Source: Nitrosopumilus sp. (GTDB lineage Archaea > Thermoproteota > Nitrososphaeria > Nitrososphaerales > Nitrosopumilaceae). Taken from it: DNA of 64,000 nucleotides. Below the pieces are notes generated by a model. That model was not told the DNA's origin. It worked only from the letters and a program-made list of their open reading frames with translations, and did no database searches. How positions within the stretch are numbered: the stretch's first letter is position 1; every line of letters starts with the position of its first letter. The position numbers were made by a program, and so were the translations under genes. The DNA lies in the NCBI GenBank assembly GCA_965197525.1, contig OZ240211.1:608001-672000 (forward strand), in the 5' to 3' direction. Below are positions 1-64,000 of this stretch, one piece after another.

Positions 1-845
1 TCACTCATCAGTGTAGATATCCAGATGATGCACTACTAAAACCACGAGTAGTAAACACGGTAATAGACTCAGAGGCGTTAACAAGTAAAGAGATTGATAC
101 TACCACCTGCAAGCTGTTAGAAGAAGGCAAAGAGATCTTTTTGTTACACGAGAAGAATATGATAGATGCAAAGCCAGAGTTAATTATTTCACAAAATACT
201 TGCAATGTTTGTGCACCGTATCAAGATATAGTAGATAAGGCAGTAAAATTACTGGATGTAAAACCAATGGTATTGGAGATGGATCCGCACAATATAACAG
301 AGATACTGGATTCTGTAAGAGAGTTAGGCAGCATACTGAAAAGAGATACACAGGCAGCGGGGCTAGTCCACACACTTCAAGAGCGAATAAGACGCATCAA
401 AAGATCTCATAATGAGACACCTAGAGTATTAGGAATAGAATGGATAGAACCGTTTTTTAGTGCAGGCCATTGGGTTCCTGAAATGATACAGATTGCAGGA
501 GGAACAAGCATAAAGAGTAAGACAGGCACAAGATCAAACAGATTAGACATCAACGAAATAGTACAACAAGACCCGGAGATCATCGTCCTTATGCCATGCG
601 GTTTTAACACACAAAGAACAGTATCAGAGTATAACCGAGTTTTAAGACATGACGCGCTGTGGAATACTCTGAACGCAGTTAAAAATGATAATGTCTTTGC
701 AGTTGATGCAAACTCGTTTTTTAGTAAACCAAGCATACGAACCATGCAAGGAATAGAGATTCTAGCAAAGATCATTCATCCAAAAAAGTTTGAAGACTTG
801 ATAGTTCCAAATGATGCATTTGTACACATTAAAGACCACACATGA
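1..845 (+). CDS. Cobalamin/Fe-siderophore-type ABC transporter substrate-binding protein, 5'-truncated by the window edge
   Basis: Frame is open from base 3 (THQCRYPDDALLKPRV...), upstream of the 141 start in the ORF track. Motifs PELIISQxxCxVCA, EWIEPFFSAGHWVPEMIQIAGG and VFAVDANSFFSKPSIR are typical of BtuF-like periplasmic binding proteins. Confidence 0.8.
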   Translation, partial: THQCRYPDDALLKPRVVNTVIDSEALTSKEIDTTTCKLLEEGKEIFLLHEKNMIDAKPELIISQNTCNVCAPYQDIVDKAVKLLDVKPMVLEMDPHNITEILDSVRELGSILKRDTQAAGLVHTLQERIRRIKRSHNETPRVLGIEWIEPFFSAGHWVPEMIQIAGGTSIKSKTGTRSNRLDINEIVQQDPEIIVLMPCGFNTQRTVSEYNRVLRHDALWNTLNAVKNDNVFAVDANSFFSKPSIRTMQGIEILAKIIHPKKFEDLIVPNDAFVHIKDHT

Positions 846-902
846 TGTCAGACGATACCATGCAACAGATGCAGCAAAACTATGTCAAAACATCTCTGCA
901 GA

Positions 903-2114
903 CTATTTTTGCACTGCACTAACTAGTGACACAATATCCCTATCACGCAATTGATAGTCAGTTGGCAATCTCAGATTATACCTGATATCTTTTCCATATA
1001 GTAGTCCCTTTATCAGGTCAGTGTGAATCTCTTTTGCAAGATCACTTATTGTGGCACCATCCTTTAGCAAGATCAGGTCAGGGAGCACTCTGCCATTTTT
1101 ATCAGCAAGATTCTTTGCGTCAGCAACAGGGTATATCGAATTCATCTTTAGTAGTTTAAAGACTGCAATATTGATCGCAAATTGGACACCTGTTCGCATG
1201 TATTCACCCATGATTCCTTTTTTGATAAAATTAAGCGCATCTATCTGCTTTGTATTGAGTTGATCCGGTTTTAGAATGGTAAACTCTTCAGAACCCGGAG
1301 AGTATTTTATCAAACCCTTCTGCTCTGCACGTCTTAGACTAAACTCACTGTCTCCACTTACAGGTATCACAATGGAGTCATTATAACGTTCTTGTAGTCT
1401 AGCAAAGTTTTTTTCTGCGCCATCGACATCAACTTTGTTTGCTACAATAAGCGTGGGTTTTGAAATCTTTCGCAAATATTGTGCAAATTTTTTGGTATCA
1501 GTCATATCAAAATTATCAAACGGTTTGTCGACAAGACCGGTTGCTGTAAGTGCGTCGTGTACGTGATGTTTTTTGACACCAATTCCTCGATAGAGATCAG
1601 TTATAGCATCAGAGATATCAGAACTAGTTTTCACTAGCTTGGATACTTTATCCCTATTACCTTCGAGAATTTTATGATACCACATGATAAGCTCCTCTTC
1701 AATATCTGCAAAATCAGATATAGGATCACCGGTTCCAACCTTAGTTATCTTACCTGTAGAATCAATTCCGCCTGATGCATCAACTACATGTAACAACGCA
1801 TCAGACTGTGCTGCAATGGATAAAAACTGGTTTCCAAGACCTTTGCCTTTCCAGGCATCTTTGATTAAACCAGGTAAATCAATTAGATCTATTGGTATGT
1901 ATCTCCAACCATCAACGCATTTTGAGTTGTTAGGATTATCTTGAATCTTAAATTCAGGATGTACACATAGTGTGATTGCATGTGCTGTTCCAGAGACAGG
2001 TGATTTAGTGGTAAACGGATATGATGAAATTTTTTCAGATGACATGGTAGCAGAATTAAAAAACGTGGTTTTTCCAGTATTGGTTTTACCAATTAATCCA
2101 AGTCTTATAGGCAT
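903..2114 (-). CDS. ychF: Obg-family GTPase/ATPase (YchF/Ygr210-like) with C-terminal TGS domain
   Basis: GKTNTGKTT P-loop, YPFTT switch I, DLPGL, NKVD and TGS-like tail AKEIHTDL. Confidence 0.85.
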   Translation of the reverse strand: MPIRLGLIGKTNTGKTTFFNSATMSSEKISSYPFTTKSPVSGTAHAITLCVHPEFKIQDNPNNSKCVDGWRYIPIDLIDLPGLIKDAWKGKGLGNQFLSIAAQSDALLHVVDASGGIDSTGKITKVGTGDPISDFADIEEELIMWYHKILEGNRDKVSKLVKTSSDISDAITDLYRGIGVKKHHVHDALTATGLVDKPFDNFDMTDTKKFAQYLRKISKPTLIVANKVDVDGAEKNFARLQERYNDSIVIPVSGDSEFSLRRAEQKGLIKYSPGSEEFTILKPDQLNTKQIDALNFIKKGIMGEYMRTGVQFAINIAVFKLLKMNSIYPVADAKNLADKNGRVLPDLILLKDGATISDLAKEIHTDLIKGLLYGKDIRYNLRLPTDYQLRDRDIVSLVSAVQK

Positions 2115-2319
2115 GATAGCAATATAGTTATCACACTAGAATATTTATCTCTGCCTAAGTTCAGAGTACCCAACATGTTATTTAGATGGCACATACTAAA
2201 AGAAAAGAACAGAACAAGACGTAAATTGTTTGATGATCATAGAGTTGTTTTAGGAAGATAAAGACATGGAATTTACAAAATGGTAAAATAATGAAATAAA
2301 ATACAAGAAAAAATCACCA

Positions 2320-3474
2320 TCATGCTATTGTAACATCCAAGACATCAAATCTTGTGCATTCACATGGAACGTCAAGAATTTGTGACACGCCAAGTGTAAA
2401 TTCATCACCTGTTACAAACCGCTTTATTGGAAGACCACCTTGGACATGGACGAGCAGGATAAACGTATTCCTAGAGGTTTTTCTATATTTTAAAGAAAAG
2501 ATCTTTCTCTCATAGCGCTTGCCTGATTTATCATAAAATATTGCAGGCTCCTTTGGAAGATTTTTGAGATTTTTGAGAGTATGAGAGTTAATAGTTTGAG
2601 ATGGAGCAACAGTAACAGTGACATACAGACGCACTACTGAGTTGAATCGTAGTGGCACAGTTGGAGATTTTGGAACTAGTTTAAGATTAGTAATAGCAAC
2701 AGAGTCAGTACATTTATCAGATATGGTAAGAACTCGTCTAGATGGATTTTTAATCTTGACAAAAAACGGTCTGCCACTTCCTAAAACGAGACTAGAGTCA
2801 TCCTCTCCTCCAATCCAAGTGAATTTTGCAGTACTGCCACCGAAATGCTCAAAGATAAATTGAGAGATTACACCCTCGACACTGTTAAATTCAGTAATTC
2901 CATGAAGATGACACGTTTTGCATCCTCGTCCATGGCAGTTATTGCATGGCTTTTGCTTTTGTGTAAACCCTTTCTGTGTTTTAGTATATCTACCAGATAT
3001 AGTAATAGATTTTGATCGTATCTCACATGATTCATCCTTAAAATTCAATATCATAGTAATGTCAGGATCAATATGATCAACTGGTTTTTTTGTCTTTTTA
3101 GAGAACATCTTTACCAACTCTTTTGTAATGTCAGTCTTTATACTGTCTACACCTTTTAGCTTGTATTGAGAACGGATATAATCATCTCTATCAACAATCG
3201 ATGGTTTAATCATGGCGCCCACACTAAACGATGTGTATTGATAATTTGTAGAGCAGGCAAGCATCAATTCTAAAAACTTATTCATGCAAGAAAACAAATC
3301 TTTGCATATGTAACACCGGCCTATAGAATCAGAATGTTGTAGTTTTTTGCCAAGAAGTTTGTTTGATGATAGATGCAAACTCTTGGAGAACAATCTGCCA
3401 AGGCAGTAATTACACATATTATGTTTTGCCAGGATTGTGTTTGCAATTGGAACAATTTTCGTATAACCAAACAT
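2320..3474 (-). CDS. pus10: tRNA pseudouridine(54/55) synthase Pus10
   Basis: N-terminal CxxCLGR Zn site, THUMP-like region, GRYxK motif, GGED catalytic loop, GRPF and GGLPIKRFVTG. Confidence 0.85.
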   Translation of the reverse strand: MFGYTKIVPIANTILAKHNMCNYCLGRLFSKSLHLSSNKLLGKKLQHSDSIGRCYICKDLFSCMNKFLELMLACSTNYQYTSFSVGAMIKPSIVDRDDYIRSQYKLKGVDSIKTDITKELVKMFSKKTKKPVDHIDPDITMILNFKDESCEIRSKSITISGRYTKTQKGFTQKQKPCNNCHGRGCKTCHLHGITEFNSVEGVISQFIFEHFGGSTAKFTWIGGEDDSSLVLGSGRPFFVKIKNPSRRVLTISDKCTDSVAITNLKLVPKSPTVPLRFNSVVRLYVTVTVAPSQTINSHTLKNLKNLPKEPAIFYDKSGKRYERKIFSLKYRKTSRNTFILLVHVQGGLPIKRFVTGDEFTLGVSQILDVPCECTRFDVLDVTIA

Positions 3475-3490
3475 ATTTGACAGCCTGCCA

Positions 3491-4816
3491 TTATCCTAAG
3501 CCTAGCTTTCTTAGGGTGCCTTTCATTTGACGGCCTTTGGAAGATTTCATTAAATGTTTAGAGGCATTGTAATTTTTCACCAATTCTTTGACCTCTCCTT
3601 CAGGCCATCCGGAGCCGCGAGCAATCCTAGTATATCGTGATTTGTTTAACAGAGCAGGATTAGCTTTCTCTTCTTTTGTCATACTTTGAATGATATATCG
3701 CCATTTTGAAACTCTTCCTTCCATTTGACTGAGTTGGTCAGTCTTTACCATACCAGAGAGGCTAGGCATACTATCGACTAGTCCTTGCAGAGAGCCAACT
3801 TTGGTTACCTCTTCGAGCTGGTAAAAAAAATCATCCATGTTCATCTTGCCACTGGTAATTCTTTGCATTCTCACATCATCACCTTCTTCTTCCAAACGTT
3901 TAGCTAAATCCAGAACTGCTTGAATATCGCCCAGTCCAAGCAATCTGCCAACAAATCTAGTCGATGAGAACTTTTCTAAATCATCAATTCGCTCACCTGT
4001 TCCAATGTACATTATTTGAGCACCGGTAGCAGTTGATGCTGCAAGCGCACCTCCGCCTTTGGCAGAGCTGTCCAATTTTGTAACTATGACACCTCCTACA
4101 GGAATGGTTTTGTGGAATGCCTCTGCCTGATTAAGACACTGTTGCCCTATTGTCCCATCAATTACCAGTAATGCTAAATCAGGCTGTGCAATATGGTTTA
4201 TCTGTTTCATCTCGTCAAGCAGGGTGTGTTCTTCTTTGTGGCGACCTGCAGTATCAATTAAGATAATATCTGTTGGTTTACCTGCAAAATGCTTTAGTCC
4301 GTTTTTTACAATATCCGGAGAATCTTTATTGTTTTCTTCACCATACACCTCTACATGTGATTTGTCACACATGGTTTTGAGTTGAACCAAAGCCCCTGGT
4401 CTGTGGGTATCAGCACCAATAACGCCTACTTTGTATCCTTGTCTGGTTAAAAACCTAGCAAGTTTTGATGCAACAGTAGTCTTGCCACTGCCTTGAATTC
4501 CCAAGAGAACAATCTTGTTCTGTTTTCCTGGTTGAAAATCAAAGTCTGACTCTTTGCCCAGTAATTTTGATAGCTCATCGTGAAGAATCTTTACAATATG
4601 ATCCTTACGGGACAGTCCCGGTGGCGGAACTTCGTTTATTGCCCTATCCTCCAACCGTTCAGTGATTTTGAGGATAAGGTGTATGTTAACGTCAGCTGCA
4701 ATCAATGCTTTTTGAACATCGTTTGCAAGTTCCTTGATTAGATCTTTGTCCACCCCTGATGATTTTACAATCTTTTTGATTGCAGCACCAAGGCTGGTCT
4801 TTAGGTTATCAAGCAT
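3491..4816 (-). CDS. srp54: Signal recognition particle protein SRP54
   Basis: GIQGSGKTT, DTAGR, TKLD and GTGE motifs plus a Met-rich M domain (RIARGSG). Confidence 0.97.
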   Translation of the reverse strand: MLDNLKTSLGAAIKKIVKSSGVDKDLIKELANDVQKALIAADVNIHLILKITERLEDRAINEVPPPGLSRKDHIVKILHDELSKLLGKESDFDFQPGKQNKIVLLGIQGSGKTTVASKLARFLTRQGYKVGVIGADTHRPGALVQLKTMCDKSHVEVYGEENNKDSPDIVKNGLKHFAGKPTDIILIDTAGRHKEEHTLLDEMKQINHIAQPDLALLVIDGTIGQQCLNQAEAFHKTIPVGGVIVTKLDSSAKGGGALAASTATGAQIMYIGTGERIDDLEKFSSTRFVGRLLGLGDIQAVLDLAKRLEEEGDDVRMQRITSGKMNMDDFFYQLEEVTKVGSLQGLVDSMPSLSGMVKTDQLSQMEGRVSKWRYIIQSMTKEEKANPALLNKSRYTRIARGSGWPEGEVKELVKNYNASKHLMKSSKGRQMKGTLRKLGLG

Positions 4817-5495
4817 GATAATTCAATTCCGCGTCCACTATTTCAAACCTTCCCCTATATCCGTCCCAGTTTTTTTGAGACTGTTTTATCTTTATTGAAT
4901 GTGTGAATAAAGGACAGTCAATTACAAACGTCTCTGCCTCACCTCCTTCAAAATTCAAGTTAAATCCAAATTTTGCAGATAGGCGTGATAGGGTTTGTAC
5001 ATCCTCTGCTGTAAGGATTCGTCCCAACCATGAATCATCCAATCCATCAGATGATACACTAGTCATCATAAAATCAAATCTTTGGACTAGTTGAGTCATA
5101 TATTCGAGTGGAGGCACGCCCCATAACGGTGATACGGCAGTTAGATTTAGTTTAGAGCATATGTCCCCAAATTTCTTTTTTTGAAATTGGCTCTTTATTC
5201 CACCATGAACCAGTCCTGAAATGTCAAACTGTTGTTTTGCATTCTGAATCAAATCTTCGAGGATGCAGATCTCTTTGTCAGTATCATCAGAGTCACACGT
5301 TGCCACTAGTTGAGGAATCCCCATAGACTGAGATTGTAGTTTTGTCCACTTGATATTTGGGTGGTGTAACAGATGGCTCTCACCAGAACTAGGGAACAGA
5401 CTTAGTAGACATGTAATGGTATGACCCTGATTTTGTGCTTGATATATTGCAGAGGTACTGTCCTTTCCACCTGAAAAGAGTGATGCTAGATTCAT
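4809..5495 (-). CDS. dph6: Diphthine-ammonia ligase family ATP pyrophosphatase
   Basis: SGGKDS PP-loop and EGGEAET motif. Confidence 0.9.
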   Translation of the reverse strand: MNLASLFSGGKDSTSAIYQAQNQGHTITCLLSLFPSSGESHLLHHPNIKWTKLQSQSMGIPQLVATCDSDDTDKEICILEDLIQNAKQQFDISGLVHGGIKSQFQKKKFGDICSKLNLTAVSPLWGVPPLEYMTQLVQRFDFMMTSVSSDGLDDSWLGRILTAEDVQTLSRLSAKFGFNLNFEGGEAETFVIDCPLFTHSIKIKQSQKNWDGYRGRFEIVDAELNYHA

Positions 5496-5689
5496 GATGA
5501 TATGATCGTTATGAAAGAAATTATGATAATAATGTATGGTAATAATTGTTGGCAGGTTAAATGAATGTAAAAATATGATGCTTCATAACTCATAATCCTC
5601 ATCAACATTCAGATGGCCTAATGCCCATTAGCATATAGTAGCCATCAGCATTCAGATGGCTTTTCCGCTCATCATCAGCATCATCTCTA

Positions 5690-6100
5690 TTAGTTCTTTA
5701 TACGCATGATTTTAATTTTGTCCATAACGACCCAATATTCCACATTCTGCCCGTTATCCAATTTACCTTTGACCTCATCATCAATCAGACTAACATCAAT
5801 AGTCTCAAACGTTTCAGAGTCCATAATTTGAACCAGGTCACCGTTGATGGATATAATCTGGCCGACTTTTTTGTTAATCATGGGAACGTGAATCTGCATA
5901 CTGACAGGACCTACGTGAGGTCTCTTTTGACCATCAAAGATTCCCTCGGCCACAATCCGTGCTTTGGCTGCACCGTGTTTACCGGGTTTTGATGTATCGT
6001 ACTCTACAATTCGGCACGGTTCCCCACTTGGTTGATCAGAGTGAGGTAACAGAATATAGGAGCCAATCTTTAATGAACCAAGATCAGATGGTTTGCTCAT
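5690..6100 (-). CDS. eif5a: Translation factor aIF-5A
   Basis: Hypusine motif SKPGKHGAAK. Confidence 0.97.
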   Translation of the reverse strand: MSKPSDLGSLKIGSYILLPHSDQPSGEPCRIVEYDTSKPGKHGAAKARIVAEGIFDGQKRPHVGPVSMQIHVPMINKKVGQIISINGDLVQIMDSETFETIDVSLIDDEVKGKLDNGQNVEYWVVMDKIKIMRIKN

Positions 6101-6215
6101 AAAAAAACTGATTTTACTTGAATGTTTTAAAGGTTTACACGTGAATTTTGGGGATTATATACATGGGTATACTTGGTTCGGTTCTGTTAACTTTCGAGGG
6201 GTAATCTAACTTTGA

Positions 6216-6653
6216 TTATCTTAAATCCGCCTTGTAAATGTGATCTTTGAGATCGGTTGTGTTGGTATCGATCAAAGCGGATATTTCCTTATGTTCTTGT
6301 TGTGTTGGCTCTCTTTTATACCACTGTTGAAAATAAGACAATGCAGCACATTTAAGAAAACCTATACCTACACCATATTGAAAATCTCTATTGTTTTGAA
6401 TTAGTGGTTCGTTAGTTATTGGATCCTTGATATTTGTTACTGTAGTTGGAGGTTTGCTGGATATCAAATCTTTTTGAAGTTTTTGTGTAACTTCTTCTAT
6501 CAAGGCCTTGGTAAAATCTAGTTTTAACTCAGTCAACAGAGTATTTTTTCTTGTGTTGTTTAATATCTTCTTCGGTGTACATATGAAAACAGTTGCCAGC
6601 CCATTCCATGCATGCTTGAATCCATTCTGGTGTAGGTGGTTCTGCCATATCAA
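6216..6653 (-). CDS. Hypothetical passenger protein
   Basis: 145-aa ORF with no recognisable motif, inside the putative element. Confidence 0.5.
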   Translation of the reverse strand: MIWQNHLHQNGFKHAWNGLATVFICTPKKILNNTRKNTLLTELKLDFTKALIEEVTQKLQKDLISSKPPTTVTNIKDPITNEPLIQNNRDFQYGVGIGFLKCAALSYFQQWYKREPTQQEHKEISALIDTNTTDLKDHIYKADLR

Positions 6654-6798
6654 AAAACAATCATACCAAGTTAAAGGTATTATTTTATGATTTCATCAAG
6701 GCTTGCATTCTGAATTATGGTTTTCCATTTGTTGTCGCCTTTGATTCTAAAACAAATAATGTCATAATTGTTGTTGTAGTTACCTCGTGCGTTTCATA

Positions 6799-6960
6799 TT
6801 AGTCCACCGTAATTTTGTTGCCCTTGATTCTGAACGTTACCTTGTCAGGCTCGCCTAGCATATCCACTATCGGTTTTGGTACTATGCACATCGATCCTCT
6901 GGATCTGTCAATGAACAGGCTTACCGTAAACTCCGTCTCGTCCTTCTTCCATCTTGTCAT
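6799..6960 (-). CDS. Small AbrB/MazE-like swapped-hairpin DNA-binding protein (53 aa)
   Basis: MTRWKKDETEFTVSLFIDRSRGSMCIVPKPIVDMLGEPDKVTFRIKGNKITVD fits the AbrB pattern (xVPKPIxxxLG..VxF). ATG at 6960 is preferred over the longer track start. Confidence 0.7.
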   Translation of the reverse strand: MTRWKKDETEFTVSLFIDRSRGSMCIVPKPIVDMLGEPDKVTFRIKGNKITVD

Positions 6961-6979
6961 AATATTCCTGAATGTTAGT

Positions 6980-7018
6980 GTTATATTAACCATATGGTTA
7001 AAGTAATGTTAATATAAC
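6980..7018. promoter_or_regulatory. Back-to-back TATA-like boxes forming an 11-bp inverted repeat between the AbrB-like gene and the tRNA
   Basis: GTTATATTAAC (6980-6990) and GTTAATATAAC (7008-7018) are exact reverse complements with a 17-bp spacer. Confidence 0.55.
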
Positions 7019-7039
7019 CCTAAGGATAATATTATTCAT

Positions 7040-7125
7040 GACAGGATTGCTTAGCAAGGTTAAAGCGACAGATTCAGAATCTGTGTCTCTCGCCGAGATC
7101 GTGGGTTCGAATCCCACTCCTGTCG
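7040..7125 (+). tRNA. Class II tRNA with anticodon CAG (nominally tRNA-Leu), atypical G73 and A37
   Basis: Cloverleaf: acceptor GACAGGA/TCCTGTC, D-stem GCTT/AAGC, anticodon stem ACAGA/TCTGT with loop TTCAGAA, 16-nt variable arm, T arm GTGGG-TTCGAAT-CCCAC, discriminator G. Confidence 0.9.
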
Positions 7126-7174
7126 CTACTTTTGATTCTTTTTGTGTTATATTAATTTTTGAGGTGTCAGCGAT

Positions 7175-8176
7175 ATGAATGCAAGACAGACAAGAGGTCA
7201 GATCAGTATGAGATATATGAATAAAAACAAGAAAGACACACAAGCACCAAGTAAATCATTTAGAAAAGGCATCACATTGATGGAATTATTCAGGATGTTT
7301 CCTGATAATGATACTGCAGAGAAATGGTTTGAGTCTAGAATATGGAAAGATGGCAGAAGGTGCCCTACCTGTAATAACCCAGACACAAAAGAGGCAAAAC
7401 ATCCAAAGATGCCTTATCGGTGTTATGTTTGTCACAGTTATTTCAGTGTTAAAAAAGGGACTGTCATGGAACAGTCAAAAATATCATATCAGCATTGGGC
7501 TATAGCTACCTATCTTTTTGCCGTAAATCTAAAGGGTGTGTCATCTATGAAGATACATAGAGACCTAGGAATAACACAAAAATCAGCTTGGTTCTTGGTT
7601 CATCGTTTAAGAGAATCATGGAAAATGTTGGCAGGAGTTGACTCTATGACTGGTCCAGTTGAAATAGATGAGGTATACCTGGGAGGCAAAGAAAAAAATA
7701 AACACGCAGACAAAAAACAGTCCAAAGGTCAAGGTGGTAAAAACATGACTGCAGTAATCGGAATAAAAGACAGAGCAACTAACAAAATATCTGCTCAACC
7801 AGTACCAGAGACAACCAGAGCCAGACTAGAGAATTTTGTAGAATCCAAGACGACACAAACTGTTACAAAGTACACTGATGAGAATCCAGCTTATAGTGAA
7901 CTGTCAAATCACGAATCTGTGAGGCATTCTGTAGGTGAATATGTCAGAGGACAAGCCCATATCAACGGACTTGAATCATTCTGGTCAATGGTCAGACGTG
8001 GATATGACGGCATATACCATCACATTTCAGAAGATCATCTGCACCGATACATCAACGAGTTCGCAGGACGTCACAACGTCAGAAGCATGGACACAATAGA
8101 CATGATGAGTGAGGTAGCAGAGAACATGATAGGGCATAGATTAACCTACAAGGACTTGATAGGTCAGGGGATTTGA
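7175..8176 (+). CDS. IS1595-family DDE transposase
   Basis: N-terminal Zn ribbon (CPTC...CYVC), HTH, then VEIDEVYLGG, YTDENPAY, HINGLESFWS and HLHRYINEF.GRHN. The D-D-E triad appears intact. Confidence 0.92.
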   Translation: MNARQTRGQISMRYMNKNKKDTQAPSKSFRKGITLMELFRMFPDNDTAEKWFESRIWKDGRRCPTCNNPDTKEAKHPKMPYRCYVCHSYFSVKKGTVMEQSKISYQHWAIATYLFAVNLKGVSSMKIHRDLGITQKSAWFLVHRLRESWKMLAGVDSMTGPVEIDEVYLGGKEKNKHADKKQSKGQGGKNMTAVIGIKDRATNKISAQPVPETTRARLENFVESKTTQTVTKYTDENPAYSELSNHESVRHSVGEYVRGQAHINGLESFWSMVRRGYDGIYHHISEDHLHRYINEFAGRHNVRSMDTIDMMSEVAENMIGHRLTYKDLIGQGI

Positions 8177-8187
8177 TCCATGTTCTA

Positions 8188-8439
8188 TTATTTTGATTGT
8201 TGATTTACATATTCATAAATAGAGTCAAAAAATTCTTCCTTCAACCCAATATCTACTAATTGATCTTCCACTAACTCGGAATTAACACTATCTTTTTTGT
8301 CAACAAACACTTCCATTGAAGAAATGATTGAATGATGGAGATAATAAACAAATTCACTATCGGCTTCGGTAATACGCAGAAATCCTAATATAGAAAAAAC
8401 CGATAGCATTTTTTTAGGTTCGTAACTACTTTGTTTCAA
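8188..8439 (-). CDS. Small protein with HicA-like residue pattern, lacking the GSH catalytic His
   Basis: Helix-LGF-strand pattern and ending ..IGLKEEFF recall HicA. It lies directly downstream of a HicB-like gene. Confidence 0.4.
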   Translation of the reverse strand: MKQSSYEPKKMLSVFSILGFLRITEADSEFVYYLHHSIISSMEVFVDKKDSVNSELVEDQLVDIGLKEEFFDSIYEYVNQQSK

Positions 8440-8463
8440 GATCTTCTCCTATGGTAGAAGACC

Positions 8464-8631
8464 TTAATGTGTCAATATTTCTGGGTGTCTGTGTATGTAC
8501 ATCGTCACAGCCTCATGTATTTTTTTCATTGCCTCGTCCTCTGTTTTAGCAAAAACACGAACAGGTTTCATAGCAGGGCAAAACGCCATAAAACCCCCTT
8601 CCACTGACTTCATTTGAAACGTGTATTGCAT
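8464..8631 (-). CDS. HicB-family antitoxin-like protein (55 aa, not in the ORF track)
   Basis: Hand translation MQYTFQMKSVEGGFMAFCPAMKPVRVFAKTEDEAMKKIHEAVTMYIHRHPEILTH matches the HicB N-terminal pattern (EGGF.A.CP...T..EA...I.EA). Confidence 0.7.
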   Translation of the reverse strand: MQYTFQMKSVEGGFMAFCPAMKPVRVFAKTEDEAMKKIHEAVTMYIHRHPEILTH

Positions 8632-8697
8632 TATGAACACATACCATAATTACCTAATATACACTGCAAGGCGTTGTTTAAAAAGATTGTTAACAGG

Positions 8698-10028
8698 GGT
8701 TCTGTTGGGTTAACGGGTGTTGACTGCTGAGGATCATGTCAGATTCCACAACCATCAACAACACATTGACTACTCGACTTTGACATATCGACTATTCGGA
8801 TTACCGGTCTGCAGGGTTCCGCCATCGCCGGTTCAAAAACACCGGACTGCGCTTCATGTATGCCATCTCTACTATCTCTAAACCTAGGAGACAGTTTGCG
8901 TGATATGTTCATGGCAGCGATAATATCCCTGTCCATAAACAAACCGCAATTATTACACGATGATTTACGATGTTGTTGCATGTCCTCTTGGAGTCTCTTT
9001 CCGCATTGCGGACACTGCGTGCTCGTGTTTTTTGGGTCTACTGTTTTTACAGGTAGCCCGACCCATTGGGCTTTGTATTCTATTTGTCTTTGTAGTTCAA
9101 AGAATTGCCATCCGTTCAATCTACGTCTGTATTTGTTGCCTTGACCGTTTCCTTTTCCGTACAGTTTTCTAATTCCCTTTAGATTTTCTAGAACAATGAC
9201 AGCCTTTTTCTTGACTGCATTGTCTACTATGTTTTTTGAGATTCTATGTATGTACTGTTTTGTCCTGTTTGACATTCTTCTCTGTTTTTCTTTGTAGAAT
9301 TGACCTTTCTTTCTTTTGTTGTTTCTACGGAAACTGGATCTGGCATGTATTGTGTTCTCTTTGATTGAGAGTAACTTGTTGGTTTTGTAGAATGTTACCT
9401 CTTCTTCATTTCCGCATGTGACGTTTCTAAGGTTTCTGTCTACTCCCACTGTCTTGGTGCACTCTATCTCCTGTACTTTTTTTGAAATACAAAGACTGAT
9501 GTTGAGAGCAGTCAATGAAAACGAGCGCACTGTCACGGTGGGATCAGACAGTATTTTTTGAGTATGTTCGTTGAGCAGGATGTTAATTGGATTTCTTGGC
9601 TTGTATGGAATTGTGAGTAAGGCGCCGTTGTGTTTTATACGGTAACAATTAGTGATAAACGGATTTTTGATAATTGGATCTTTTACTTTGAGGCCACGTT
9701 TGACTGACTGATCTCTGTTTGCCAGGATGCCCGCAGCTCGTGATATTGCATTGAGTTTGTATGAAGATAGGATGTCATAGTGACGTAATTCGTGATAGCA
9801 TAGCATAGACAACCGTTTCATGTTGTGGGTATCTTCCTTTAGCCCATCTTGATACAACGGTTAACCATGTCTGTGAACGTGATCATCATATCCATTAGGT
9901 CAGAGTTTGGTGTATGTTTTTGTGCTATTGACTTTATTGCTCTCAACAAGTATTGTACGGTTTAAGGTTATCTATATTTAGTGTTATGGGTATAATTTCT
10001 GATCAACACCCGTTAACCCAACAGAACC
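8698..10028 (-). mobile_element. TIR-bounded tnpB element, copy 1 (1331 bp)
   Basis: Perfect 26-bp TIR GGTTCTGTTGGGTTAACGGGTGTTGA at 8698-8723, with its reverse complement at 10003-10028. Nearly identical to 27341-28672. No 8-bp TSD. Confidence 0.92.
8739..9949 (-). pseudogene. tnpB: tnpB, frameshifted near codon 35
   Basis: Relative to copy 2 (agccctatct) one T is missing at 9845/9846 (agcccatct), giving an early stop. The downstream 372-aa frame retains the RuvC and Zn-finger motifs. Confidence 0.85.
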
Positions 10029-10340
10029 GGCGACTGCAATGATTGCAGTCTCTTGTCTGTCAAATGAGACCAAAAATAGGCTAAAAAAATGATTGTTCAG
10101 ATTGCATATAACTCATGTTTACTCATTTGCCATCATGGCAGGAATACTTGCAGATTCTCTAACAAGATTATAGTATCGTGAGATAACCGACTATAGTAAG
10201 TTACTAATCATTTTCTACTATGTGTTTTATAGATAAAAATCAACAAAATATGTGAACGATTATAAAAAAAAATGAGTAACGCCGTAATCTAGAACAAAAA
10301 AAACAAACTGTATAAGAAGCATTAAAACACTTTAGCAATG

Positions 10341-10652
10341 TTAAAACTTTTCAGGTCTTACTATACCAACGTCGCTAACATGCAACATTATTGCATAATT
10401 AGCAAATAACGTTCTTGAGATCTCCTCTACAATATCAGATAGTTTATCTTCACGTAATACAACCTCCACTTTGACATTTTTTTCATTTTTAAATCCTTGA
10501 CCGCGTAATCCACGCGCACCGTTTCCATCTACTTCATAAGTGGTATAACCAGTTATGTCATGTTTCTTTAAAATTTGAAGAACGTTTTTTTGAGTAAGAA
10601 TCTCACACGTGACAGTTAGTAGTTTTACAGGATATAGTTTCATATGAACCAC
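10341..10652 (-). CDS. sbtB: P-II-like regulator (SbtB-like)
   Basis: P-II fold pattern GYTTYEVDGNGARG...NVKVEVV, translationally coupled to an SbtA-like permease. Confidence 0.75.
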   Translation of the reverse strand: MVHMKLYPVKLLTVTCEILTQKNVLQILKKHDITGYTTYEVDGNGARGLRGQGFKNEKNVKVEVVLREDKLSDIVEEISRTLFANYAIMLHVSDVGIVRPEKF

Positions 10653-11800
10653 TCTGCAATGTAATTCAATAAATCTATCGATCCTTCTGCATCATGAAGA
10701 AGTGATGACACGCTGAACATTACAGGCAATAGAACTATTATGTTGTATGGAAAAGTAATTCCCAAAGCAGACGTGATGTAAAGACTGGGCTTTGCCTGTG
10801 GAATGGCATGACGAAGAACAGCAGGTGCTGCAATAAATGAGGCACTAGCAAGTAGTAGTCCGAACATAACTGCACCACCCAAACTCAGGCCCATGGCAGT
10901 TGCAACTATAACACCAATTATTCCATTAAAAGTAGGCATTAGAACTGCAAATGCAACAAGAAAGACTCCAACTTTTTTTATATCATCAAGTCTCTGTCCT
11001 GCAATTATCCCCATCTCGATCATAAAGATGACTATGGCACCAGTAAACATCTCATCGAATACGATCTTGATGGAATCAAAACCTTCATTGCCAATAATAT
11101 AACCAATAACAATACTTCCCAACAGTATCACTATTGCTTTACCGGTGACGGATTCGCGTAACACTTGAGATAGATTTGTTTTAGTCTCGGCTAGACCCAA
11201 CTGGATGTCTACTGTGACATCATCATCAACATCAACATCAACATCATCACCAACAACATCACCAACAACATCACCAACAACATCAACGTCAGGATTATCA
11301 ACAAATGATTGCCTCTTGGCATTGATCTGTTTTGATACTGCCATATTTGTCAAAAATATTGCCAAGATAAAAGCAACAGGTTCTAAAACAGCTAGGATTG
11401 CAGCCAAGTATCCCTCTGATGAGACGCCTTGATTCTTAAGAAATGACAAGCCAACTGAGAATGTTACGGCCCCTACTGCGCCATACGTGGATGCTAGAGC
11501 ATATGAATCAAATATGTTGAATTTTCCCAGCCTTCGCAAGATTTGATAATGATTCAACGTAAATAGTAAAGACAGACCGATGGCTACCAACATTGGAATC
11601 AACATATTCTCAAATCCGGTATTTCGCATCTCTATGCCACCATGCAGTCCAATTGCTGCAAGAAGGTAGATTGGTAAAAATTCAGAGACAGCCTCTGGAA
11701 TTTTTAGATCAGATTTTATTCTAGCAGCGATGATTCCAAACAAGAAGAACAGTATAATCGGAGTTAGAAGATTTGATTGTATGAGTTGTAATATGTCCAT
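10640..11800 (-). CDS. sbtA: Sodium-dependent bicarbonate transporter family permease (SbtA-like)
   Basis: KSDLKIP, YLLAAIGLHGG, YGAVGAVTF, SASFIAAPA and SALGITFPYNI motifs. Confidence 0.85.
   Translation of the reverse strand: MDILQLIQSNLLTPIILFFLFGIIAARIKSDLKIPEAVSEFLPIYLLAAIGLHGGIEMRNTGFENMLIPMLVAIGLSLLFTLNHYQILRRLGKFNIFDSYALASTYGAVGAVTFSVGLSFLKNQGVSSEGYLAAILAVLEPVAFILAIFLTNMAVSKQINAKRQSFVDNPDVDVVGDVVGDVVGDDVDVDVDDDVTVDIQLGLAETKTNLSQVLRESVTGKAIVILLGSIVIGYIIGNEGFDSIKIVFDEMFTGAIVIFMIEMGIIAGQRLDDIKKVGVFLVAFAVLMPTFNGIIGVIVATAMGLSLGGAVMFGLLLASASFIAAPAVLRHAIPQAKPSLYITSALGITFPYNIIVLLPVMFSVSSLLHDAEGSIDLLNYIAEWFI
11221..11286. repeat. In-frame short tandem repeats in sbtA
   Basis: CATCAA x3 (11224-11241) and CATCACCAACAA x3 (11245-11280), encoding DVVG/DV repeats. 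Confidence 0.9.
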
Positions 11801-11923
11801 CTGAACAATTCAAAGAAAAATCAGTAGAATAAAAACCAAGGTATTAGAGATCAAAAGGACTGGATAAATATATTTGAAGTTTAGGAGCAGTAGCATCGAC
11901 TGACAATTGTATAACAGATAACG

Positions 11924-13528
11924 CTATGCTTCGCAATTTAGTAGTTGGGCATCAGTAGAATCATCAATATTGCATCCGTCAGAATCCGCACCGCCGTCAA
12001 GAACGTCAGAACCAGAGTTCGAATAGAGTATATCAGAGCCGTCATTGCCCTTGATTATATCATCGCCGGAATTTCCTCGAATAGTATCATTGCCTGAGTT
12101 ACCAGAGATGATATCGTTGCCATCGCCGCCGTAAATGCAGTCATCACCATCGCCGCCGGATATCAAGTCATCACCTTCTAGACCGAATATTAGATCAGCG
12201 CCATCTGTGCCTAAAAGAATATCATCGCCTTCAGTGCCCGTTACAAGGTTGTAATCAGAGTAAGAAGAGCCGCATGTCAGCACAGTCACTGTTTGATATG
12301 CATTAGCAGAGTTTCCGGCATTGTCAAATGCTATCCAAAGAATACTGGTAAGCCCAACATCAAAATATTCAGGTGCGTTGTTGATAATTGTACGTATACC
12401 ACTATCATCAACTGCTAGCGGTTCACCTAGCGGGACAACATTCTTCATGTCAGTAGCCTCCACGGTCAATGAAAGGGGAGCCATTATCAGCGGATCTCGC
12501 GTATCGTTGGCGTATAAAAGTTGATCCTCTAAGATTTCAGGACTGGTAACATTAAGGATTTCAGTAGCTATGGGTGCCCGATAAAACGGTGTTTCATACA
12601 GTTTAATACTATGTTCACCAGAATCTATAACTATTAACTCACCATTAATCCCTATTGCAATATCAGTCAAAATTCCAAAGGAATTAGGATAAGGCCCTAG
12701 TTGATTAATAACATTCAACTTCAAAGTGGAATCAGATAGATGTAGTATTTTGTCATTTGCAGAATTTATAACAAACATCTTTCCTGATGAATCAACGGCT
12801 ACTGCTTTAGGTGTAAATGTATAACCTGCAGCATGAAATGATAATGAACTCACAAATGTGCCATTCAGATTGAATTTTTCAATGCTATTGCTTCCTCGGT
12901 CAGCGATATAGACATAGTTATTATCATCATCAATATCAATTCCAAGTGGAGTTATAAATTGGCCATCATTTAATCCGCTAGAGCCAAAGGACGAAATAAA
13001 TTCTCCATCAGTAGTGAATTTTTGAATTCTTTGATTTCCGGTATCAACTACATATACTGTACCGTTATGTACAGCAATTCCATTTGGAAGCAGGAACTGT
13101 CCATTGCCAGTTCCGCGCGTTCCCCATTGAAGAATAAATTCTCCATCAGTAGTGAATGTTTGAACTCTGTTCAAATTACGATCGGCTACAAATACGGTAT
13201 CATTGAATGATGCAATACCAGAAGGATGATGAAATTGTCCGTCATGGGTGCCACTAGTCCCCCATTGATCAAGATACAGACCGCCACTTGAGAATTTTTG
13301 GACGCGTTTGTTGCCAAAGTCGCTTACGTATATACTGCCATCATCATCGCCTACGGCAACAAATTGAGGATAGGAGAAATGCCCAGGGGTGGAAATCCCA
13401 AATGAGCCAATGGTATCAAGATAATCATAGTTAAAAAGGGCAAAAGATGTCTGTGCTGCAGATACTGATAACAGTACAGAACATACTGCAATAACCGTTA
13501 CTGCTGCCAATATAGATTGTGTCAACAA
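11924..13528 (-). CDS. Secreted NHL-repeat beta-propeller protein with HYR-like domain and RTX-type Ca-binding repeats
   Basis: Signal peptide, repeated GQFxxPxGIAV...VYVxDxxNxRIQKF units, DNAGNSA..QTVTV, and C-terminal GGDGDD/GNSGND nonapeptides. Confidence 0.85.
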   Translation of the reverse strand: MLTQSILAAVTVIAVCSVLLSVSAAQTSFALFNYDYLDTIGSFGISTPGHFSYPQFVAVGDDDGSIYVSDFGNKRVQKFSSGGLYLDQWGTSGTHDGQFHHPSGIASFNDTVFVADRNLNRVQTFTTDGEFILQWGTRGTGNGQFLLPNGIAVHNGTVYVVDTGNQRIQKFTTDGEFISSFGSSGLNDGQFITPLGIDIDDDNNYVYIADRGSNSIEKFNLNGTFVSSLSFHAAGYTFTPKAVAVDSSGKMFVINSANDKILHLSDSTLKLNVINQLGPYPNSFGILTDIAIGINGELIVIDSGEHSIKLYETPFYRAPIATEILNVTSPEILEDQLLYANDTRDPLIMAPLSLTVEATDMKNVVPLGEPLAVDDSGIRTIINNAPEYFDVGLTSILWIAFDNAGNSANAYQTVTVLTCGSSYSDYNLVTGTEGDDILLGTDGADLIFGLEGDDLISGGDGDDCIYGGDGNDIISGNSGNDTIRGNSGDDIIKGNDGSDILYSNSGSDVLDGGADSDGCNIDDSTDAQLLNCEA

Positions 13529-13595
13529 AGAATATTAACAAAATTAGAGGAACTTGAGAAGGGTTAACTAATGTTATAGTTGTTGTCAATTTTAG

Positions 13596-14381
13596 TTAAA
13601 ATGGTTTGTTTACTTCACGAGTAAAGACATAACTTGCAAGTGTAACCATCACAAGGACGAATGTAACAAGGACGCCAAGGCTTAACAGTACCGGGACATC
13701 TCCTTGAGGAATTCCAGTCATCATCTCTCTTACTAGTAAGACAGTATAGGTTACAGGATTTAACTTGGCAGCAGACGCAAGCCAATCAGGTAATAGTTCC
13801 AACGGGAACAATGCAGGACTTAGCATGAATAATGGCATTCCAAGAAAATTGATCAATCCCCAGAAAGTCTCTTGAGACTTTGCAGTAGCTGCAACTACGA
13901 CGGAGATTCCAGAAAACCCCAATGAAAACAATATTACAATTGCCATGATTGGAACGATCATCAATGGATTTGGGATTGTAACGCCTATTGCAAGTGCGAT
14001 CCCTAGAATCAAGCTGGCCTGTAATGCTGCAATCAACGAGATTGCAGACATCTTTCCTAGTGCAATAGATGAACGGGATATAGGAGAGGTTAAAGCCTTG
14101 TTCATAAACCCGTATCGTCTATCCCAAAGTGTATTGACACCGCCAAACACACTAGTAAAGATTGCAGTAAGGATTAGAACACCTGGCGCCATAAACTCAA
14201 TGTATTGGCCATCAAATCCAACTGATTGAATTAGCGGCTGAGTACCAGAAAAAGTATTACCGATTACAATAATCCATATTGCCGGTTGGACTACTCTAAT
14301 CATGACACCGCTACGAGATTTTTTATATCTTTTTAGTTCTCTCCAAAAAATCGTAAATGTATCATACATCAGTGTATTCAT
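13596..14381 (-). CDS. ABC-2 type exporter permease
   Basis: Six TM segments, with FMAPG, DRRYGF and LNPVTY motifs. Confidence 0.9.
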   Translation of the reverse strand: MNTLMYDTFTIFWRELKRYKKSRSGVMIRVVQPAIWIIVIGNTFSGTQPLIQSVGFDGQYIEFMAPGVLILTAIFTSVFGGVNTLWDRRYGFMNKALTSPISRSSIALGKMSAISLIAALQASLILGIALAIGVTIPNPLMIVPIMAIVILFSLGFSGISVVVAATAKSQETFWGLINFLGMPLFMLSPALFPLELLPDWLASAAKLNPVTYTVLLVREMMTGIPQGDVPVLLSLGVLVTFVLVMVTLASYVFTREVNKPF

Positions 14382-15379
14382 GCTCGTAACCTCTTGAACA
14401 TGGCATGTTCGTGCTGCCGGTTAAATCCAGAATTATCATCTCTGATTTTATGACCAGTGTAAGAGATAAAGACATCATCAAGTGTGGGTCTAGTAAGAGA
14501 GATAGATGTAATAGTTGTATCAAACTTGGATGCAATATCGAAGATTTTGGGGATTACCTTTGTTCCATTAGATGCAAACAATGTAAGTGTGGTACCATCA
14601 TCATTGTTTATCCTGTTTACAAATTTAATCTTTTTAATTTCATTCAAAAAGAGATCATAGTTGCCTGTCTGCTCAATATCAAGCGAGATAACCTCATTTC
14701 CCATTGCATTCTTTAGATTCTCAGGAGAGTCAACAACCTGAATTTTGCCATGATCAATGATTCCAACTCTGTCACATAGTTTGTCTGCCTCTTCCATATA
14801 GTGGGTAGTTACAAGGATTGTCATCTGAAACTCGTCATGGATTTTTCTGATGTAATCCCAAATTTTTCTACGGGTCTGAATATCAAGACCTACTGTAGGT
14901 TCGTCAAGAAACAATACCTTGGGTCTGTGCAGTAGGCCGCCTACAATATCAAGTCGCTTGCGCATACCGCCGGAGTATGTTACAACTGCCTGATCTTGTT
15001 TGTCAACGAGTCCAATTAACTCCAAAACATCATCGATTCTTTGGTCAATCTCATTTTTTGGAATATGATGAAGTTTAGCCTGAAGTATCAGATTCTCCCT
15101 TCCTGTAAGGTATTCGTCAACTGTGGATTCTTGTTGGACGTACCCAATACTGGCTCTGACTTTTTTGGAATGCTTCATCACATCAAATCCAGAGATCAGC
15201 GCATGGCCGGATGTTGGTTTGAGTAAAGTAGTCAAGATCATGATAGTGGTGCTCTTGCCAGCACCATTAGGGCCCAAGAAACCAAAAACCTCACCAGTGT
15301 TCACTGAAAACGAGATATCATCTACTGCAGTCACATTATCAAAGGATTTGCTAAGGGATTTAGTCTCTATTGAATACAT
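14378..15379 (-). CDS. ABC exporter ATP-binding protein (DrrA-like)
   Basis: GPNGAGKST, YSGGMRKRL and LFLDEPT. Confidence 0.93.
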   Translation of the reverse strand: MYSIETKSLSKSFDNVTAVDDISFSVNTGEVFGFLGPNGAGKSTTIMILTTLLKPTSGHALISGFDVMKHSKKVRASIGYVQQESTVDEYLTGRENLILQAKLHHIPKNEIDQRIDDVLELIGLVDKQDQAVVTYSGGMRKRLDIVGGLLHRPKVLFLDEPTVGLDIQTRRKIWDYIRKIHDEFQMTILVTTHYMEEADKLCDRVGIIDHGKIQVVDSPENLKNAMGNEVISLDIEQTGNYDLFLNEIKKIKFVNRINNDDGTTLTLFASNGTKVIPKIFDIASKFDTTITSISLTRPTLDDVFISYTGHKIRDDNSGFNRQHEHAMFKRLRA

Positions 15380-15651
15380 GAATTAATCATATTTGTCAAT
15401 TATAAATTGCTAAGGATTGGTCTGAATATATACGAGTGTTAAAAAGAGGATCCTGTAATAATAACAATAGATGTGATACTAAACATGATCTTTGTGTTCG
15501 TTTTCACAAATATTTGAAAAGAAAAACGGTATTTAAATATATGAACACAAAAATGAAGTAACATATTATGCTACAATTGATGAATAGAATTAGATAACGA
15601 ACGAATAGAATCATAAAAAATTTAAGACAGGGTAAAAAGATCTTAACTAAT

Positions 15652-15756
15652 ATGAAAGGATTATGCCAGAGATGTTACTCATCAAATGTAGAGGTAGTAG
15701 TTACAGAAGGAGAGCCAATCTGTGCTACATGTTCCAAAAAAATAGAAAATAACTAG
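15652..15756 (+). CDS. 34-aa CxxC...CxxC zinc-finger microprotein (not in the ORF track)
   Basis: MKGLCQRCYSSNVEVVVTEGEPICATCSKKIENN. Confidence 0.65.
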   Translation: MKGLCQRCYSSNVEVVVTEGEPICATCSKKIENN

Positions 15757-15759
15757 ATC

Positions 15760-16212
15760 TCATTCCATTTTTTTGAGATCGTCTTTGGTTATTCGCAGGA
15801 TAACCTTTTCGCCTACCCCCCAAATTTCTGATTTGGACAGTATTTTAGAGTGCAAAAGACCATCACTAATCTCTATTGACTCCAACTCTCCCGTATCAGG
15901 ATGTTTATGTAATCTCTTTACTTTGCCTATCTTTCTACGATCAATATCGATTACAGGTATTCCAGTTCTTACCGGCGGTCTGCTAAGAAGTAGGGTTTTT
16001 TGAGAGAATTTGTCAATATATTCGGTAGATATGAAAAAATCCCTGTGAAATCCTTGATGTATAGTCACACCAGTAACTACCAAAGTCTCAAAGTTGATAT
16101 GAATGTGTTTTACCTTGCCGTATACAATCCCTTCCCGATCTATGACTTTTTTACCAGTAAAAGTGTCTGCTGTGACCATGCTGGCGTCAACTTCTTTGAG
16201 TTTTACGGACAT
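15760..16212 (-). CDS. Tandem PRC-barrel domain protein
   Basis: Two GKKVID.EG...GKV / G.PVID....IGKV repeats. ATG at 16212 is preferred as the start. Confidence 0.8.
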   Translation of the reverse strand: MSVKLKEVDASMVTADTFTGKKVIDREGIVYGKVKHIHINFETLVVTGVTIHQGFHRDFFISTEYIDKFSQKTLLLSRPPVRTGIPVIDIDRRKIGKVKRLHKHPDTGELESIEISDGLLHSKILSKSEIWGVGEKVILRITKDDLKKME

Positions 16213-16299
16213 GCAATATAGTATACAGATTTGTTTATCATACCAAATATCAGAAAATTCAATCAATGAGGTTAAATTACTTGACAGAAAAAACTACGC

Positions 16300-16629
16300 A
16301 TGGTAATAAAAGAAACGTTGTTCAGATCAATCCTGACTACCAAAGGAAGAAAGACTGGTAAAGCACACTCAGTAATGCTCAGAGCAGTAAATTATGACGG
16401 AAAAATCTATTTTTCAAGGCATAGGCCTGATGGGGATTGGTTCAAAAATGCTCTAGCGACACCAGAGGTAAAGATAGAGTACAACAACAACAAGATTCTG
16501 ACAGGAAAAGCACAGCTAGTAACTGATGAAAAATTAAGTGAAAAGATCTCAATGCTAAAGTATCCAGGAGAACAAAGAGCAAAAGAGAAACGCGTTACAA
16601 TTCAAATTGTGTTAGATGAAAAAGAGTAG
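16300..16629 (+). CDS. Split-barrel deazaflavin (F420)-dependent oxidoreductase family protein
   Basis: T.GRKTGK.H and DWFKNALATPEV resemble the Ddn/DUF385 family. Confidence 0.7.
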   Translation: MVIKETLFRSILTTKGRKTGKAHSVMLRAVNYDGKIYFSRHRPDGDWFKNALATPEVKIEYNNNKILTGKAQLVTDEKLSEKISMLKYPGEQRAKEKRVTIQIVLDEKE

Positions 16630-16716
16630 AGAAGCCTTTTATTTAAGATTAGAGTAATTGTACTGCCAAGAGATGCTTTAACATATAAAACATCTGTAAA
16701 AAGTAAAAAAAAAGAG

Positions 16717-18939
16717 ATGAATCAAAAAACCATATCAACTACAATACTTGTTGCTGCTATTTCAGTACTAGTAACAATAGGTGTAATGATCTTAATTATT
16801 CCAACACCACCATCTACACAAATTATTACAGAACCGTCAACCCAAGAGATTCACGAGACAAATAACCCAATATATACACAAACAACGAAAACTGATGATA
16901 TTAAAAAAATAACATCGGAAGAAGAGTTAAGAGACATACTTGAGAAGAGAATACTTTCAGAACACAGAGATATAGGATTTATGAATAGAGATGTGTGGAT
17001 GTCAGGTGAAGGTATGATAGTACAGTCATCATCAGAAGCATCGGGTAAAATACAATTTGACAGTAATGAAGATAGTGCTGGGTCGAGTTACTCAACAACC
17101 AACATCCAAGTTCAAAATGTAGATGAGCCAGATTATATTAAAAATGATTCAAAATATGTATACATTGTATCACAAAACACATTATCAATAGTTGACGCAT
17201 ACCCAGCAGAGTCAGCAGAGTTAATTCTCAAAGTTGCACTAGATGTCAAATCACAGTACATTGAAAATATGTTTTTAAATAACGACAGATTAGTCATATT
17301 TTACAATGCAGATAAAAATGAACAGATTATTCCACAGTATGACTATATTCCCAGAAATACATACAAGCCAGTAACACATGCATTAATAATTGATATATCA
17401 GATAGAGAGAGACCAGCAATCATCAAAGATTATGCTATTGATGGTTACTTTAGAGACGCCCGAATGATTGACAATTATGTATATTTTGTCACAAATAGTA
17501 ATATCGACTATCAAGATCCTAGATTTCCGATAATTTTAGAAGGGTCTGCGCATGTAATGACGCCTGACGTATTTTACTTTGATAGTGAGGCAGAAGATCT
17601 GTCAAATTTTAATACGTTGACTGCAATCGATATATTCGGAGATTCAATAAACTCAGAATCATTTCTTGTAGGATATTCAGGGACATTTTATGTGTCTGCA
17701 AATAACTTTTACTTGACGTACCAAAAAGATGTATCGTTTAGATTTTATGAAGATATAGCACAAGAGAGATTCTTTAATGTAATAGTACCGCTACTGCCAG
17801 AAGATCTTCAAACAACAATAAAAGAGATTCAAGACGATGAGGATTTATCAACTAATCAGGCTTTACAGTGGGCAGAGATAGCAAAGGTAATGCAGAAAAT
17901 ATACAACGAGTTAGGAGATGGCCAAAGAGAGGCATTATTAATTAGGATACAACGTGCAGTAGAGCAATATGATATTAAAGTGCAAGAAGAGACACAGAGA
18001 GTAATAATTCAAAAGATTGCAATAGATAAAGACAGCATACAGCATGTTGCTACAGGTTCAGTCCCAGGAAGATTGCTAAACCAATTCTCCATGGATGAAA
18101 GCCAGGATAGATTCAGAGTTGCAACAACTATGGAATACTATACAGAGAGCAGAGGAGTAGAACGTGCAAATGGAGTGTATATACTAGATGAAGAGCTAAA
18201 CGTCGCAGGTAAATTAGAAAAGATTGCACCAGATGAGAGTATCTTTTCTGCCAGATTCATAGATGACAGATTATACTTGGTAACATTCCAACAGATAGAC
18301 CCATTCTTTGTAATTGACCTAGCAGGAGATACCCCTAAAATTCTCGGAGAGTTGAAGATGCCAGGATTTTCAAATTATTTGCATCCATATGATAAAGAGC
18401 ATGTAATAGGACTAGGAAGAGAGACGGCGTTAGATGACAATGATAGAGTTAGGGAATTAGGAATTAAAATTGCGCTGTTTAATGTGGCAGATGTAAATAA
18501 TCCAAAACTAGTAGATACTGTGATAATCGGGGACAGGAATCGTGTAGAATCAAGTGCAACATACGACCACAAGGCATTCTTCTTTGACAAATCCAGAGAG
18601 ATTTTATCAATCCCAATAGAGGGAGACGCAAAATATTTAGACAATAGATCTAGTAGTAAGAAACTTGCCCATGATTACATCCATTGGGAGGGGTTTTATG
18701 TATTTGATCTAGATAAAACAGACGGATTTAGTCTCAAAGGGATAATAACGCATATTGAGAATGATGATGATGATCGTTATTATTATTACGGAGTAGGCGG
18801 AAGAACGTTCTACATCGACGATGTGTTGTATACTGTAACATCTGGACACCTAAAGATGAGTGCGTTGGATAACGATTTGCAAGAGATCAATTCGATAAAA
18901 CTAAAAGATACTGGAAAATTATTAGAATATATCAAATAA
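16717..18939 (+). CDS. Membrane-anchored beta-propeller domain protein
   Basis: N-terminal TM segment, YSTTNIQVQNVDEPD, GRLLNQFSMDE, FRVATT and LKMPGFSNYLHP. Confidence 0.8.
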   Translation: MNQKTISTTILVAAISVLVTIGVMILIIPTPPSTQIITEPSTQEIHETNNPIYTQTTKTDDIKKITSEEELRDILEKRILSEHRDIGFMNRDVWMSGEGMIVQSSSEASGKIQFDSNEDSAGSSYSTTNIQVQNVDEPDYIKNDSKYVYIVSQNTLSIVDAYPAESAELILKVALDVKSQYIENMFLNNDRLVIFYNADKNEQIIPQYDYIPRNTYKPVTHALIIDISDRERPAIIKDYAIDGYFRDARMIDNYVYFVTNSNIDYQDPRFPIILEGSAHVMTPDVFYFDSEAEDLSNFNTLTAIDIFGDSINSESFLVGYSGTFYVSANNFYLTYQKDVSFRFYEDIAQERFFNVIVPLLPEDLQTTIKEIQDDEDLSTNQALQWAEIAKVMQKIYNELGDGQREALLIRIQRAVEQYDIKVQEETQRVIIQKIAIDKDSIQHVATGSVPGRLLNQFSMDESQDRFRVATTMEYYTESRGVERANGVYILDEELNVAGKLEKIAPDESIFSARFIDDRLYLVTFQQIDPFFVIDLAGDTPKILGELKMPGFSNYLHPYDKEHVIGLGRETALDDNDRVRELGIKIALFNVADVNNPKLVDTVIIGDRNRVESSATYDHKAFFFDKSREILSIPIEGDAKYLDNRSSSKKLAHDYIHWEGFYVFDLDKTDGFSLKGIITHIENDDDDRYYYYGVGGRTFYIDDVLYTVTSGHLKMSALDNDLQEINSIKLKDTGKLLEYIK

Positions 18940-18965
18940 CGATGAGGGTATTATATTAAAAAATA

Positions 18966-19667
18966 TCATACTAGATGTACAATAGTAGATACACCCCTCT
19001 TATCAAACTCGACATCATTTTCAACCTCACATAAAGTTACGGTAAAGGAAATGACATCACGGGGTTTGCCCTTTTGTGCATCAAGTTTTAGATGTATATC
19101 CAGTGATTCAGATGGAAGCGTGAGAAGATCAGTCTCGTCAATGTATGCATCACAAGTAGATTCAATTCTGAACCTGTCATCTTTGAAATGGAATCCTAAT
19201 TGCATCTTTCTCCCATTTCTGCCATTCCCCTTAACATTTACATCAATAATTCCGGGGCGTGTTTCAGTGTAACCTGCTCTATGATTTACAAATATTCCTA
19301 TCTCAAGAGGTTTGCCAGCAGTGGATTCTGCCATCTTTTGGATACCGTCATTCATGACAACATCTACTGCCTTGATTGATTGAGCGACTTTTGCTATCCA
19401 TTCGTTTGTTCTAGTTATAGTGGCACGTATACCCGCCCGTCGTCTCTTATCCTCATCTTCAGGTAATTTGTAATAGTCAACCCATGCCTCATAGTCATGG
19501 GAGATATCCTCAATAAAATCAATACATGTGCGCCTGTACTCGTCAACATTGTCGGTTCTCTCAGATGCGTCATCAGTCCTCATCCCATCATAGTCCATAG
19601 GCATTGCCATACCCAAAATAGTATACAGGTCTAAAAAAACTAATCTGTGAGGTGTTGCATGCACCAA
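18966..19667 (-). CDS. Hypothetical protein
   Basis: 233-aa ORF with protein-like composition; true start uncertain. Confidence 0.65.
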   Translation of the reverse strand: MVHATPHRLVFLDLYTILGMAMPMDYDGMRTDDASERTDNVDEYRRTCIDFIEDISHDYEAWVDYYKLPEDEDKRRRAGIRATITRTNEWIAKVAQSIKAVDVVMNDGIQKMAESTAGKPLEIGIFVNHRAGYTETRPGIIDVNVKGNGRNGRKMQLGFHFKDDRFRIESTCDAYIDETDLLTLPSESLDIHLKLDAQKGKPRDVISFTVTLCEVENDVEFDKRGVSTIVHLV

Positions 19668-19716
19668 CTAGCATTACAAGATTAATGATTATAAGAGGAA
19701 TTCTTCAAAGTAAGAT

Positions 19717-20199
19717 ATGATATTCTCAGAGCTAGTTGAAGATTTACAGGCTCAACTAAAGAGAGATATGGCACAGATAACATTCCTTGTAAAAAAGAAT
19801 CCAGGAATGGGATATTCTAGAATAGTGGAGATTGGGAAAAAAGTTGGCAGACTATACAACATCAAACTGATTGTAAACTTTCCAAAAGAAGGAAGAATAA
19901 ACGAGTTTGAGATGTATGGCAGACGGGACCTGAGTTTAATCATAGACTATGACAAGAAGAGATTTCCAATAGACAGAAAAGTAATCAAAGAAAAGGCAGT
20001 AGAGATGCTAGGGAGTCATATCAAAACCGAAGATGCATACATGTATGAGAACAAAGAAGGAGTTCGAGTATCCACAGATGATTGGAAGATAGACATTCTA
20101 CCTCATTCAGTACATATTTGGACAGAGTTTGACGAAAATGTGACCAAGTTTTGTAACTGGTTGTTAGAGAATGTATATCTATTAAAGAGTATAAGATAA
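19717..20199 (+). CDS. Hypothetical protein
   Basis: 160-aa ORF with protein-like composition. Confidence 0.7.
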   Translation: MIFSELVEDLQAQLKRDMAQITFLVKKNPGMGYSRIVEIGKKVGRLYNIKLIVNFPKEGRINEFEMYGRRDLSLIIDYDKKRFPIDRKVIKEKAVEMLGSHIKTEDAYMYENKEGVRVSTDDWKIDILPHSVHIWTEFDENVTKFCNWLLENVYLLKSIR

Positions 20200-20201
20200 G
20201 C

Positions 20202-20561
20202 TCAGAGATCTTCTAACGTTTCTAGTAGTTCTTGCGCCTCGGAATTCTTAGGCTGTATCTGTAATATACGTCTACAACAATCAAGTGCTTGATCTTTTTG
20301 CTCTAAGGCAAGATGTACATTAGTTTTAAGAGTCAGTGTCTCAACATCATTATTATCTAATTCAAACGCCTTCTCAAAATAAGGTAATGCACGTTTGGCA
20401 TCCTCGACGATAAAAAATATGCTCCCCATGATAAACATAAAGTCATGATCGTCAGCATACTTGGGTTCCAAGCTCCTGCCAAGTGCTACTGCTTGATCGT
20501 ACTCGCCATCTTTGAGTAATTTTTTTAGACGGCGTTTGGGATGTTTAAAGAGACCTACCAT
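20202..20561 (-). CDS. TPR-repeat protein
   Basis: Helical repeats such as ALPYFEKAFELD and ALDCCRRILQIQP. Confidence 0.8.
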   Translation of the reverse strand: MVGLFKHPKRRLKKLLKDGEYDQAVALGRSLEPKYADDHDFMFIMGSIFFIVEDAKRALPYFEKAFELDNNDVETLTLKTNVHLALEQKDQALDCCRRILQIQPKNSEAQELLETLEDL

Positions 20562-20605
20562 ATCAGAGTACTAATTTTGTAGTTCATGCATCAATTTGAA
20601 TGTAA

Positions 20606-22084
20606 TTAGGAAGAAGAAGAAGAGCCAAGAACAATTATCCCATTTTCTACAAGGAATTGAATTCCAGAAACGAACGAGTCATCATCCAAGAGGCCTTCTG
20701 CCCACCATCCAGCATTGGTCTTCACCCAAGAAGGAATACTGGTATCGGCTGTATCACTAGTAGTGCCTTGAGATGTTTCAGGTATCTGCATAATGCCATT
20801 ATCAATAAGATAGACAATTCCGTTTATAAACGAGGAATCATCCAAGAGGCCTTCTGCCCACCATCCAGCATTGGTCTTCACCCAAGAAGGAATAGCAGTT
20901 GTTTGAGAAGCAGGGGCGTCATCATTGGGAAAGATCTCAATTTCCATTTGTAGATAATCAGGAACATCTGATGGAACAATTCCTATACGTGCTAGACCAT
21001 GTACCCATATCACATAGTTGGCAGTGCCCGGATCCTCCATTACAGGAAACGTAACAAGGGCCTGTCCTGATGGAGAATAAAGAAATGGTCTACCCTCTTC
21101 TTGCGCAATCGATCTTAATGGGTTTAAATCATCATCAACAACTAAAAAGTCGTATTGAACTTGGTTCAAAAACTCGGTCTCGTCACTGAATTTGAGGAAT
21201 TTTATCAACCAATACATCTCACAACCTTGAACTGGATCTTCAGGACCATAAAATGCATGTATTTGATATTGGAAGTTCTTTGTAGATTTTTTTATGGTAA
21301 CATCTTTTGTCGGATCTACATCGCAGCCAGATGCTACAAATTGGTCAGTAGTCGAGATGACTTCTGCAAATGGATCTTCAGTCACGTTTTCTTTATAGTC
21401 TAGTAACTCAAACTCGTACTCTATTGGAGGAATTCCCTCTGAAACATGAGTATATGTCAAAGCACGAATTGGGAATGGGAAATCATCTACAACCCATATT
21501 TTGCTTTCATATCCACCAGTTCTCCAACCCACTATGACAGCCTCCCAGGTACCAGCAGGAACAGTAACAACCTCAATTGCTTGGGGAGCTACCTGTTCCC
21601 CACCAATATTTGCAATCTTTCCCCAAGATATTGCACGGAACTCTTTTGGACCTTTTCCAGAACCAACTTCTGATGTTGCAAACGAGGATAGCCAACCCAC
21701 AGAGGATTTAAACGCACCACGATAAGGACCCAACTCATCGCTGCCGCCACTAGGCTCAGTAGCAACTTTTGATAGATGTAAATCTCCCACAATACGTTTA
21801 TTGCCATCATAAACTACAGCTTTTGCGAGCCATTGTGTTTCAGTACCAACTTGTATGTCGCCTTTAATCCATAAATCTAGATAAAATGTAGAGCATTCGT
21901 CATGATCTACATGACACATTCTATAAGAGAAAAAGTCACCGTGTTTGAGACCTTCGCCTGTATACCACGTCCCATCTTTGTCAACACCTCCTGATTGGAA
22001 TTGGGCATATGCGGTAGGAACTAGTAATGAGCCCAATAACAACACAGCGACAACTGCAGAGATAGATAGTGTAATTTGATTCAA
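20606..22084 (-). CDS. Secreted protein with two C-terminal IPxWVKxNAGWW thaumarchaeal surface-anchor-like repeats
   Basis: Signal peptide and duplicated IPSWVKTNAGWWAEGLLDD..F..GI.(Y/F)L..NGI. Confidence 0.8.
   Translation of the reverse strand: MNQITLSISAVVAVLLLGSLLVPTAYAQFQSGGVDKDGTWYTGEGLKHGDFFSYRMCHVDHDECSTFYLDLWIKGDIQVGTETQWLAKAVVYDGNKRIVGDLHLSKVATEPSGGSDELGPYRGAFKSSVGWLSSFATSEVGSGKGPKEFRAISWGKIANIGGEQVAPQAIEVVTVPAGTWEAVIVGWRTGGYESKIWVVDDFPFPIRALTYTHVSEGIPPIEYEFELLDYKENVTEDPFAEVISTTDQFVASGCDVDPTKDVTIKKSTKNFQYQIHAFYGPEDPVQGCEMYWLIKFLKFSDETEFLNQVQYDFLVVDDDLNPLRSIAQEEGRPFLYSPSGQALVTFPVMEDPGTANYVIWVHGLARIGIVPSDVPDYLQMEIEIFPNDDAPASQTTAIPSWVKTNAGWWAEGLLDDSSFINGIVYLIDNGIMQIPETSQGTTSDTADTSIPSWVKTNAGWWAEGLLDDDSFVSGIQFLVENGIIVLGSSSSS
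20681..20894. repeat. 58-bp identical direct repeat
   Basis: 20681-20738 is identical to 20837-20894. Confidence 0.85.
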
Positions 22085-22199
22085 TGATAATATAAAATAC
22101 TAACTAAATAGTTAAAAACCTTATCAAGGTTTCTCAAAATAAATAATAAATTTTTCTGTAAATAAGCAAATATAGAGGAAAAAGTACAGAAATTCAGTA

Positions 22200-22367
22200 A
22201 TGTGCGATTGTTCAAAAGTTCACTTGTTTGAGGTAGAGTTCAAGCTTGATGGCATGATAGTAGTTCCAACCCATAAGAATTGCGGATTTGCACTAGATGA
22301 AAAACAATCAGAAAAATTCCAAAAAGAACTAGTAAAATCATGGGGTATGGAGACCGAGGACGAATAG
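22200..22367 (+). CDS. 55-aa microprotein with CxC and HxxC motifs (not in the ORF track)
   Basis: MCDCSKVHLFEVEFKLDGMIVVPTHKNCGFALDEKQSEKFQKELVKSWGMETEDE. Confidence 0.65.
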   Translation: MCDCSKVHLFEVEFKLDGMIVVPTHKNCGFALDEKQSEKFQKELVKSWGMETEDE

Positions 22368-22545
22368 TACCACGTATTATTATTATTATTATTATCGTCA
22401 TCAGATCTAAATACTGTTAATTACAAGATAGGACAGGTAGAATCAGTAATCAAAAACAAGGAATAGTAACCGTGAACATAAAACGACGTATTTTGATAAC
22501 AGTCAGTCACAATTAAAAAATAAAAAATAGACAGTAACCATCAAA

Positions 22546-22689
22546 CTACATTTGTCCGACAGCTTCTGAGCAAACGCTAGTTTTGCATTTGCAATCTGCA
22601 CTACAGATGCAATGACTTTGCATTGCACAATCGCATTCATAATCTGGATCGCCGCTATCAGCTTCGCATCCACATGCTTGATCTACCAT
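22546..22689 (-). CDS. 47-aa Cys-rich metallothionein-like microprotein (not in the ORF track)
   Basis: MVDQACGCEADSGDPDYECDCAMQSHCICSADCKCKTSVCSEAVGQM: 9 Cys, including four CxC motifs. Confidence 0.7.
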   Translation of the reverse strand: MVDQACGCEADSGDPDYECDCAMQSHCICSADCKCKTSVCSEAVGQM

Positions 22690-22762
22690 ACCTGATCTCT
22701 AATTCTCTTATTTTAAAAGGTTATCGTACGCTAGAATATGACCTTGATTCATACCTCTAAAA

Positions 22763-23650
22763 TTAGATATCATAGATAGTTTTAAGAATAAAAGAGCAGG
22801 ACTCTTGTAAAAGGTCTGATTGACGCAAAAGAAGATTCAGATCACCCTCTACATCAAAAGCGGTAGTTAGAATATAGGATAAATCTTCATTATGATGCAG
22901 ATTGTCTTTGATATTTACAAAATTTTCCTTGTTGATACAGCACAGGTAGAGATAACAGTCAGAAAACATTGAATTTTTTACAAAAAAATCATATTTTTGT
23001 TGAATGATTTGAGAGTAATTATGGTTATTTCCCACAAGATCAGAGAAGCCGATCGTCGATTTTAACATACGGGAGAGGGATACAGTACTGGCTCGTTCAA
23101 ATCCCACTGTCAGGGTAACAGTAGAGATGTGTTGGTTTAGAGGAGTATCAGGCAATCCTCGAAGCAGTGCAAGCATATGAGAAGGGCTAGGATATTGATG
23201 ACTGACTGACAGTATGGCAGATGCAAGATAAATAATTGCACATTTTTGCCAACATGAGGCAAAAACGGGAGATGTTTTGACTAGTTGTTTGGTTCTCTGA
23301 GAACAAAATTGAGACTCTATCAGGCAGTTTTTTGCAAAATCAGTAAATAACAAAGATGATTTTTTACGTAGTTTTGAGAGCAGCATATGCAGACTCCAAG
23401 ATTCGTCACAGATGATTTGTAGTTGGGTGTATCCTAAAAGTCTCTTTGGCAGAATATCAGAGAATGATGCATGATGAATAGTAACAAACTCGTTATCAAA
23501 TTTTATCACATCAGGACTGTCTGAGTTTTCATCAAAAACAACAACGTCATAGTCGCAAGCATCAAAGGAGAGATTAGTGGTTCTGCAACCACTTAATCCG
23601 ACTGAAAAACGAGCTAGTCCAGAATCAGTTACAAACTTTTCAATATTCAT
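22763..23650 (-). CDS. Hypothetical protein, possibly nucleotidyltransferase-fold
   Basis: G.SGCR and DACDYDVVVF resemble a minimal nucleotidyltransferase GS/DxD signature. Confidence 0.6.
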   Translation of the reverse strand: MNIEKFVTDSGLARFSVGLSGCRTTNLSFDACDYDVVVFDENSDSPDVIKFDNEFVTIHHASFSDILPKRLLGYTQLQIICDESWSLHMLLSKLRKKSSLLFTDFAKNCLIESQFCSQRTKQLVKTSPVFASCWQKCAIIYLASAILSVSHQYPSPSHMLALLRGLPDTPLNQHISTVTLTVGFERASTVSLSRMLKSTIGFSDLVGNNHNYSQIIQQKYDFFVKNSMFSDCYLYLCCINKENFVNIKDNLHHNEDLSYILTTAFDVEGDLNLLLRQSDLLQESCSFILKTIYDI

Positions 23651-24017
23651 ACATGAACTAAAAAGTATTTTCTATAAATGAATTTACAAATTGTGCTACA
23701 GGATATCTTGTAGAGGGTATGCAATTTTAAAAAAATGGTATCTATCAAATATTGGGAAAAGAGAAATGAAAAACTATAACAAATGCAGGTGGATTGATGA
23801 TTGATTAGACTAGGAACGCGTAAGAGGTTGGTCCATAACGCGTCAAATAACTCATCAGCAGGGTTCAATCCTTGTTTTTGCCATGTCAGCATATATGAGA
23901 AACACGAGATAGAATACAATAAAGAGTATAGATACGCACAAAAACAAGATCAGAAATATACCATATGCCATAGATAAAACATTTCCTTTAAATTAAGATT
24001 GAATTTATTTTTATCAA

Positions 24018-24092
24018 GCTCCTATAGTGTAGTCCGGTTAAGCATTTTGGCTTCTCAAGCCAAAGACTCGGGTTCAAATCCCGATGGGAGCA
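24018..24092 (+). tRNA. tRNA-Glu(CTC)
   Basis: GCTCCTA/TGGGAGC acceptor, anticodon arm TTGGC-TTCTCAA-GCCAA, T loop GGTTCAAATCC. Confidence 0.97.
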
Positions 24093-25258
24093 TTATCATA
24101 TATCTGTTCAATGAAGAAACACTTTCAGGACCAGTGCAAATAGGAGTATTAGCTCCAGTCACAGGAGATCTAGCAGATGCAGGGCAGGATATATTAGAAT
24201 ATGCACAAGTGGCAGAAAATGATGTAAATTCATATCTCAGAGAATCAGGCGAGGCGTGGACGATAAATTTGGTAATTGAAGATACAGAAACCAATCCCGA
24301 TGTAGCATTAGAGAAGATAATGTTGTTGGATTCAATGAGAATTACAACAGTTGTAGGACCAGCTACTAGTGCCAATACAGCTGCAGTAAAAGATTATGCT
24401 GACACTAATGATATGTTGATACTGTCTTGTTGCTCGTCTGCTCCATCACTATCGATACCTGGGGACAATGTATACAGAATAGTCCCAGACGACAAGTATG
24501 AAGGAGGAATACTGGCAAGTGTAATAGAAGAACGTGGTATCAAAGTTTTGATTCCCGTATACCGCAACGACACATGGGGCAATGGACTGGTAGAGTCTGT
24601 GAGCAATGCCCTTATAGAATCCGGTGTGACAGTCAAAGAAGGGATACAATACAATCCAGAATCTTTTGACTTTGCCTCATCAGCTGCATTGTTAGAGGGT
24701 ATAGTCCAAGAGGAGTTAAATCTCAATGACCATGACACAGTAGGAGTGTTGCTAGCTAGTTTTAATGAAGGTGCAGAATTCTTGCCACATGCTGCCAAAT
24801 ACGACGTCTTAGACGACATGCTTTGGTTCGGAAGCCCAAGTTTAATTGAGAGCCTCACAGTGACAGATGACTCTGCAGAGATTGCATTTGCAGATGCAGT
24901 AGGTGTTATCTCAGTACTGCCAGCCATAGTTGAGAACCCCACAATACAGAGAGTCAACACAATCATGTAAGAACGGCTTGGAAGAGAACCTATACAATTA
25001 ATGTATGTAGAATATGACGCAGTTTGGATAATGGCACTTGCAATACAAGAGGCTCAGAGTACAAATGCAGACGAGTTGAATAGAATCATAAAACAAGTTT
25101 CTGCATCCTACACCGGAGGTACAGGAAAAATAATCCTAAATGACGCAGGGGATCTTAGTGGTGTTGATTATACTGTATGGGGGATGACAGATAAGAAAGT
25201 AAGCAAGATAGGCAAGTATTCAGCAAGTGATGGCTCGATAGTAATTAATTATCCGTAA
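24093..25258 (+). pseudogene. Branched-chain amino acid ABC substrate-binding protein (LivJ/Peripla_BP_6-like), 5'-truncated with an internal stop
   Basis: IGVLAPVTG, VVGPATS, LSIPGD..YRIVP, then TAA at 24968-24970, and the same frame resumes (YDAVWIMALAI...LNDAGD). No signal peptide or in-frame ATG after the tRNA. Confidence 0.8.
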
Positions 25259-25317
25259 ATGCATATGTAACATTACAGTTTAATCCAAACAATCAGTTAA
25301 AAAACAATTATGCAACA

Positions 25318-25908
25318 CTAGATATCAAAAGTCTCATCCGATCCAAATTTATTCTCATAAAAGTTTATTTTATTAATTTTATAGTAAATGACTTCGCCTC
25401 TCCGCTCGATTACCGCAACTATTGGCTCTTTGCCCATCTGAGTTATCTCTTCAATCTTTTTTTGCATATTACCCATCTTCTCTTGCTGTCCCTCATTAAG
25501 ACCAAAGACAAGAAACTTTGCACCCTTTTCACCATAGTGTCCTCGCTCATAAACCCGAAAATCAGAACCGAATCCAAAGCCGTCTTTTACTACATAGCCT
25601 CGATTACGCAGATCACGATATATCAGAAATTTGGTAAGAATATCAGAATCAGTCTTTTGACATAATCCCATAAAAGAATTAAAATCAATCAGTTTGGCAC
25701 CACTACTACTACTATTGCCCTTCTTGAGAATCAATCTTTTAGTGTATAGAAGATACAGTGTCTCAAACGATTCAAGAAACATCTTTTCTTTTTGAATATC
25801 TCCAAATCCCTTTTGATCTAACTCGTGAATTACAGACTTGTCAGTGACGCATGTTTGGTTTGATACTAGCCTGCCGTCAATTACAAGGGAGGAGAGGGGG
25901 TCATCCAT
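25318..25908 (-). CDS. endA: tRNA-splicing endonuclease subunit
   Basis: FLIYRDLRNRGYVVKDGFGFGSDFRVY. Confidence 0.88.
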   Translation of the reverse strand: MDDPLSSLVIDGRLVSNQTCVTDKSVIHELDQKGFGDIQKEKMFLESFETLYLLYTKRLILKKGNSSSSGAKLIDFNSFMGLCQKTDSDILTKFLIYRDLRNRGYVVKDGFGFGSDFRVYERGHYGEKGAKFLVFGLNEGQQEKMGNMQKKIEEITQMGKEPIVAVIERRGEVIYYKINKINFYENKFGSDETFDI

Positions 25909-26120
25909 ACGTAAGAGAGATTAGATAATTTCAATATAAGTATTAGAAAAAGGCATATCAAAGTTCCATATTACAGAAAAAAAAAGATAGTTTGCTATAA
26001 GATATGCATACTAGATACTAAACAGATGATATTGGCCCAATTTTATCGCATATTCAAGAGATAGATTGATGTAAAACGTGGCTAACCGTTAAAATATGGG
26101 CACGATACCTTGTCAATATC

Positions 26121-26630
26121 ATGCACGGAGCAAACTATAGAGATGGAAGGGGGCAAGTATTTACCCGAAAATCATATATCAAAGGCAAACCTCAGATTAA
26201 AATTGCAAAATTTCAAGGTGGGAAGAGGGGAACATACCAATATTGCGTCCAATTACTGATGAATGAAAAGATACAGATTAGACATATGGCAATCGAGTCA
26301 ACAAGATTGGCTGCAAACAAGACGCTAGAAAAGACAACTGGGGAATCAGGCTATTATTCAAGATTACGAATTTACCCACATAATCTGCTAAGAGAGAACA
26401 AGCAGATTGCCACTGCAGGAGCAGACAGAGTCTCAGAAGGAATGAGGAGGTCTTGGGGCAAGGCAACAAGTTTGGGTGCCAGAGTCAAACAAGGTCAGTG
26501 CATAATGGAACTGTATGTAAATGGAGAGGCACACATGAATGCGGCAAGAAAAGCATTGCACGGAGCATGTGTAAAGTTGCCAGGTACGCCATTAATCAAA
26601 GTGATCGAATGGGACAAGTCGTCACCATAA
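26121..26630 (+). CDS. rpl10e: 50S ribosomal protein uL16 (L10e)
   Basis: YPHNLLRENK and ADRVSEGMRRSWGK. Confidence 0.97.
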   Translation: MHGANYRDGRGQVFTRKSYIKGKPQIKIAKFQGGKRGTYQYCVQLLMNEKIQIRHMAIESTRLAANKTLEKTTGESGYYSRLRIYPHNLLRENKQIATAGADRVSEGMRRSWGKATSLGARVKQGQCIMELYVNGEAHMNAARKALHGACVKLPGTPLIKVIEWDKSSP

Positions 26631-26885
26631 ATTATCTAGATCGTGTTTCTTGCTTGTAAGGAACTCTAAAAACTCGTCGAACTCTTTCTGTGTAGGCTCT
26701 CGATTCAAGATTCTTTTTGATTGATAATAAAATGCGTTATAAATTCGTCCTATAGCTATGCCTCTGGCAAATGAAATGGAATCATCAATATTTGAGAGTG
26801 ATTGAATCAGTTGTCGGAGATCATCTTTGCTAGATAAGATATCTTGAATCTTTTGCTCCAGTTTGTTTAATACTAGTTTGTCCAT
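26622..26885 (-). CDS. Hypothetical protein
   Basis: 87-aa ORF convergent with rpl10e. Confidence 0.65.
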   Translation of the reverse strand: MDKLVLNKLEQKIQDILSSKDDLRQLIQSLSNIDDSISFARGIAIGRIYNAFYYQSKRILNREPTQKEFDEFLEFLTSKKHDLDNLW

Positions 26886-27340
26886 AATCTGTATTCGTTG
26901 ACCATGTTTAAAACAGTTTAATATAAAACGATGTTTTGGGAATAATGATTAATTTATAACATTGATTCAAAATACATCAATCATCAAAATTCATGCCGTT
27001 TAGAACATGATAATTAGTTAAGAGAAAGAATAACCGCAGATAGTGTATTTTTTGTAATAGTATAACATATCACGGCGATGTAAGATTTTGGGTTTTAGAT
27101 AGGATCTCAGATGATCAGAAAGAGAGATGTCTGCTAACAAAAATAACTGGTTGGATGTTCTTCCATAGTTTGCCATAATTTACAAGTGCCAAAATGACGC
27201 AACAGATACAAAATAGATGTAATTCAAATCTACAAGATGCAAGTATTTCAATCACACAATTCCGGTAGATTACCACGTGAGGAGATGATCAGGGTACTGA
27301 GAAGCAACGAGCGATAAACAACACAATATCGTAGATTAAG

Positions 27341-28672
27341 GGTTCTGTTGGGCTAACGGGTGTTGACTGCGGAGGATCATGTCAGATTCCACAACCATCA
27401 ACAACACATTGACTACTCGACTTTGACATATCGACTATTCGGATTACCGGTCTGCAGGGTTCCGCCATCGCCGGTTCAAAAACACCGGACTGCGCTTCAT
27501 GTATGCCATCTCTACTATCTCTAAACCTAGGAGACAGTTTGCGTGATATGTTCATGGCAGCGATGATATCCCTGTCCATAAACAAACCGCAATTATTACA
27601 CGATGATTTACGATGTTGTTGCATGTCCTCTTGGAGTCTCTTTCCGCATTGCGGACACTGCGTGCTCGTGTTTTTTGGGTCTACTGTTTTTACAGGTAGC
27701 CCGACCCATTGGGCTTTGTATTCTATTTGTCTTTGTAGTTCAAAGAATTGCCATCCGTTCAATCTACGTCTGTATTTGTTGCCTTGACCGTTTCCTTTTC
27801 CGTACAGTTTTCTAATTCCCTTTAGATTTTCTAGAACAATGACAGCCTTTTTCTTGACTGCATTGTCTACTATGTTTTTTGAGATTCTGTGTATGTACTG
27901 TTTTGTTCTGTTTGACATTCTTCTCTGTTTTTCTTTGTAGAATTGACCTTTCTTTCTTTTGTCGTTTCTACGGAAACCAGATCTGGCATGTATTGTGTTC
28001 TCTTTGATTGAGAGTAACTTGTTGGTTTTGTAGAATGTTACCTCTTCTTCATTTCCGCATGTGACGTTTCTAAGGTTTCTGTCTACTCCTACTGTCTTGG
28101 CGCACTCTATCTCCTGTACTTTTTTTGAAATACAAAGACTGATGTTGAGAGCAGTCAATGAAAACGAGCGCACTGCCAAGGCGGGATCCGACAGTATTTT
28201 TTGAGTATGTTCGTTGAGTAGGATGTTAATTGGATTTCTTGGCTTGTATGGAATTGTGAGTAAGGCGCCGTTGTGTTTTATACGGTAACAATTAGTGATA
28301 AACGGATTTTTGATAATTGGATCTTTTACTTTGAGGCCACGTTTGACTGACTGATCTCTGTTTGCCAGGATGCCAGCAGCTCGTGATATTGCATTGAGTT
28401 TGTATGAAGATAGGATGTCGTAGTGACGTAATTCGTGATAGCATAACATAGACAACCGTTTCATGTTGTGGGTATCTTCCTTTAGCCCTATCTTGATACA
28501 ACGGTTAACCATGTCTGTGAACGTGATCATCATGTCCATTAGGTCAGAGTTTGGTGTATGTTTTTGTGCTATTGACTTTATTGCTCTCAACAAGTATTGT
28601 ACGGTTTAAGGTTATCTATATTTAGTGTTATGGGTATAATTTCTGATCAACACCCGTTAACCCAACAGAACC
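27341..28672 (-). mobile_element. TIR-bounded tnpB element, copy 2 (1332 bp), with 8-bp TSD
   Basis: 26-bp TIRs at 27341-27366 and 28647-28672 (1 mismatch). AGATTAAG lies immediately on both sides (27333-27340 and 28673-28680). Confidence 0.95.
27382..28593 (-). CDS. tnpB: TnpB RNA-guided endonuclease, full length
   Basis: RuvC-I VGVDRN, RuvC-II VLENL, Zn finger TSTQCPQCG...CNNCG, RuvC-III DRDIIAAMNI. Confidence 0.95.
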   Translation of the reverse strand: MLRAIKSIAQKHTPNSDLMDMMITFTDMVNRCIKIGLKEDTHNMKRLSMLCYHELRHYDILSSYKLNAISRAAGILANRDQSVKRGLKVKDPIIKNPFITNCYRIKHNGALLTIPYKPRNPINILLNEHTQKILSDPALAVRSFSLTALNISLCISKKVQEIECAKTVGVDRNLRNVTCGNEEEVTFYKTNKLLSIKENTIHARSGFRRNDKRKKGQFYKEKQRRMSNRTKQYIHRISKNIVDNAVKKKAVIVLENLKGIRKLYGKGNGQGNKYRRRLNGWQFFELQRQIEYKAQWVGLPVKTVDPKNTSTQCPQCGKRLQEDMQQHRKSSCNNCGLFMDRDIIAAMNISRKLSPRFRDSRDGIHEAQSGVFEPAMAEPCRPVIRIVDMSKSSSQCVVDGCGI

Positions 28673-28717
28673 AGATTAAGTATCTTTTAATATCCAAATT
28701 CAGCCTCTAGTATTATT

Positions 28718-28791
28718 GCAGTTATAGTACAGTCTGGTTAGTACTCGTGCTTGCCAAGTACGTGACCCGGGTTCAAATCCCGGTAACTGCA
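28718..28791 (+). tRNA. tRNA-Gly(GCC)
   Basis: GCAGTTA/TAACTGC acceptor, anticodon arm CGTGC-TTGCCAA-GTACG, T loop GGTTCAAATCC. Confidence 0.97.
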
Positions 28792-28795
28792 TTGT

Positions 28796-29224
28796 TTAAT
28801 TTTCTGCTTTCTTGAGTGCTTTACGAATAATATCCAGAGCATCAAAGGCCTTTTCTGGACGTGGTAACTGAATCATAAACGTATTATTCTTACCATAATG
28901 AGATTTTGGTGAAGCAATGGCAAGCATTGACGTCTTTGCAAGAGATTCAAAGAACGCGTAATCAGTATTTGCATTGATAAGAAACGTTTCGGTAATGTTC
29001 CATTTTGAGAATGTCAAGACAACCTCTACGAAAACATGGCCCAATCCATCTTGCAATATATTTAGATCAGTCATGATAGAGACAGAATCGCCTGCGGCTT
29101 TGGATATCATATCATCGTATCTTGACTCATCAAGTAAAATACACGGAGTTTTAGCCCCATCAAAATCAAAGATGGTAACACCATCATGTACTCTATCAAG
29201 GAGACGCTGCAGTTCCTCAGACAT
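28796..29224 (-). CDS. Hypothetical protein
   Basis: 142-aa ORF translationally coupled to the antiporter gene. Confidence 0.7.
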   Translation of the reverse strand: MSEELQRLLDRVHDGVTIFDFDGAKTPCILLDESRYDDMISKAAGDSVSIMTDLNILQDGLGHVFVEVVLTFSKWNITETFLINANTDYAFFESLAKTSMLAIASPKSHYGKNNTFMIQLPRPEKAFDALDIIRKALKKAEN

Positions 29225-30560
29225 CAGAATCTTCTTCCAATGGAGGAGTTACTTTATCGCCTGCCTGGATTAAAAATGGAGATATCAGTGCAGTAACAAT
29301 AGCGATAACACCTATCAATGGGAACAAAAATGCACTGACGGCACCCATATCAACTCCAACTTTTACAATTACAATCGAGAATTCACCACGCGGAGCTGCT
29401 AGAGTAAATGCAGAACGTAATGCTTTACTGCGTTTCTGATTAAGTATCAAATTGCCCAACATATGACCGCTAAATTTCATCACAGTGGCGACTAGGATTA
29501 AAATAATTGCAATGACAATATAATTTTCAAGCTGTGATATATCCATCAAGGCACCTACTGAGACAAAGAAAATGGCTACAAACATGTTTTTGATTGGATT
29601 GGTAAGCACCTTTGCAACATCGGCTGATTTTGACTCTGCTACGAGTACACCTGCCAGAAATGCACCAATCGCAACAGATAACCCCACAATATTTGCAAGC
29701 AATGCATATCCAAAACATACACCTAAAATGCTTAGTAATAAAATTTCATTATGATCAGAAGATGCCACCCTATCAATAAGTCGGGGGATTACACGGGTTC
29801 CAATAGTGAATGTTCCGATAATAAGACTCATAGCGACTAGCAGTATTACAGCAATGGATTCTGCAGATATTGTACCAGCTAACGCAACAGATTGTAGTGA
29901 GGATATTAAGATAACTGCAATAATATCTTCAACAATTAAAACACCTAAAACCAAAAGCGAAGATTCTTTTTTGATTCTGCCCGTCTCTTCTAAAAGTTTG
30001 ACAATTACCGCAGTACTAGATATCGACAGGGCGGCTGCAATGAATAACGCATCCATAAATCCTAATCCTAACGCACTAGCAGTATAAAACAATACACCTA
30101 GTGTTAAAAATAATCCCAAGCTTCCAACTCCGACTGCTACACGTCCAATACTCTTAATCTTGGCATAGGGAAATTCTATACCAATTACAAACAAAAGCAA
30201 GATCACACCAATCTCTGCAAAGAGATTCAGTGCAGATACATCAGACAGTATTCCAACACCATCAATACCGCCAGAGAGTAGACTGCTACTACCATCACCG
30301 GCAGGAAGTATCCAAGACCATAGTGGAGACAAAGGTCCAAGCAGCATCCCTGCAAAGAGATAACCTATGATTAATGGTTGTTTGATTTTAAAGAAAGCTA
30401 GTGTAATAATTGCGCCGATTATCATGATAAGTGCTAAATCGGTTATAAAATCAGTATGCAATAATTTAGGAGTGACTTGGTCTAAGAGTCGAGTAATAGT
30501 ACTGTCAAATGAGCTCTGCATTCCGTTTCCGTCTACTTGAAGAGCAAAAGGATTAATCAC
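29217..30560 (-). CDS. Cation:proton antiporter, CPA2 family
   Basis: Multi-TM protein with LSISSTAV, LIVEDI and PRGEFS motifs. Confidence 0.9.
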   Translation of the reverse strand: MINPFALQVDGNGMQSSFDSTITRLLDQVTPKLLHTDFITDLALIMIIGAIITLAFFKIKQPLIIGYLFAGMLLGPLSPLWSWILPAGDGSSSLLSGGIDGVGILSDVSALNLFAEIGVILLLFVIGIEFPYAKIKSIGRVAVGVGSLGLFLTLGVLFYTASALGLGFMDALFIAAALSISSTAVIVKLLEETGRIKKESSLLVLGVLIVEDIIAVILISSLQSVALAGTISAESIAVILLVAMSLIIGTFTIGTRVIPRLIDRVASSDHNEILLLSILGVCFGYALLANIVGLSVAIGAFLAGVLVAESKSADVAKVLTNPIKNMFVAIFFVSVGALMDISQLENYIVIAIILILVATVMKFSGHMLGNLILNQKRSKALRSAFTLAAPRGEFSIVIVKVGVDMGAVSAFLFPLIGVIAIVTALISPFLIQAGDKVTPPLEEDSDV

Positions 30561-31092
30561 ACTATTAATTAGCAGATACGCTTAAAAGTGATTCATGTTT
30601 GCCGGCGTAATAGGGTATGCAAGTAGGAGCAATAGCTGGTAATAATATAACCTAATCTAGATAACATAAATGTGCAGAATGAAGAGTAGGTTGACTGATA
30701 CAAGATGAAGAGTAATAGCCTTGGGGTATCTGACTGCATATATGATAACCGAACACATATCAAGATCCTCCATAGATCCACATACTGCCTTGATGTAATA
30801 CGTCACCTTGCACGTTGGCAGGTTAATCATCATTTTTCAAGACTTGTTTGACTTGGCGCGCAGTAGTATTACCCCTAACACCGGAAACAATACAATTACT
30901 CCTATATCATACGCAAGTCAGTAATCGGCGTTGTCAAGTATCATTCCCAACACTACAAGAGGAGAGAATGCGATAACGATCGCAGCGATTATCATGACGA
31001 TGTTTGTCATAAGGCGAATGCCATGTAGTATATTTAAAATATTATGGCTGGCACTCTAAAACTATTAATAGTACGGTACCATACCGTACTAT

Positions 31093-31200
31093 ATGCTACA
31101 ATGCGAGTATTGTTCAGAGAGATTCATAGAGACAAAAGACGGTATTGCTATAAAAACACTGCATGAATTGCTACACGACCCCAGAGTTGTAAACGAATAG
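31093..31200 (+). CDS. 35-aa C2H2-like zinc-finger microprotein (not in the ORF track)
   Basis: MLQCEYCSERFIETKDGIAIKTLHELLHDPRVVNE. Confidence 0.6.
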   Translation: MLQCEYCSERFIETKDGIAIKTLHELLHDPRVVNE

Positions 31201-31313
31201 TTTTTTGTATCTATTTAATCCAACTTTTTTTTTTACTTGATGACCGCACACAGCAAACCGTACAATCTTCAAAATCATAGTGAATTAGAATAGGACAATC
31301 CTAGAATCAAGAA

Positions 31314-33389
31314 CTAGTTGTCGCCATCATTATCATCGACGCTAGCTTGAAGTTGATCCTTTCTCCTCTTTAATACAGTAAATATTCCAAGAATTGTAGA
31401 GACCCAGATTACACTAAATAGTATGTTTGAGATGCTAACGTACATGTACGGCGTAGCGTCCACTATATTAGTTTGAATTGCAGTAGCCCTTGCGTGAATG
31501 TCAAGCAACGCAGTATGATACGCAGCGTTATCCTTGGATATAGAAGCAAGATAATCAACACCGTCAAACATGGTATCAACATTATTTTGTATTCTAAGAA
31601 AATTAGTAGACTCGGTACTAAATATCCAAACAGGATTTTTTGAGATTAATTTTCCATTTGGGTCAGTGGTGCTAGGAAGACGATCCATTACTACATCAAG
31701 ATCTGACTGGATAGCAAAAAGATGATTGTGAATTATAACTGGATCCGATGAGGATATTACACCGTCAAGATTTCCTCTAATCCTATCAAGAGGATAAATA
31801 TCGTCATGGTATCCAGCAAATGCCATGTATACCCCAAATATAATCAATCCAAGTATCCCAATCATTGAAAGTTTGTATGTGGTATTTGCCATCTTTTCTC
31901 TCTTTGTAATTAGCCGATTATTGCTTGATTTATTTCTTTTAAATCTAGTATGGGAGAGACTCATATATGCAATGTAAAAAAACCCAATAGTTTGTATCCC
32001 AATTATAGGTGCAAAGACAGGATTGCCAGAGTATAGAGACACAAATACTGCGATGACGCCATAAACCCCAAAAAATATCTCTAAAAGAGTTGTTTTGGTA
32101 AATGGGAGATTGTATGCTTTGTTCTTCCAATCATCATGCTTTGTAATGATTCCATACTTTGGCGTTCTAAGAAATTCATTCTTTTGACCGACTACTGCAT
32201 CAAAGACTGCAACAGTATTGTTAACTGACATGCCAGCATTATAAACCAGTAATGCAGGCAACAAAGCCACTTTTGATTTCCATGATTTTTGATACATAGT
32301 TTGTATGATAAAGATATACGCACCCGGACCCATTGCTAGATAGATGGCAATTGTTAGCAGAGGAAGGAAGCTAATCACATACAAATTGACGTTTCCTGCC
32401 AGTAGTATAGGCAATGTCAAGAACTGTATCAACATTAATGGATAAACGATATGACGTGTCAGTTGTATAAAGGCCTGAATCTTGGCTTCCGCGCCAACTG
32501 TGCGTTTGACGATGATATCAGTAAGTAACTTTAATGCACATTGAATAGAACCTTTTGCCCAACGAAATTGTTGTCGTTTGGCGGCATTCATTTGAGCAGG
32601 TAGTTCTGCATTAACTACAATGTCTTCAAGAAATACACATTTCCAACCTTTCATCTGTGCCCTGTAACTTAGATCGAGATCTTCAACTAGTGTTGCAATA
32701 TGCCAACCGCCAGCATCTTCAACACAATTGCGTCTCCAGATTCCTGCTGTGCCGTTAAAATTCATAAACAGATTGGAATTGCTTTTTGCTTTCTGTTCTA
32801 TTAGAAAATGAAAATCAAGACTTAGGGCCTGTACTTGAGTGATTGTAGAATAATTTTCATTGACATGACCCCAGCGACATTGAACCAATCCAATCAAGGG
32901 ATTTGAAAAATGAGGAATTGCACGTTTGAGAAACCATTGAGGAGGTATAAAATCAGCATCAAATATTGCGACAAGGTCAGTATCTGTTGTCTTCATTGCG
33001 TGTTTTAATGCACCTGCCTTGTATCCTTTTCTTGTCCCACGTCTTACATGTTCAATTTGAAAACCTTGTTTTTTGTAGTTATCAACTAGATCACTAAGTA
33101 ATTTTACTGTATCGTCATCAGAGTCATCACATACCATTATTCTCATCTTATTTTTTGGATAATCTAAATTACACACAGCATCAACTAGTCTCTTTGCAAC
33201 GTATTTTTCGTTGTATATTGGCAGTTGAATTGTAATGGTAGGAGTCCCCCAATCAATGGTGGGATGAAGATCTTTACGTTTCAGAGAGAGAAATGCAAGA
33301 TAGTAGAAATTACAAGTATATGCAGTGATTAAGATTGCAGATACAATAAACAGATCAAAGACCAATTGGGTAAAAGGATTGCCTGCCAC
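31314..33389 (-). CDS. Processive GT2 glycosyltransferase (cellulose-synthase-like) with C-terminal membrane domain
   Basis: DDSDD, KAG, DAD, VED and QQFRW (D,D,D,QxxRW). Confidence 0.9.
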   Translation of the reverse strand: MAGNPFTQLVFDLFIVSAILITAYTCNFYYLAFLSLKRKDLHPTIDWGTPTITIQLPIYNEKYVAKRLVDAVCNLDYPKNKMRIMVCDDSDDDTVKLLSDLVDNYKKQGFQIEHVRRGTRKGYKAGALKHAMKTTDTDLVAIFDADFIPPQWFLKRAIPHFSNPLIGLVQCRWGHVNENYSTITQVQALSLDFHFLIEQKAKSNSNLFMNFNGTAGIWRRNCVEDAGGWHIATLVEDLDLSYRAQMKGWKCVFLEDIVVNAELPAQMNAAKRQQFRWAKGSIQCALKLLTDIIVKRTVGAEAKIQAFIQLTRHIVYPLMLIQFLTLPILLAGNVNLYVISFLPLLTIAIYLAMGPGAYIFIIQTMYQKSWKSKVALLPALLVYNAGMSVNNTVAVFDAVVGQKNEFLRTPKYGIITKHDDWKNKAYNLPFTKTTLLEIFFGVYGVIAVFVSLYSGNPVFAPIIGIQTIGFFYIAYMSLSHTRFKRNKSSNNRLITKREKMANTTYKLSMIGILGLIIFGVYMAFAGYHDDIYPLDRIRGNLDGVISSSDPVIIHNHLFAIQSDLDVVMDRLPSTTDPNGKLISKNPVWIFSTESTNFLRIQNNVDTMFDGVDYLASISKDNAAYHTALLDIHARATAIQTNIVDATPYMYVSISNILFSVIWVSTILGIFTVLKRRKDQLQASVDDNDGDN

Positions 33390-33469
33390 AATCTGACAGT
33401 AGTTAGTTGCTATTTATAATTGAAACAGACATGATGTTGATATTGTTATTGTAGTTGTTGCTGTTGCTG

Positions 33470-34423
33470 TTACTTTTGTTCAAATATTTTTATGGCCTGG
33501 GGAGGACAAACACCCTCACACGCAAGACAGAATATACAATCAGGTTCCTTTGACATGAGTGGTTTCTTATCAGAACCAGGATTTCCAGGGGTATCAAACC
33601 ATTCATAGACGTCAACAGGGCAGGCTTCAAGACATCCGCCATCAGCTATACAAATATCATAATCAACAGATACAAACTCTCCCCATACGCCCATTATGCC
33701 GTTGTTAGTACCTTTACGTCCCCAAGTCTTTATGGTATGTTCTGGTGCATCATATGAAGAAGATGATTTCAGTTTTGATTTGTAATCAACATCTATTGGA
33801 CCAGATTTTGCGCCATCAGGTATCTCTAGTGCGTCGCCTTCATCTTCAGCATCCTCATCGTCGGTAGCCTCGATTGGTTTTGGTTTTGCACCAAGAACTA
33901 TCTTAGCTAGAGGCGTGAGTTCTTCTAATCTTTGAATAGCTGCAACTTCGGATATCTTTTCTGACTTTACCAAGTATGATATCATCTTGTCGGCAAGTAT
34001 AGTGTTGCGTAAAATAGTGTCAATTGCCATCTTTGCAAAGTGATCAGCCTTTTTCCTATAATCTTTAACCCAGTTTGGATCACCAAATTTTTCTATTGGG
34101 AATATTTGATATATAATATCAACAACTTCGCCAGTCACAACCTCAACTGTTACTGACAAATCAACCTTCTCGTATCCTTTAGCATCAGGATCATGCATAT
34201 TCTCTTCCTTCCAACTATACGTAGCAAAGATTCTATCAGCATACATGTCCATCTCAAATGCCTTTTTGAGACCGTCATGGACTGAACGTATCTCCAATGG
34301 ATCTTCTAGCTTGACTGGTAATCGATACAATCCTAGTTTGAATCCATGCAATGGATATACGCCACGTTTTGCAGTAGGTGCCTCCATTGACCAAACTCGG
34401 TCTTTGAGTAGTAGGGACATCAC
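33470..34423 (-). CDS. Protein with C-terminal 2x[4Fe-4S] ferredoxin domain
   Basis: CIADGGCLEACP and CIFCLACEGVCP. Confidence 0.88.
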   Translation of the reverse strand: MMSLLLKDRVWSMEAPTAKRGVYPLHGFKLGLYRLPVKLEDPLEIRSVHDGLKKAFEMDMYADRIFATYSWKEENMHDPDAKGYEKVDLSVTVEVVTGEVVDIIYQIFPIEKFGDPNWVKDYRKKADHFAKMAIDTILRNTILADKMISYLVKSEKISEVAAIQRLEELTPLAKIVLGAKPKPIEATDDEDAEDEGDALEIPDGAKSGPIDVDYKSKLKSSSSYDAPEHTIKTWGRKGTNNGIMGVWGEFVSVDYDICIADGGCLEACPVDVYEWFDTPGNPGSDKKPLMSKEPDCIFCLACEGVCPPQAIKIFEQK

Positions 34424-34535
34424 TAGTATTAGTTTGTTTTTATTTAAAAACGTTGTCAGGGATGGTTCTGTGAAGTTATCGAGGGTTATCTGTTAATCCC
34501 TAAATTGTATAAACCTCTAAACCGTAAGATATTCG

Positions 34536-35729
34536 TTGAAAGCGATAAAGTCATTATCACAGAAATATACGCCGAACTCTGATCTAATGGATATGATGGC
34601 TATATTCACAAAGATGGTCAATCATTGCATCAAGACAGGATTGAAAGAAGACACTCACAATATGAAGAGGTTGTCCATGTTATGTTATCATGAATTACGT
34701 AATTATGACATCCTGTCTTCATACAAACTAAATGCAATATCACGAGCTGCAGGCATGTTATCAAACAGAAAACAATCAATCAAACGAGGTGTCAGAATAA
34801 GAGACCCAATAGTCAAAAATCCCTTTATGACAAACTGTTACGGTATACAACACAGCGGTGCACTATTAACAATCCCATACAAGAAACATAACCCAATCAA
34901 CATTTTACTCAACGTTCACACCCAAAAAATCCTATCTGATCCCGCCTTGACGGTGCGTTCGTTTTCATTGACTGCTCTGAACATCAGTCTTTGTGTTTCA
35001 AAAACAGTACAAGAGATAGAGTGCACCAATCAAGTGGGAATAGACAGAAACCTAAGAAATGTGACGTGTGGGAACAAGCAAGAGGTGACAGTCTACAAGA
35101 CAAACAAACTGTTATCCATAAAGGAGAACACAATACACGCCAGGGCAGGCTTCCACAGAAATGATCGCAGAAAGAAAGGTCAATTCTGGAAACAAAGACA
35201 GAGACGAATGAGCAATAGAACAAAGCAGTACATCCACAGAATCTCAAAGGATATAGTAGACAACGCAGTCAAAAACAAGACTGCAATCGTCATGGAAAAC
35301 CTGAAAGGAATAAGAAAATTGTACCGAAAAGGAAACAGTCAAGGTAACAAGTACAGGCGTAGATTGAACGGGTGGCAATTCTACGAGTTACAACGCCAAA
35401 TAGAATACAAAGCCCAATGGGTCGGGTTGCCTCCAGTCGAGACAGTAGACCCAAGAAACACGAGCACGCAGTGTCCGCAATGCGGAAAGAGACTCCAAGA
35501 GGACATGCAACAACATCGTAAAATGTCGTGTAATAATTGCGGTTTGTTTATGGACAGGGATATTATCGCTGCCATGAACATATCACGCAAGCTGCCCCCT
35601 AGGTTTAGGGGTAGTAGAGATGACATAGATGAAGCGCAGTCCGGCACTTTTGAGCAGGCGATGACGGAACCCGGCACACCATTGGTAATCCGAATAGTCG
35701 ATATGTCAAAGTCAAGTTATAGGGGTTAA
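34536..35729 (+). CDS. tnpB: TnpB RNA-guided endonuclease, full length
   Basis: VGIDRN, VMENL, TSTQCPQCG...CNNCG and DRDIIAAMNI. Homologous to 27382-28593. Confidence 0.95.
   Translation: MKAIKSLSQKYTPNSDLMDMMAIFTKMVNHCIKTGLKEDTHNMKRLSMLCYHELRNYDILSSYKLNAISRAAGMLSNRKQSIKRGVRIRDPIVKNPFMTNCYGIQHSGALLTIPYKKHNPINILLNVHTQKILSDPALTVRSFSLTALNISLCVSKTVQEIECTNQVGIDRNLRNVTCGNKQEVTVYKTNKLLSIKENTIHARAGFHRNDRRKKGQFWKQRQRRMSNRTKQYIHRISKDIVDNAVKNKTAIVMENLKGIRKLYRKGNSQGNKYRRRLNGWQFYELQRQIEYKAQWVGLPPVETVDPRNTSTQCPQCGKRLQEDMQQHRKMSCNNCGLFMDRDIIAAMNISRKLPPRFRGSRDDIDEAQSGTFEQAMTEPGTPLVIRIVDMSKSSYRG
35592..35714 (+). ncRNA. Putative TnpB omega-RNA scaffold overlapping the tnpB 3' end (also at about 8772-8894 and 27415-27537 on the minus strand)
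   Basis: Stem CTGCCCCCT-AGGTTT-AGGGGTAG versus CTGTCTCCT-AGGTTT-AGAGATAG in copies 1/2 shows two compensatory pair swaps. omega-RNAs are known to overlap tnpB 3' ends. Exact RNA ends unknown. Confidence 0.55.
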
Positions 35730-35984
35730 CCCTCGATAACTTCACAGAACCGGGAATAGAGATGTCATAATTAACCGTATAAAATAATCGGCATGCCTAA
35801 AGAAAGACAAGTCTACAATCTGATTATAACAGGCATAAAATACAAAAGGCGAGTATACCATATTTGAACCACATTAATCTAAATAACGTATGTGTCACCA
35901 CGCACAAGTTGAATATTTTATTGTATCATACGTACAAGCTACGAAAATATCATTTTTATGTAAATAAGTCCTGAGAAGAACAAG

Positions 35985-36803
35985 TTGAGACTACAAAAAG
36001 TTGCAATAGTAAGCAAGGTCGGTTCAAAGGACTCAGAACAAGCTGCCAAGAGTATTGCAAAAAAATTGCTAGCAAAAAAATCCCAAGTATTTACAATCTC
36101 GCCAATAGAGGTGGAAGGAGCGCACCAGATGGAAACGCTTGATGAGTTAAAGAAAGAGAAAAGACTTGATCTAGTCATTACTTTGGGAGGTGATGGAACA
36201 ACCTTGCGTGTTTTCAGATATTTAGAAAACGAGACGCCCATTCTAACAATCAACGTAGGAGGAAATAGAGGAATATTATCAGAGATCACAATGGATGAGA
36301 TTGATAATGCAATAGATCAAATTATAAAGAATAATTTTTTCCTAGATAAAAGAACACGAGTTGTAGTATCTTCAGGAGGAAAAGAATTCCCACCTGCATT
36401 AAATGAGATATACATTACAAGAACAAATTTGACACGAACAGCAGAGATAAAGATAAAATTTCAAAATGATGTTGTAAAACAAAAGATGGACGGAGTAATC
36501 ATTGCTACACCTAGTGGTTCTACAGGACATTCTTTTTCACTTGGCGGGCCAATTTTGCACGAAAGTTTGGATGTACTAATTATTACACCTGTTGCACCAG
36601 TGTATAGATTGGCATCATTGATTGTTCCGGACGAAAAGATAGAGATAACATGTTCCCATGATTGCAATATTGCAATGGATGCACAGGTTGTTAAATCGGT
36701 GGGATACGAAGAACCGATAACTATTAGAAAATACAAGAAACAAGCAGTCTTTATAAGATTGAAGAAACGTGGGCTAAGACAGATGAGCAAGCTTGGATTT
36801 TAA
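35985..36803 (+). CDS. nadK: NAD kinase
   Basis: GGDGT, ALNE and DGVIIATPSGSTGHSFSLGG. Confidence 0.95.
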   Translation: MRLQKVAIVSKVGSKDSEQAAKSIAKKLLAKKSQVFTISPIEVEGAHQMETLDELKKEKRLDLVITLGGDGTTLRVFRYLENETPILTINVGGNRGILSEITMDEIDNAIDQIIKNNFFLDKRTRVVVSSGGKEFPPALNEIYITRTNLTRTAEIKIKFQNDVVKQKMDGVIIATPSGSTGHSFSLGGPILHESLDVLIITPVAPVYRLASLIVPDEKIEITCSHDCNIAMDAQVVKSVGYEEPITIRKYKKQAVFIRLKKRGLRQMSKLGF

Positions 36804-37314
36804 GATACTAGATGCTAGTGCATTTTATGCAGGAGTGCCGTTTAGATCATCGGACAGATATTATACCACGACCTTGGTGTATAACGAGATCAAACATATA
36901 AAAAAAAATCATGATGCGCTAGGAGCATTACTTGATACTGGTAAATTAGAAATCAGAGAACCTAGTGTGCAATCAATGGATAATGCAATAGAAATATCAA
37001 AAAAGACTGGGGATTACCCACAGCTATCAAAACAAGATATCTCAATTATAGCACTAGGGATGGAGACAAAAGGAGATGTAATTAGTGATGATTTTGCAAT
37101 CTCAAATGTGATAAAGAATGCAGGATTAAAGGTGTCATGTATCATGACCGGCGGTATAAGGGACGTAGGACGATGGATACACTACTGTCCAGGATGCAAA
37201 ACTAGTCAAAGTATAAAGACTACAGAGAACTGTCACCTCTGCCTAGTGTGCAATACACCATTAAAAAGAAAACTAATCAAGAGAAGATCGCTTCCCGCTC
37301 AGCCATACAAATGA
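36793..37314 (+). CDS. nob1: Nob1-like PIN-domain rRNA-processing endonuclease
   Basis: ILDASAF, LSKQDISIIAL, SDDFAISNV and a C-terminal CPGC...CLVC Zn ribbon. Confidence 0.85.
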   Translation: MDFKILDASAFYAGVPFRSSDRYYTTTLVYNEIKHIKKNHDALGALLDTGKLEIREPSVQSMDNAIEISKKTGDYPQLSKQDISIIALGMETKGDVISDDFAISNVIKNAGLKVSCIMTGGIRDVGRWIHYCPGCKTSQSIKTTENCHLCLVCNTPLKRKLIKRRSLPAQPYK

Positions 37315-37478
37315 ACCATCGTCATCATCGTCATCAAAGTCCAATATTGTGAAAACCGGCAAGGCTGTAGAAAGATGTAATGCTCTATGCCCATGCATGC
37401 AATAACACGCATCTGTAGTTTGAGACACGAATCTTGGTACAATACATATCTGCATAAAGAATGTGTTACAATGAGGGA

Positions 37479-37667
37479 ATGAAGAGATTAAACAAGGTCA
37501 TATTTGGTACGATCGCGTTTTTTGTAGGCGCAGTATTAGCACACATATGAGATTCCCAGCCAGCACTCTCAGCTGCCAGAGATCTATTTTTATTCCCTGC
37601 CGTTTCAGGCATGATAGTTGGTGGTATAGTGTCACTCAAAGCAGTATTTACAGAGACAAATGCATAG
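37479..37667 (+). pseudogene. Possible small two-TM membrane protein interrupted by TGA
   Basis: MKRLNKVIFGTIAFFVGAVLAHI*DSQPALSAARDLFLFPAVSGMIVGGIVSLKAVFTETNA, with the stop at 37548-37550. Confidence 0.35.
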
Positions 37668-37729
37668 GTGTTTGTTTGTTTTTTTTTTTGTGCCGTGCTA
37701 TTTCATTATCATTATCATCGTCATCATCA

Positions 37730-38416
37730 TCATAACTCGTTCAGAGTCTTTTGATTTGTTGTCTTTAGTAACTTACTCTTAGAATTAAGAGTTTTTTTGA
37801 TCTTTTTGGCTCTAGCACTCCCCAAGCCCTCAACTTTTATCAATTCTGAGACAGTTGCACTAAAAACACTAGAGGGTGTTCCAAATTTTGCAAGCATTCT
37901 AACTGCAAATTTTTCTCCGACTCCAGGCAGACTACAAAGAATGGATAGCTGCTGTTTTTCCAAGTCAGATGATTTTTTGATCTTTTTGAGATACGGTCCT
38001 TTTGAAGAATCTTTGCGCGAACACATACACATCAATAGCTTGGCAGTATGTGTAGCACTAGATGTAGGAATCACCGGAATTTTAAAATCAAGAGCTATGT
38101 TAGACAGAGCACCATAAAATACCAGAGGATTCTCTGCAATCTCTTCTACCTCATCGATATTACCCTCTAGTAGAATGATCGGGTGTGCAAAGTGCTCTTT
38201 TAATCTGGAGCATTGATCGTATAGTCTGCCATCAAATAACGAGGATAAGAGATCACGAATGCTCTTTCTTTCGACAACAGTTTCAGGTCCAACAATATAA
38301 TCGCCTATTGGAAGCGTCTTTACCTCCACGTTTAGGTCAAGCGAACGGAGAAAGTCAGGTATGCCACTCTTGCGTTCTCGCTCATCGGCAATAATTCTAA
38401 GATCTGCTAATTTCAC
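37730..38416 (-). CDS. xpf: XPF/ERCC4 structure-specific nuclease with HhH motifs
   Basis: GDY and VERKS nuclease motifs, plus LPGVGEK and VEGLGSARAKKI HhH repeats. Confidence 0.92.
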   Translation of the reverse strand: MKLADLRIIADERERKSGIPDFLRSLDLNVEVKTLPIGDYIVGPETVVERKSIRDLLSSLFDGRLYDQCSRLKEHFAHPIILLEGNIDEVEEIAENPLVFYGALSNIALDFKIPVIPTSSATHTAKLLMCMCSRKDSSKGPYLKKIKKSSDLEKQQLSILCSLPGVGEKFAVRMLAKFGTPSSVFSATVSELIKVEGLGSARAKKIKKTLNSKSKLLKTTNQKTLNEL

Positions 38417-38461
38417 AAGGTTACTTGTAATGAATTGTTAATATCTTGTATGAAATAAAGA

Positions 38462-38971
38462 TTATTTCCTAGGATTGTCGTTAGGAGGTGACGATGCAGA
38501 GCTGGAACCCAAGTTTGGTGAAGATGGATTAGAAGAACCAGTACTGTTTGGATTATTGTTATTGTTATTATTGTCGCTAGCGCCAGCAGCATTGCCACTA
38601 CTATTACTGCTACTACCACCACTACCACTCTTCATCATTGTAGTTATCTTGGCTTCTTGTTCTTTGAGTGATTCTTTGAGACGGGTCTCTTGTTTTGTGA
38701 GAACCAAGACACGTGTTTTGCCCAGTTCTAACTTCTCTTCTAACTCGTCAATCAACTCTTGCTTTTTTGATTTTATCAACACCAGACCAGTCTGTTTAAA
38801 CACAGAATCGCCATCCGGGACTTTCTTTAATTCTTCAAGTGCTTTCTCTGTTTCAGCTTTTTCAATTTCAAGATGCTGTTTTTGACTCATAACTGCCTGA
38901 AGGTTCTGCTCAGATTGTTGCATTTTCATAATTTGCTCTTGTAGCCATGGTGGCATCTGTCCTGCTGACAT
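38462..38971 (-). CDS. pfdB: Prefoldin beta subunit with a low-complexity C-terminal extension
   Basis: Coiled coils flanking VFKQTGLVLIK, followed by an S/G/N/P-rich tail of about 50 aa. Confidence 0.92.
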   Translation of the reverse strand: MSAGQMPPWLQEQIMKMQQSEQNLQAVMSQKQHLEIEKAETEKALEELKKVPDGDSVFKQTGLVLIKSKKQELIDELEEKLELGKTRVLVLTKQETRLKESLKEQEAKITTMMKSGSGGSSSNSSGNAAGASDNNNNNNNPNSTGSSNPSSPNLGSSSASSPPNDNPRK

Positions 38972-39173
38972 GTATAATCATAAAATCTATGTCATTATAT
39001 CTTTAACGATAACACAGACTTTCACACTAATTAGTTGTATATGATTTTTCCTTCTGTTTTGTTATTCGATGTCCGAAAAGTAGTATACCATCACCGTATA
39101 TCGTAGGAGGAACGTGTCATGACTGATCTCCTACAAGAGATCCAATAACCCTATTATCCTGATTGCAGAATAG

Positions 39174-39433
39174 AAGAAGCACAACCATATGATCAACTCC
39201 GCAAGGGTACTAGTAGAGCATTCTATCGGAAGGATCAATCGTACGCACACCTGACAGATCCGTATGAAGATATCTAGGCGAATTCAGCAAGGAGTTCAAC
39301 GTGATCACAAGATTGGCAAACCTGCACTTGTTCTGGAATAAGATCGACAGGAGTCCGCCGCCATCCGGTAGATGGAGACGAGGATTGAATGAAACTGAAC
39401 CACCGCCTTCAACAGCGGCTTTCATTTTCTCTT
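39174..39433 (+). pseudogene. Frameshifted relic of an IS5-family (DDE_Tnp_4-like) transposase C-terminus
   Basis: KKHNHMINSARVLVEHSIGRI, then after frameshifts GEFSKEFNVITRLANLHLFW. Matches the N..I...R..VEH.IGR.K signature. Confidence 0.6.
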
Positions 39434-39766
39434 AAATCTTTCAAAAACATGCTTGTCCTCGTCCAACCAAGCTAAGACGCTGTGAACGAATATTGCAAAC
39501 AATGTCCAAACCACTACAGTTCCAACAAAACCTATGATTACTGCAGTGTATTCAATAAATTCGGTTACGGGTTCCATCCTGCCCCCCATTAGCACAGAAG
39601 TCGAAACAACAAAAATGAGAAATGTTTCAGGGCCCCCGCGCAGTATGCTGGAAAATCCTAACAGAGCAAACAGCGCAGACAGTAGTCCATAGGATACAAA
39701 CCCAAGCACAAATAGCAGCTTTGACCGGCCCAAAATTTTTACAAATACTGTCAACCGTACTATCAT
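39422..39766 (-). CDS. Hypothetical membrane protein
   Basis: 114-aa ORF with about three hydrophobic segments. Confidence 0.5.
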   Translation of the reverse strand: MIVRLTVFVKILGRSKLLFVLGFVSYGLLSALFALLGFSSILRGGPETFLIFVVSTSVLMGGRMEPVTEFIEYTAVIIGFVGTVVVWTLFAIFVHSVLAWLDEDKHVFERFKRK

Positions 39767-40115
39767 TTATCTTGTATGAAAAGTTATTCATCTCCTGTCC
39801 AATAGAGCAAAACAGTTGAGAAACCACGCCGGGAGGTCAAAAAATACTCCGAGTTTGTTTTGGAGATCATAGAGACTTATAATTTATGGTGCAATATCAG
39901 ACTCACATCAATATTTTTATAAAAAAAATCAACGGTCTGACGTTTCTCAAATTTGTCAAAAAACTATTGGAACTATGTGAATCGACCCATGAAATAATAC
40001 GCAAAAAACTTGTTTGTTAAATACATTTTCAACTTCTGATGTAGTATATAATGTTTAGTTCAATTCAAATTGAAGTAATGGTTATCAATGGTGTGTTTAG
40101 AATACATATAACAAC

Positions 40116-40931
40116 ATGAAAAACATAACAAAAACGACAAAGACGTTATTGTTTGCATCTTTGATCGTTACAATGATCCTGACATTCAACATGGTTGGGA
40201 ACGCGCAGGCGACATATAATGTGCAAAACGTAGAAAACAACAATGAAAAGTATGACTTTCTGGCCAAAGCGACATCAGAAACAGGTACATGGGAAGAACA
40301 AATGATCAACGGCGAACACATCGAACTGTGGAAATACATCGTGGTAGAACACAACGATCAAACCAAACATGTAGTCTTGAATATATTGGTGTACGACAAG
40401 CATGGCAACGAAGTTGGAGATTACGACATAGAGTTCAAGACCAAGTACGATTCTGCGACGGATACGTACGATGTCTACAACACATTACTGGATGAGACGA
40501 AAAAAATAAGCAGGGAAGGCAACGACAACTCATTGCAGACAAACGGACATACCGAAATTGGTTCCCAAATACAACCAGATGGCATAGTGGTAGCAAACCC
40601 TTATAGCATTCAGGTAGTTAACAGCTGGACAAATTTTATCGTAAGTCCTGACAATGAATTTGGTAGTGACAGCTATTCCCAATGTGGGGATAGTTGGTAT
40701 GTAGATTTCACATCCAATGGTTCGTCAGGGTTGAGAGAGTACTCGTTCTCAGGACAGTACTATTATCTTGGCTGGTGCATATTTCCGAACAATTTTGAAC
40801 GAGCTTACGTCAAGGCTTGGCAAGGTGACTGGCAAGAAACCGATGCATACAATTTCCACATCGGAACACATTCCGAGCATGACATCGACATGTCAGATCC
40901 GCTTACACTACAAGTAGTATGGTACTATTGA
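40116..40931 (+). CDS. Secreted hypothetical protein with a KTTKTLLFASLI-type signal peptide
   Basis: Signal peptide ending in AQA. From recall, this leader style recurs in Nitrosopumilaceae accessory secreted proteins. Confidence 0.75.
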   Translation: MKNITKTTKTLLFASLIVTMILTFNMVGNAQATYNVQNVENNNEKYDFLAKATSETGTWEEQMINGEHIELWKYIVVEHNDQTKHVVLNILVYDKHGNEVGDYDIEFKTKYDSATDTYDVYNTLLDETKKISREGNDNSLQTNGHTEIGSQIQPDGIVVANPYSIQVVNSWTNFIVSPDNEFGSDSYSQCGDSWYVDFTSNGSSGLREYSFSGQYYYLGWCIFPNNFERAYVKAWQGDWQETDAYNFHIGTHSEHDIDMSDPLTLQVVWYY

Positions 40932-40996
40932 CATCATAAATGCAATTCCCAATTCTTATATTTTTTTATACTGTTCAAGTTGACATCTGATCTAAC

Positions 40997-41389
40997 ATGA
41001 ACAAAGTTCTTCTACCAATCATAATCGGTATCGGATTGTCAATTCCGTTTGTTACAGGCTATTTGAGTTCCGAAAATTCCACCACCAACATCGATTCCAG
41101 AATTTTAGAATTTTACGAAGAGTTCGTGTTACAGTCAAATGCTGTCGTACATTCAGTCGACTTGATGTATGACGACATTCCATATATTGTACTAATATTC
41201 GACAGGACCCACGCCGGACATGTGGTTATGAACGATCCGCTTCTTTTGTTTCAGGAATTGTTTCCAGATGAGAACGTGACGATGCTGGTAGTGCTTGCGG
41301 ATGGAAAAGAGATACCGTATGATACGGAAAACAATCTACTGCGATTCAACTTTAGTAACACGGAAATCGTGGTGATAGGAGGTAAATAG
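40997..41389 (+). CDS. Membrane-anchored hypothetical protein
   Basis: N-terminal hydrophobic segment; 130 aa. Confidence 0.7.
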   Translation: MNKVLLPIIIGIGLSIPFVTGYLSSENSTTNIDSRILEFYEEFVLQSNAVVHSVDLMYDDIPYIVLIFDRTHAGHVVMNDPLLLFQELFPDENVTMLVVLADGKEIPYDTENNLLRFNFSNTEIVVIGGK

Positions 41390-41390
41390 T

Positions 41391-41522
41391 TTACGCTGTT
41401 CCAAACTCAGGACATTTGTCACTAGTGTTCAATTAGGGACAACACTATGGTCTGTTTTACACTGTTCAAAATTTGGGATACTTCCGGTTACTGTTCAATT
41501 GGAGATATAGATTATAGAGATT
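41391..41522. repeat. Degenerate 66-bp tandem duplication with four TGTTC(A/C)A...G(G/A)(C/T)A submotifs
   Basis: TTACGCTGTTCCAAA at 41391 and TTACACTGTTCAAAA at 41457; TGTTCAATT at 41426 and 41492. Confidence 0.65.
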
Positions 41523-41566
41523 ATGGGTAATTGATTATGCATAATCTAGATTACCCATAATCTCTA
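41515..41566. repeat. 52-bp near-perfect palindrome/hairpin
   Basis: TAGAGATTATGGGTAAT (41515-41531) is the exact reverse complement of 41550-41566 and encloses the palindrome GATTATGCATAATC. Confidence 0.9.
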
Positions 41567-41608
41567 ATAACAAAAACAGCATATCATCACGCCAAAGTAC
41601 AAGCTTGG

Positions 41609-41878
41609 CTATCGATGATCTTTTGCACTAGTTGTTGTTGATTCAATGGAATCATAACTTGCTTGTACAAGTCTGAGTGTAGAGTTCAAATTGGCTCGCA
41701 GATGTGCCAGATTATCTGATTCTACTGAAATGACAATATCTTGATCTTCTTTAAATTGTATAATGGTTTTTACTGGATTTTCAGGATAAAATTCATTGTC
41801 AATATTAACAGAATTGTATATTGCACGTGAACGATCTTTGGCATCAATTGTTATTTTTGCACTATAATTTGACGTCAT
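41609..41878 (-). CDS. pcc1: KEOPS complex subunit Pcc1
   Basis: HLRANLNSTLRLV motif, at the canonical position after L37ae. Confidence 0.8.
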   Translation of the reverse strand: MTSNYSAKITIDAKDRSRAIYNSVNIDNEFYPENPVKTIIQFKEDQDIVISVESDNLAHLRANLNSTLRLVQASYDSIESTTTSAKDHR

Positions 41879-42074
41879 ATGCTGTTCCAGCCACTTTATA
41901 GCTGCATTTTTTACAAGACCAGATACCTACTGCGTCACGTCCAAACGACTGAGAACCGCATTGAGGACAGATTCTCTTCTCTTTTAGTTGTAAGTGAATC
42001 TTGGTATACTGTTTTCTAAGTTTGATTCCGTATCTAGCGCCCAAACCTTTGAGGGATTTTTTTGCTTTGGCCAT
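41862..42074 (-). CDS. rpl37ae: Ribosomal protein L37ae (eL43)
   Basis: GARYG, CPQCG and GIWSCKKC. Confidence 0.95.
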   Translation of the reverse strand: MAKAKKSLKGLGARYGIKLRKQYTKIHLQLKEKRICPQCGSQSFGRDAVGIWSCKKCSYKVAGTAYDVKL

Positions 42075-42895
42075 TATGATGTACTGCCTCTTTGAATTTC
42101 AAGAAATTGTTCTCGTATCTTCGCACCAACTCTAACACTGATATCTCCACACTGATTAATCTCATCTTGTGTAAATCCTCCACTGCCTCCCTTCTGTAAA
42201 GCGCATATATTGCCATCAGAGTCGCTAGTAATGGTGATACGTGCATCCATGACGCCCCATTCATTGCCGTTTGGATCAACAATGATATGATCCCCAATTT
42301 TAGCCATAGTTACAGATACAGGAATTGTGGATATTGGAAGCTGTGACGGCTCGCCTTCAACAAGAGATGGTTGTTCATCAACCCAATTCCATTTTGGAGT
42401 CTTTGATACAAGTAACGCTGCAGTTGTAGCATAAGAACATGCGTCAAACAAATTCCCGTCATAATCAACTACAACTGTATCTGCAAATACACCTATAACA
42501 GATTTATTTTTTTCAATAACAAGTTCAGTGACATCAACCATGTGGCTTTCTCTTATTCCTCTATCAACAACTCGTGCTAGTTCTATGACAGGAGGTTGAG
42601 GAGGTCCTGTCTCAACAGTAGGATGCGACAAGGGTAACAACTCAGCAGTACAGATAAACAAACCGCGATCACCGGTATCAGGAAATGGTCTGTCAGGTTG
42701 AATCTTGACGCCACATACAACCTCAGTATCACCTAGGCGAACCCTAGCAGAGCCATTTGCTTTAGGAATTGCGTTTACCTCGACAAATATTTTGCGAGGT
42801 TCATCAAATGCACGTCCATCAGAGCGTTGACCATTTTCTAACAGTTCTAGTATTTGCGTCTTTTTTAATTGGTCAATAACTGAGGTAGATGTCAA
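42074..42895 (-). CDS. rrp42: Exosome subunit Rrp42
   Basis: RNase PH fold: R.DGR..DE.R, ANGSA.V.LG.T and ELARVVDRGIRES. Confidence 0.95.
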   Translation of the reverse strand: MTSTSVIDQLKKTQILELLENGQRSDGRAFDEPRKIFVEVNAIPKANGSARVRLGDTEVVCGVKIQPDRPFPDTGDRGLFICTAELLPLSHPTVETGPPQPPVIELARVVDRGIRESHMVDVTELVIEKNKSVIGVFADTVVVDYDGNLFDACSYATTAALLVSKTPKWNWVDEQPSLVEGEPSQLPISTIPVSVTMAKIGDHIIVDPNGNEWGVMDARITITSDSDGNICALQKGGSGGFTQDEINQCGDISVRVGAKIREQFLEIQRGSTS

Positions 42896-43647
42896 CTTTG
42901 ATCGTTACCTCCTCCACTACCATCTTGTCCAAAGTATTTATCATGTAATGCTTTTCTCTGGAGATCATAAACTATCTTACAGCCTTTAACACCAACATCA
43001 ACACATCGTTTGTATTCATCAGGGGTCAGAACACCATCTAGTTGTAGTAGTGTGATTTTATCAAGATTTGGCATGTAACCGATTGGCATGTCTGCCTGAC
43101 CAGCTTGATCCTCTTCGTTGTTGACATCAAGAATTATAGTATCTGCTACTTTACCCGAGGCACATGCTGCAACCATATCCCGCATTGGAATTCCAGCATC
43201 AGCTAGTGCAACAGAGGCTGCAGAAAGGGCAGCACATCTTGTACCGCCATCGGCTTGTAGCACCTCAATAAATACATCTACTGCAGTTCTAGGGAATTTA
43301 TCAAGCATGACTGCAGGCTCTAGTGCTTCTTTGATAACTTTAGAGATCTCAATCTCCCGTCTTGAGGGAGCAGGATTCTTTCGTTCACCTACAGAGAAAG
43401 GTTCCATGTGGTATCTAACCCTTAAAATTCCGGTATCAGTATTTGACATATGTTTTGGATGAACGTCTCTTGGACCAAATATACCGACTAGAATTTTGTT
43501 ATCACCAAACTCGATATAAGCTGAGCCGTCAGCATTCTTTAGTCCACCAGCTCGAATCATAATTCGTCTTGGCTCATCAATTTTACGTCCATCGCAACGA
43601 ATTCCATTCTCATCCAATAAGACCATGGTTGCATCTCTACCACCCAT
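42892..43647 (-). CDS. rrp41: Exosome subunit Rrp41
   Basis: ADGSAYIEFG, PSRREIEISKVI and ADGGTR. Confidence 0.96.
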   Translation of the reverse strand: MGGRDATMVLLDENGIRCDGRKIDEPRRIMIRAGGLKNADGSAYIEFGDNKILVGIFGPRDVHPKHMSNTDTGILRVRYHMEPFSVGERKNPAPSRREIEISKVIKEALEPAVMLDKFPRTAVDVFIEVLQADGGTRCAALSAASVALADAGIPMRDMVAACASGKVADTIILDVNNEEDQAGQADMPIGYMPNLDKITLLQLDGVLTPDEYKRCVDVGVKGCKIVYDLQRKALHDKYFGQDGSGGGNDQS

Positions 43648-44333
43648 TATGATTCATCCTTTTTTTCCAACATTTCTTTCACTTGATCAGTCAAATTAGC
43701 AATGTGTGCTTTTTCATTAACCATTTGTATAGCCTTTTTAGCCTTTAATAACCCCTCTGGTGATTCACAAGAGACTACAACCCAGCCATTCTGACCTATA
43801 GTGATTGCAGCATTAGTTGCCATCTCGATGGTTTGTATCATAGTGCCCCTCTTTCCAATTAGACGTGGAACTTTGCTAGGCGATATGGTTACGAGGTCAC
43901 CTGAATCAATCTTACCTAAATCACGGTCGGCAATAGTTACCAATGGGTCACGGGTTCTATCAAAATTAGCAATTCTTGCAGCAACTAGATCACCTGTGTT
44001 TAGTTTAGATGTAAGTTCGTCTGCATGTGCAGAGAAGTCTCGCCCAAAGACATCCTGGGCAGGTAGGAATCCTACATAACACGAATTAATATCAAGCTCC
44101 CAAGACAATGATGTATGAGATAGTACTTTGCCAATGATTAAATCATTGATTTTAGGTATATACTTTCCAGTTAATGGTATGACTTTGACAGCGTCATCAT
44201 AAATTTCAGATATGCCAATAGTAGTAGATATGATCTCAGCACCGTCTAAAATCACATTTTGCTCAGGTCGAAACGGTCCTTTGGTTACTACATCACCTGG
44301 GATAACGTATTTGCGTTTACTGTCTGCCATCAC
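43647..44333 (-). CDS. rrp4: Exosome RNA-binding subunit Rrp4
   Basis: S1 (YIPKINDLIIG) and KH (VPRLIGKRG, GQNG) domains. Confidence 0.95.
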   Translation of the reverse strand: MMADSKRKYVIPGDVVTKGPFRPEQNVILDGAEIISTTIGISEIYDDAVKVIPLTGKYIPKINDLIIGKVLSHTSLSWELDINSCYVGFLPAQDVFGRDFSAHADELTSKLNTGDLVAARIANFDRTRDPLVTIADRDLGKIDSGDLVTISPSKVPRLIGKRGTMIQTIEMATNAAITIGQNGWVVVSCESPEGLLKAKKAIQMVNEKAHIANLTDQVKEMLEKKDES

Positions 44334-45016
44334 TGAATCATCTCAACTGTTGCAGATCCTCTAGTTATTGAGCCTAATCTATCTATCATAGATGGTCTTG
44401 CAGCTGCGGGTATTTCAAGTATTGCTTTTAAAGAACCGTTATTTTGCCATTCTTCTTTACGTAACGAGCCCATAGATTTGAGAACAGAATAAGATTGAGA
44501 GGCATACTGTGCAGGAACGGTTATCTCTAATTGAAGATTCTCGGATTTTAAGGCAATAATAGAACGTAATTTATCAACAATGTCTTTGACTTGTTCATCC
44601 ACATGTTTATGAGGATCAATTGAGACCCGCGCATCTTTCATAGCTTGATCAATTCGGAGGGGAGGGTGTGGGAGGTGCGTCTTAGGATCTACGTAGGTCT
44701 TTGCAATAGAGGTAACAATCTGTTTTCTCTTCTCGTCGATCATCTTTCGACGTTGATCAGTTGTAAGATTCAGATCCCCTTTTTGGAGAATAATCTCAGC
44801 AATTGCAGTTTGATCTTCAGTCTGGAATGCGTTTAGCAGCTTTTCAGTAGATGGCCTGGTGCCTTTTCCAGAATCGGTATAGATATCATCAGATACTAGA
44901 ACAGCAGATATGTCTCTTTTTTTGCCTAGCTTGTACTCTAGTGCAGGATCAGGTTTTACCATAATCTCAAACTTTTCTCCCTTGAAAGAGTATCGTACTA
45001 GTGTGACATCTACCAT
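44330..45016 (-). CDS. sdo1: Ribosome maturation factor SBDS/Sdo1
   Basis: GEKFEI, DPKTHLPHPPLRI and conserved operon position. Confidence 0.93.
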   Translation of the reverse strand: MVDVTLVRYSFKGEKFEIMVKPDPALEYKLGKKRDISAVLVSDDIYTDSGKGTRPSTEKLLNAFQTEDQTAIAEIILQKGDLNLTTDQRRKMIDEKRKQIVTSIAKTYVDPKTHLPHPPLRIDQAMKDARVSIDPHKHVDEQVKDIVDKLRSIIALKSENLQLEITVPAQYASQSYSVLKSMGSLRKEEWQNNGSLKAILEIPAAARPSMIDRLGSITRGSATVEMIQ

Positions 45017-45025
45017 GTTTAAGAC

Positions 45026-45358
45026 TTGTATTATAGCTTATTATTTAGTTATTCGGATAACCAGTCTACATTCCCAATATTTTGGGAGATGTTTTGGTTC
45101 CAGGAGGACACCATAAACGCCACAGAGACTTGTAAAGACGTTTTTAGACATAATGCCAGAAATAAAACCAGTAGATACACAGATAAAACTTGTCCAAAAA
45201 TTTATTTCAGCAGAATTGGGAAGAGATTTCCATCTAGTAAAATATCTGAACTACTGCATAGTGGTACACAATGCAGGATACATAATGAGATTAAGCAGTT
45301 AATGGAGAATGGTTTACTAGAGGTACTAGTTGTCACTACAACCATTACAATCTGCTAA
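45026..45358 (+). CDS. Hypothetical or degraded ORF
   Basis: 110-aa ORF with no clear motif, in an eroded accessory tract. Confidence 0.25.
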   Translation: MYYSLLFSYSDNQSTFPIFWEMFWFQEDTINATETCKDVFRHNARNKTSRYTDKTCPKIYFSRIGKRFPSSKISELLHSGTQCRIHNEIKQLMENGLLEVLVVTTTITIC

Positions 45359-45489
45359 ATCTTGAGCACAATTCCATCTACGATTCGTATAATACAAAAT
45401 ATATGGTACAGCGTTGTATGTATTAGTATGAGAATGCCGTTCGCGCATCTCTAGAGGAGTAGTCTTTCTGCATGTGTGTGGACCTGCTT

Positions 45490-45790
45490 CTCGTCCTTAT
45501 TCAAATTTAGAAGATCCTTTATGCCAAAACCGTATAATTTACCGCCAGAATAAAAAACGCCTGTGAGAAACACGGTATCAAACTAGTCGATATCAACGTA
45601 CGTTACACTTCCCAAACGTGTAGTATGTGGTAAAATAGACAAGAAATCTCATGCGACTTAAAATCTATTCAAGTGTACAGCTAGTGGTTATAAAACAAAT
45701 GCAGACATCAATGTAGCATACAACATAGCTGCCAAGGCGCCGAGACGGTCGTCTATAGACACAATCATGTAGACGGTTTGAATCCGTCAA
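45490..45790 (+). pseudogene. tnpB: Relic of a different tnpB (C-terminal Zn finger/RuvC-III) with a hairpin right end
   Basis: IKNACEKHGIKLVDINVRYTSQTCS, then after frameshifts NLFKCTASGYKTNADINVAYNIA. Hairpin GACGG-TTTGAAT-CCGTC (45772-45788) ends in TCAA. Confidence 0.75.
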
Positions 45791-45999
45791 CTAGAGAAGA
45801 TATTTGGGTTTTTTTCTGTTTACTACATATCTATAATCTCATTTTCTCTAAAAGGATACTGTAGAACTAAAGCACAAAAGATGCTTTAAAATACAAAAAT
45901 CTCGATAACATAGAGATTGTAGTTATAAACGGATTTAACGTGTATCGACATCACAGCTAGCTAGATTTTTATGTGGATTTTAGAGAATTTTATCAAGAT

Positions 46000-46638
46000 T
46001 TGTCCTCCTTGGAAGTAGTCAGTAGAGATAGTAACAAGATATCAATAAAACTTAGAGATATTCCACTACAATATGCAAATGCGTTAAGACGGATATGTCT
46101 AAACGGTGTTCCAATCTTTGCAATTGACACAGTAGATATTATTGAAAACTCATCAGTGCTACCAGATGAGGGTCTAGCGCATAGATTAGGGCTAATTCCA
46201 ATAACTACAGATCTATCAAGATTCAACGAGCCATCTGAGTGTGAATGTCAAAGTGAAACTGGATGTTCTAACTGTAAAGTAATGCTGGTTTTAGATTCAG
46301 GCAACTCCAACACTACACGTACGGTGTTATCTGATGAGATATCATCAGAGGATGATTCCATAAAACCAGTATCAGGCAAGGTTCCAATCGTTCAACTAGC
46401 ACCGGGACAGAGGATAAAGATAGAATGCTATGCAAGACTAGGCCGCGGAACAGAACACGCCAAATGGAATGCTGCAAACATATCAACTCTGACTGATACT
46501 GATAAAGAAAATATCAAGCTTTTAACCGTAGAATCAACAGGAGCACTCAATCCAGAGCAGATAATCATAGCAGGAGTTGACGAGGTCAGCAACAGAATTG
46601 AACAGTTTAAAGATATGATCGATGCAATTGACGAATAA
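46000..46638 (+). CDS. rpoD: RNA polymerase subunit Rpo3 (D)
   Basis: ANALRR, LAHRLGLIP, Cys cluster and G.G.EHAKW. TTG at 46000 is preferred as the start. Confidence 0.95.
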   Translation: MSSLEVVSRDSNKISIKLRDIPLQYANALRRICLNGVPIFAIDTVDIIENSSVLPDEGLAHRLGLIPITTDLSRFNEPSECECQSETGCSNCKVMLVLDSGNSNTTRTVLSDEISSEDDSIKPVSGKVPIVQLAPGQRIKIECYARLGRGTEHAKWNAANISTLTDTDKENIKLLTVESTGALNPEQIIIAGVDEVSNRIEQFKDMIDAIDE

Positions 46639-46669
46639 ATCATTAATACACATTATTATTTGGGTTTGA

Positions 46670-47032
46670 ATGCGTGATAATCACATGGAAAATCAGGTAG
46701 TTGTTCGTATGGCAAAAGAGCTAAAGAAAGCATCTAAAACAAACAAGGCTCCGATTTGGGCCAAATTAGCGCAATATGCACTAAAACCATCATCGGCAAG
46801 AAGGGATCTCAATTTGAATCGTATCGACCAGCTAACAAAGGATAATGATATTGTAGTGTTTCCAGGCAAAGTACTAGGAACAGGCAACATAACGCACAAG
46901 ATTACACTGTTTTCATTCTCAATCTCTAATTCTGCAGCTGAAAAGATCATAAAAAGCGGAGGGGAGATAATAAGTCATAAAAATTTAATGGATCAGAATC
47001 CAACAGGAAAAGGAGTGGTTATGCTTGGCTAG
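46670..47032 (+). CDS. rpl18e: Ribosomal protein eL18
   Basis: VVFPGKVLGTG and operon position. Confidence 0.95.
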   Translation: MRDNHMENQVVVRMAKELKKASKTNKAPIWAKLAQYALKPSSARRDLNLNRIDQLTKDNDIVVFPGKVLGTGNITHKITLFSFSISNSAAEKIIKSGGEIISHKNLMDQNPTGKGVVMLG

Positions 47033-47576
47033 TCAAGAGACGGTTGTAAAGACAAAAAAATCCGGCAAAAAGGCAACGGCGGCAACAAAGGATAAAAGAA
47101 CACCGGACATAAAGACTGATTCTAGCACCATTATAAGAACAGACAGACCAATAGTTATAGATGCAACAGACCACATAGCAGGGAGACTAGCATCAAATGT
47201 AGCAAAATTATTAATCAAAGGGAGCAGAGTGTCGGTTGTAAATTGTGAAAAGATAATGATGAGCGGTACAAGAAGCAACCAGATAAAAGAGTATAGAGAA
47301 TTTTTAGAGATTAACAGCATTATAAATCCAAAACATGGACCTGTCCATTATAGAAGACCAGATACAGTAATGGCAAAGATGATCAGAGGAATGTTACCAT
47401 ACGACAGAAAACCATCAGGAAAACAAGCACACCAAAGACTACGAACGTATATTGGATCGCCTAAAGAACTAAGATCAATACCAAAGATTCAGTTTGAGAA
47501 AGCAAAAATTAAAAAAACACCATCAAACTACACAACAATAGGCGAGATATGCAAAGTGATAGGGTGGACTAGATGA
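47025..47576 (+). CDS. rpl13: Ribosomal protein uL13
   Basis: IDA..HIAGRLAS.VAK, GPVHYRRPD and RGMLP. Confidence 0.95.
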   Translation: MASQETVVKTKKSGKKATAATKDKRTPDIKTDSSTIIRTDRPIVIDATDHIAGRLASNVAKLLIKGSRVSVVNCEKIMMSGTRSNQIKEYREFLEINSIINPKHGPVHYRRPDTVMAKMIRGMLPYDRKPSGKQAHQRLRTYIGSPKELRSIPKIQFEKAKIKKTPSNYTTIGEICKVIGWTR

Positions 47577-48022
47577 CAGTACCAAAGACTGAGATTTATT
47601 TTGCAACAAGAAAGACTGCTAGTGCACATGTATACATAACAAAAGGAAAAGGCATGATTAGAATTAACAATGTGCCAGTAGAGATGATTCCGCAAGAAAC
47701 TGCTCGCGAGGTCATCTTGGCACCACTTGAGATAGCAGGTAGTGTGAGAAACAAAGTAGACATATCAATTAGAGTACGAGGTGGAGGTTTTATGGGCCAG
47801 GCAAGTGCAATTGCAACCGGAATATCAAGGGCGCTTACAGGATGGACAAAATCCAAAAAGGAACCAAAAGATCACCCACTCCCAAAATCTACTAGAGAAG
47901 ATCTCAGAAAACGTATTACAGATTTTGACAAGTATCTAGTTAGAGGGGACGCTAGAAGAAAAGAGCCAAAAAAGTTTGGTGGACCTGGTGCTAGACGAAG
48001 AAAGCAGAAATCATATCGTTAG
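47573..48022 (+). CDS. rps9: Ribosomal protein uS9
   Basis: V.GGG..GQA and RRKEPKKFGGPGARRRKQKSYR. Confidence 0.97.
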   Translation: MTVPKTEIYFATRKTASAHVYITKGKGMIRINNVPVEMIPQETAREVILAPLEIAGSVRNKVDISIRVRGGGFMGQASAIATGISRALTGWTKSKKEPKDHPLPKSTREDLRKRITDFDKYLVRGDARRKEPKKFGGPGARRRKQKSYR

Positions 48023-48025
48023 GCT

Positions 48026-48754
48026 GTGAAAGCTGTAATTTTAGCAGGCGGCAAAGGTACGCGCGGAAAACCATATACAGATTATTTTCCAAAAGCGATG
48101 ATACCAATTAACGGAAGACCGTTAGTTGATTATGTGACAAGGTATATAAAATCATTTGATTTCATCGACGAGATAATTATAATATCAGATTTTGACGGGT
48201 TGGGCGGACAGATAAAAAACTATTATTCACATAGCAAAGACATTGTTTTTATTCAGGACTCACAAGATGGGACAGGAGGCGATCTAGTACATCTAGATCG
48301 TACACTAAAAGACGAATCAGAGTTTGTTCTATGGTTTGTAGACAATTTATGCGCAGTCAACATTGCAGAGATGATAAACACATTCAAAGAAAAGAACAGT
48401 TATGCTTGTATCGCAACTAGAACAAAGAGAAGAGAAGAGACAGGTTTTGCAACAGTAAAAGACGGAATAATAAAAGAGTTCAAAGAAAAACCAACAATAA
48501 CGCTGCAGTTGTCAGAATGTTTGGGTGTATATATAATAGACACCGATATTATTTCGCAGATAAAAGCGTTGCAAAGTAAACATCAAAAAAATATCAATCT
48601 ATCGTATGACATATTACAACAGCTAGCAAAGGAAGATAAAGTAAGTGCGTACGATATACAAGACAAGGGATGGATAGATGCTCAGTCACCTGTAACTATT
48701 GAGAGAAACAAAGAATTGGTAACAAAAATTATACAAGAGATGGGGTTGGAGTAA
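48026..48754 (+). CDS. Sugar-phosphate nucleotidyltransferase family protein
   Basis: LAGGKGTR...PKAMIPI and GTGG. Confidence 0.88.
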   Translation: MKAVILAGGKGTRGKPYTDYFPKAMIPINGRPLVDYVTRYIKSFDFIDEIIIISDFDGLGGQIKNYYSHSKDIVFIQDSQDGTGGDLVHLDRTLKDESEFVLWFVDNLCAVNIAEMINTFKEKNSYACIATRTKRREETGFATVKDGIIKEFKEKPTITLQLSECLGVYIIDTDIISQIKALQSKHQKNINLSYDILQQLAKEDKVSAYDIQDKGWIDAQSPVTIERNKELVTKIIQEMGLE

Positions 48755-49319
48755 CATCCTCGAACTCGGATATTTTATCATCGTATTGTAGGGTCTGTGT
48801 AATATCATCAAGGCCCTGCAAAAGGATGCTCTTTTTCTCAGATTCTATTTGGAAAGGTATCTCTCGTTTATCAGATGTTGTGGTGATTAGCTGTCGTTCT
48901 AAATCCACACTAATTGTGCCAGTCTCTTGCATTAACTGTTGTACAGTATCAGAACTCAAGGTAATGGGCAACAAGCCGTTTTTAAAGCAGTTGCTATAAA
49001 AGATGTTTGCAAAAGATGGTGCGATAACAACTGAAAAACCATAATCTGCAAGGGACCAAACAGCGTGCTCTCTGCTTGAACCACAACCAAAGTTATCGCC
49101 TGTTATGAGAATTTTAGAGTTGGCGTATCGCGAGTCATTTAAGACAAAAGTTCTATCTGGAACATTAGGTTTTTCATACCTCCAGTCAAAGAACAGGAAC
49201 TCTCCAAATCCAGATTTTGTGATGCGCTTTAAGAACTGTTTTGGAACTATCTGATCAGTATCAACATTTACCTTGTCAAGTGGTGTAACAATACTCGTGA
49301 CAGTCTTAAAAGGATTCAT
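48729..49319 (-). CDS. leuD: 3-isopropylmalate dehydratase small subunit (bacterial-type)
   Basis: [24 protein letters not shown] and [13 protein letters not shown]. Confidence 0.93.
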
Positions 49320-50728
49320 ACCAAATAATCCCTCACATCTACAAAGTGGCCATTAATTGCAGCAGCAGCTGCCATCACAGGGCTGACAAGATGTGTCAGA
49401 CCTCCCCTGCCTTGTCTTCCCTCAAAATTCCTGTTAGATGTACTAGCACACCGCTCACCTGGAGATAGTATATCAGGATTCATTCCAAGACACATACTAC
49501 ACCCTGACTCTCGCCATTGAAAATTAGCATCAGTGAAGATTTTATCAAGACCCATCTCTTCTGCCTGTCTCTTTACCATCTGAGAGCCTGGAACAATGAT
49601 TCCTTTTACACTTGGTGCAATAGTTTGCCCCTTGATAATACGGGATGCCTCAACCAGATCCTCTATTCGTGCGTTGGTGCAAGAGCCGATAAATACGGTA
49701 TCAATGGAGATATCCTCAATGCATGTCCCAGGTTCTAGATTCATGTAATCAAGTGCCTTTTGAGCGCTCTTCTCTTGGTTAGGATCGCCTTTTGAGAACT
49801 CTTCAGGAGATGGTATGGATTCAGTGACATCGCAGACCATTGCAGGAGTTGTTCCCCAACTCACTTGAGGTGCAATATCATCAATATGTAGCGTAAACTG
49901 TTTCTCAAACTTGGCATTGCTGTCACTGAACAGATTAGAACTCCAATCATCAACTAGAGCATCATAGTTCTTAGGTGTGAATTGCCTGTCTCTAAGATAG
50001 TCAAATGTCTTCTCATCAGGTGCAACCAGTCCTGCACGCGCCCCTGCCTCAATTGACATATTACATATAGTCATCCTCTGTTCCATAGTGAGATCAGTTA
50101 TTCCCTGACCACGATACTCTATAACGTGATCCTTGCCGCCGCCGGTTCCAATGCGTCTTATAATTGACAGTATGATATCTTTGGCAGTTACAGCATGAGG
50201 ATTACTACGTTTGCCTGTAACTACAATCTCAAATGGTTTTAGTTTCTCCAGCCACAACGTTTGAGACGCCAATACATGCTCCACCTCACTTGTTCCAATA
50301 CCCAAAGCCAAAGCTCCAAATGCTCCATGAGTTGATGTATGACTATCACCGCAAACAATGGTACTGCCAGGTAACGTGATGCCCAGTTGCGGGCCAATGA
50401 CGTGAACGATCCCCTGATTAGGACTATTAACATCAAATAGTGTGATTCCAAAATCTTGACAGTTCTTCTCTAATGCATTGATTTGATTAGAAGACATCTG
50501 ATCAACTATTGGCAGCGAGCGATTGGTTGTCGGAACATTATGATCCATGGTAGCAATAGTAAGATCCGGCCTTCTAACACGTCTATTGTTTATGCGTAAT
50601 CCATCAAAGGCTTGAGGGGATGTAACCTCGTGAACAAGATGTCTGTCAATGTACAAGAGTGCGGTATTATTTGGTTTCTCCACTATTACATGAGAATTCC
50701 AAATTTTTTCAAAAAGAGTTTGTGCCAA
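49316..50728 (-). CDS. leuC: 3-isopropylmalate dehydratase large subunit (bacterial-type)
   Basis: [37 protein letters not shown] and [12 protein letters not shown] at 50728 is preferred as the start. Confidence 0.95.
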
Positions 50729-50729
50729 A

Positions 50730-51224
50730 TTAGGATGCATCCTTGTCATAGTGGAATAAACCACCGGCCGCAATTATATTTGCGATAATCTCAGAGAATG
50801 GTTTCATGTTATAAGCCTGATTCGTGGTTTGATTTGTAATCTCATTGTTTGTAGTATCAATACTGATTTTGTCACCATGTGAAATTCCGTTATAGGCATC
50901 TTCAGATATCTCAATTGGTAGTAAAAATGCACCATCGACTGCGTTTCTGTAAAAGATTCTTGCAAAAGATAGTGCGAGAACTGCCTTTACACCGCAGTGC
51001 GATAAAGCAATAGGTGCGTGTTCGCGTGATGAGCCACAACCAAAATTTTTGCCAGCCAGTATGAAATCACCTTCCTTTACCTTGGAATGAAAGTCAGGGT
51101 CCAATCCCTCCATTGCATGAGTTGCAAGTTCTGCATAATCATGCACCTTTAGATACTGACCAGGAATAATTACATCAGTGTCAATGTTGTCACGTGCATA
51201 TTTTATAACATTACCCTGTATCAT
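50730..51224 (-). CDS. LeuD/HacB-family hydro-lyase small subunit (archaeal-type)
   Basis: [23 protein letters not shown] and FARIFYRNA. Confidence 0.88.
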
Positions 51225-52558
51225 GATGGCAGATCCCTCGGATCAGTTATCTTTCCAGTTACAGCAGACGCTGCTGCCACCATAGGCGATGACAGATATG
51301 TTTGGGATTCGATATGACCCATCCTACCAGGAAAGTTTCTGTTAGTTGTACTAATACAGATCTCGTCTTTTGCCAATACACCCATATGAGCGCCACAGCA
51401 TGCTCCACACGTAGGCGGTCCCACCGTTGCACCGGCATCCATGAATATCTTCAGTAGACCATTCTCCATGGCTCTACGGTACACAGATATTGCAGCAGGT
51501 AGTACCTCGGTTCTAATCTTGACTGTTCGTCCTTTGAGGATTTTGGCAGCTGCCTGTAGATCTTCGTATTTTGCACCTGTGCATGAACCAATGTACGCCT
51601 TGTCTAGTTCAACTGATGGGGCTTCTCGTACAACAGAAATGTTCTCAGGAGAGAACGGCTTGGCAATGATTGGCTCCATCTCCGAACTCTCGTATTCAAA
51701 TACCTTGGAATACTGTGCGTCATCGTCACCTTTAATCAGATTGATGTTTGTGGCACCACGAGAGGTAAGATAGTCAACAACTTTTTTGCCAGGTTCCACT
51801 ATACCATTCTTGGCTCCAGCCTCTGTAGTCATGTTACACAAGGTCAACCGGCTTTGCACAGACATCTCATCTATACCACTTCCGCCAAACTGCATTGTTC
51901 TATAAGCTCCACCGTCTGTTCCTATATCTCCAATAATCTTCAAGATCAGATCCTTTGCCATGACATGATCAGGTAATCTTCCATTCAGTTTAAAGTACAA
52001 AGTCTCAGGAACCTTAAACCAGATCTCACCATGTAACAAGACATATGCAATATCAGTATGGCCCAGACCGCATGCAAACGCACCTAGTGCGCCAGTTGTA
52101 TTTGTATGAGAGTCGCCGCCAACATATACGTCTCCAGGCATCACCATGGCCTCCTCATGTGAGATGGTATGACATATTCCGTACTGACCCATTCCGTACT
52201 TGAAATGTTTTTCTATACCATAATGCTTTGTAAAGTTGGATAATTTTACAATATTTTCAGCAGACAATTTTTCTGCCGAAGGTACAAAATGGTCTTCGGC
52301 CACCCAAACTCGTGTAGGATCCCAGAGTTTATCAACTGATATGCCTTGTTTTTGTAGTTTGTCAAACACTTTGATTACTCCTGGCCCTGATACATCATGC
52401 ATCATGACCTTGTCGACATTTGCAAACACTACGTCATCGGGGGCCACAGATGAACGCCCTGAACCTCTAGCAAGAATTTTCTCTACGATATTCATAACCA
52501 TGGTTCTCAGAATAGAGATTAAAATCTTTTCAGAACAGTAAAAAGGCAAAAAAACCAA
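51221..52558 (-). CDS. LeuC/HacA-family hydro-lyase large subunit (archaeal-type)
   Basis: EKILA, GDSHT, IGSCT, CGACCG and NRNFPGRMG. Confidence 0.9.
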   Translation of the reverse strand: MVFLPFYCSEKILISILRTMVMNIVEKILARGSGRSSVAPDDVVFANVDKVMMHDVSGPGVIKVFDKLQKQGISVDKLWDPTRVWVAEDHFVPSAEKLSAENIVKLSNFTKHYGIEKHFKYGMGQYGICHTISHEEAMVMPGDVYVGGDSHTNTTGALGAFACGLGHTDIAYVLLHGEIWFKVPETLYFKLNGRLPDHVMAKDLILKIIGDIGTDGGAYRTMQFGGSGIDEMSVQSRLTLCNMTTEAGAKNGIVEPGKKVVDYLTSRGATNINLIKGDDDAQYSKVFEYESSEMEPIIAKPFSPENISVVREAPSVELDKAYIGSCTGAKYEDLQAAAKILKGRTVKIRTEVLPAAISVYRRAMENGLLKIFMDAGATVGPPTCGACCGAHMGVLAKDEICISTTNRNFPGRMGHIESQTYLSSPMVAAASAVTGKITDPRDLPS

Positions 52559-52566
52559 GTACAGTT

Positions 52567-53346
52567 ATGCAGTTGACTGTTCTGCCATTATTAGCACAAC
52601 GACAAAACAAAGAGTTTGATGTTACAGAGACACTCCTTGAGATGCTAAAAGATAACAGCAATCTCAAACTAGATGAAGGTGATGTAGTTGTCATCTCTAC
52701 AAAATATGTCTCAGTCTCACAAGGAAGAGTCATCAGCGCAGATAGAATAAATGCATCAGAGCAAGGATTAGAAATTTCAAAAAAATTTCACATGAGGCCA
52801 GAGGTTGCAGAGATCATCATAAGAGAGTCAGATAACATATTTGGTGGAATAGCAGGATTTGTGATAACATCAGCTGATAACATCATGGCGCCAAATGCAG
52901 GAATTGACAGATCAAATACAAAGACAGGTACTGTAGTTCTGTACCCAATAGAGCCATATCTTGTTGCAGAACAGATTAGACGAAAAATTTTTTTGACGTT
53001 ATCTGTTCACGTCGGAGTGATTCTAACAGATAGCAGACTGATGCCTGCAAGGATAGGTACAACAGGAGTCGCAGTAGCGTGTGCAGGAATAGAACCAGTG
53101 TTAGATATGAGGGCAAAAGAGGATCTTGATGGCAATACATTAAAGGTTACGTTTCAAGCAACAGCTGATAGTATTGCAACCATAGCAAACTACAAGATGG
53201 GAGAAGGTGCAGAGTCAAGACCGCTTGCAATAGTAAGGGATTCAGGGGCAAAAATGACAGATAGAAAGATAATGCCAGAAGAGACGGCAATATCCCCTGA
53301 TCAATGTGTCTATGTGCGAGGATTGTCATCTCATATAGACGTATAA
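52567..53346 (+). CDS. cofE: Coenzyme F420-0:gamma-glutamyl ligase
   Basis: GDVVVISTK..S, NAGIDRSN, VILTDS and D..G..L.VT..A.AD.IA. Confidence 0.88.
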   Translation: MQLTVLPLLAQRQNKEFDVTETLLEMLKDNSNLKLDEGDVVVISTKYVSVSQGRVISADRINASEQGLEISKKFHMRPEVAEIIIRESDNIFGGIAGFVITSADNIMAPNAGIDRSNTKTGTVVLYPIEPYLVAEQIRRKIFLTLSVHVGVILTDSRLMPARIGTTGVAVACAGIEPVLDMRAKEDLDGNTLKVTFQATADSIATIANYKMGEGAESRPLAIVRDSGAKMTDRKIMPEETAISPDQCVYVRGLSSHIDV

Positions 53347-53727
53347 TAACAAGTTCACAAATAATTCCAGAATACTAAACCAAGTTTTTCATGACGCATG
53401 CAAATATACATCATTGACTGCTGCTAAAAGACGGATTATTTGGCTACTGAAATACATGTATAATGCGTATGTCTAATTGAGCCTGTGATTTGAATTGTTT
53501 GAACAGCATCTCTGACTAAAACACGAATCGCAATCAGACTGTATATGCGTGCGCGTGTAAGTTTTGTTTTTGACTAGACGTTGTTTAGCAAGAACACACA
53601 TCTATCCACAAGTGAAAAATATTAAATCAGAATGTATGTAATAGATTTAACGAATAGTATCGTTCAGAGGTTTTTATATATACGTGTATAAAACTGGACA
53701 TGATAAAATTAATAGATTTAATAAAGA

Positions 53728-54540
53728 TTGCACGTGGGTGTTTCCATGATAGAGAATCTCTGGCTTGTACTTTTGGGATTTGCTGCTGGAACTGCTGGAT
53801 CCATGGTAGGCTTTGGCGGCGGAATCATGATATCACCGGTTCTAGCATTTCTGGGATTCAATCCCGCAGTGATTGCAAGTAGCAGTCTGTTTGGCACGTT
53901 TGGCAACCTGGGAGGAGCTACACTCACACATGCAAAAAGGAAGAAGATCAAGTGGTCCCTAGGATTAAAACTAGGTCTTTTGTCGATTCCTGGTACTGCA
54001 ATAGGAGCCATTGCAGCTGCGTATACTGAATCAAATCTCTTCAACATCATGTTAGGCAGCATACTTGCAGTAAGTGCGTTCATGTTGGTAAGAGGCAAGA
54101 TGAAGGAGGGGAGACAGCACTCTATGAGATTCATGACAGTCATTATGGTCATAGCAAGCATGTCAGCTGGAATAGTATCTAGTTTCTTTGGCATTGGCGG
54201 AGGAGTGGTCATTGTACCATTTATGATACTCGTAATGGGAATGAAGATGAAGGAGGTGGCAATCATGTCACAGCCGGCGTTGTTAGTTATCGCCTTTGTA
54301 GGACTAGTAGTGCATGGAACACTTGGAAATCCGGACATATACCAAGGCATACCATTACTGATAGGAGGGTTCTGCGGAGGGTTATTGGGAGTCAGGCTAT
54401 CTACAAGACTAAAAGGCAGACAGATGCAGCTAATTCTCTCAGCGTTGATATTCAGTGCATCTGCAAGGCTAATCTGGGAATTTGCAGAAGACGTATATCA
54501 AGGCACGTTCCTTGCATTGAGTCGGATGCTGTCAAGCTAG
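53728..54540 (+). CDS. TauE/SafE-family membrane exporter
   Basis: Internal duplication GFGGG..I.P and GIGGG.VIVP; multi-TM. Confidence 0.85.
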   Translation: MHVGVSMIENLWLVLLGFAAGTAGSMVGFGGGIMISPVLAFLGFNPAVIASSSLFGTFGNLGGATLTHAKRKKIKWSLGLKLGLLSIPGTAIGAIAAAYTESNLFNIMLGSILAVSAFMLVRGKMKEGRQHSMRFMTVIMVIASMSAGIVSSFFGIGGGVVIVPFMILVMGMKMKEVAIMSQPALLVIAFVGLVVHGTLGNPDIYQGIPLLIGGFCGGLLGVRLSTRLKGRQMQLILSALIFSASARLIWEFAEDVYQGTFLALSRMLSS

Positions 54541-54896
54541 ACAGCGTTCCTGCGTTACATATAGTAATCTGATTGATTCAACAGTAAATCTACAAGATGG
54601 TGTTAGGTGTATTCTAGAATATTTGAAGCAAACAGGATGTACCTGCCTTTGCAACACTGGAGCTGAGTACAAGAGGAACGAGCATCAGGCAAAACATGAC
54701 AGCCGGTGTCAGAATATTACGCCATTTTGAAAATATGCGTCACGTGTTATCTCAACACATCAGGACATCAAGACCAAAGCTTGATGTGATTAGATATATT
54801 GGCAGAGAATCACGATTCTGACGAATTTTTTACTGACAGTATAATTTGCACACTTTCATTTGCAAAGAAACTGGTATTTAAGAAATACTTCAATAC

Positions 54897-56196
54897 CAGT
54901 AGTCGGAAATGTACTCCCTAAATCAACCAACAGATGTTCTCAATTATGTTAACATTCTTCGAACATACTGATCTATTACCTACAGTGCCCTTACCCACCT
55001 TAGTGTTTCAGCAAAAAGGTGGGCAGGTACACCACAATAAGATTGGAGAAAGGATACTTAATACCTTGTCAGGAATACTAGAGTCTGCACCCATAGGATT
55101 CTCTACGAGGAACAATGCCCAATACGGGGTAAGCGAGTTTGCAGCCATACTGATGAAGATGTCTGAATCCAACATAGCCTCCGAGGAGGCAATCCGGCTG
55201 CTCAAGCACGCCAAAAAGAGGATGCCGTCGCCCAAGTGGTTTCGCAACATGATAAACTCGCTGGAATCAGACAGTGCAGACGAACTCTGCATGGATATGA
55301 TCACACGCACCGCAAGGCTTGCCAAGAATACGTGCCGGTACAAGGGGGGCGTACTAGTAGCAATAGATAAACACCTGATACCAAGGCACGACAAGGACAA
55401 CATGTCACATCTGACAAGATCCAAACCAAAGGGCGGTACAAGCAAGTTCGAGTGTTACGCAACAATGCATGTGGTAGCAGAACAGGTTCCGGCCATTTTG
55501 GAGTGCATGCAGGTCACGCGCAGCGTGGATGACGCCGATTTTGTGCGTAAATTCGTGCAAAAACTCAGGGATTACAGGATACGGGCCCGGTTGCTGCTGA
55601 TGGGCCGCGAGTTTTACTCGACTGAGATAATCAAGCTTGTATCAGAACAGAGACACAAGTTCCTGATGCCGGCAGTCAAGAACACGGGGATAAAGAGGGT
55701 GATACGGGAGCATCACGATAAATTACGCAAGGCAGTCTCACAGTACACCATCAGAAACGCAGCAGGCCAGTCTGCCACATTCACATTGATAATCACGCCC
55801 TCAAAAAAGATAGACGACTCTGATGCCGACACCCTGGAAAGATATCATGTCTTTGCCACCAACCTTTCCACGACCAGGGCACTAGACGAGATTGAAACGC
55901 TTCCAGAGGAGTACAGGAGAAGGTGGGGGATAGAGACAGGATACAAGCAGGTCGAACAGGTGCGTCCGAGGACAACAAGTCGCAATGCGTCGTTTAGGGC
56001 AGTCATGTTTTACGTCTCGCTGTTCATGTATAACACGTGGGCAGTAGAGCAGTACCGTGAAGATTCGAGTTATGATCGGGTAACTCTGGCACTTGTCGCA
56101 TATGCTGCGGCAATGGCTGCATTGGAATTATGTAGGATTGTGGGTCAACCATATGATGTCGGAGGATCTGCCTAAGGGGTAAATTTCCGACTACTG
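54897..56196 (+). mobile_element. ISH3-family (IS4-like) insertion sequence, 1300 bp
   Basis: TIR CAGTAGTCGGAAAT is perfect over 14 bp (21/24 extended) at 54897 and 56196. No TSD seen. Visibly more GC-rich than the host genes. Confidence 0.88.
54934..56175 (+). CDS. ISH3-family DDE transposase, probably catalytically impaired
   Basis: AIDKHLIP, GGTSKFECYAT, LLMGREFYS (G where the family has D) and RRRWGIETGYK. Confidence 0.85.
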   Translation: MFSIMLTFFEHTDLLPTVPLPTLVFQQKGGQVHHNKIGERILNTLSGILESAPIGFSTRNNAQYGVSEFAAILMKMSESNIASEEAIRLLKHAKKRMPSPKWFRNMINSLESDSADELCMDMITRTARLAKNTCRYKGGVLVAIDKHLIPRHDKDNMSHLTRSKPKGGTSKFECYATMHVVAEQVPAILECMQVTRSVDDADFVRKFVQKLRDYRIRARLLLMGREFYSTEIIKLVSEQRHKFLMPAVKNTGIKRVIREHHDKLRKAVSQYTIRNAAGQSATFTLIITPSKKIDDSDADTLERYHVFATNLSTTRALDEIETLPEEYRRRWGIETGYKQVEQVRPRTTSRNASFRAVMFYVSLFMYNTWAVEQYREDSSYDRVTLALVAYAAAMAALELCRIVGQPYDVGGSA

Positions 56197-56241
56197 ATGT
56201 TAGCTTCTGCTTTAAATATAGCAGTTTGTTTTAAAAAAATA

Positions 56242-56793
56242 ATGGAATATCTTACAACATATCCCAAGACAGTTTCATTTTTTGATGGAATAAAACACAA
56301 AATTAACGTAGATAGCAAAAGCGGAGTAGAACAACTCCATATTGTAGTACGAAAAAGTTTTGAGGAGCTGACAAAAATTTTTGCAGAAGAGGGTTTCACC
56401 AAAGTCAAATTAGAGCACAAGCAGCCGGACCAAATTGGAAATGGTCTAAATTTAAAACTACGAAAGCCTTGGGAGATGCATGTCAGAATGGTGGATTTAA
56501 AGAAAGGGTTAATTGGTATCCACGCAGAAGTAGAAGTCTCTAGAGATTACTTGCAACACCTGTTCTCTCAGAGAACGCCTGTGATATATGAAGTAGAAGA
56601 GATCCTAAAAAAGTATCAAGTTGATTATAACATTTGGCACGACAGAATCAAAAAGAATGTCAACAGTATTGTAGATAACTACAAAGTCAAACTCACAACA
56701 CCTAGCATACCAGTATTTGCATGGAAGCCAATGCTATTTGTAATTGGTACAATCGGGATCTTTTACGGCTGGAAATACTTTAACACAATATAG
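56242..56793 (+). CDS. Hypothetical protein with C-terminal TM segment
   Basis: ORF 56197-56793; ATG at 56242 is the likelier start, away from the IS end. Confidence 0.7.
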   Translation: MEYLTTYPKTVSFFDGIKHKINVDSKSGVEQLHIVVRKSFEELTKIFAEEGFTKVKLEHKQPDQIGNGLNLKLRKPWEMHVRMVDLKKGLIGIHAEVEVSRDYLQHLFSQRTPVIYEVEEILKKYQVDYNIWHDRIKKNVNSIVDNYKVKLTTPSIPVFAWKPMLFVIGTIGIFYGWKYFNTI

Positions 56794-56858
56794 AAAAATT
56801 TAACGTTTAGGAAAAATTTACAAAACGCACTATACAACCGTTTCAGGCGAGTTTAATG

Positions 56859-57191
56859 TTATACACCCAACGTTTCAGCTTTGGTCAATTCCAAAAAGAC
56901 CTTGTCTCCAACTGACAGGCCCATATCCTTGTATTCATGCATGTCAAGTTTTAGTTGAGTAATTCCAGATTGCATTCCCATGCCACCTGCACCCATCCCA
57001 GACATCATCTTGTTTAGATCTTTCATCATGTCATTCATGTTTGAGAATCCCATAACCTTGGGACCATCAAAAGGTGACGGAGGATTTTGAGGCCCATCTT
57101 TCAGATCCTTCATCGAGGATAACGAAACTACAACATATGGGGCTCCATCTTGTGCCGAATCAATACTCTTTACGACAAATTCTTTCTTCAT
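56859..57191 (-). CDS. Hypothetical protein (Met/Gly-rich centre)
   Basis: 110-aa ORF with protein-like composition. Confidence 0.7.
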   Translation of the reverse strand: MKKEFVVKSIDSAQDGAPYVVVSLSSMKDLKDGPQNPPSPFDGPKVMGFSNMNDMMKDLNKMMSGMGAGGMGMQSGITQLKLDMHEYKDMGLSVGDKVFLELTKAETLGV

Positions 57192-57481
57192 GTAGAGGGT
57201 CAGTATTTACATAATTTAAAATTTAAGATAAAATTATATAAATTTGGCAGAATTTAGAGATTCATCATCAGATTATGTAGACGCGCATATAGACAATAAA
57301 GGTTTTAAGATACATATCACAGAACTGTCCGAGTATGTTTGTAAGCGATAGTACGCCGTCCTGAGTATATGAAATCGAGCAACAAAACAGATCAAGCCCA
57401 ACGCCAATAATCATATACAGAGACTCTAGTTTTTTTCCACATAGCAATACTTTCAAATACAATTTCAAGTATCAGAAACCA

Positions 57482-58030
57482 GTGACAGAAAAGCTAAAGA
57501 CAACACTACGATACTATGGAGTATCACCTTGGGAGATTGAAGTGCTATACGGACTACTAAACTCTCATTTTACAATAGTTCAAGAGGAGACAGAGATAGA
57601 TGACGAACGATTTGTAAGCTCTCTTAACATTAACATCCCACTTGCGTTCAATGAAGCATTTTTTCAGTGGTTTGATTTTAAGCGATGGGAGAAGGTCAAA
57701 TCAGTCTTCAAAGAGATGAAACGCAGAAGAGGTAGCAAGAATGCTTTGAAGATCAGAGTTAATTTTTCAGGAAGACAGAACATTGGTTTTACGATAGATA
57801 GTGAGGACAAACATTGGTTTAACAACGCATTAGAGAAGATTGACGCAGTGTTAGAGATGTTGCCATACCACCTAAATTCTGAAAAGATGCCAGCATATAT
57901 TACAGATATCACATACAAGTTTGATTCAAAGATAGCCAGATGGCAGTTAGATACTGCAGTATCATCGTCTCAAAACAAGAGATACACATTTAACAATAAC
58001 AGTAAAGGATGGGACGAGGTCATCACCTAA
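57482..58030 (+). CDS. Hypothetical protein
   Basis: 182-aa ORF. Confidence 0.7.
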   Translation: MTEKLKTTLRYYGVSPWEIEVLYGLLNSHFTIVQEETEIDDERFVSSLNINIPLAFNEAFFQWFDFKRWEKVKSVFKEMKRRRGSKNALKIRVNFSGRQNIGFTIDSEDKHWFNNALEKIDAVLEMLPYHLNSEKMPAYITDITYKFDSKIARWQLDTAVSSSQNKRYTFNNNSKGWDEVIT

Positions 58031-58463
58031 GATCCTTTTGTAGCGGTTCTAACAATCTGTGTAGTTCCTGATATTTTGATTCTATAAATTCCAAGGCTGC
58101 AACCAGTTTTTTTGATTTCCCATACTTGTAACGAATCAGTTCACGATGATGCCAAAACGTCTTATTACCATCAAGTGACGATAAAGTGGTAAAATAGTCA
58201 GGCCCCTTCAGATCATCAGGTAGTGACATGTCATAAGGGAATAGCATATCAACTATAAACCACTCATCGGCGTCAGGATAGTCAATGCCAGTATCTATAT
58301 CAAAGAATACATGTAACAAGTCAGACTGCATAAGCCCATCATCACTGATAACGGGATGTTTCACAGAAGATCTTTTAAAATCAAGATGAATCAGTTGTGG
58401 TTCAAAGAATCCTTGAATTATAGACTTGCGAAATATTCTGTTCGCTGTAGCAATGTTCAACAA
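58023..58463 (-). CDS. Hypothetical protein
   Basis: 146-aa ORF. Confidence 0.7.
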   Translation of the reverse strand: MLNIATANRIFRKSIIQGFFEPQLIHLDFKRSSVKHPVISDDGLMQSDLLHVFFDIDTGIDYPDADEWFIVDMLFPYDMSLPDDLKGPDYFTTLSSLDGNKTFWHHRELIRYKYGKSKKLVAALEFIESKYQELHRLLEPLQKDLR

Positions 58464-58508
58464 TGTGATTATTAATAACTAGTCTATAACTTGTTAGGTA
58501 AGAAAGTG

Positions 58509-59489
58509 TTAAATCTTCAAAGAATCGAGAATTTCAGATATGTCTGATGTTGGGGCACCATAACCATCGCTATCTGTATCTTTTGATATCTTCTGCTTGG
58601 CAGGAGGGTTTTCAAGATAATGAGGAATTTTGTCAGTCAATCTAGTAGCAAATGGAGAGATGAGATCATTTTTGTAAAAGATGCCAGTCGGTATCTTGTC
58701 ACCCCATTCAAGGGACTTGGCTAAGGCTTGAGACAGCTTTTCGTTGACTTGATCCTCATCATTATAATGGACTACAGGATCATATCCAATATCCTCTAGT
58801 TTGTAGATTCTTGAATGCCGTTTTAGGGACTCTTGGGCCATATCAACACTTGCGTACCAATCGCGGGTATTGATATCATTGTATGTAGGACATGGTTGTA
58901 GAACGTCAAGAAAGGACAAGCCGCGGTGTTTGACTGCTTGGATAATCAAATCTTTGAGATGTCGGACATCATAAGAATAGCCTCTTGCAACGAACGTAAA
59001 TCCGCTTGCCACTGCAAGACCGATTGGATTAACATTGTAATTTGTGTTAGGTGTTGGAAGGGATTTTGTCTTTTCACCTAGTTTCAACGTGGGAGATGCT
59101 TGCCCTTTGGTCAAACCGTACACGCCATTATCAAATATGATATAAGTCATATCCACATTTCGTCTGCCAGCTGCTACAAAATGTCCTGCACCAATTCCCA
59201 GACCGTCACCGTCACCCCCTACTGCAACTACAGTCATCTCAGGATTTGCAAGTTTTCCGCCTTGCGCAAACGTAAGAACCCTACCATGTAATGTATGGAC
59301 ACCGTATGTGTTGATGTAATGTGACGTCTTGCCAGAGCAGCCAATTCCAGAAAAGATGACTGCTTTGTCTCGGGTTATGCCCATCTCAGCTAATGCCATC
59401 TGCAAGGCATTTACAATTCCAAAATCACCACACCCTGGACACCAATCATTGTGCACATCAGTTTTGTAGTCAGCTAGTTTAAGCGCCAT
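58509..59489 (-). CDS. 2-oxoacid:ferredoxin oxidoreductase beta subunit
   Basis: [21 protein letters not shown] and GGDGD...NG.YGLTKGQ.SPT (TPP binding). Confidence 0.95.
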
Positions 59490-61410
59490 GACTTAGAATC
59501 TCCCTTTTGTTGGCCTTGTTTTGGACTATGTTTTTTAATGAATCATAAATTTCGGTGCTAGTCATTCCACGTCCCGTATATTTCAGGATATGGTAATCAA
59601 TCTCCCTAGATATGTTTTGATGGAATATCTTTCCAAACTGTCCAGAGTAGTTTGCCTCAATGTCAATTATTATCTGGGCGTCTTGGAGCAACGATTTGAC
59701 GGGTTCTGTAGGAAATGGATGAATTAGTTTTATCTGTAAAAAGCCAATGTCGTGTATGCCATCTCTCTTTAACATATTCAATGCATCAATTATGGGACCC
59801 TTAGTCGACCCCCAAGAGATTATCGTGTATTTCTGCACGCCAAAGGATACTACTTGTTGATCCAACGGGATCTGCCGAGTAACCAAGTCAAGTTTTGACA
59901 TTCTCTTCTCCATCATCTGCATGCGAATCTGAGGATCCTCAGATATGTGCCCGTACTCGTCTGACTCGTCGCCTGTGTTCCAGAAGACGCCATTATCAAG
60001 TCCCAGTCTAGAACGAGGAGAGATATTGTCATCTTCATCAAGTGCAAATCTCTTATAGTCGTCAGTAGTAGCAGCAGGTATCTCATCTAGTAGTTTGCCT
60101 CTGTTGATACTTACCTTTCCTGACTGGAATCTATTACATGTAAGAACAGAGGTAGCGAGGAATTTATCCATCATGTGAATTACAGGGATTTGATACATAT
60201 CAGAATAGTTAAAACAGTTTGCAGTGTCATAGAAACTCTCCTCAACATCTCCTGAGGCATAGACAATCTTTGCAAAGTCTCCACATCCTGCAAATACAGT
60301 AAACAGTAGATCGTCTTGTCCGTGCCTAGTTGGGAGACCAGTAGAGGGTCCACTTCGTTGGTACATTGTAATAACCAAAGGGACTTCATTGATTCCTGCC
60401 CACCCCAAGGCTTCAGTCATCAATGCAAATCCTGGACCGGATGTACAGGTAGATGAACGTGTTCCAGTTAACGCAGAACCAATCGTCATTCCAATAGCTG
60501 ATATCTCATCTTCAGTTTGTATTACAGCAGTACACCCCAATCTGTCATTGTGAACTTTGACTATCTCGTTGGCCTCAAGATAATTGCTCTCATCAGAGGC
60601 AGGAGTAATAGGATAAAACGGCTGAAATCTACAACCAGCAACAATCTTCCCAAGTGCCGTACCATAATAACCTTGAACAAGGATGGTATCTGACTGTTTT
60701 GTAGTTCCAGTCAGAGTATGATGACCAAACTCATCAAATGTGGTATCAGCATAGTTGTAAGAGAATGTTGCTGTCTGTTGATTAAGTGTTGCAATTTTAG
60801 GTTTTTTTGAGAATATACTAGCAATAGAGTCAAGAAGAGGCGGCATAGGTACTTTGACTAGCCCCAAAGACAGGGAAACACCAATAACGTTATACATTCT
60901 AACCAGATTGCGTAACCTTGGATTATCATATTGGGTTGCAAGATCAGATAGAATCTTCTTAAAGGATACAGGGTATAGTTTAATGCCTTTCTCTTGGGCA
61001 AGCTCCAAGACGCCCAAAATTGTAAACGGTTTATTCTTGGATTCTAGGTATCGGTGTAATCTCTCTTGGAACGGTGTATCAAGTGTATTGACACGTCCAG
61101 TATCTATTGATTCCAGATCAGAGTCATATATTATGGCACCGCCAGGCGCAACTTCGTTAAAATGTCTAAATATAGTTTCAGCATCAAATGATACCATAAG
61201 GTTTACATCATTCAGATTCGAGTGTACTGGTTCATCGGAGACTCTAACGATGAAATAACTATGTTCGCCTTTGATGTTTGAATAGAACTCTCTTTTACCA
61301 AATATTTGGTATCCTATATCAGCGCAGACCTTGGAGAAGATGTTTGCACCTGATTCAACGCCACTACCTTGTGGACCTCCTATCAGCCAAGAGAAATCAG
61401 TAGAACTCAT
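59479..61410 (-). CDS. 2-oxoacid:ferredoxin oxidoreductase alpha(+gamma) subunit
   Basis: GGPQGSG, YPITPAS, EDEISA, TSGPGF and [11 protein letters not shown]. Confidence 0.95.
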
Positions 61411-61459
61411 AGATATTCATTAACTCCGTATGATTTAACAGCATTACCAAACAATGAGA

Positions 61460-61633
61460 TCACCCACCAGTAGCTGCATCAAATAAGGCGCATTCGCATT
61501 TATCACGTTCGCCGCAGTAAGGACAGACGCATGCACACATCTCAAGAGAGTTTCTACATTCTACGCATAAAGCAAACTCTTCATCTTCACCCTCGTTTGG
61601 CGTTTCTTTGTTAATGCTAGTGTTTGACGACAT
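61460..61633 (-). CDS. 57-aa Cys-rich zinc-binding microprotein
   Basis: ...LCVECRNSLEMCACVCPYCGERDKCECALFDAATGG (8 Cys). ATG at 61633 is preferred. Confidence 0.7.
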   Translation of the reverse strand: MSSNTSINKETPNEGEDEEFALCVECRNSLEMCACVCPYCGERDKCECALFDAATGG

Positions 61634-61678
61634 TACAATATATAGAAATAGATCGTATAAATGGGTTAAGGTTGACAG

Positions 61679-62650
61679 GTGCAACATATGAAAAAGAAGA
61701 TTTTACTTACAAGAACCATACAAGATTTTGCGCTGAAAAGATTAAGACACAGATACCAAGTAGAGGTTCATTCAGGCAAGATTCCCATTCCAAAAAAAGT
61801 TTTACAGTCAAAGATAAGAGATGCAGAAGGACTGATCTGCTTTCCATACGATATGATCACAAGAGAGGTGATAGACAATGCAAAAGGGTTAAAGGTTATA
61901 AGCACATTCAGCGTCGGTTTTGATCACATAGACATACAATATGCCAAGGAAAAGAATATCCGCATAGGCTATACGCCAAATGTGTTAACAGATGCTACAG
62001 CTGATCTGGCATTTGCACTGTTGCTTGACATAGCAAAAAGAGTCTCAGAAGGAGACAGAATAGTCAGAGATAGGGGATGGACCAAAGTTTATGGACCAAC
62101 AGAACAACTAGGAGTAGACCTGCAAGATAAGACTATTGGCATTTTGGGGTTGGGAAGAATTGGTAGGATGTTAGCCAAGAGAGCAGTAGCATTTGATATG
62201 AAGGTAATATATCATAATACCAGACGTCTACCTGAATCCAAAGAAAAGTCACTGCATGCAAAGTATGTATCCTTTGAAAAACTGGTAAAAGACAGTGATT
62301 TTCTCTCAATTCACGTACCACATACTAGGCAAACCAATCAGTTAATTGACATGAAAGTTTTTGCAAAGATGAAGAGCACAGCATATCTAATCAATACTGC
62401 TAGAGGAAAGATTGTCAACGAAGAGGATTTAGTACAAGCCTTAAAGAAGAAGATTATTGCAGGGGCGGGGCTTGATGTGTTTGAAGAAGAGCCAATAAAC
62501 AAAATGAGCCCATTGGCAAGATTAGAGAATGCGGTATTGACACCACATATTGGGAGTGCCACAAATGAAACGAGGGCCAAGATGGCAGAACTTGCAATAA
62601 AAAACTTGAACCGAGGAATACAAGGCAAACGACCAGTTTTTTCAGTGTGA
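61679..62650 (+). CDS. D-2-hydroxyacid dehydrogenase (glyoxylate/hydroxypyruvate reductase-like)
   Basis: SVGFDHID, GLGRIG, LINTARG, AGLDVFEEEP and TPHIGSAT. Confidence 0.92.
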   Translation: MQHMKKKILLTRTIQDFALKRLRHRYQVEVHSGKIPIPKKVLQSKIRDAEGLICFPYDMITREVIDNAKGLKVISTFSVGFDHIDIQYAKEKNIRIGYTPNVLTDATADLAFALLLDIAKRVSEGDRIVRDRGWTKVYGPTEQLGVDLQDKTIGILGLGRIGRMLAKRAVAFDMKVIYHNTRRLPESKEKSLHAKYVSFEKLVKDSDFLSIHVPHTRQTNQLIDMKVFAKMKSTAYLINTARGKIVNEEDLVQALKKKIIAGAGLDVFEEEPINKMSPLARLENAVLTPHIGSATNETRAKMAELAIKNLNRGIQGKRPVFSV

Positions 62651-62889
62651 TGATATTCCAGACTAATAGAATAGCAAAAAATGTTCAGTTTTTATAACTA
62701 GAGTACAAGTGATATTATATTGAAAAAATTCAAGCATACTAATGAAGAATTAGAATTAGCTAAACTAGAAACTGAGAAATCAAAAAAGAAGAAGAAGAAG
62801 AGTGAAGAAACAAAAGATTCACAAAAGCAAGAACAGCAACAGACTCAAGACTAGGCAACCCTTGTCCTTGTCTTCAGACAAGGTTTTTT

Positions 62890-63354
62890 TTAAAACTTTA
62901 ATTCAGAGCCGTATCTATGTTGGAGTTCACGGTAGATTGCATCTCTTTGCAGAATTAGTTGTTTAGAATCGTCATACATCTTTGTAAAGAATGCTGCAAA
63001 AACACGATTGCCGCTTGCGTCAAAGAAACGTACAGAGTAACTGGTACGTTGTGGTTTCTGTTCTTGTATGAACTCAGCGGAGCGTATCAACTCTGAATTG
63101 ATGTGCATGTGTGCGGGTCCGTCATTGTTACCTATAGTTATCCATTTTTCTCTCTGTTTTATGGTATCAAGGAAATTACTTTTAATCTCACTAATTGCGT
63201 TGTTGGCTATGCTGCTGCTACTAGCATTACTGCCATTATTGTCGGTACTAGTACTAGTACTAGTAGTATCATTACTCACGTTTTGTACAATAAACAAGAT
63301 ATCATCAACCTTTACTAGGTCAGACAACAGTTGTAATAGCATGGACATGGTCAA
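62890..63354 (-). CDS. ChuX/HutX-like heme utilisation protein
   Basis: AISEI, HMHIN...I....F and SVRFFD..G...F..FF pattern, with a low-complexity insert. Confidence 0.6.
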   Translation of the reverse strand: MTMSMLLQLLSDLVKVDDILFIVQNVSNDTTSTSTSTDNNGSNASSSSIANNAISEIKSNFLDTIKQREKWITIGNNDGPAHMHINSELIRSAEFIQEQKPQRTSYSVRFFDASGNRVFAAFFTKMYDDSKQLILQRDAIYRELQHRYGSELKF

Positions 63355-63362
63355 AGTTAAAA

Positions 63363-63707
63363 TTATTGTAGTTTTTGGGAGCTGCCCAACTGTATGAGAT
63401 CGTTTACGTTACCATTATGATTAGCATCATCATCAACATCAACATGAATGCAGTCAGTACCCACAGCCTTCACAGGAGAAAAGCTGACTGTGCCGTCACG
63501 AATTTTTCCTTGTTTTTGTAAAATGCCAATCTTGCCTGATACAACGAGTTTGTGCCTCTTGCATGTTAGTCCAACCATAAATTCGTCTTGACTATTACCA
63601 CTACTACTGCTAGTAGCAGTACCGTCTGCAATAATTGATACAATAAATTCAGGAGGATCAACACATTGTCTTCCTTTCTCAGTTACAGAGCATTTGTCAG
63701 GGAGCAT
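63363..63707 (-). CDS. Hypothetical protein
   Basis: 114-aa ORF containing a poly-Ser insert. Confidence 0.65.
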   Translation of the reverse strand: MLPDKCSVTEKGRQCVDPPEFIVSIIADGTATSSSSGNSQDEFMVGLTCKRHKLVVSGKIGILQKQGKIRDGTVSFSPVKAVGTDCIHVDVDDDANHNGNVNDLIQLGSSQKLQ

Positions 63708-63877
63708 TCAAGGTGTAGTAATTTTTGTCAGTTATTAAGATTGATTCCAGATATTCACTAGTTTCATATTTAAAAAACAAGCAAAAAGACGTTATTGTAT
63801 CCTGATATATTCTTCAATCTCAAAAACAGAATGAGTACATTCAATTTATTACAAATAAAAATCAAGATTGAGAGCTG

Positions 63878-64000
63878 TTGAGACAAAATTTTGACGTGGC
63901 AATTATCGGAGGAGGCATACTGGGAACCAGTATATCGTATTTTCTATCACACATGATGAATTCAAAGGATATAGCAGTAATAGAACAAGCCCACAGTGTA
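63878..64000 (+). CDS. FAD-dependent oxidoreductase, 3'-truncated by the window edge
   Basis: MRQNFDVAIIGGGILGTSISYFL...IAVIE, a GxGxxG Rossmann motif. Confidence 0.8.
   Translation, partial: MRQNFDVAIIGGGILGTSISYFLSHMMNSKDIAVIEQAHSV

Follow-up and report, generated by a model that had tools for sequence, protein, structure and literature searches.

The described systems closest to the elements reported here are DDE-type transposons that carry a TnpB. Six DDE-associated TnpB branches (DDE-1 to DDE-6) have been defined in which the gene lies between inverted ends, and the accessible text of the same survey also describes solo TnpBs with the same ends (Altae-Tran 2023; PMC10691335). According to a 2026 review, prokaryotic DDE transposons seldom carry OMEGA modules, owing to inflexible TAM recognition. 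Members of the IS6 family are characterized by 8-bp direct repeats, short near-perfect inverted repeats, GG tips and a cTGTt motif (PMC7986276); typically they are 700-900 bp long and hold one gene, with one recorded case of a passenger gene (PMC7986276). The role of TnpB for transposons beyond IS605 and IS607 is an open question, and it is touched by a family that we describe here from a 64,000-nucleotide stretch of Nitrosopumilus sp. DNA (GCA_965197525.1, OZ240211.1:608001-672000; hereafter the window). This is probably a non-autonomous family with IS6-type ends that carries a complete OMEGA module (tnpB plus omegaRNA), is moved in trans and has a one-sided W-T-R triplet as its TAM.

The window element and its family

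Copy 1 of the element spans 1332 bp (27341-28672) and contains a single gene, an intact tnpB. Its terminal inverted repeats (TIRs) are 26 bp long, match at 25 of 26 positions and can be written GGTTCTGTTGGG(C/T)TAACGGGTGTTGA. At the end downstream of tnpB (RE; 27341-27366, minus strand) the TIR reads GGTTCTGTTGGGCTAACGGGTGTTGA, with the IS6-type tip GGTTCTGT, and at the end upstream of tnpB (LE; 28647-28672, plus strand) it is the same sequence with T for C at position 13, the listed strand reading ...ACAGAACC. With up to three mismatches, the TIR 26-mer occurs four times in the window as against none in 100 shuffles. Both flanks carry an exact AGATTAAG, at 27333-27340 on the RE side and at 28673-28680 on the LE side, which constitutes an 8-bp target-site duplication (TSD). 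Directly 5' of the LE-side TSD, in the orientation of tnpB, lies a TAM-like ATA (28681-28683, minus strand; TAT on the plus strand).

The sole long open reading frame of copy 1 (27382-28593, minus strand) encodes 403 residues that match the Pfam model Cas12f1-like_TNB (1.4e-21) and are similar in sequence to solved TnpB/Cas12f structures. The RuvC D/E/D residues and the zinc finger are all intact, with GVDRN in RuvC-I, LENL in RuvC-II, DRDIIAAMN in RuvC-III and a CxxC...CxxC finger formed by CPQCG and CNNCG. A predicted omegaRNA scaffold, located by an nhmmer match and folded with RNAalifold on an alignment, covers the 3' end of the gene (27417-27546, minus strand), and a variable spacer, here of about 50 nt, separates it from the RE TIR.

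The window holds two further copies. Copy 2 (8698-10028, minus strand) belongs to the same subfamily, with 19 substitutions and one indel relative to copy 1. It has perfect TIRs and TTG on the LE side, its tnpB is frameshifted by this indel, a 1-nt deletion, and its flanks (TTAACAGG / GGCGACTG) show no TSD. Copy 3 (34464-35751, plus strand) represents a second subfamily, with 84% amino acid and ~78% DNA identity to copy 1. Its 25-bp TIRs are perfect, have only the tip GGTTCTGT in common with those of copy 1 and differ in their inner part; the stop codon of its tnpB falls within the RE TIR, TTG stands on the LE side, and the flanks (TCAGGGAT / GGGAATAG) form no clean TSD. A duplication is thus visible in only one of the three window copies. 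These observations bear out the preliminary description of this DNA, which had reported an intact tnpB alone between 26-bp TIRs, the 8-bp duplication around it, a near-identical copy at 8698-10028 with about 20 differences and a related copy at 34464-35751.

The genome is a single contig of 2.21 Mb with 39.6% G+C and is 99% complete. We scanned it for GGTTCTGT...ACAGAACC pairs and then examined the flanks for a TSD, a tabulation that the preliminary description had proposed. The scan returned 29 elements with GGTTCTGT ends and an exact 8-bp TSD, and since all 29 8-mers are different, the duplication is genuine rather than a product of chance. The genome contains 45 tnpB matches, ~31 of them with uninterrupted frames, and a profile of the omegaRNA region finds 51 modules, for 44 of which both ends could be identified; within 2.2 Mb, these numbers agree with the earlier suggestion that the family is spreading. 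The TIRs, perfect over 25-26 bp, co-vary from subfamily to subfamily, and in no copy does a tnpB element contain a transposase gene. Miniature derivatives of 208-497 bp are also present, which keep both ends and the scaffold and have lost the remainder; what they retain of tnpB is its last ~40-115 codons (38-114 aligned residues), corresponding to the RNA region.

Absence of a TSD from other copies had been named as an observation that would speak against a DDE element. Of the elements with an omegaRNA module, 26 have an exact 8-bp TSD, each a different one; of 44 copies, 19 have none that is exact, two of these missing it by one base. A search of 60 genomes of the genus with the left-flank DNA yielded no orthologue of the empty site, and the exact 24-nt junction predicted for it is absent from the metagenome contigs searched, so the TSD call rests on the 29 independent duplications. 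A flank-swap test for IS6-type inversions gave one distant complementary pair only (TTTATTTT / AAAATAAA), which is AT-rich and probably due to chance. In a scan of one genome per species, tnpB within IS6-type TIRs was also found in Nitrosotalea, Nitrososphaerales, Bathyarchaeia and Asgard.

The candidate transposase

Transposase genes occur in four larger elements that share the tips of the family (G000:746475-748444, 1956395-1960520, 583727-588872 and 699962-703151), and two of the four have an exact 8-bp TSD. Two of these genes occupy G000:746963-748096 and 700020-701120. The transposases of these partner elements (L001, L002, L003 and L004) match PF13610, DDE_Tnp_IS240, with 42-53 bits (cut-off 27), this being the Pfam model for IS6-family transposases. 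One of them also has an N-terminal match to a SWIM zinc finger, and a fragment ORF of another gives a weak match below threshold; of 121 genomes sampled from the family, 48 have a transposase of the SWIM plus DDE_Tnp_IS240 type. The ends agree to different degrees. The autonomous element at 746475-748444 and one tnpB subfamily (e.g. 724290 and 838811) have the initial 18 nt of the TIR in common, and for the TIR subclass of the window (TTGGGTTAACG) the closest autonomous TIR matches at only 19 of 26 positions. In all subfamilies, GGTTCTGT(T/G/C) is found at both ends.

Measured against the IS6 family, the elements have 8-bp direct repeats (copy 1, the 29 elements genome-wide and further cases in other genomes) and short inverted repeats with GG tips and cTGTt at both ends in all subfamilies. 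A DDE_Tnp_IS240 gene of their own is carried only by the partners L001-L004 and is missing from the window element, which encodes TnpB alone and is hence a non-autonomous derivative rather than a canonical IS6 member. At ~125 tnpB loci in this and other genomes there is no IS6-type transposase gene within 1.5 kb of tnpB, and an element holding both tnpB and a transposase was not found; we therefore infer mobilization in trans from the shared ends alone. On present evidence, the best-supported candidate for the mover of the tnpB elements is an IS6-type DDE transposase acting in trans. Of the earlier proposal of a non-autonomous DDE element with tnpB as cargo, the TIRs, the TSD and the tnpB-only cargo stand, and the assignment to the IS1595 family is not supported.

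That assignment had taken TIRs plus an 8-bp TSD as the signature of IS1595 and had named the gene at 7175-8176 as a possible helper. IS1595 elements likewise give 8-bp TSDs, and the gene at 7175-8176 is truly of IS1595 type (PF12762, 5e-33) and lies 0.5 kb from copy 2. However, neither a GGTTCTGT TIR pair nor any other convincing TIR was found around it, and the IS1595-type genes of the genome amount to one intact copy, one relative with 25% identity and one fragment. Every element that combines these tips and TSDs with a transposase gene encodes DDE_Tnp_IS240, and the tip motif agrees with the published IS6 consensus (PMC7986276). It is therefore very improbable that the family consists of non-autonomous IS1595 elements that depend on the ISXO2-like transposase of 7175-8176 for their movement, and both the tips and the partner transposases point to IS6.

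Elements with tnpB as their only gene are usually classed with IS200/IS605 (IS1341 group), whose members typically have such a TAM-like motif on the LE side. If the family were an ordinary member of that group, moved by a Y1 or serine TnpA, its TIRs and flanking repeats would have to be incidental. This is hardly credible given that the 25-26-bp perfect TIRs co-vary among subfamilies and that 26 exact and differing 8-bp duplications lie between the motif and the element end. Moreover, neither Y1 (PF01797) nor serine recombinase (PF00239) found a match in the 99%-complete genome, whereas control genomes were matched. The locus thus departs from IS200/IS605 (IS1341 group) and IS607, which have neither TIRs nor TSDs and use a Y1 or serine TnpA, and the preliminary description was right to set them aside.

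The one-sided motif, the omegaRNA and target choice

The elements with a TSD were oriented by tnpB or by the RNA module before the triplet next to the duplication was counted. Directly 5' of the LE-side TSD, W-T-R is present in 26 of 26 cases, as TTA (10), TTG (10), ATA (3) and ATG (3). At the mirror position on the RE side it occurs in 2 of 26, against a genome background of 8.8%. Among the copies that lack an exact TSD, which include copies 2 and 3 of the window, T-R stands at -2/-1 on the LE side in 13 of 19 and the full W-T-R in 12 of 19. Transposase-bearing elements with a TSD (six elements from this and other genomes) have W-T-R on 0 of 12 sides.

Other genomes give a similar picture. 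TSD-bearing insertions of same-clade TnpBs in three of them have TTG, ATA, TTA, ATG and TTG, and a more distant TnpB (L048) has ATG, so that together the motif is found at six of six insertions. Over 12 loci with an exact TSD from Nitrosotalea, Bathyarchaeia, Asgard and others, it is present in 10, the triplets recorded being TTG (7), TTA, GTG, ATG, TTC and TGA. Insertions of a separate TnpB clade (33% identity) instead show TAT, in three of three cases.

Two other explanations of flanking triplets were considered and rejected. W-T-R does not represent start codons or a tnpB promoter, as half the cases are TTA or ATA and the LE has its own TATA-like box. The (A/T)CC that precedes the TSDs of autonomous elements in other genomes is not a target motif; it is the tip of a resident IS6-type end exactly 8 bp away.

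W-T-R is located where a TAM would be, provided that the guide begins with the base directly outside the RE. In the simplest reading, it is the putative TAM of TnpB, and each copy may recognize its own unoccupied allele. That the motif tracks the TnpB clade, is one-sided despite identical TIRs and is missing from transposase-bearing elements points to TnpB, rather than the transposase, as its likely determinant; since autonomous elements lack W-T-R, the transposase alone fails to explain the adjacency. The preliminary description had held that insertion at a fixed TAM-like motif would count against a DDE element. These elements do have such a motif on one side, yet between it and the element stands a genuine and variable 8-bp TSD, and this placement supports the DDE reading instead of refuting it.

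A second possible source of the bias is the transposase itself. The elements would be mobilized in trans by a dedicated IS6-type transposase with an asymmetric preference for W-T-R, with which the TAM has co-evolved, and TnpB would have no role in site choice. For IS605 and IS607, it is accepted that the transposase target and the TAM have co-evolved (PMC13565253), and DDE transposases may have target preferences. We nevertheless consider this account unlikely for the present family, because W-T-R is missing on 12 of 12 sides of elements bearing the same type of transposase and because the motif varies by TnpB clade on the same kind of ends (WTR versus TAT). In addition, the TIRs have the same sequence over 25 nt at LE and RE, which leaves a bound transposase without obvious means to distinguish the two sides.

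The RNA component was examined by aligning the final 230 nt of 12 elements drawn from five genomes. The conserved block terminates in ...AATAGTCGATATGTCAAAGTC, and between it and the RE TIR lies a spacer of varying length (8-75 nt). Of 23 pairs predicted by RNAalifold, 13 have compensatory changes, and the pairs include a hairpin and a long-range stem of 7 bp each, so the block looks like an omegaRNA scaffold overlapping the 3' end of tnpB. Rfam gave no match for this region. Two hallmarks of an OMEGA module are found at the locus, namely a TnpB with RuvC D/E/D and zinc finger and a structured RNA at the 3' end of its gene. The predicted omegaRNA is unusual in that the 8-75 nt spacer and the 26-nt TIR come between scaffold and presumed guide.

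From the position of scaffold and RE and from the one-sided W-T-R, we deduce a candidate guide template at 27321-27340 (minus strand, CTTAATCTACGATATTGTGT), which would comprise the 8-bp TSD and the next 12 nt of flank. A guide within the RE TIR or the internal spacer (with a scaffold ending AAAGTC) was considered and set aside, the motif being placed for a guide that runs from the first base outside the RE. Contigs of two sponge metatranscriptome runs lie mainly over 27415-27790, the omegaRNA region; they come from a random-PCR library in which ends and strand are unreadable. They offer a weak hint of expression, as they give no RNA ends and DNA depth is also highest there, the miniature copies containing the region.

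In the proposed mechanism, SWIM plus DDE_Tnp_IS240 transposases would act in trans both on the tnpB elements and on the miniatures that hold only the omegaRNA, and would insert them through an 8-bp staggered cut. The omegaRNA would be transcribed outward through the RE TIR, with a guide consisting of the TSD and the downstream flank, and the one-sided W-T-R 5' of the LE-side TSD would serve as the TAM. An unoccupied allele, in which TAM, TSD and flank are contiguous, would then be a perfect TnpB target; TnpB would cut the empty site, and repair would then copy the element into it (homing or retention), as for IS605 and IS607. IS6-family transposition is described as replicative, passing through a cointegrate and leaving no empty donor site. 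The usual rationale of restorative homing is therefore not obviously applicable, which makes the adjacency more puzzling. The share of copies without an exact TSD (43%) is compatible with a cointegrate mechanism and is not diagnostic of it.

How the adjacency arises can be read in two further ways. Insertion could be random, and only those insertions next to a TAM would persist, being able to spread by drive into empty alleles or to eliminate revertants. Such survivorship would fit the homing and gene-drive roles already known for TnpB and would make new biochemistry unnecessary, but we regard it as doubtful. A filter would hardly yield 26 of 26 among many near-identical and evidently recent copies, a one-off twofold gain in transmission would be insufficient to remove the insertions without the motif, expected to make up ~91% of all, and the replicative IS6 mechanism provides no empty donor site.

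Alternatively, and tentatively, it is possible that TnpB, with or without the omegaRNA, helps the IS6-type DDE transposase to choose its target, with recognition of the TAM opening the adjacent 8 bp that become the TSD. Nascent RNA at the RE could hold TnpB on the element, and both the position and the orientation of the insertion would be set by TnpB. If true, this would be natural nuclease-assisted DDE transposition outside CRISPR-associated transposons, and each new copy would be guaranteed to recognize its own empty site.

As the clean insertions all lie beside a TAM-like motif and in a single orientation, the dependence of the site bias on TnpB and omegaRNA is testable. Should it depend on them, RNA-guided nucleases would sway DDE target choice outside CRISPR-associated transposons. 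Should it be independent of TnpB, the family would provide a clear case of transposase/TAM co-evolution or of gene drive.

Comparison with known systems

The preliminary description had left it undecided whether this architecture was already on record. In part it is, as TnpB within DDE-type inverted ends and solo copies moved in trans appear in the accessible text of PMC10691335. Full-text literature searches for TnpB with the IS6 family returned nothing on such elements, and those for TnpB with Nitrosopumilus returned nothing; nor did we find a paper that names an IS6 partner for TnpB or a TAM outside a random 8-bp TSD. By this measure, DDE-associated TnpBs are known already, and what appears to be new is an IS6-type partner that is always in trans, a random 8-bp TSD and a TAM-like motif outside it. 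This IS6-like DDE carrier, always served by a transposase in trans, reaches high copy number in one genome and is distributed widely across several archaeal phyla. Since the transposase is never beside tnpB, surveys of gene neighbourhoods miss TnpB carriers of this kind.

Like the DDE-branch TnpBs, as far as the accessible text of PMC10691335 describes them, the family has tnpB between TIRs, a tnpB 3' end near one transposon end and solo copies presumed to be moved in trans. The partners named for those branches in the accessible text are IS630, ISL2 and IS1031 (PMC10691335, PMC13565253), whereas here the partner is IS6. Unlike the DDE-branch loci, none of ~125 tnpB loci has an IS6-type transposase within 1.5 kb, and the ends are those of elements that carry only a transposase.

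With IS6/IS26 the elements have in common the 8-bp TSD, short near-perfect inverted repeats, GG tips, the CTGT motif, DDE_Tnp_IS240 partners and miniature derivatives. They differ from typical IS6 in that the partners are 2-5 kb long, with a SWIM transposase and cargo, and in that the abundant form has tnpB instead of a transposase. The IS1595 family is alike in its 8-bp TSD and DDE transposase and differs in transposase type and tip sequence.

The resemblance to the IS1341 group and ISDra2 lies in the OMEGA module, comprising a typical TnpB (DRDxN in RuvC-III), an omegaRNA over the 3' end of the gene, a presumed guide in the flank and a TAM-like motif on the LE side. The IS1341 group, however, lacks TIRs and TSDs and is moved by a Y1 TnpA, whereas TIRs and TSDs are present here, no Y1 gene was found in the genome and the motif is set off from the element end by the 8-bp duplication. 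Fanzors in eukaryotic DDE transposons provide a further parallel, being TnpB homologues on elements with TIRs and TSDs. In Fanzors the 5' TSD (e.g. TA or TTAA) is part of the TAM and the 3' TSD lies in the scaffold (PMC13565253), whereas the TSD of the present family is random in sequence and would form the first 8 nt of the target.

Lineage-specific tnpB expansion and a second TnpB clade

The expansion of tnpB is lineage-specific: the genome from which the window comes (G000) contains 45 tnpB matches, whereas each of the other genomes sampled from the genus has between 0 and 5. Public sequencing runs that contain the window include sponge metagenome among their labels, which would fit an expansion of insertion sequences in a host-associated lineage.

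A second TnpB clade, represented by two loci in one other genome (L020 and L022 in G021) and one locus in another (L039 in G151), is also found inside IS6-type terminal inverted repeats (TIRs) with 8-bp target-site duplications (TSDs). Its proteins are 33% identical to the TnpB of the window, and the duplication at the end upstream of tnpB is preceded in all three cases by TAT rather than by the TAM-like motif WTR.

Large IS6-type elements with cargo

Two larger IS6-type loci are present in G000. The first, a 3.19-kb element (L004; G000:699962-703151), carries as cargo, beyond its SWIM-DDE transposase, an N6/N4 DNA methylase and an HNH endonuclease, and its right end is duplicated, with the copies 59 bp apart. 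The second is a 5.1-kb stretch between identical 26-bp IS6-type TIRs (L003; G000:583727-588872), without a TSD, that contains an IS6-type transposase gene together with an rve-type integrase gene, of which the genome holds two further copies (94-95% identical).

Start region of the IS1595-type transposase gene

The IS1595-type transposase gene of the window (7175-8176) adjoins tRNA-Leu. Its leader and first ~80 codons (window 7098-7404) are 91% identical to a fragment within a 1454-bp IS6-ended element with the TSD TATTTTTC (G000:1394563-1396016), where the fragment is joined directly to the omegaRNA scaffold. Moreover, the ~100 nt around the start of the IS1595-type gene match the corresponding regions of three IS6-type transposase genes at 78-91% identity. 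Together, these sequence identities suggest that a promoter/leader module is shared, or that transposase genes have recombined. A solo IS6-type end (GGTTCTGTTAACTTTCGAGGGGTAATCT) lies at window 6180-6207, and no partner for it was found nearby.

Autonomous elements beside resident ends

In other genomes of the family, four autonomous IS6-type elements with exact TSDs (L073, L074, L076 and L069) each have a resident IS6-type end as neighbour, its tip at a distance of exactly 8 bp. The 8-mer that was duplicated is therefore the immediate flank of the resident element. Several of these loci have a ...TATGGTACGGTAC...TTATAAG sequence nearby in common. Their placement recalls IS26, which one published account describes as preferring to insert adjoining another IS26 (PMC4196232).

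Follow-up and report, generated by a model that had tools for sequence, protein, structure and literature searches.

Structure and genomic context of the tnpB elements

The window, that is the whole 64,000-nucleotide stretch of Nitrosopumilus sp. contig OZ240211.1 that was analysed, contains three copies of a tnpB element. Copy 3 (34464-35751, plus strand) is a tnpB-only, non-autonomous element of 1288 bp that is bounded by perfect 25-bp inverted repeats. Its left terminal inverted repeat (34464-34488) starts with GGTTCTGT, a tip that is common to elements carrying an IS6-like transposase, and its right terminal inverted repeat (35727-35751) is the matching 25-bp perfect repeat. The sole gene of the element is a tnpB open reading frame of 397 aa (34536-35729, plus strand), and the element has no transposase of its own. 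The encoded protein scored 74.7 bits against Pfam Cas12f1-like_TNB and 127.5 bits against NCBIfam guided_TnpB (cutoff 100). The RuvC-II glutamate (E), the RuvC-III aspartate (D) and the zinc finger of this protein align with Cas12f/TnpB structures, and RuvC-I was read from the sequence as a GIDRN motif.

Copies 1 and 2, both on the minus strand, represent a second subfamily that is distinct from that of copy 3. Copy 1 (8698-10028), with its scaffold at 8776-8900, tail at 8707-8775 and tip at 8698-8706, has a frameshifted tnpB with an open reading frame of only 372 aa, and copy 2 (27341-28672; scaffold 27419-27543) has an intact tnpB encoding 403 aa (27382-28593). Flank comparison showed that copy 2 is bordered by an 8-bp duplication, CTTAATCT, at 28673-28680 and 27333-27340. 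Across the 2.21-Mb genome (39.6% G+C) approximately 34 full-length tnpB elements were found in several subfamilies, together with approximately 12 short derivatives, and the subfamily of copy 3 has 16 genome copies with an identity of 94-100%, next to the further subfamilies present. Direct target duplications of 8 bp, with at most one mismatch, flank 22 of 35 copies. The duplication is absent in 13 of the 35, copies 1 and 3 of the window included, and a search for reciprocal junctions accounting for the missing duplications of these two copies found none. As copy 3 lacks a target duplication, its empty site cannot be reconstructed.

The short derivatives (208-500 bp) have lost the tnpB gene except for its last 100-380 nt, which contain the scaffold. 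This remnant is preceded by the left repeat and, in most cases, by the TATA-like box of that end, and it is followed by the tail and the right repeat. The deletions have independent breakpoints, and the T-T-purine (TTR) motif described below adjoins most of the derivatives. They have the appearance of riders that carry a guide RNA only and need TnpB supplied in trans. In every TnpB relative retrieved from the class (42-91% identity) the element ends in ...CAGAACC or a near variant, located approximately 160-200 nt past the RuvC-III codon, and the association of tnpB with such ends is old.

IS6-like ends and a probable transposase partner

IS6 elements are recognized by inverted repeats starting with GG and by 8-bp target duplications, while IS200/IS605 elements possess neither inverted repeats nor target duplications. 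The features of IS6/IS26 found in the tnpB elements were GG-start repeats, 8-bp duplications and a cognate IS6-type DDE transposase with matching ends, the transposase itself being absent from within the element. A further element, 1970 bp long, shares the tip, is flanked by an 8-bp duplication and codes for a DDE protein of 378 aa, which reached 42.1 bits against Pfam DDE_Tnp_IS240 (cutoff 27) and 102.8 bits against NCBIfam transpos_IS6, the latter score being under the cutoff of 125. Relatives of this IS6-like transposase were present in 91 of the 251 genomes of the family, and at one locus in another genome (L178) the transposase gene is flanked by a 22-nt repeat that matches the copy-3 repeat exactly. 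A tnpB gene was absent from all 30 transposase loci. We conclude that the tnpB elements are non-autonomous passengers with IS6-like ends, and that the element was probably moved by an IS6-like DDE transposase located elsewhere in the genome.

Two other identities were considered for these elements and rejected. An IS200/IS605 identity (IS1341-type, tnpB-only) was ruled out by the 25-bp perfect repeats and by the 8-bp duplications in 22/35 copies. A TldR-like or domesticated TnpB using a fixed guide was set aside, as the RuvC-II E and RuvC-III D residues align and a target for such a guide was not found in the genome.

A covarying scaffold at the 3' end of tnpB

The conserved core of the scaffold (35586-35713, plus strand) was delimited by covariation and comprises stems A, B and C and a closing helix. 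Stem A (35592-35614) carries the invariant loop AGGTTT (35601-35606), and its alignment columns 13 and 29 hold a UA pair in 24 copies and a CG pair in 14. The closing helix (35621-35708) pairs TGACATA (35621-35627) with TATGTCA (35702-35708). Within it lie stems B (35641-35645 with 35654-35658) and C (35665-35668 with 35689-35692, plus an inner two-pair extension), both of which were obtained from RNAalifold and pair counts. This core overlaps the 3' end of tnpB, as the scaffold ends at 35713, the open reading frame stops at 35729 and the element ends at 35751.

Much of this fold had been described in the first-pass annotation for 35592-35751, the last 160 nt of copy 3, by comparison of the three copies in the window, and the underlying sequences were confirmed. 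Stem A reads CTGCCCCCT / AGGTTT / AGGGGTAG in copy 3 and CTGTCTCCT / AGGTTT / AGAGATAG in copies 1 and 2, a swap of two pairs that accompanies a change from LPPRFRG to LSPRFRD in the encoded protein. The second stem is CCGGC..GCAGG in copy 3, with one G.A mismatch, and CCGGT..ACCGG in copies 1 and 2, and the closing pairing of G(A/G)CATA with TATGTC is likewise in place. The homology between the two subfamilies does drop right after ...GATATGTCAAAGTC (35713), leaving 53 unrelated nucleotides before the repeat in copies 1 and 2 and 13 in copy 3.

The covariation claimed from these copies also held in larger alignments. RNAalifold analysis of 38 distinct genome copies gave 33 pairs in five helices, of which 10 pairs were compensatory; 98.4% of cells in this alignment were paired and 73 cells were compensatory, a result that was not equalled in any of 500 shuffles, and when the structure was slid by 1-3 columns as a control, pairing fell to 26-39%. 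A covariance model was built from the 38 own copies, with relatives from other genomes kept out of the model, and it located the scaffold at the tnpB 3' end of 33 loci in other genomes. In 32 distinct foreign sequences 90.1% of cells were paired and 22 of the 33 pairs were compensatory, six of them in the closing helix. The foreign alignment had been fitted to the model, a procedure biased towards the structure, but its slid controls (28-46%) preserve the degree to which the sequences are related.

The compensatory swaps change amino acids of the TnpB tail, and this indicated that the constraint acts on a folded nucleic acid. Folding of the single sequence in comparison to shuffles gave z = -1.44, a value that is uninformative alone, and an Rfam scan at a permissive threshold returned chance-level matches only, the best of which (19.7 bits vs a cutoff of 50) were to unrelated families. 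From the comparative sequence evidence, the covarying fold is almost certainly the scaffold of a TnpB guide RNA (omega-RNA).

Terminal hairpin and free tip

The tail between the scaffold and the element end is 25-100 nt long and differs by subfamily, always ending in the right repeat. Folding of 64 distinct tails (37 own and 27 foreign) mostly gave a hairpin that starts 0-2 nt past the scaffold and uses the inner part of the repeat as its 3' arm, with approximately 9 nt (NACAGAACC) remaining free. In copy 3 this terminal hairpin was placed by tail folding at 35714-35742, where the segment that the first-pass annotation had taken for a guide forms the 5' arm and the inner part of the right inverted repeat forms the 3' arm. 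The element then ends with a 9-nt tip (CACAGAACC, 35743-35751), which is unpaired in most tails and complementary to the loop of stem A, and which is proposed here as the 3' strand of a pseudoknot. Hairpin sequences are unrelated between clades, and their layout is shared and kept down to 42% TnpB identity; in the relatives L058 and L082 the tail is the repeat alone. Parts of the region are also represented in one sponge metatranscriptome by assembled contigs, whose ends and depth are uninformative on RNA ends or levels: one contig stops 17 nt past the scaffold, a second reaches the element end and a third continues 255 nt into a flank.

Pairing within the hairpin was higher than expected from permuted arms, as the 5' arm in a fixed register paired with its own 3' arm at 4.51 of 7 positions in comparison to 3.70 +/- 0.14, and none of 2000 permutations scored as high. 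The duplex formed by the inner repeat and the adjacent inside sequence was stabler at the right end (-8.3 kcal/mol) than at the left end (-4.8 kcal/mol), with the right end stabler in 27 of 31 elements, a test that overstates the difference as the copies are related. The hairpin is absent from transposase-bearing elements. Left-end hairpins, considered as a symmetric DNA feature, were weak and inconsistent and were rejected. We conclude that the segment after ...GTCAAAGTC is the 5' arm of the terminal hairpin, and that its role is structural and not that of a guide. Its resemblance to the repeat follows from its being paired with the repeat, and the bulges of the hairpin are unlike a guide-target match.

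The ISDra2 omega-RNA contains a pseudoknot between nt -5 to -3, beside the guide, and nt -103 to -105, near the 5' stem; such a pseudoknot is a conserved feature of Cas12 guide RNAs, and stem 4, a hairpin, is found just upstream (PMC10097598). In the elements studied here, an unbiased best-duplex search of the 9-nt tip against the upstream scaffold settled on the loop of stem A for 22 of the 41 distinct elements of this genome and for approximately 19 of the 27 from other genomes, and the complementarity of tip and loop reached 7-9 bp in some clades. A comparison of two close relatives, L075 and L077, identified one compensatory case, in which the loop changes from AGGTTCTG to AAGTTCTG together with a tip change from CAGAACC to CAGAACT. 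Tip and loop are otherwise nearly invariant, the loop also coding for a conserved Arg-Phe, and the relatives L060 and L064 have GATT loops that would mispair with the tip. It is most likely that the tip and the GGUU(U/C) loop of stem A form a pseudoknot, and since both hardly vary, this proposal draws on their complementarity and on the one compensatory case.

A T-T-purine motif beside the left duplication

Comparison of the flanks of copy 3 identified TTG, a TAM-like motif, at 34453-34455 (plus strand), 8 bp outside its left end. The first-pass annotation had seen no common TAM in the three flanks of the window, which has to be corrected, as the left flanks hold TTG for copy 3, TTG for copy 1 (10037-10039, minus strand) and ATA for copy 2 (28681-28683, minus strand), each exactly 8 bp outside the left end. 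When 35 own copies were read in tnpB orientation, 33 of them had T at -10 combined with a purine at -9, immediately 5' of the left duplication; by position, T occurred at -10 in 33/35, A or G at -9 in 34/35 and T at -11 in 26/35 copies. The left flank is AT-rich overall, with A at -16 and -15, and nothing comparable to this T-purine bias was found in the right flank of the same copies.

The same T-purine combination at these two positions was present in all 18 elements with clean duplications from seven other genomes (TnpB 45-90% identical), bringing the total for tnpB elements to 51 of 53. In the transposase-bearing elements, a small control set of eight with clean duplications, it was found in 2 of 16 orientation-cases, which is approximately background. 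Since the empty site has the motif directly 5' of the duplication and the right flank, whose sequence would be transcribed right behind the tip of the element, the motif would sit at the position of a TAM if the guide starts at the element end. PAMs of Cas12f are T-rich motifs that end in a purine. The TTR motif looks like a TAM, and the guide most likely starts in flanking DNA, outside the element. For copy 3 the predicted guide template, placed from the position of the TAM and the architecture of the element, is 35752-35767 (plus strand).

Proposed model and alternative explanations

The model that we consider likely as a whole is that of an omega-RNA belonging to the TnpB of a non-autonomous transposon with IS6-like ends, with a guide taken from the flank. 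The omega-RNA would start within the last approximately 125 nt of the tnpB frame, where stems A, B and C and the long-range closing helix are observed, and would then run through the observed hairpin, in which the inner half of the right inverted repeat serves as 3' arm. Its scaffold would end with the 9-nt transposon tip NACAGAACC. The putative tip-loop pseudoknot would form directly 5' of the guide, as in ISDra2 TnpB, and the guide, transcribed beyond ...ACAGAACC towards a predicted RNA 3' end in the flank, would consist of the 8-bp target duplication and the next approximately 8-12 nt. At an empty site, the observed T-T-purine would be followed by the guide bases, and TTR would have the presumed role of TAM. 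TnpB would cut TTR-bearing alleles without the insertion, and recombination would copy the element in, a proposed form of homing; a homing or gene-drive role has been described for IS605 TnpB (PMC13565253). The occupied site would be spared, as the left duplication gives way to the element after only 8 nt and ...AACC stands, in place of TTR, before the right duplication. Transposition would take place in trans, by the IS6-like DDE transposase whose ends were found to match those of the tnpB elements. It is important to note that the variable insert of 25-100 nt between core and guide is without tested precedent and counts against the model, as do the missing duplications of 13 of the 35 copies.

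A transposase without target preference leaves the approximately 95% of copies that are TAM-adjacent unaccounted for. This adjacency can be interpreted in two ways: insertions beside a TAM are the only ones to persist, or recognition of the TAM contributes to the choice of site. That TnpB, or a TAM-reading surface, picks the insertion site of the IS6-like transposase at a fixed 8-9 bp past the TAM and in one orientation, in a guide-independent and CAST-like manner, appears to us quite unlikely. Alternatively, the scaffold may be real while TTR reflects an insertion preference of the transposition machinery and not a TAM, which would leave open both the position of the guide and the role of TnpB. 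Such a preference would agree with the shortness of the motif and with a left flank that is AT-rich throughout, the control set of transposase elements that speaks against it is small (8), and IS6-type elements are thought to copy and not to excise, so that restorative homing is not obviously needed. However, symmetric ends should yield a symmetric or orientation-free motif, and the motif is one-sided in 51/53 tnpB elements and absent in transposase carriers (2/16); on balance we regard an insertion preference as unlikely.

The first-pass annotation had proposed a fixed guide within the element, with the scaffold ending at GUCAAAGUC and the next 16-20 nt directed against the inverted repeat, a different element or foreign DNA. 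At exactly this point, 6 nt past the end of the closing helix, the similarity between subfamilies falls off, and the 5' arm is similar to the left repeat, read on its top strand, beside the conserved tip, all of which would suit a guide at this position. But a conserved bulged hairpin, specific to the right end, pairs the segment with the repeat of its own element, so that it matches no repeat cleanly, some relatives have the repeat alone as their tail, and the one-sided TTR beside the duplication at the left flank would be left unexplained. A BLAST search of the genome for targets of the internal segments matched only other copies of the same tails. Among viral contigs the candidate of copies 1 and 2 had no match, and that of copy 3 had one exact 18-nt match, with TTA in front of it, in a contig of 6.5 kb and 38% G+C, which was treated as chance because approximately two chance 18-mer matches were estimated for the collection. 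A fixed internal guide is thus very improbable, and of the earlier proposal the omega-RNA-like, covarying scaffold at the tnpB 3' end is supported and the guide fixed inside the element is not; the main outcome is a correction, namely that the guide is most likely not carried with the element. The reading that dispenses with a functional RNA, and attributes the pattern to protein constraint on the C-terminal tail of TnpB or to DNA hairpins of transposition, receives almost no weight from us. The region is indeed coding, and its single-sequence fold is just slightly more stable than shuffles, but the compensatory swaps change amino acids, 22/33 pairs covary in relatives, the short derivatives keep the region without tnpB, and the transposase-bearing elements do without the hairpin.

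Comparison with known systems

TnpB is known as a homing nuclease of scarless excisers (IS605, IS607), and the elements described here give a testable layout with target duplications, for which the role of TnpB is an open point raised in PMC13565253. In the preferred model of a flank-derived guide, the scaffold is partly built from the transposase's own inverted repeat, and the duplication would be the seed of the guide with the TAM just upstream. The dozens of young copies in this genome amount to a natural experiment on TAM adjacency at insertion vs later selection.

The ISDra2 omega-RNA (PMC10097598) is alike in that its scaffold overlaps the tnpB 3' end and continues to the right transposon end, with a hairpin directly upstream of the (here putative) pseudoknot strand, and the present elements would share with it a flank-taken guide, a T-rich TAM 5' of the target and a pseudoknot linked to the 5' stem. 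The two systems differ at the transposon end, which is a Y1-transposase hairpin end in ISDra2 and a DDE-type inverted repeat here, where it builds the last hairpin and would provide the pseudoknot strand. They would also differ in the target, as in the present elements the guide would begin with the 8 nt of the duplication, upstream of which the TAM would be located.

DDE-linked or solo TnpBs between inverted repeats have been reported with the tnpB 3' end at most 250 bp from the transposon end, which was taken as a related way of obtaining guides (PMC10691335). Our elements resemble these in having tnpB between inverted repeats, a tnpB 3' end within that distance and solo copies that are presumably mobilised in trans. 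The DDE families named in these texts are IS630 (PMC10691335), ISL2 and IS1031 (the review PMC13565253), and IS6 is not among them. A TAM upstream of the duplication and a hairpin built from the repeat are undescribed in PMC10691335. Fanzor omega-RNAs of eukaryotic TIR/TSD transposons (PMC13565253) are also comparable, as they belong to an RNA-guided TnpB homologue in cut-and-paste elements and have a guide past the inverted repeat, as is predicted here; in contrast, the short and specific duplication (TA, TTAA) of Fanzor elements is read as belonging to the TAM, whereas here it is 8 bp of any sequence and would belong to the target. The 208-500-bp derivatives parallel PATEs and the mini-elements of IS200/IS605 in keeping both ends and the omega-RNA region and not tnpB, and they differ from them in that their ends are IS6-like repeats with 8-bp duplications. 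In summary, an IS6-like partner, a hairpin and putative pseudoknot strand built from the inverted repeat, and a probable TAM upstream of an 8-bp duplication that would act as guide seed are the features of these archaeal elements that exceed the descriptions found of TnpB systems.

Element copies in the window and their surroundings

Compared with the copy-2 frame, the tnpB gene of copy 1 (window 8698-10028, minus strand) lacks 1 nt at about codon 30, and a 372-aa ORF remains. The scaffold and ends of copy 1 are intact. Copy 2 (window 27341-28672, minus strand) has its left end 44 bp from a tRNA-Gly(GCC) gene (window 28717-28792, plus strand), and a tRNA-Glu(CTC) gene lies at window 24018-24092. 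A 105-nt unit in two tandem copies with 83% identity (window 20634-20894) is unrelated to the tnpB element.

At the copy-3 site (window 34464-35751, plus strand), a short sequence replaces the 1288-bp element in a related organism, as seen in a DNA contig from run X5. This contig links window 34463 to 35753 via 223 different letters. A 6.5-kb IMG/VR contig (L189:2190-2207, minus strand) contains an exact match, preceded by TTA, to the 18 nt that immediately follow the scaffold of copy 3; by our own estimate, approximately 2 such viral matches are expected by chance.

Analysis of the element left flanks showed that, besides the TTR motif, A is enriched at positions -16 (22/35) and -15 (25/35) and that the duplication is preceded by 12 nt of AT-rich sequence. 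Either an extended motif or a preference for AT-rich intergenic DNA could account for this pattern.

Derivatives lacking tnpB and transposase-bearing elements

The genome that holds the window contains approximately a dozen derivatives of 208-500 bp that lack tnpB (loci L088 (549001-549271), L089, L092, L093 and L101; genome positions 548812-549199, 803351-803738, 516420-516797, 870887-871264 and 1385894-1386101). These retain both inverted repeats and the complete omega-RNA region, tail included. Most also keep the left-end TATA-like box, and TTR adjoins most of them. They are candidate guide-RNA-only riders.

The GGTTCTGT tip and 8-bp duplications are common to elements encoding an IS6-like DDE transposase, which were located at 746375-748544 (locus L031), 1956395-1960520, 583727-588872 and 699962-703151 of this genome. 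The larger transposase-bearing elements (3-5 kb) carry additional genes, one of which is a methyltransferase-like ORF.
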